DNA from: Candidatus Bipolaricaulia bacterium
GTDB taxonomy: Bacteria; Bipolaricaulota; Bipolaricaulia; JBHIAT01
NCBI GenBank assembly: GCA_046758705.1
Contig: JBHIAT010000080.1
Span: forward strand, 1 to 15,556
Length of the DNA: 15,556 nucleotides
Reading direction: 5' to 3'
Shown: positions 1-15,556 of the stretch, one piece after another
How the letters are laid out: each line of letters begins with the position of its first letter
Position numbering within the stretch: the stretch's first letter is position 1
Notes under the pieces: generated by a model
What the model was told of the DNA's origin: nothing
The model's input: the letters and a program-made list of their open reading frames with translations, nothing else
Database searches by the model: none
Translations under genes and position numbers: made by a program

Positions 1-83
1 GAGAGGCGGAAGGGGTTATCAGGTTAAGATGTTTATTAATGCGGAATATGCGTGAAGTATAATGATAGACGGAAGTGGTTATC

Positions 84-458
84 ATGGCCGAAAAAAGTCT
101 TCAGGAACAATATGCACCCCATAACACTTGCTTTGGATGCGGATCCGCGAACCCCAAAGGGCTGCGAATTCGTAGCTTTGCGCAGGGGGATAAAGTCGTC
201 GCCGAGTGGGCACCGGACCCTCGCCATGAGGCGTTCCCCGGTGTGCTGAACGGAGGTATCATCGGAACGCTTCTGGATTGTCATTCGAACTGGACAGTTG
301 CCTGGTATCTGACGCAGCGCTCAGGCGCCGAGCATCCACCCGTTACGGTAACGGCCGATTATGCCATAGAGCTTATCGCTAACGGACAGGTGTGTGCGAC
401 TTGCCGTGGTACCTTTGTGGCAGTGAAACCTGGGCATCCAGCGTATCATCGCTGGTAA
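84..458 (+). CDS. PaaI-family (hotdog fold) thioesterase, apparently with an in-frame internal deletion (possibly non-functional)
   Basis: CFGCGxxNPxGL N-terminal motif and HEAFPGVLNGGIIGTLLD hotdog helix motif. ATG at 84 is preferred over GTG at 75. The sequence runs TVTADYAI directly into ELIANGQVCATCRGTFV, lacking the strands expected in between. Confidence 0.85.
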   Translation: MAEKSLQEQYAPHNTCFGCGSANPKGLRIRSFAQGDKVVAEWAPDPRHEAFPGVLNGGIIGTLLDCHSNWTVAWYLTQRSGAEHPPVTVTADYAIELIANGQVCATCRGTFVAVKPGHPAYHRW

Positions 459-492
459 TATGGAAGAGTGGATTTGAAACCCGCCTCTATAG

Positions 493-521
493 TTGATTTG
501 CTTCCTAAAATCCCCTATATT
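493..521 (+). promoter_or_regulatory. Putative sigma70 promoter of the SPFH gene
   Basis: TTGATT (493-498), 17 bp spacer, TATATT (516-521), upstream of the GGGAGGT RBS and ATG 564. Confidence 0.5.
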
Positions 522-563
522 TGAGCTGATGCAGGTTACACACCCGGGAGGTGTTGAACGAAA

Positions 564-1328
564 ATGGTAGGGATCTACGTGGCGATTGTTATCGTCTTAC
601 TGTTTCTGGTCAGCGCAATCAGGATCGTCAGAGAGTATGAGCGAGGGGTGATCTTCCGCCTCGGTCGATTGGTTGGAGCCAAAGGACCGGGACTGTTCTT
701 CATCATTCCGTTCATCGATAAGATGGTGATCGTCAGCCTGCGAACCGTCACCTTGGATGTGCCTCCGCAGGAGGTGATCACTCGGGACAACGTGCCAGCC
801 AGTGTGAATGCGGTGGTCTACTTCCGGGTCATGGATCCATCGAGCGCCATCGTCGAGGTCGAGAATTTCATTCAGGCAACGAGTCAGATCTCTCAAACGA
901 CACTCAGAAGCGTCCTGGGCGAAGCTGAGCTTGATGAGCTCCTCTCCCAACGCGAGCAGATCAACCACAAACTCCAGGAGATCATCGATGATCAGACCGA
1001 TCCTTGGGGCATCAAGGTCTCAACCGTCGAGATCAAAGATGTGAAGATCCCTCAAGAGATGCAACGAGCGATGGCTCGTCAAGCCGAGACCGAGCGCGAG
1101 CGCCGTGCCAAGATCATCAACGCCGAGGGTGAGCTCCAGGCGGCAGAGAAGCTCCAGCAGGCCGCAGGGATCCTGCAGCAGAACCCAGCTGCCATTCAAT
1201 TGCGCTTCCTGGAGACGCTCGGCGACATCTCGGCCGATAACACATCGACGATCATCTTCCCCGTGCCGATCAACATCTTCGACGCCTTCAGGAGAGGAGT
1301 TGGAGGCGACGAACAGCAATCCAATTGA
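564..1328 (+). CDS. SPFH/band-7 (stomatin/slipin) family membrane protein
   Basis: N-terminal TM helix, then [47 protein letters not shown] and [20 protein letters not shown] motifs. RBS GGGAGG. Confidence 0.95.
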
Positions 1329-1460
1329 AGACAGAAGCAGAAGGTCCAATCGTTCTAACAAGGAGGTGATCAACACTTCATCCAACAGCTCTGTAGTCTT
1401 ATTCAAATCCAAGCACCCATCGAATCTGACAAAACGAATTGTGGATCCGGACGGGTCGTC

Positions 1461-1490
1461 TTGACTTGCTCCATTCTCTGTTTCTATAAT
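1461..1490 (+). promoter_or_regulatory. Sigma70 promoter of the cta/cox operon
   Basis: TTGACT (1461-1466), 18 bp spacer, perfect TATAAT (1485-1490), in the only strongly AT-rich stretch of the window, about 70 bp upstream of ctaA. Confidence 0.75.
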
Positions 1491-1500
1491 AAAACAATTA

Positions 1501-1536
1501 TAACTTGAAGTTACAGTAATAATAATAGTTAGCATT
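1501..1536. promoter_or_regulatory. Candidate operator sites: palindrome TAACTT-G-AAGTTA (1501-1513) and a Fur-family box-like 19-mer (1518-1536)
   Basis: Perfect 6-1-6 inverted repeat. AATAATAATAGTTAGCATT matches AATGATAATnATTATCATT at 15 of 18 informative positions. Both lie downstream of the -10, where repressors usually bind. Confidence 0.45.
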
Positions 1537-1557
1537 TAAAACTTAGGTGAAGGGGCA

Positions 1558-2535
1558 GTGGGACGAACCGGAGTGACAGCATCTAAGCGATTGAAACGTC
1601 TCGTGATGACGGCAACCGTATCCACCTACCTCCTCCTCATCCTTGGCGGAGTGGTCAGCAGCACTGGAGCCGGGCTCGCCTGTCCGGACTGGCCACTGTG
1701 TCATGGCCAATTGATCCCGCCCCTTGAGGGGCCTGTGTTGATCGAGTACAGCCACCGACTGGTCGCGCTGGTCGCTGGCCTGTCGATCCTGGCCATGGTC
1801 GTCGCTGCCTGGCGCCATGCGCGCAGACGTCCGATCACCTTAGTGCTCTCCAATCTGGCCGTGTTTCTGTTCCTTGCCCAAGCCGGCCTGGGAGGTATCA
1901 CGGTGTTATATGAGCTCCCGACCGAGGCGGCTACCGCCCATCTAGGGGTCGGAACCGGGTTGTTCGTCGTGCTCGTAACCCTCACTGCTTTGATCGTTCT
2001 TGCCGAACCGTTCGATACATCGGCCGGTCTAGACCGGAATCGGAGCCGAAGCAATCTGTGTGGCTGGGTGATCGGAGCAGCGATCGTCGTCTTCGCCCAG
2101 ATGGTTCTCGGTGCCTACGTCCGCCACAGCGGGGCGAGTCTGGCCTGCCCGGATTTCCCTCGGTGTTTGGGACAGTGGGTCCCTCCACTGACAGGATCGG
2201 TCCTGGTTCATTTCGCCCATCGCCTCGGTGCGATCGCCTCCGGGGTGGTGGTGATCGGGGTCTGTGCCCGAGTCTGGTGGACCGTTCGAAAACCGCGATC
2301 GGTCGTTGTTGCGGCCGTGATGGCCTTGGGGCTGGTGGCCGTTCAGATCGCCCTCGGGGTTATCGTCGTCGTCTCCCAGATCGATCTCGGGCCGGCTATC
2401 GCTCATCTGGCGGTGGCCGAACTGTTGCTTGCCACGCTTATCTTCCTCGGCGTTCGAACCGGCGCCCGTGAGACGATCCCGGCACCGGTGGCCCCGGCAC
2501 TCCTGCGGCACGAACAACGTGAGGAGGCAGTCTGA
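1558..2535 (+). CDS. ctaA: Heme A synthase (COX15/CtaA family)
   Basis: GAGLACPDWPLCHG and IEYSHRL motifs, a second-half copy GASLACPDFPRCLG / HFAHRL, about 8 TM helices. First gene of the oxidase cluster. GTG start is not certain. Confidence 0.93.
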   Translation: MGRTGVTASKRLKRLVMTATVSTYLLLILGGVVSSTGAGLACPDWPLCHGQLIPPLEGPVLIEYSHRLVALVAGLSILAMVVAAWRHARRRPITLVLSNLAVFLFLAQAGLGGITVLYELPTEAATAHLGVGTGLFVVLVTLTALIVLAEPFDTSAGLDRNRSRSNLCGWVIGAAIVVFAQMVLGAYVRHSGASLACPDFPRCLGQWVPPLTGSVLVHFAHRLGAIASGVVVIGVCARVWWTVRKPRSVVVAAVMALGLVAVQIALGVIVVVSQIDLGPAIAHLAVAELLLATLIFLGVRTGARETIPAPVAPALLRHEQREEAV

Positions 2536-2546
2536 AGGGATATGAA

Positions 2547-3422
2547 ATGAGGCATACTAGCGCTGCTCGCCCGCGCATCGCAGATTACATCGCGCTCACC
2601 AAACCCCGGATCGTCGGATTGGTCCTGGTCACGACCCTGTCCGGTATGTGGCTCGCTGCTCACGGATGGCCGTCTGCTTCTGTGGTGCTGTGGACGTTGC
2701 TCGGAACCGGCCTGGCCGCAGGCTCAGCCCAGGCGTTGAACGCTTACCTGGATCGGGATTTCGATGCACGCATGCACCGCACCCAAAACCGTCCGCTGCC
2801 AGCAGGTCGGTTGGTCCCGTCTCGGGCTTTGAGTTTCGGGATTGCTCTCGGGATCACGGCGTTTGCCCTGCTGGCCGTGGCGGTCAACCTGCTGAGCGCC
2901 GGCTTGGCGTTGGCGACGATCCTGTTTTATGTGTTTGTCTACACCCTGTGGCTGAAGCGAACTACGTCCTGGTGTACGGTGATCGGTGGTGTGTCCGGAG
3001 CGATGCCCCCGCTCATCGGCTGGGCCGCCGTGACCGGCGGACTCGGGCCTCCGGCATGGGTTCTGTTCGCTATCTTGTTCTTATGGCAGCCGCCCCATTT
3101 TTGGTCGCTTGCTCTGGTTTACCTCGATGATTACCGGCGGGCCGAGTTTCCGATGCTCCCTGTCGTTCAAGGTGGACGGGCCACCCGGCGCCAAATGTTA
3201 CTCTACATCGCCGCCCTCGTGCCGGTGAGTATCCTCCTATATCCGATGGGTGTCGCCGGCCCGTTGTACCTGGCGATCGCGGTGGGCCTCGGCCTCGGTT
3301 ATATCGTTCAATCGGTTAGATTCGCGTTGCAAGACCGTCTCGGACCGGACACGCTGTTCTTTTACTCGATCATCTATCTGACCCTGCTGTTCGTGACGGT
3401 GGTCATCAACTGCCGGTGTTAA
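2547..3422 (+). CDS. ctaB: Protoheme IX farnesyltransferase (heme O synthase)
   Basis: LTKPRI, N..LDRDFDARMHRTQNRPLP, YTLWLKR, GAMPPLIGWAA and LWQPPHFWSLA...DDY UbiA-family motifs. Confidence 0.96.
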   Translation: MRHTSAARPRIADYIALTKPRIVGLVLVTTLSGMWLAAHGWPSASVVLWTLLGTGLAAGSAQALNAYLDRDFDARMHRTQNRPLPAGRLVPSRALSFGIALGITAFALLAVAVNLLSAGLALATILFYVFVYTLWLKRTTSWCTVIGGVSGAMPPLIGWAAVTGGLGPPAWVLFAILFLWQPPHFWSLALVYLDDYRRAEFPMLPVVQGGRATRRQMLLYIAALVPVSILLYPMGVAGPLYLAIAVGLGLGYIVQSVRFALQDRLGPDTLFFYSIIYLTLLFVTVVINCRC

Positions 3423-3443
3423 AGGAGACAAAGGTGACAGGTG

Positions 3444-4472
3444 ATGCATAACCGATATACTCGACTGTTTTCTATCGCAGTTCTGGTCTTGCTCGCCGCT
3501 CTGTTAGGAGGCTCTGCTGTCGCGTTTGCCCAGGATGGACATCCTCAATCGACGTTCGATGCAGCCGGCCCGGTGGCAGAGAGGCAGCGCGATCTGTTGT
3601 GGTTCATCATCTGGGTGGCGGTCGGGATCTTAGTCGTTGTCGAGGGGGCATTGATCTATGCGATCATCCGCTACCGGCGCCGGCCGAGACAGGCGGGAGA
3701 ACCCGAGCCGGTTCACGGACACTCCGGGTTGGAAATCAGCTGGACGATCGCCCCGGTGCTCATCGTGGCCGCCATCGGTGTGTTCACGGTTCGCACGATT
3801 TTCGATCTTTCCAGTCCGCCGGTGCCCGACGCGTTGCAGATCAAAGTGACCGCGTATCAATGGTGGTGGGAGTTCCAATATCCAGACGCGGAGGTCGTCA
3901 CCGCCAATGAACTGCATATCCCGGTCGGCCAGGTCGTCAATCTCAACATCGAATCGCAGGACGTCATCCACAGCTTCTGGGTTCCCAAACTTGCGGGTAA
4001 GATGGATGCCATTCCGAACCAGTTGAATCAGCTGTGGCTGAGGGCGGACCAGTCCGGCATCTATTGGGGGCAATGCGCCGAGTTCTGCGGGATTGCCCAT
4101 GCGTTCATGCGATTTCGGGTGATCGCCCAACCGGAGGATGAGTTCCAGGCATGGCTGCAAGTGCAGCAACAGCCGGCTGTGACGCTGGTGGATGACCTGG
4201 CCAGAAAGGGTGCCGAGATCTTTGCGCGAAGCGCATGTATCGGCTGCCACACGGTTGCGGGCACACTCGCTCAAGGGAAGATCGGACCGGATCTCACCCA
4301 CTTTGGGGATCGCACGACCCTGGGCGCCGGAATTTTGGACAATAACCCGGAGAACCTGGCGGATTGGCTGCGCGACCCTCAGGCGGTCAAACCGGGGAAC
4401 CGGATGCCGAATTTGAATTTAAGCGAGGATGAGATCTCAGCGCTGGCTGCCTATCTACAGAGCTTGAAATAA
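3444..4472 (+). CDS. ctaC: Cytochrome c oxidase subunit II with C-terminal cytochrome c domain (caa3 type)
   Basis: Signal peptide, two TM helices, LEISWT and QWWWEFQY. CuA ligands DVIHSFW and CAEFCGIAHAFM. Heme c motif CIGCH (4236-4250) with distal Met in KPGNRMP. Start is GTG 3441 or ATG 3444. Confidence 0.96.
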   Translation: MHNRYTRLFSIAVLVLLAALLGGSAVAFAQDGHPQSTFDAAGPVAERQRDLLWFIIWVAVGILVVVEGALIYAIIRYRRRPRQAGEPEPVHGHSGLEISWTIAPVLIVAAIGVFTVRTIFDLSSPPVPDALQIKVTAYQWWWEFQYPDAEVVTANELHIPVGQVVNLNIESQDVIHSFWVPKLAGKMDAIPNQLNQLWLRADQSGIYWGQCAEFCGIAHAFMRFRVIAQPEDEFQAWLQVQQQPAVTLVDDLARKGAEIFARSACIGCHTVAGTLAQGKIGPDLTHFGDRTTLGAGILDNNPENLADWLRDPQAVKPGNRMPNLNLSEDEISALAAYLQSLK

Positions 4473-4496
4473 TATGGGGAGGTGGAGATATCAGTC

Positions 4497-6380
4497 ATGG
4501 CAGTGATCGATGAAGCAGTACCCGGGACACTGCGCCGTCCCACTGCCAAGTCGGGGTGGTGGAGTTGGGTGGTTACCGTCGATCACAAGAGGATCGGGAT
4601 CCTGTACGGCACGACCGCGATCATCTTCTTCATATTCGGCGGGATCGAGGCGCTGATCATGCGGTTGCAGCTTGCCCAGGCCAACCTGAAGATCGTGGAC
4701 CCGGAGACCTACAACCAGTTGTTCACCATGCACGGGACTACGATGGTGTTCCTGGCCATCATGCCGCTGAGCGCGGCGTTCTTCAACTTCATCGTGCCGT
4801 TGATGATCGGCGCCCGCGACGTGGCATTTCCGCGGCTCAACGCGTTCAGCTATTGGTTGTTCCTCCTCGGCGGCATCTTCCTCAACTCCAGCTGGTTTTT
4901 GGGGGGTGCACCCAATGCCGGGTGGTTCGGCTACGCCAATCTGACCGGAGGGACGTTCAACCCGGGTTTGGGCATCGACTTTTGGGTGCTGGGCCTGCTG
5001 CTGCTGGGGATTGCGTCCCTGGCGTCCGCACTGAACTTTATCGTCACCATCGTCAACATGCGGGCTCCGGGAATGACGCTGATGCGGATGCCGGTGTTCG
5101 TCTGGATGACGCTCGTCACCGCGATTTTGATCGTCCTGGCGTTTCCGGTGATTACGGTGGCCCTGATCGAGCTTTTGTTCGACCGCTTGTTCGGTGCCAA
5201 CTTCTTTCTCCCGGCCGCAGGCGCCGATCCGCTGCTATGGCAACACCTGTTTTGGATCTTCGGCCATCCCGAGGTGTACATCCTGATCCTGCCCGCGATG
5301 GGCATTGTCTCGGAGATCTTGCCCAGCTTCGCACGGAAACCGTTGTTCGGTTATCCGTTCGTGGTCCTCTCCGGCGTGTTCATCGGCTTTATGGGGTTTG
5401 CAGTCTGGAGCCACCATATGTTCACCGTGGGTCTGGGCCCGATAGCGAACTCGGTGTTTGCACTGACCACGATGGCGATCGCCGTACCGACCGGCGTCAA
5501 GATCTTCAACTGGATCGCCACGCTGTGGGGAGGCACGATCCGGATGAGAACACCGTTGCTGTTTGCGGTCGGCTTCATCGCGATGTTCATCATCGGGGGG
5601 CTGAGCGGTATCATGCACTCCTCGGCTCCGACCGATGCGCAACAGCAGGACACTTACTTCGTCGTCGGCCACTTCCACTACGTCCTGTTCGGCGGCAGCC
5701 TGTTCGCCATCTTCGCCGGCATCTACTACTGGTTCCCCAAGATCACCGGCCGCCTGCTCAGCGAGCGCCTCGGCAAGGTCCACTTCTGGATGACGTTTAT
5801 CGGATTCAATGTCGCGTTCTTCCCGTTCCACTTCTTGGGTCTCCTGGGGATGCCGCGCCGCATCTATACGTACGATGCTGGATTGGGCTTGGATCGGTGG
5901 AATTTGGTGTCGACCGCCGGGGCGTTCTTCCTGGCGCTGTCGGTGGCCGTATTTGTGTATGCCATGATCCGCAGCCTCCGAACAGGAGAACCGGCCGGGA
6001 ACGATCCTTGGGACGCTCGGACCCTGGAGTGGACCATCTCCTCGCCGCCTCCGGAGTACAACTTTGCGACGATCCCGACGATACACAGCCGAGATGCATT
6101 CTGGGAGCAGAAGCAGGGGGTGATCGCTGGAGGTGAAACGGTCGGTGATAACCCCGGCGGAGAAAAACAGGGAGAGGGAGAGGGAGAGCATATCCATATG
6201 CCCAGCCCCTCCTACTTTCCGGTGGTGACGGCGATCGGTCTGACGCTGACCATCTACGGACTGCTTTACCTCCGTCCCATTCTTCCTGGTATCGTACTCG
6301 CCGGCATCGGATTAATCGTGATGCTCACCGGCATCTATGGTTGGGCGTTCGAACCGGTCTCGGAACCGACGAGTGAATAG
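4497..6380 (+). CDS. ctaD: Cytochrome c oxidase subunit I, A1 type
   Basis: TVDHKRIG (D-channel Asp), TMHGTTM, WIFGHPEVY (A1 Glu), VWSHHM, PTGVK (K-channel), GHFHY and MPRR. Two extra C-terminal TM helices. ATG 4497 is preferred from the GGAGGTGGAG RBS spacing; the ORF track starts at GTG 4482. Confidence 0.98.
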   Translation: MAVIDEAVPGTLRRPTAKSGWWSWVVTVDHKRIGILYGTTAIIFFIFGGIEALIMRLQLAQANLKIVDPETYNQLFTMHGTTMVFLAIMPLSAAFFNFIVPLMIGARDVAFPRLNAFSYWLFLLGGIFLNSSWFLGGAPNAGWFGYANLTGGTFNPGLGIDFWVLGLLLLGIASLASALNFIVTIVNMRAPGMTLMRMPVFVWMTLVTAILIVLAFPVITVALIELLFDRLFGANFFLPAAGADPLLWQHLFWIFGHPEVYILILPAMGIVSEILPSFARKPLFGYPFVVLSGVFIGFMGFAVWSHHMFTVGLGPIANSVFALTTMAIAVPTGVKIFNWIATLWGGTIRMRTPLLFAVGFIAMFIIGGLSGIMHSSAPTDAQQQDTYFVVGHFHYVLFGGSLFAIFAGIYYWFPKITGRLLSERLGKVHFWMTFIGFNVAFFPFHFLGLLGMPRRIYTYDAGLGLDRWNLVSTAGAFFLALSVAVFVYAMIRSLRTGEPAGNDPWDARTLEWTISSPPPEYNFATIPTIHSRDAFWEQKQGVIAGGETVGDNPGGEKQGEGEGEHIHMPSPSYFPVVTAIGLTLTIYGLLYLRPILPGIVLAGIGLIVMLTGIYGWAFEPVSEPTSE

Positions 6381-6402
6381 AGCATAGAAAGGAGCAATCC
6401 GG

Positions 6403-7020
6403 TTGGATCACGCATCGGTATCGGAGGCAGCGGAACATCCTGTCGAGGAGACGACCACCGGCCTGAGCCATCTGAAGGTGGTCATATGGGCGTTCCTGGG
6501 TTCCGAATGCATGTTCTTCGGGTCGTTGATCGCCACCTATCTGGTGTATCAGGACAGAAACGTGATCGGGCCTTTCCCGGAGGAAATTCTCGATATACCG
6601 ACCACCTCAGTCAGTACGTTCGTTCTGCTGATGAGCAGTCTGATGATGGTGCTGGCGCTGGCGGCGATCCAGCGCGGTGATCAGCGGGGAGGTCGGATCT
6701 GGCTGGTCGCCACCGCCCTGCTCGGGAGCACCTTCTTGGGATTTCAGGTGTTCGAATTCACCGAGTTCGTCCGGGAGGGTCTCACCCTGAGTAGAAATCT
6801 GTTCGGCAGCACGTTCTTCACGTTGACGGGCTTCCACGGCGGACACGTGACCGTCGGGGTCATCTGGTTGTTGTCGCTCGTCGGTTACTCACTGCGGCAC
6901 GGCCTGACTCAGAAAGATAGCCTCAAGGTTGAGATCGCCGGCCTGTACTGGCACTTTGTCGATGTCGTTTGGATCGTTATATTCACCGTCGTCTATCTGA
7001 TCGGCGGCCTGGAAATTTAG
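6403..7020 (+). CDS. ctaE: Cytochrome c oxidase subunit III (short 5-TM form)
   Basis: WAFLGSECMFFGSL, LLMSS, TFFTLTGFHGGHV and GLYWHFVDVVW. TTG start after the AAGGAG RBS. Confidence 0.95.
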   Translation: MDHASVSEAAEHPVEETTTGLSHLKVVIWAFLGSECMFFGSLIATYLVYQDRNVIGPFPEEILDIPTTSVSTFVLLMSSLMMVLALAAIQRGDQRGGRIWLVATALLGSTFLGFQVFEFTEFVREGLTLSRNLFGSTFFTLTGFHGGHVTVGVIWLLSLVGYSLRHGLTQKDSLKVEIAGLYWHFVDVVWIVIFTVVYLIGGLEI

Positions 7021-7030
7021 GGATGAGAAG

Positions 7031-7837
7031 ATGATCGAGCTGGCTATTCTGACCGTGCTGTTTATCGCCACGGTCCTCGTGCTGGGGGGCCTGGCCTACG
7101 GCGTGTTGCGCCATGATCTCTCCCTCGGGATCAGACGCGCGCAAGCGGCCGCGCCGCCGGGGCCGGAAGGAGAGCTCAGCCACGGTGAACGCGCCCACCC
7201 CACTGTAATGACCTACATACAGGTGGCCGTAGTACTTGCGGTGGTGACGTTGGCTGAAGTAGGAATTTTTTACGCAGATCCGCTCCGTGAGGCGCTGATC
7301 CCGATCTTCTTGGTGCTCTCCGCTGCGAAGTTCGGGCTGGTCGCGATGTTTTATATGCATCTGAGGTTCGATAGTCGCCTGTTTTCCGGATTCTTTGTGG
7401 GAGGGCTGCTCATCGCCGTCTCGATCATCGTGGCATTGATGGCGTTGTTCCAGGTATTTGTCAGGGAACCGAGATCTGAAACGGTCGCGGCGGTCGCGGT
7501 GGAAGAGGAAGAGCAGGTAGAAGTAGGCTCGGAACCGGCAGCGATCGAGCGCGGCCGCCAACTGGCTCAGCAGAACGCCTGCCTCGGCTGCCATACGACG
7601 ACCGGTGAGGTGATCATCGGACCGACTTGGAAGGAACTGTTCGGCAGCGAGCGGATGCTGGACAGCGGCGAGACGATCACCGCTGATGAGGCCTATCTGA
7701 GGGAGTCGATCCTGAACCCAAACGCCAAGGTCGTCCAGGGCTTTAATCCCATAATGCCCACCACCTTCGGCAACCTGTTCTCAGCAGAGGATATCGACGC
7801 GATCGTTGCCTATATCAAGAGCCTCAAGGAGGAATAG
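7031..7837 (+). CDS. Cytochrome c oxidase subunit IV-like protein fused to a C-terminal cytochrome c domain
   Basis: Extra N-terminal TM helix, then a subunit IV-type region (HPT..TYIQVAVVLAVVTLAEV...KFGLVAMFYMHLRFD), an acidic linker, and a cytochrome c with CLGCH (7580-7594), GPTWKELFG, ADEAYLRESILNP and distal MP. Confidence 0.88.
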   Translation: MIELAILTVLFIATVLVLGGLAYGVLRHDLSLGIRRAQAAAPPGPEGELSHGERAHPTVMTYIQVAVVLAVVTLAEVGIFYADPLREALIPIFLVLSAAKFGLVAMFYMHLRFDSRLFSGFFVGGLLIAVSIIVALMALFQVFVREPRSETVAAVAVEEEEQVEVGSEPAAIERGRQLAQQNACLGCHTTTGEVIIGPTWKELFGSERMLDSGETITADEAYLRESILNPNAKVVQGFNPIMPTTFGNLFSAEDIDAIVAYIKSLKEE

Positions 7838-7840
7838 GCG

Positions 7841-8755
7841 TTGCTGACCGATACCGATACGGCTACTGCTATCAATTGGCACTGGCATCCAGACGTGTTT
7901 GTCGTGCTGCTGCTGATCCAAGGTGCTTACCTCCTCGGTGTCGGACCGCTGCGTCGGCACTTCGATTGGGCGGATTCGGTAGACCCCCGTCATGTCGCCG
8001 CGTTCTCACTGGGAGTTCTGGTCATCTTTATTGCCGCAGGCACGCCGCTCCACGAGCTGAGCGAGGGGTATCTGTTCAGCGCACATATGCTGCAGCACGT
8101 GCTGCTGACGCTCGTGGCTCCCCCGTTGCTGCTGCTGGGAACGCCGGGTTGGTTGCTGCGTCCGCTGCTGCGTTTGCCGATCGTTATGCCGGCGGCACGG
8201 TTTCTGACTCTGCCGCTGGTGGCGTTTGTCCTGTTCAACGTGGTGTTCGCGATCTGGCATCTGCCGGTCCTTTATGATTTGACGCTCGGGGATCACCCGA
8301 TTCATATCGCCGAGCATCTGCTGTTTATGGGAACCGCTCTGCTGATGTGGTGGCCGATTTTGAGCCCACTGCCCGAGTTGCCTCGGCTTTCCTATCCGAG
8401 CCAAATGCTCTATCTGTTCTTGCTATCGGTCGCACAGCTCCCGGTGTTTGCGGTGATCACCTTTTCCGATAGGCTGCTCTATACGGGATATGCCGAGGCA
8501 CCGCGACTGTGGAATCTCTCGGCCCTCAACGACCAACAGATCGGCGGGATCTTTATGAAGGTCGCCGGCATGCTGATCTTTTTGCTGGTGCTCGCCATCG
8601 TATTTTTCCGATGGTTCCATCACGAGGCGGAACAGGAGCAGGCACCGGCCCTGACCCGTCGTCAACACGTCCTCATTCAAGACCTGGAGAAGCACTTGGA
8701 GACCGAAGGAACGAAAAAAGACGGAGGCGCAGAGATAGATCATAGATCAGAGTAA
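7841..8755 (+). CDS. ctaG: caa3-type oxidase assembly factor CtaG
   Basis: YLFSAHMLQHVLLTLVAPPLLLLG, WHLP.LY, H..EH, WWP and DQQIGG motifs. Position after the structural subunits. TTG start is uncertain. Confidence 0.92.
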   Translation: MLTDTDTATAINWHWHPDVFVVLLLIQGAYLLGVGPLRRHFDWADSVDPRHVAAFSLGVLVIFIAAGTPLHELSEGYLFSAHMLQHVLLTLVAPPLLLLGTPGWLLRPLLRLPIVMPAARFLTLPLVAFVLFNVVFAIWHLPVLYDLTLGDHPIHIAEHLLFMGTALLMWWPILSPLPELPRLSYPSQMLYLFLLSVAQLPVFAVITFSDRLLYTGYAEAPRLWNLSALNDQQIGGIFMKVAGMLIFLLVLAIVFFRWFHHEAEQEQAPALTRRQHVLIQDLEKHLETEGTKKDGGAEIDHRSE

Positions 8756-8787
8756 TCGTTGAAAGGAGAAAGGAGGGTTTCCCGATC

Positions 8788-8973
8788 TTGACAAACCGTC
8801 CGTTTTTCCCCTTGTTGGTGCCGTTGATGGCCGTGCTGTTCATTGCCGTGATCGCAGGTGGGCTGGGGGCACTGTTCTTAGAGATTGGCCGAAACGGGAC
8901 GATCGCCTTGGGATTGGTCATCGTCATCTTGGTGCCGGCTGTAAGTGCCCTGTTGGCCCAAACTAGACGCTAG
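8788..8973 (+). CDS. Small 2-TM membrane protein (61 aa), probably co-transcribed with the oxidase operon
   Basis: Strong RBS (GAAAGGAGGG) before the TTG. Two hydrophobic segments joined by EIGRNG, and a basic C-terminus. Lies 32 bp after ctaG. Confidence 0.65.
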
Positions 8974-9200
8974 GTTGGTGATGATGCGGTTAAAAGATCG
9001 GGTGGCGATCATCACCGGGGCGGGCCGGGGCATCGGGCACGAAACGGCGCAGCTGTTCGCCGATCACGGGGCCACCGTCATCGTCTGTGACCTCGATGAA
9101 GCCGCGGGCAAGGATACCGAAGATCCCACTGGGACGATTCGCTCAGCCCCGCGACGTGGCCAACCTCTATCTGTTCTTGGCCAGCGACGAGTCAGATTAT

Positions 9201-9349
9201 TCATTCTTTCAGCGGCTAAAACCGCGTACTTTTAGTGCAATGCTATGTGTACCAGGCCGGGCGCGGCCTGCGTGGAGACGAGAACCTCTGCTTGTGCAAG
9301 TTCCGTCTGTGAAGCGAGAAGCCACGTACTTTAGTGCGTGGAGCGTCAC
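9201..9349 (+). mobile_element. Non-autonomous IS200/IS605-family mini-element (149 bp; left end plus omega-RNA-like right end, no tnpA or tnpB)
   Basis: Removing 9201-9349 restores GAT TAT ATC AAC (D-Y-I-N) with no target duplication. Inserted 3' of TTAT and ends in TCAC. Right end: GAAG followed by hairpin CCACGTAC-TTTA-GTGCGTGG (9318-9341). Left end: AAAA followed by the related hairpin CCGCGTAC-TTTTA-GTGC (9218-9238). Confidence 0.88.
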
Positions 9350-9369
9350 ATCAACGGAGCCGTCATCAC
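9253..9369 (+). ncRNA. Putative TnpB omega-RNA (reRNA) scaffold with a flank-derived guide
   Basis: GCCTGCGTGGAG...GTGAAGCGAGAAG-hairpin-TCAC layout, as in IS605/IS1341 right ends. Stem AGACG(A)GAAC / GTTCCGTCT. GTGA (9309-9312) can pair with the terminal TCAC (9346-9349), like the omega-RNA pseudoknot. The guide would be 9350-9369. Boundaries are approximate and expression is not shown. Confidence 0.6.
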
Positions 9370-9436
9370 CGTGGACGGCGGATTGGTGGTATAATCGACT
9401 GTGCTGGCTGAGGTCAGGCTCAGATCCGGTTCTGGG

Positions 9437-9466
9437 TTGAAAATTTCCCTGATCTCATGCTAACAT
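9437..9466 (+). promoter_or_regulatory. Putative sigma70 promoter of the HTH-nuclease-like gene
   Basis: TTGAAA (9437-9442), 18 bp spacer, TAACAT (9461-9466) with an extended -10 TG at 9458-9459. Confidence 0.5.
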
Positions 9467-9515
9467 GTGATGGTTCAAGCCTCAAGGGCAGGTTATGTTG
9501 TGGGGGTGAGCTGCA

Positions 9516-10607
9516 ATTTACTCCGTCAAGCTATTGACCGATATTCTCGATCTGTCTGAGCAGCAGGTGCGGTGCCGGATTCACGCCCTGGGAAGCTTGC
9601 TCGACCCGTACAGGGAGTGCGGGAGCCACAACCGCATCCTGATTCGCTCAGAGGGCCTGGAACTGCTCGAGAAGCTTGAGTTCTACCTGGCTCCCGGCCG
9701 GACCATTCACCATGCAGTAGAGCACCTGCGGGACGAAATCGAAGGGAGCAACGTACACCGCCCGCTTCCTGCCCCTCCGAAACCCCTGTCATCCCCCCAA
9801 GCACCGTGGTCACCTGAGCATATGTCATCGGAGTTGGGTTTGGAGAGTGAGCTCGTCGATCAGATGAAGGATTGGATTGGTTATCTCAAAAATCAGATCG
9901 AACGGCTCCACGAAGAGAAGAACCAACTCATCCAGCAAATGTTGATGGTGAAGGACTATCAGATCGACCGCCTGCAAACGATACTCCACCACCAGTTCGC
10001 CAAGGCGGAGTTGGGACAGGTCACCCAGATGCTCACCCGTGCGCTGCTCAGTCTGGTGGGCAAAGAAGAACTGGAGCAGGTGGGCGATTACCTCAAGGGC
10101 GGCGGTGTCGATGCCGAGGTTGCCGTCGATATCGAGCGAGAGTTGAACGAGGTCATCGGCAAAGATGACCGCTTGGAAGACGATTACATCGCCAAAGACG
10201 GCCATCGGTGTGACTCCAAGCACGAGAAACAGATCGACGACTACCTGTACGAGAAAGTCGTCCCCCACATTCGCGAACCCCGATATCCTTGGCACCCCAA
10301 ACTCAACCCCGGTACGCCCAACAGCGATCTGACGGAGGAGGACTGGGCACTGTCCCTGTATGCCACCTGGAAGGTCGGAAGGGTGTTCATCGAGTACTTC
10401 CCCCGAGGGCACCCCAAGCTCGAACGGGAGATCGAGCAGAAACATCAGCTGGCGAAAGAAACCGGCATCGAGTTGATCGCTATCTATTCGGAAGATATGG
10501 AGAATTCGGAGTGGCAGGAGAAGCTCCGGCCGTTGACCGAGAAGGGAGGCTGGCGGTACCGCAGTCAGAGTCGGGGCCAGGGCCGAGGGAAACGCCCAAA
10601 GTTCTAG
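9516..10607 (+). CDS. Hypothetical multidomain protein: N-terminal HTH-like domain, Pro-rich linker, coiled coil, C-terminal PD-(D/E)XK/restriction-endonuclease-like domain
   Basis: The frame is open from 9510 and reads IYSVKLLTDILDLSEQQVRCRI (MerR-like HTH pattern), then PLPAPPKPLSSPQAP, a heptad-rich region ELVDQMKDWIGYLKNQIERLHEEKNQLIQQ, and DGHRCDSKHEKQIDDYLY...EPRYP...DW...VFIEYF...K...GIELIAIY. Start is ATT 9516 or TTG 9534. Confidence 0.75.
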   Translation: MYSVKLLTDILDLSEQQVRCRIHALGSLLDPYRECGSHNRILIRSEGLELLEKLEFYLAPGRTIHHAVEHLRDEIEGSNVHRPLPAPPKPLSSPQAPWSPEHMSSELGLESELVDQMKDWIGYLKNQIERLHEEKNQLIQQMLMVKDYQIDRLQTILHHQFAKAELGQVTQMLTRALLSLVGKEELEQVGDYLKGGGVDAEVAVDIERELNEVIGKDDRLEDDYIAKDGHRCDSKHEKQIDDYLYEKVVPHIREPRYPWHPKLNPGTPNSDLTEEDWALSLYATWKVGRVFIEYFPRGHPKLEREIEQKHQLAKETGIELIAIYSEDMENSEWQEKLRPLTEKGGWRYRSQSRGQGRGKRPKF

Positions 10608-10667
10608 AGATTTCGCCCTCTCGCACGGCAAAGGAAACACCCTGCTGCCAGCTGTTAGAATCTCCTG

Positions 10668-11288
10668 TTAGAACCTCATCCGCCACCGCAGGCCACGATG
10701 TCTGCCGAAGGGCCTGAATTTGAATTCGAACTCAATACCCAGCTGCTCTCGGGCCACCCGCGCGGCATCCCGGCTGCTGAACCGCCGCCACACGCCGGTC
10801 AACACCTTGCCAGCTGCCAGGATCACCAGGCTGTTCTGGAAGTCAGCCAGGGACTGAGCTTCGAATGTCGTCTTGAGAGTATCCCTGATTACTCCCACGG
10901 GAGTGTTCACCCAGTCGATGGCCGTGATCGTATTTCTGAGATCGGCCGGGAGATTCTGCCAGGTGAACAGGAGGGTCGCTCCTTTCACGCCGAGGAAGAC
11001 GGCGGCGTGCAACACGCCTTTCCCCACCTCTCCGTTCCTGAACTGTCCCAACCCCGGGAACAGGGCAGACTGTCCCGCCCGTCTTATCGGGGTCGTCAGC
11101 AGGTTGACCCGGTTGCGGGTCGCCTCGAAATCCTCCAAAGTGAGCTCCCCCAGACGCTTCGATCTGATGTCCTCCGGGAGTAGTTGCTCCAGGGCAGGCC
11201 TGCCTCTTTCCGTCTGCGCCGCATGGCTGACGACAGCCATTGCCATCAGTGAAGCGACCAACAGAATTGACACTACGAAACGCTTCAT
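10668..11288 (-). CDS. Secreted/envelope hypothetical protein (206 aa) with an SALFPGLGQ motif
   Basis: GAGGAGG RBS before ATG 11288. Sec signal peptide MKRFVVSILLVASLMAMAVVSHA. SALFPGLGQFRNGEVGKG motif (DUF5683-like). Terminal Phe. The longer N-terminus in the ORF track overlaps the permease and is rejected. Confidence 0.75.
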   Translation of the reverse strand: MKRFVVSILLVASLMAMAVVSHAAQTERGRPALEQLLPEDIRSKRLGELTLEDFEATRNRVNLLTTPIRRAGQSALFPGLGQFRNGEVGKGVLHAAVFLGVKGATLLFTWQNLPADLRNTITAIDWVNTPVGVIRDTLKTTFEAQSLADFQNSLVILAAGKVLTGVWRRFSSRDAARVAREQLGIEFEFKFRPFGRHRGLRWRMRF

Positions 11289-11305
11289 TTTGACCTCCTC
11301 TGTCC

Positions 11306-12418
11306 TTACTCTCGTGCGAAGTTGAAGGTGCGCAACGCAACGATGAACGTCAGGACGATCCAGCCACCCACAAACGCCAGCTCCGTTCCTAACGCCAACA
11401 GCGTCTCCCCGTCGAGCGCCACCGCTCGCAACGCCTTCAGCAACCACGTCAACGGCAGCACCTCGACGATCCTCTGCATGATCCCCGGCAGCGCGTCGAC
11501 CGGGAAAAACACCCCCGCCAGGAACATCATCGGCATGGTGATCACGTTCGCCATCCCCTCAGCCGACCTCGATGTCTGGCTCAAGCCGGCGACGATGAAC
11601 CCGAGGTTCAGGAAGATCAGGTTCCCCAACAGCGCCAGGATGTAGATATAGATCAGATTGCCATAGATGTTGACGTCGTAGACAAGCTTGGCGATCCCAA
11701 TGATCAACGACGTCTGCACCAGAGCCAAGATCAGGTAAGAGGTCACCTCGGCGGTGAGAAACCGCCTCACCGACAGCGGCGTCGCCAGAATCCGCTTCAG
11801 GATCCGCTGCTCTCGATACCGGGAGATGCTCACCGCGATCCCGATCACGGACGAGGTCATGAGCGCCATCCCGATGACGCCGGGCGTGAGGAAATCCATG
11901 TAAGTGAGCTGTTTGGCATCCAGGGGATGCTCCTCGAGCGTGAACAGCTGTGGGGCGCCTGCAGCTTGTAGATTGGCTTCGGACGTGAACTGGCGTAGGA
12001 ACCCGAGGACGATCGGATTCATCTGCACGTTCTTCTGATCGAAGTAAACCTGGAGTGCGGCGGTCGTGGTCGAAGGGAGCGACGCACCGGCACCGACTTG
12101 AGGCGACCCGGACCCGAACGACTCGGGGATGACGATGACGAAGCTCAGCTCACCGTCCTTGAGCGCCTGTCGACCGGTGGCCTCGTCGGTGATGGTCTCA
12201 TCAATCTCGAAGAAATCGATCTCGCGCAGTTGCTCCACCATGATCTGTGAGACTGGTGAATTCACCTGGTCGATGATGGCCACGTCCGCGCCTCCACCGT
12301 CGTCGAAGTTGAACAGGCCGAAGATGAGAATGAACATGATCGGGAAGACCAGGGCCCAAAAGAGCGTCTGGCGGTCGCGGTACATCATCTTGAGGTCGGC
12401 AATCAGTAACTTTAGCAT
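11306..12418 (-). CDS. ABC-2 type exporter permease
   Basis: RDRQTLFWALVFP, a large extracytoplasmic loop, YMDFLTPGV, REQRILKRILATP, FLAGVFFPVDALP and LPLT. Confidence 0.93.
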   Translation of the reverse strand: MLKLLIADLKMMYRDRQTLFWALVFPIMFILIFGLFNFDDGGGADVAIIDQVNSPVSQIMVEQLREIDFFEIDETITDEATGRQALKDGELSFVIVIPESFGSGSPQVGAGASLPSTTTAALQVYFDQKNVQMNPIVLGFLRQFTSEANLQAAGAPQLFTLEEHPLDAKQLTYMDFLTPGVIGMALMTSSVIGIAVSISRYREQRILKRILATPLSVRRFLTAEVTSYLILALVQTSLIIGIAKLVYDVNIYGNLIYIYILALLGNLIFLNLGFIVAGLSQTSRSAEGMANVITMPMMFLAGVFFPVDALPGIMQRIVEVLPLTWLLKALRAVALDGETLLALGTELAFVGGWIVLTFIVALRTFNFARE

Positions 12419-12433
12419 CGGTATCTGTATCGG

Positions 12434-13363
<930 letters not shown>

Positions 13364-13376
13364 GATGATCTTGGGG

Positions 13377-13405
13377 ATTTTACAGAGTCTTGCTGGATGA
13401 GTCAA
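13377..13405 (-). promoter_or_regulatory. Sigma70 promoter for the minus-strand ABC operon
   Basis: On the minus strand: TTGACT, 17 bp spacer, TAAAAT, 13 nt upstream of ATG 13363. Confidence 0.65.
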
Positions 13406-13436
13406 GCGCAAGTGAAAGCCACCCGACCATTGAATT

Positions 13437-13465
13437 TTTACGGTCCGGGAAGTTAAGATTAGAAT
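13437..13465 (+). promoter_or_regulatory. Putative sigma70 promoter for the plus-strand ABC operon
   Basis: TTTACG, 17 bp spacer, TAGAAT (13460-13465), 5 nt before ATG 13471. An alternative is TTGAAT (13430), 18 bp spacer, TAAGAT. Confidence 0.5.
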
Positions 13466-13470
13466 CGTGA

Positions 13471-14400
13471 ATGGAGATGATCTCAACCAAGGGTTTGACC
13501 CGGGAGTTCGATGGGATCGTCGCCGTTCGGGACCTCGATCTAGACATCGAGGAGGGTGAAGTCTTTGGGTTTCTCGGCCCGAACGGTGCGGGGAAGACCA
13601 CCACCGTTCGCATGCTCACCTGCCTGATCGCTCCCACTTCCGGGAGGGCATTCGTCACGGAGCTGGAGGTCGGAATCGATGATCAGGAGATCAGAAGGCA
13701 GGTCGGGGTGCTGACGGAGGCGCCGGGACTCTACGAGAAGTTATCCGCCTACCGAAATCTGGAGTTCTACGCCGAGCTCTACGGTGTCCCGGATCAGGAA
13801 AAAAAGCGTCAAATCGAAAAGTATCTTCACATGCTCGACCTGTGGTCCCGAAAAGATGACCCAGTCGGAAGCTTCTCGAAGGGGATGCGTCAGAAGGTCG
13901 CCATCGCCCGCACACTGCTTCACGAGCCTAAGGTGCTGTTCCTGGATGAGCCGACCTCCGGACTCGATCCGGAAGCGGCCAAGATCGTCCGCGATTTCAT
14001 CGCGGAACTGGCCGAGCAAGAACGGACGATCTTCCTGTGCACCCACAACCTCGATGAGGCAGACAGGCTGTGTGACCGGATCGGGTTCATGAACGAGCAG
14101 CTGATCGAGGTGGGGACGCCCGAGGGGCTGAAAGGCAAACGCTATGGGAAAAAGATCGCCATCCATTTACGAAAACCGCTCCTGGGCATCGAACGGGCTC
14201 TCGACTTCGACTTCGTTGAGGAGATTCACCCAACGGACAACCGATTGATCATTACACTCAGCGATCCCGAAACGCAGAATCCACTGCTCATTAAGAAGAT
14301 CGTCGAAATGGGCGGGGAGATCCAATACGTAAACGAATTGAAGCACAGTTTGGAGGATGTGTATCTGGAGCTCATGAAGGAGGGTGACGATGACGGGTAG
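13471..14400 (+). CDS. ABC exporter ATP-binding protein
   Basis: GPNGAGKTT, FSKGMRQK signature, LFLDEPTSGLDP, CTHNLDEA and SLEDVYL. Confidence 0.95.
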   Translation: MEMISTKGLTREFDGIVAVRDLDLDIEEGEVFGFLGPNGAGKTTTVRMLTCLIAPTSGRAFVTELEVGIDDQEIRRQVGVLTEAPGLYEKLSAYRNLEFYAELYGVPDQEKKRQIEKYLHMLDLWSRKDDPVGSFSKGMRQKVAIARTLLHEPKVLFLDEPTSGLDPEAAKIVRDFIAELAEQERTIFLCTHNLDEADRLCDRIGFMNEQLIEVGTPEGLKGKRYGKKIAIHLRKPLLGIERALDFDFVEEIHPTDNRLIITLSDPETQNPLLIKKIVEMGGEIQYVNELKHSLEDVYLELMKEGDDDG

Positions 14401-15121
14401 TACCAGCAGGTTGATATCGCTCATCAAAAAAGAGTGGGAGGAGGGAGTGCAGAACAAGATGGTGTTGCTGGGGGTGGTCGTGCTTCCTCTGTTCTTCACC
14501 GGGTTTTCCGTCTACTTCTTGTATCAGTATAAGCAGGCGGGAGATCCGATCTCCCAGATTATTCTGCTCAATCAGACGATGTTCTACTTCCTGCTGCTGC
14601 CGGTCATCATCCCGTTAGCGATCGCGGTATATGCCATCGTCGGGGAGAAGGATCAGGGAAGCTTGGAACCGCTGCTGGCAACTCCACTCACTGATTTTGA
14701 GCTGTTTCTGGGAAAGGCCCTGGCTTCAGTCATCCCGGCACTGCTCATCACCTGGATCTCCTTCGGCCTGTTCGTCGGGATCGCTGCATTGCTCGTTTCG
14801 AGCGAAACCCTGCCGGCGGTGCTGACCCTTCCTTGGTTGCTGGTCATCTTTGCCCTATCTCCACTGATCTCGATCTTTTCGGTGACGGTTACAATGGCGA
14901 TCTCGTCACGGGTGAATGACACACGTGCTGCTTACCAACTGAGCAGCTTCGCGCTTCTGCCGATTCTCGTCCCGCTGATCTTTTACAGCACCCGAAAGGC
15001 ATTGATCGGCTTGTCGGTTATCGGGTTGGAAGCGGGGATCGTTCTCGTCATCGATATCGGGATGCTCTACCTGGGGATCAAGATTTTCAAACGAGAGGAG
15101 ATCCTGACACGATGGAGGTGA
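14390..15121 (+). CDS. ABC-2 type transporter permease
   Basis: LIKKEW, AIVGEKDQGSLEPLLATPL...LFLGK motif, about 6 TM helices, FKREEILTRW end. Overlaps the ATPase stop. RBS AGGAGGGTG. Confidence 0.92.
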   Translation: MTGSTSRLISLIKKEWEEGVQNKMVLLGVVVLPLFFTGFSVYFLYQYKQAGDPISQIILLNQTMFYFLLLPVIIPLAIAVYAIVGEKDQGSLEPLLATPLTDFELFLGKALASVIPALLITWISFGLFVGIAALLVSSETLPAVLTLPWLLVIFALSPLISIFSVTVTMAISSRVNDTRAAYQLSSFALLPILVPLIFYSTRKALIGLSVIGLEAGIVLVIDIGMLYLGIKIFKREEILTRWR

Positions 15122-15125
15122 GGAG

Positions 15126-15556
15126 ATGAAGATTGCAGTCGCCACCGATGAACGGACCCATCTGACGGATCTCGTGGTTGAGGAGTTGAAGCGAAGCGGC
15201 CACGAGCTTAAACTGTTCGGTCCCTTAACTGGGACGGATGAGGAGGGTGAGGAATGGGCTGAGGTAAGCCAGAAACTTGCCGAGGTGGTTGCCGCCCAGG
15301 AATGCGATGAAGGCGTGTTGTTCTGCTGGACCGGGACGGGTTCCTGCATCGCGGCCAACAAGGTGCCAGGGATCCGAGCGGCGTTGTGTTTCGATGCCGA
15401 AACGGCCACCGGAGCCAGAAAGTGGAACCACGCCAACGTGCTGGTGATGAGCCTGCGACTGACTTCTGAGGCAAACGCGAAGGAGATCCTCGATGCCTGG
15501 TTCTCCTCACCCTACGGAACCGAGGACTTTGACATCAGAAACGTGGACGGGGTTCG
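15126..15556 (+). CDS. RpiB/LacA/LacB-family sugar-phosphate isomerase (divergent; 3' end outside the window)
   Basis: Not in the ORF track because it has no stop in the window. Manual translation: MKIAVATDE...GVLFCWTGTGSCIAANKVPGIRAALCFDAETATGARKWNHANVLVMSLR...ILDAWF. RBS GGAGGTGAGGAG overlaps the permease stop. Confidence 0.9.
   Translation, partial: MKIAVATDERTHLTDLVVEELKRSGHELKLFGPLTGTDEEGEEWAEVSQKLAEVVAAQECDEGVLFCWTGTGSCIAANKVPGIRAALCFDAETATGARKWNHANVLVMSLRLTSEANAKEILDAWFSSPYGTEDFDIRNVDGV

Follow-up and report, generated by a model that had tools for sequence, protein, structure and literature searches.

Positions 9201-9349 of the window (the whole stretch of 15,556 nucleotides that was analysed) very probably hold the fossil of a PATE (palindrome-associated transposable element) of the IS200/IS605 family, a 343-bp element that encodes no protein and carries an omegaRNA (TnpB guide RNA). 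Judged by homology and covariation, the right two-thirds of this insert is a complete guide-RNA scaffold domain of 111 nt, which goes beyond a transposon end. The features of PATEs, taken together with the published PATEs that encode omegaRNAs, place the element among those of an already described kind. An earlier note on this DNA had proposed the 149 bp as the mobile unit; they are instead a single, internally deleted copy of the 343-bp element.

Insertion into an SDR gene remnant

The gene that received the insert is recognizable through two Pfam profiles. Positions 8981-9118 correspond to positions 1-37 of adh_short (the first 46 amino acids), and positions 9117-9200 to positions 197-223 of the 236 in adh_short_C2, in a frame other than that of the first match; about 155 profile positions are missing, and a frameshift lies near 9105-9125. 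The SDR gene is itself wrecked apart from the insert, and insert and remnant have the same orientation. A search for the remnant elsewhere in the organism's own genome turned up no second copy. When the insert is removed by script and 9117-9200 are joined to 9350-9394, the junction in the resulting peptide falls between residues 28 and 29 (D-Y/I-N-G), and the joined peptide aligns gap-free over that junction with 15 of 15 SDR paralog hits in the organism's own genome. These paralogs lack the insert, and their gap-free alignment implies that the insertion is precise and without target duplication, which is how the earlier note had read the rejoined codons. For the orthologous empty site, no syntenic match was found among the 40 nearest genomes, all merely of the same class.

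Further evidence comes from Logan contigs of four public sequencing runs (X1-X4) of one study, hydrothermal-vent metagenomes. The SDR arrangement is identical in three runs of this one study, with no listed differences in the contigs over 8500-9225, and the joints between flank and element are present in contigs of three runs. Neither an empty site nor an alternative joint is listed among the Logan contigs of the four runs, contigs being a form of data that drops rare variants. Among the public runs listed as carrying the locus there is no RNA run. The parts of the insert and of its surroundings are collected in Table 1, in which TTAT, TCAC, AAAA and GAAG all lie where the earlier note had placed them.

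Table 1. Parts of the interrupted gene and of the inserted element, in window coordinates
Feature	Positions	Strand	Basis or remark
SDR remnant upstream of the insert	8981-9200	+	Pfam matches in two frames
TTAT, target and left cleavage tetranucleotide	9197-9200	+	precedes the insert; putative TAM (transposon-adjacent motif) for a TnpB guide
Whole insert, 149 bp, internally deleted A-type ORF-less IS200/IS605 copy	9201-9349	+	own-genome searches; alignment to C45 and C120
Left-end remnant, 38 nt	9201-9238	+	100% identical to left ends in C2, C45 and C120
Left guide tetranucleotide AAAA	9218-9221	+	read from the sequence
Left hairpin, 5' arm CCGCGTAC	9222-9229	+	within the left-end remnant
Left hairpin, loop TTTTA	9230-9234	+	within the left-end remnant
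Left hairpin, 3' arm, GTGC alone left	9235-9238	+	rest cut by the deletion
Junction of the 194-bp deletion	9238/9239	+	no evident microhomology; alignment and Logan contigs
Complete 111-nt 3' RNA domain (omegaRNA-type scaffold), including the right end	9239-9349	+	homology to C185 and C274; covariation
Right guide tetranucleotide GAAG	9318-9321	+	directly 5' of the right hairpin; conserved in compared right ends
Right subterminal hairpin CCACGTAC-TTTA-GTGCGTGG	9322-9341	+	one T-G pair on this strand; forms in the DNA fold
TCAC, right cleavage tetranucleotide, last bases of the element	9346-9349	+	20 of 20 listed right ends in GTCAC
End of the SDR remnant, last 14 codons (INGAVITVDGGLVV) and stop	9350-9394	+	frame resumes at 9350
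Flank that a read-out omegaRNA would use as guide	9350-9365	+	inferred from omegaRNA architecture; 16-nt length from ISDra2

The two ends of the insert are asymmetric (TCATTC... as opposed to ...GTCAC), and terminal inverted repeats are absent: the 5' end, TCATTCTT, and the reverse complement of the 3' end, GTGACGCT, do not match. Coding capacity is too small for a transposase, both in the 149 bp here and in the 343 bp of the parent, and the frames listed over the insert are a 46-aa ORF on the minus strand and read-through frames only. A scan of the window with Rfam returned no family at the gathering score.

A repeat family in the same genome

The 149 bp were searched against the organism's own genome (G000; 3.70 Mb in 319 contigs, 57% G+C). 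Two full copies of 343 bp (C45 and C120) were found, together with contig-end fragments of the same subfamily, and alignment to these copies places positions 1-38 and 39-149 of the insert at parent positions 1-38 and 233-343. Within this genome, the window alone has the 149 bp in contiguous form. Since 194 extra bases separate the two halves of the insert in both C45 and C120, the natural unit is taken to be the 343-bp form. In C2, C45 and C120 the opening 36-38 nt of the insert are found again, 100% identical and right after TTAT. A sister subfamily, B, comprises six copies of 321 bp that are 100% identical and each preceded by TTAT, plus four contig-end fragments, and further variants are represented by C106, C244, C159 and C144. 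The identity of the six B copies, as a matter of sequence, argues for recent transposition. In several places, contigs of the genome assembly break off within members of the family, the contig-end copies being those of C2, C273, C155, C171, C183 and C220.

It had been predicted that the element would recur with identical ends and always 3' of TTAT, and the copies bear this out. TTAT stands before all of the clearly bounded left ends, four of four in the A type and six of six in the B type (10/10 together), in a tally that leaves out the variants D (C244) and E (C159) as well as the G152-type elements; an eleventh left end, that of C106, fits TTAT if its boundary is moved 3 nt further in. With a genome frequency of 0.00164 per position for TTAT, its presence before 10 of 10 left ends is not due to chance. 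At the other side, all 20 listed right ends, that of the window included, terminate in GTCAC, beyond which the flanking sequences are unrelated. GAAG and TCAC are common to all of the right ends compared, in the variants of the mini-element and in the tnpB-linked elements described below.

The contigs of the sequencing runs support the assembly. Over the element the depths add up to 57-360, compared with about 10 in the flanks, and loose ends run into other flanks, several of which, in X4, match none of the listed right-end flanks. Besides the path through the deletion junction, one other path is listed out of the A-type left end; its first 30 nt are PATE interior, and its contig extends further, by 119 nt (median) in X1 and 121 nt in X3.

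Deletion and probable loss of mobility in the window copy

The window copy lacks parent positions 39-232, a loss of 194 bp. In the parents the left hairpin has the form CCGCGTAC-TTTTA-GTGCGCGG, close to that of the right hairpin, and in the window copy its 3' arm GTGCGCGG is cut after GTGC. Folding of the first 60 nt with DNA parameters gives -15.6 kcal/mol for the parent vs -4.8 kcal/mol for the window copy, in which the left hairpin is gone. The imperfection of the left outer arm, which had been remarked on before, is real and is explained by the internal deletion, which cut the 3' arm of the hairpin. Of the pair of subterminal hairpins described in the earlier note, the right one is intact, and its stem covaries among the variants of the family (e.g., CCAC/GTGG vs CCCC/GGGG); the left one is whole only in the 343-bp parents, which possess both near-terminal palindromes.

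The same deletion removed a sigma-70-like promoter and the 5' 140 nt of a structured RNA of about 251 nt, and left to the window copy the 38 nt of the left end and the whole 111-nt 3' RNA domain with the right end. The promoter-like site of the A type reads TTGACT-17-TATAAC and faces the right end. A promoter scan called neither this site nor any inside the window copy; the A-type site escapes the scan because TATAAC ends in C rather than T. At the aligned position the B subfamily has TGGACT-17-TATAAT (10 of 12 matches, TG-extended) and variant E has TTGACT-18-TATAAT (11 of 12 matches), and both of these were called by the scan.

With left hairpin and promoter both lost, the window copy is most likely stranded, in that, on the folding model, it would most likely no longer be excisable. 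That the 149-bp unit is nonetheless itself mobile at present, through a TnpA that tolerates the shortened left hairpin, appears improbable. This reading draws on the intact state of both cleavage sites and both guide tetranucleotides, on the four base pairs of the left stem that remain (GTAC/GTGC), and on PATEs of Haloquadratum that are as short as 52 bp and made up of terminal sequence only, which were suspected to move (PMC3119063). It is opposed by the finding of the contiguous form just once in the genome and by the depth of the junction in the runs: the deletion junction is crossed, with at least 30 nt on each side, by a listed contig in X1 and in X2, and that of X1 (record 5) has a depth of 11.3 vs 10.2-11.7 for the flanks, or about single-copy (X2 record 10 crosses the junction at a depth of 20.1). 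Nor is the left hairpin predicted to form, and it is the subterminal palindromes that the TnpA of IS608 binds (PMC3201880). A stranded fossil thus remains the preferred reading of the window copy. Since this form has one copy, parsimony places the deletion later than the insertion. It is open to speculation that read-through from the SDR gene could still yield an intact 111-nt scaffold.

The 3' RNA domain as a probable guide-RNA scaffold

The structured RNA measures 251 nt from a conserved start, TCTTTGAC, to the right end. RNAalifold predicts 75 pairs over six variants, 15 of them with compensatory changes, and separates two domains, a 5' one in columns 1-134 and a 3' one that begins at column 142. 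The latter is exactly what the window copy retains. In alignment it corresponds to the right ends of the tnpB elements C185 and C274, and the match reaches from the right end some 115 nt into the element. Among nine sequences of the 111-nt domain, 14 of the 30 pairs are changed on both sides and 92.9% of the cells are paired; in the controls, none of 500 shuffles reaches 14 and slid alignments give 1-5. Because the nine sequences are related, the covariation is to be read as support and not as a probability.

Four further base pairs, between columns 14-17 and 120-123 (85.7% paired, two pairs with double changes), tie the start of the 111-nt domain to the AGCG just before GTCAC. For ISDra2, PMC10097598 describes a scaffold of 116 nt that suffices, with the 5' region of the 231-nt transcript being dispensable, a guide that sits directly 3' of the right end, and bases just before the guide that pair with the 5' part of the scaffold to form a pseudoknot. 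The 4-bp helix has the same topology, and by analogy it may be the equivalent of that pseudoknot. An Rfam search with a 343-bp copy gave a single match, of E = 6.4, which is at chance level.

Relatives that bear tnpB and tnpA

The closest link to a gene-bearing element is through C185, which encodes a TnpB of 420 aa with OrfB_IS605, TNB and HTH domains and which matches the ISDra2 TnpB (8h1j) at E = 1.7e-58. The stretches GIDVG, FESLN and RDHNSA appear in the output of this match and would hold the acidic residues of RuvC. Its left end, which follows TTAT, consists of AGAAATACAGGCGGCTAAAAC, a hairpin and GGATACAGCTGCC (in a shorter rendering, ...GCGGCTAAAAC-hairpin-GGATACAGC) and aligns with the A-type left end. 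Comparison of the C185 element with the A-type ends by nhmmer gives E = 8.7e-07 at the right and E = 0.014 at the left, and from these alignments it follows that a tnpB-only element has both of its ends in common with the mini-elements.

The genome contains 23 matches to the TnpB TNB domain and six to Y1_Tnp, of which three (C27, C207 and C257) are full-length and free of stops. The tnpA of C207 has a 138-aa product with Y1_Tnp at E = 5e-36, and the accompanying tnpB is apparently split over two frames. The left end of this tnpA+tnpB element is TTAT followed by ...GTAAAA-hairpin, and its right end is GGAAG-hairpin-TAGCTCAC, showing ...TCAC. The hairpins of the tnpA-bearing elements are unlike those of the A type in sequence, and a gene-bearing (autonomous) element with an A-type left end was not found in the organism's own genome. 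Thus, the forecast of a tnpA/tnpB element with shared ends holds for the tnpB element C185, at both ends, and does not extend to a gene-bearing A-type left end.

Short, non-coding, repeated and palindromic sequences are also what one would see in a MITE of a DDE transposon or in REP/BIME palindromes mobilized by a RAYT, and the family might in principle be of that sort. Such an origin is, for the present family, very remote: terminal inverted repeats and target duplication are both lacking, the ends are asymmetric, insertion is strand-specific and 3' of TTAT, and both ends are homologous to those of a tnpB-bearing element. The fixed ends, the TTAT and the homology of the ends to a tnpB element agree, rather, with the earlier assignment of the family to the non-autonomous, ORF-less derivatives of IS200/IS605.

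A conserved 5' RNA module

The part of the parent RNA that precedes the scaffold, its first 140 nt, contains a core of about 60 nt (TCTTTGAC...GTAAAACGTTGTGGGTA) that is nearly invariant across several elements and better conserved than the scaffold that follows it. Carriers of the core are variants in G000, four ORF-less elements in G152, and one ORF-less element of an unrelated MAG, L070. The module is joined to three types of right end: GTCAC; the C207-like TAACTCAC, in C144; and GTTGAC, in G152 and L070. The right end of the G152 elements, ...GGGTCGTTGAC, is other than that of the family described here. In the sets searched, the module was never found inside or beside a tnpB gene and occurred in ORF-less elements only.

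Searches at the class and phylum levels (the same 184 genomes) gave real matches, beyond G000, in G152 only; three other matches of 23-31 nt (E = 1e-3 to 5e-3) were taken as chance. An exact 26-mer of the module is absent from collections of genome contigs and metagenome contigs. A looser, gapped pattern finds four stretches in the genome-contig collection and none in the metagenome contigs, and three of the four lie in a Candidatus Bipolaricaulota MAG that is maybe the same genome as G152 and was counted once. For the core, a nested two-helix model is 95.8% paired across genomes, with three pairs changed on both sides, vs none in the two-hairpin model of RNAalifold, which was set aside. Derivation of the module from tnpB coding sequence was also considered, and nhmmer, alignment and tblastx against the tnpB genes of the organism's own genome gave nothing beyond noise.

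The dissimilarity of the 5' 140 nt to any tnpB of the genome, as DNA or in translation, speaks for a further alternative for the parent RNA, namely that it is an independent ncRNA riding along, or that its pairings serve the transposition of single-stranded DNA only. The core is likewise kept in G152, a genome bin 85% complete in which neither TnpB nor TnpA was found above threshold (loss from the bin may explain this), and no Rfam family matches. This alternative is nevertheless unlikely in light of the 3' 111 nt, which are homologous to the tnpB-linked right ends and covary with them, of the helix between the 5' end of that domain and the end of the element, which resembles the pseudoknot described for ISDra2 (PMC10097598), and of the promoter directed at the right end. 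A guide RNA for TnpB is therefore retained as the probable identity of the parent RNA. For its 5' 140 nt, it may tentatively be proposed, with considerable doubt, that they form an RNA module in its own right, hitherto undescribed and carried only by IS200/IS605 elements without protein genes. If so, the module might be an aid to processing, stabilization or expression that lets a guide RNA live without a nuclease gene or, alternatively, it might be an RNA that has its own role.

A proposed cycle for the parent element

From TTAT onward, the parent element would be ordered as a left end with AAAA and a hairpin, a sigma-70-like promoter, an RNA of about 251 nt, and a right end of GAAG, hairpin and TCAC, with the last 111 nt of the RNA serving as a putative scaffold of the omegaRNA type used by ISDra2-like TnpB. 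In keeping with what is established for the transposon family, a Y1 HUH TnpA supplied from elsewhere would bind the hairpins of the top strand, and the guide tetranucleotides would position cleavage. Indirect indications of such mobilization in trans are the three full-length Y1_Tnp genes, the six identical B copies at different sites, and the flanks in X4 that match none of the listed right-end flanks. TnpA would then excise the 343-bp element as a single-stranded circle, leaving no scar, and paste it 3' of a TTAT. Transcription from the internal promoter would continue past the right end into flanking DNA, by which the RNA would gain its guide, and a TnpB of the C185 type may cut the emptied site (TTAT plus flank), after which recombination would restore the element and favour its retention (PMC10055086). 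For the window copy, the presumed history is one of insertion into the SDR codons D-Y/I, followed by loss of the 194 bp in place.

Annotation based on ORFs misses elements of this type, although they disrupt genes and can cause assemblies to break. As an example of decay, the window copy shows an internal deletion that took away a hairpin arm and the promoter and, by chance, spared an entire minimal guide-RNA scaffold. The copy also provides independent support for the guide/cleavage rule of IS608, by way of the complementary changes at the fourth position that are detailed below. The biology is otherwise as described for PATEs that encode omegaRNAs, the 5' RNA module being the exception.

Comparison with known systems

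In IS608, the left cleavage site TTAC is paired with the guide AAAG and the right cleavage site TCAA with the guide GAAT; these pairs are so printed in PMC3201880 and PMC5934647 and had been quoted correctly in the earlier note. The guides lie 5' of the feet of the hairpins, and the left and right sites are 19 nt and 10 nt, respectively, from the hairpin. The element described here resembles IS608 in its insertion 3' of a tetranucleotide, in a left cleavage site outside and a right cleavage site inside the element, and in guides at the hairpin feet. Its pairs, AAAA/TTAT and GAAG/TCAC, differ from those of IS608 only at the fourth base, and complementarily at both ends (G-C to A-T at the left, T-A to G-C at the right), such that the application of the IS608 rule to AAAA-TTAT and GAAG-TCAC, proposed earlier, agrees position by position. 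This agreement between guide and cleavage sequences is a match of pattern. Spacing is different, the distance between TTAT and the foot of the hairpin being 21 nt and that between foot and end 8 nt, vs 19 and 10 in IS608, and unlike IS608 the element has other hairpin sequences and no genes.

PATEs were defined in Haloquadratum walsbyi (PMC3119063) by the lack of inverted terminal repeats, by palindromes near the termini, by the lack of target duplication, and by a length too small for a transposase. These features apply to the family described here, the palindromes being complete at both ends in the 343-bp parents and only at the right in the window copy. Ends related to those of an IS605-type element of the same genome are also found, as is a core deletion of an individual copy, of the kind reported there for PATEs. 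The host differs in being a bacterium from a hydrothermal-vent metagenome, and the deletion is without a flanking direct repeat and cuts into the left palindrome, with no fusing of two palindromes as described for the Haloquadratum PATEs.

PATEs often encode omegaRNAs that TnpB has to use in trans, and PATE-like minimal IS elements of this sort are described from Geobacillus stearothermophilus (Meers et al., PMC10055086). Those elements and the present one, as far as the main text of that report describes them, have in common the lack of a protein, the conserved ends, a scaffold that abuts the right end, and the dependence on TnpA and TnpB from elsewhere; activity was shown for the Geobacillus elements, whereas for the present element we infer it. 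Compared with the main-text description, the RNA of the present element is extended at its 5' end by some 140 nt of conserved sequence, a module with no relation to the coding sequence of tnpB.

The TnpB of ISDra2 is a clear homologue of that of C185, and the scaffolds are similar in size, with 116 nt in ISDra2 and 111 nt here. Pairing between the start of the scaffold and bases just before the guide is described for ISDra2 (PMC10097598) and is predicted here by the 4-bp helix. The TAM is TTGAT in ISDra2 vs the putative TTAT here. The upstream part of the transcript is the 3' end of tnpB in ISDra2, whereas in the mini-elements its place is taken by the conserved non-coding module.

A 5' RNA module shared by ORF-less elements

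The 5' module, the first ~140 nt or so of the parent element's RNA, is conserved around the core TCTTTGAC...GTAAAACGTTGTGGGTA, and was seen solely on ORF-less IS200/IS605-type elements, at loci of the window's own genome (G000), of a second genome of the same class (G152) and of an unrelated MAG (L070). No Rfam family matches it, it does not resemble tnpB genes, and it occurs joined to right ends of at least three types. In the chimeric copy on contig C144, which is without the usual 3' domain, a right end of the type found on the tnpA+tnpB contig C207 (...GAAGCCCACGCGCTTTAGCCTTGGGTAACTCAC) lies directly 3' of the module, and this junction suggests that the RNA parts are modular.

Genomic setting of the elements

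The ORF-less RNA element is present in 4-5 copies in G152 (85% complete), in whose assembled sequence no Y1 TnpA was found and no TnpB match exceeded Pfam cut-offs. The C207 element of G000 has an intact tnpA; its tnpB appears to be split into two overlapping minus-strand frames (276-1244 and 106-447), which suggests a frameshifted nuclease gene. On G000 contig C198 (4310-4520), the tail of a second SDR gene adjoins a tnpB-element right end.

At the insert itself, roughly 155 profile positions are gone from the SDR gene (window 8981-9200) and its reading frame shifts, a lesion independent of the insert; the gene was a pseudogene already or has turned into one. Neither of two sizeable ORFs beside the locus, one of 357 and one of 258 residues, has a Pfam family at E <= 0.01.

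Coordinates of elements and neighboring features
Feature	Location	Strand	Remark
5' module, G000	L002:1612-1751	-	
5' module, G000	L009:1354-1493		
5' module, G000	L010, L020, L054		
5' module, G152	L047, L051, L053, L058		
5' module	L070:2330-2556	-	
tnpA+tnpB element	G000:C207:1-2300		L056
Chimeric copy	G000:C144:4300-4800		L055; match at C144:4468-4591
SDR tail	C198:4310-4423		tblastn match
tnpB-element right end	C198:4444-4518	-	after SDR tail
Caa3_CtaG cytochrome oxidase assembly factor gene	window 7841-8755		upstream of locus
SDR remnant breakpoint	window about 9105-9125		
ORF, 357 aa	window 9534-10607	+	
ORF, 258 aa	window 10668-11447	-	
B copy, G000	C42:16621-16941		
B copy, G000	C63:2111-2431		
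B copy, G000	C65:136-456		
B copy, G000	C85:12211-12531		
B copy, G000	C183:4022-4342	-	
B copy, G000	C279:725-1045		

Six copies of the sister B subfamily, identical (100%) across 321 bp, occupy different G000 sites in what looks like a recent burst. A further four G000 contig ends lie within B right ends, and the copies break up the assembly.

Follow-up and report, generated by a model that had tools for sequence, protein, structure and literature searches.

We find that the 149-nt mini-element at positions 9201-9349 of the window (the whole 15,556-nt stretch of DNA analysed here, which is contig C80 of a 3.7-Mb genome in 319 contigs) is best read, with a probability that we place at roughly three in four, as a decayed internal-deletion copy of a ~345-nt protein-less IS200/IS605 mini-element (PATE). 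This copy appears to have kept its omega-RNA core, and the intact family to which it belongs would parasitise both TnpA and TnpB. The first-pass annotation of this DNA had proposed a minimal element consisting of guide RNA only. That description fits the family, but the copy in the window is a deletion derivative without promoter, 5' domain or one arm of the left hairpin. It is probably a recent truncation and an immobile fossil, and the family is of greater interest than this recently truncated and probably inert copy. Table 1 collects the features of the locus.

Table 1. Features of the mini-element and of its insertion site, in window coordinates.
Feature	Positions	Strand	Basis
SDR pseudogene, N-terminal remnant	8981-9127	+	Pfam adh_short E=4.2e-9, profile positions 1-38 of 195 only; frame breaks after
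SDR C-terminal remnant, left piece (22 residues)	9135-9200	+	translation; ends ...LASDESDY
TTAT insertion motif (TAM)	9197-9200	+	directly 5' of the element; TTAT before 16/16 left ends examined
Left-end remnant, 3' arm of left hairpin deleted	9201-9238	+	100% identical to the start of full copies
Internal deletion junction; ~194 nt of the full element gone, including promoter-like site and 5' RNA domain	9238-9239	.	split blastn match to full copies C120 and C45
Putative omega-RNA core, 111 nt	9239-9349	+	99.1% identical to full copy C120; model R1 129.7 bits
Stem 1, CAGGCC/GGCCTG, loop GGGCGC at 9259-9264	9253-9270	+	4/6 pairs changed on both sides; 95.8% of cells paired
Stem 2, CGT 9271-9273 with GCG 9314-9316, encloses stem 3	9271-9316	+	100% paired, 8 sequences
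Stem 3, AGACG(A)GAAC 9276-9285 with GTTCCGTCT 9300-9308, plus inner 3-bp stem	9276-9308	+	3/9 outer pairs changed on both sides
Stem 4, subterminal hairpin, UUUA loop 9330-9333 (-20..-17); also the likely TnpA-recognised right-end hairpin	9322-9341	+	3/8 pairs changed on both sides
Pseudoknot 3' strand GCGTC, pairs with stem-1 loop GGCGC 9260-9264	9343-9347	+	4 counted pairs 100% paired, GC/AU switch
Would-be guide flank ATCAACGGAGCCGTCATCAC, continuation of the SDR remnant	9350-9369	+	sole exact genome match is its own site

The limits of the insertion can be read from the interrupted gene. On the + strand of the window the remnant of a short-chain dehydrogenase (SDR) gene comes after a caa3-type cytochrome oxidase (cox) operon (COX2, COX1, COX3, COX4-cytochrome c and CtaG), and the element is, as first annotated, co-oriented with the operon. 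The C-terminal motif of the SDR remnant is split, with LASDESDY ending at 9200 and INGAVITVDGGLVV* resuming at 9350 and running to 9394; with the element removed, the frame across the insertion reads ...LASDESDY followed directly by INGAVITVDGG. Since the corresponding motif is uninterrupted in two intact SDR paralogs (C39 and C108; LASxxxD[FY][IV]xGxxxxVDGG), 9201-9349 is a precise insertion after TTAT. The same tetranucleotide lies directly upstream of all 16 left ends examined, which comprise four of A type, ten of B type, one of C type and that of one tnpB element. Comparison of a subfamily B copy with a tnpB paralog gives the same insertion junction. These junctions agree with insertion that neither duplicates the target nor involves inverted terminal repeats, and one mini-element copy is inserted within the start of a tnpB paralog.

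That the window copy is shortened follows from blastn comparison within the same genome, in which 9200-9238 and 9239-9349 match opposite ends of 344-nt copies on C120 and C45 (100% and 99.1% identity, respectively). The single difference between its core and that of the C120 copy is an unpaired base, and all paired bases are identical. The internal junction is bridged by unitigs from the public DNA runs X1 and X2, and the short form is therefore not an assembly artefact. No joint of an empty or excised site appeared in these runs, which consist of contigs and so carry no weight on that point. Full copies carry both subterminal hairpins; in the window copy the right one is kept and the left one is without its 3' arm. 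Folded as DNA, its left end reaches -4.3 kcal/mol (z -0.25) as against -15.6 kcal/mol (z -5.15) for a full copy. Another short PATE of the genome, the type-2 element on C297, has lost stem 1. The core is thus not always spared by deletions, and the window copy may have kept it whole by chance.

The genome holds at least 15 RNA-only copies of this mini-element, with a full length of about 320-345 nt. Our census comprises 15 left ends (4 A, 10 B and 1 C) and 21 right ends of the GGAGCGTCAC type, and the copies fall into subfamilies A and B and, beyond these, C, D and E. Subfamily B includes six complete copies that are mutually 100% identical over 320 nt, together with contig-end pieces. Full copies are laid out as a nested left-end hairpin, a promoter-like site and a stretch of ~254 nt that runs to the right end and whose 3' domain, ~110 nt long, corresponds to the putative omega-RNA core. 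The promoter-like site of subfamily B (TGGACT-17-TATAAT with an upstream TG) matches at 10 of 12 positions, ends 7 nt before the conserved RNA and is one of two such sites in 700 nt where 0.3 would be expected, a call that presumes sigma-70-like promoters in Bipolaricaulota. By eye, the site in subfamily A reads TTGACT-17-TATAAC, and the promoter block can be aligned across subfamilies A to E. Folded as RNA, the ~254-nt stretch scores z -3.69, and 16 of its 77 predicted consensus pairs show compensatory change. With stops in all three frames of the full copies and a 1-base deletion in the 5' domain of subfamily D, the mini-element appears to be noncoding.

The right end had been described beforehand as structured, and all of the motifs named for it are present, including the AGGCC-GGGCGC-GGCCT hairpin, which lies at 9254-9269 and can be extended to 9253-9270. 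In an alignment of eight sequences, the four stems and the pseudoknot of the core are paired in 94.6% of cells, compared with 29-48% when the partners are slid, and 11 of the 33 core pairs show compensatory change on both sides. For four of the five measures none of 500 shuffles attained the observed value, and 155 did so for the fifth, further pair types. The pseudoknot varies by lineage (GGCG/CGUC, GGCA/UGUC and GACG/CGUC), type-2 right ends have CAG/CTG in place of the stem 2 pairing, and a CGTGGAG block is unchanged in 8/8 related right ends. The single-sequence fold of the window copy (z = -2.33) is weaker evidence than this covariation. The first-pass annotation had also remarked that GTGA (9309-9312) is complementary to the terminal TCAC (9346-9349). 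The complementarity is real but a pairing is unsupported, in that three of the four pairs are invariant, the variable one breaks in two of seven and there is no covariation; the last bases of the element are better explained by the pseudoknot with the loop of the first hairpin. A nested closing stem, AUGCU/AGCGU, was likewise set aside (92.5% paired, no compensatory pairs, and in competition with the pseudoknot). The covariation in the core may date from tnpB-linked ancestors, a ready-made end having been captured by each mini-element subfamily, and it does not of itself prove selection on the RNA inside the mini-elements.

Homology ties this structure to tnpB. Over 81 nt the core shares 82.7% identity with the 3' end of the C274 tnpB, and over 55 nt 83.6% with that of the C185 tnpB (blastn), so that tnpB genes with a similar 3' scaffold, which the first-pass annotation had suggested seeking, do exist in this genome. 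The mini-element right ends keep degraded TnpB C-terminal codons (...GRGD.NLC...EARS). Subfamily D bridges them to the C274 and C185 tnpB 3' ends, and the right end of subfamily E matches a second tnpB lineage, C33/C14. A covariance model, R1, built from eight type-1 sequences gave 26 matches in the genome, namely 12 mini-element cores, seven tnpB-linked ends (C274, C185, C14, C33, C198, C184 and C5), two decayed ends (C24 and C297) and five contig-end pieces. The final base of the element, 9349, is also that of the core, which is oriented like the tnpB-linked ends. Proteins for the two roles are encoded in the genome, which has 23 matches to PF07282 (TnpB zinc-ribbon) and six to PF01797 (Y1 TnpA). 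The TnpB of C185 is 394 residues long, apparently intact, and matches ISDra2 TnpB structures (8h1j, 8bf8/8exa) over nearly its full length (E ~1e-58). It contains GIDVG, AFESL and HRDHNSA, which from the alignment we take to be the motifs for the three RuvC acidic residues. The element that carries it follows TTAT and is homologous to the mini-elements at both its left and right ends, the left end resembling A-type copies and having a TTGGCT box where the mini-element has TTGACT. This resident ISDra2-like TnpB would be a candidate partner in trans for the mini-element RNA.

The layout of the core is also that of ISDra2, whose omega-RNA is described (PMC10097598) as a 116-nt scaffold that folds into stems 1-4, with -5..-3 pairing to -105..-103 in a pseudoknot, a UUUA tetraloop at -20..-17 and a stem 2 that links positions near -35 and near -80; its 5' part, -231..-117, is dispensable. 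As far as that account goes, the two RNAs have in common a core of ~110-116 nt before the guide, four stems, a stem 2 at comparable positions, a pseudoknot between the last bases and the region of stem 1, the UUUA loop at -20..-17 and a 5' extension that is dispensable in ISDra2. They differ in that the mini-element has TTAT as its TAM where ISDra2 has TTGAT, in that the mini-element RNA is not overlapped by tnpB, and in that its 5' extension forms a structured module apart from the core and has its own promoter-like site. Taken with the homology to tnpB right ends and the covariation among copies, this likeness supports the proposal, made when the DNA was first annotated, that the right end is an omega-RNA scaffold: the part retained in the window copy would be a TnpB omega-RNA core that extends beyond the TnpA recognition hairpin.

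On this basis we propose that resident Y1 TnpA would move intact copies to sites after TTAT, and that transcription past the right end would append the flanking DNA as a guide. The RNA of intact copies would then load the resident ISDra2-like TnpB in trans, the loaded TnpB would cut the empty site (TTAT plus flank) left by excision, and recombination would restore the element after the cut. A family with such a life cycle would be a parasite of TnpA and TnpB alike.

What sets the full copies apart is the RNA upstream of the core. A 5' domain of ~140 nt is conserved in them, its first ~70 nt being almost invariant across subfamilies A to E; this module is more conserved than the 3' domain, and its unpaired blocks are invariant. 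It folds into two helices, of which P1 (ACAACGU/ACGUUGU) encloses P2 (UGUUGC/GCAACG). In a MAFFT alignment of 10 sequences these are 97.7% paired with 3/13 pairs compensatory, and in a model-fitted alignment of 12 sequences from four genomes, where the fitting favours the model, they are 96.2% paired with 9/13 compensatory. Two local hairpins, GGGGUUGU/ACAACCC and CAACG/CGUUG, were rejected as alternatives (87.5% paired, no compensatory pairs). Degraded tnpB coding sequence was likewise rejected as the origin of the domain, since blastx against all ORFs of the genome returned only the copy itself or sister copies, except over the last ~80 nt. Rfam gave no match at the gathering score in the window, HgcC, IS605-related motifs, RAGATH-18, HEARO and the group I intron included, and no family for the 5' domain. 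Near the element there was a chance-level lncRNA match at the E-value threshold only, and among eight related loci the sole sub-threshold match was HgcC (22.2 bits, threshold 50) on the right end of the C185 tnpB.

The 5' module and a similar promoter block also occur in three other assemblies: the Bipolaricaulota MAG G152 has four mini-elements with this cassette, the MAG L033 has one, and G103 has a single locus, where P1 and P2 have both been completely re-coded. A third type of right end (...GCAAGCC-hairpin-GG..GTTGAC), which corresponds to the C67/C19 tnpB lineage, is attached to the module in G152 and L033. The same cassette of promoter and 5' module thus stands on the cores of three TnpB lineages, type 1 (C274/C185), type 2 (C33/C14) and type 3 (C67/C19-like). 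Where we could map the joint, in types 1 and 2, it lies ~2-10 nt before stem 1, so the retained part exceeds the terminal hairpin that in work on IS608 reportedly suffices for TnpA. We offer tentatively, as a possibility that we hold at clearly less than even odds, that grafting of a conserved promoter-leader cassette onto omega-RNA cores has recurred in three or more Bipolaricaulota TnpB lineages, giving rise to self-expressed mobile guide-RNA genes that outnumber and exploit the resident tnpB elements and whose leader has a function of its own. The P1-P2 stem-loop of the leader might process, stabilise or load the guide, or might recruit another factor.

A role in guide expression, stability, processing or loading would be the most likely one for the 5' module, and its main rival is that the RNA of the full element is cargo independent of TnpB. 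According to this alternative, which we think unlikely but take seriously, the module would act as a ribozyme, as a small regulatory RNA or by binding a protein, and the core would survive only on account of its youth and of its overlap with the right end required by TnpA. Its greater conservation than the 3' domain, the compensatory changes in P1 and P2 across four genomes and its travelling with three types of right end all agree with such a cargo. So does G152, which has four copies and in which no match to PF07282 was found at 85% genome completeness; either its tnpB is unassembled or the RNA is independent of TnpB. Against cargo, type-1 and type-2 elements have their joint immediately 5' of stem 1, with the whole core and the pseudoknot partner kept, the RNA is directed at the right end with read-out into the flank built in, and no known RNA family matches.

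For the window copy itself, the first-pass annotation had gone further and taken the guide to be programmed against the SDR sequence. This was overstated, as it says no more than that an element's guide is set by the DNA next to its insertion. Three matches to the window guide with one mismatch are present in the genome and none is preceded by TTAT. When 21 guides were searched in the genome with up to three mismatches, the only exact match away from its own flank was at one duplicate contig end, and neither the window guide nor any of the other 20 had a second TTAT-adjacent target. We consider it improbable that read-through from either the oxidase operon or the SDR remnant makes this copy a working guide locus with one spacer, whose RNA directs TnpB against TTAT + ATCAACGGAGCCGTCA. 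Its 111-nt core is intact, one unpaired base away from a full copy, and ISDra2 is described as needing the 116-nt core only (PMC10097598). It is also co-oriented with the cox operon, and a simple scan of 8600-9600 revealed no terminator-like site, in keeping with the earlier statement that no obvious terminator precedes the element, so that read-through transcription is possible and a guide RNA from the window copy could conceivably arise in that way only. On the other side, no promoter-like site lies upstream within 8600-9200, and the promoter block and 5' module, both absent from the window copy, are kept in 11 of the 12 mini-element copies with a full R1 core match, which suggests that they are needed. 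The broken left hairpin means that there would be no excision event for the window guide to act on, no other TTAT-adjacent target is available to it, and in the single-sequence MFE fold of the window copy the flank pairs with the scaffold, which could hinder its use as a guide.

The idea that the family is an ordinary decaying MITE-like repeat without RNA function, its structure being that of DNA hairpins for single-strand transposition, accords with the described action of IS200/IS605 ends as single-stranded DNA hairpins (PMC10055086) and with the near-identity of many copies, which makes conservation among them uninformative, but we regard it as very improbable given the conserved G-U wobbles, which are weak in DNA (GU:8 in the pseudoknot, UG:6 in stems 2 and 4, UG:10 and GU:3 in the 5' module), a conserved promoter-like site that points into the structure, and stems 1-3 and a pseudoknot that are not part of the terminal hairpin and correspond to those of a solved RNA-protein complex.

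The preferred reading, a truncated member of a family of protein-less elements whose omega-RNA would be used in trans, has precedents. As an idea this had been put forward in the first-pass annotation, but it is already in print: the Meers 2023 preprint (PMC10055086) states that PATEs 'often encode omega-RNAs' and that TnpB of other elements would act in trans. The PATEs of G. stearothermophilus described there resemble the present ones in having no protein gene, ends in common with resident tnpB elements and mobilisation in trans; compared with that description, the full copies here add a promoter-like site, a ~140-nt 5' RNA domain that is not derived from tnpB, and right ends of three lineages. 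A PATE with IStron ends also exists (bioRxiv 10.1101/2023.11.20.567912). IStrons themselves, as set out in that preprint, likewise place a structured RNA module upstream of an omega-RNA inside IS605-type ends, whereas the 5' domain of the mini-element matches no group I intron or other Rfam family and no tnpB lies inside. In TldR/omega-RNA regulators, which use nuclease-dead relatives of TnpB, a TnpB-type guide RNA is again found away from a mobile tnpB. TldR guides reportedly target host promoters, whereas those of the mini-elements match their own flank only and the RuvC motifs are retained in the resident TnpB. The cassette of promoter and 5' module, on three TnpB lineages and in four genomes, is the part that looks new. 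Among the papers searched on PATEs and TnpB, whose figures and supplements may detail PATE anatomy, none was devoted to self-promoted omega-RNA-only elements or to the leader, and print goes no further there than the remark that protein-less IS200/IS605 elements often keep omega-RNAs.

TnpB is the ancestor of Cas12, and the family speaks to the open question of how a guide RNA welded to a nuclease gene became a separate, independently expressed locus. If the tentative scenario of repeated grafting is true, the mini-elements would be a natural example of dedicated trans-acting guide loci that arose outside CRISPR. They lend themselves to experiment: the genome has no fewer than 15 RNA-only copies, promoter-like sites that could be either identified directly or aligned across subfamilies A to E, an ISDra2-like TnpB, a defined TTAT motif and a conserved, hitherto undescribed leader common to several lineages and genomes. 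The family is accordingly well suited to tests of trans-loading, of the role of the 5' leader, and of whether such hyperparasites are a burden or a help to tnpB elements.

Searches beyond this genome indicate how far the element and its module extend. The full element had no blastn match in plasmid and phage collections and a DNA match in none of 40 relatives. An exact-word scan with the 5' module gave no 24-mer match in the genome-contig collection and no 20-mer match in metagenome contigs, and a gapped pattern of the module gave five loci in the former and none in the latter. Model R2 had matches in 5 of 151 genomes of the phylum, those in G118 and G023 being spurious (inside long ORFs and without the conserved blocks). 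Short blastn matches of 22-26 nt were seen to G128 and G100 (E 0.004-0.008).

The short-chain dehydrogenase (SDR) gene that holds the window copy of the mini-element (window 8981-9394) has lost its entire middle in addition to carrying the insertion: its Pfam match covers profile positions 1-38 only, and what comes next is the C-terminal 36 residues. The gene was either a pseudogene before the element arrived or has decayed independently of it. When the window copy is folded as a single sequence, the minimum free energy (MFE) structure pairs its would-be guide (9350-9369) with the scaffold at 9271-9310. This pairing is a chance product of the SDR flank and, as predicted by the fold, it could present an obstacle to guide use. 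In three metagenome runs the summed unitig depth climbs from about 10 to 130-376 across the final ~50 nt of the mini-element (9297-9349), a sum which is not equivalent to copy number; the rise is consistent with a right end common to many copies, possibly including copies in other organisms as well.

Further relatives, two of them truncated or fragmentary, are found in the same genome.

Relatives of the window copy on other contigs of the genome
Feature	Contig and position	Locus	Remarks
Short type-2 PATE (protein-less mini-element), ~165 nt	C297, about 1245-1398	L056	
Isolated 5′-module fragment	C144, 4468-4591	L006, L081	59.7 bits with R2, the 5′-module model
B-type mini-element	C65, 137-456	L012	Antisense to tnpB; inserted after TTAT, at the very start of the coding region (first codons) of a type-1 tnpB paralog

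The short PATE has the left end common to subfamily E and is devoid of promoter, stem 1 and 5′ module, which makes it another truncated derivative, cut differently from the window copy. The isolated fragment has neither a promoter block nor a recognisable right end, and is immediately preceded by TTAT, before which lies a coding-like stretch. The flank of the B-type element differs by 1 mismatch in 16 from the start region of the C185 tnpB, which encodes the proposed trans partner. Here, therefore, an RNA-only element broke a copy of the gene family on which the mini-element would depend. In G152, another Bipolaricaulota MAG, four mini-elements carry the cassette of promoter and 5′ module (loci L022, L026, L028 and L030), and PF07282 (TnpB) has no matches in this 1.1-Mb assembly, which is 85% complete.

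The RNA of full copies (e.g. L011 1566-1820) contains UAAAACGUUGUG twice, first within the 5′ module and, in B copies, again immediately upstream of the omega-RNA core. A 5′ strand, ACAACGU, is able to pair with either occurrence, and its partner in the B-copy MFE fold is the distal one. These alternative pairings may constitute a conformational switch. Finally, the tnpB element on C185 gives, at its right end (L008 22-117, minus strand), a weak Rfam match to HgcC, an RNA family of archaea, which spans the terminal hairpin region (22.2 bits against a threshold of 50, E 0.085). This sub-threshold similarity hints that HgcC may be an omega-RNA-like family as well.
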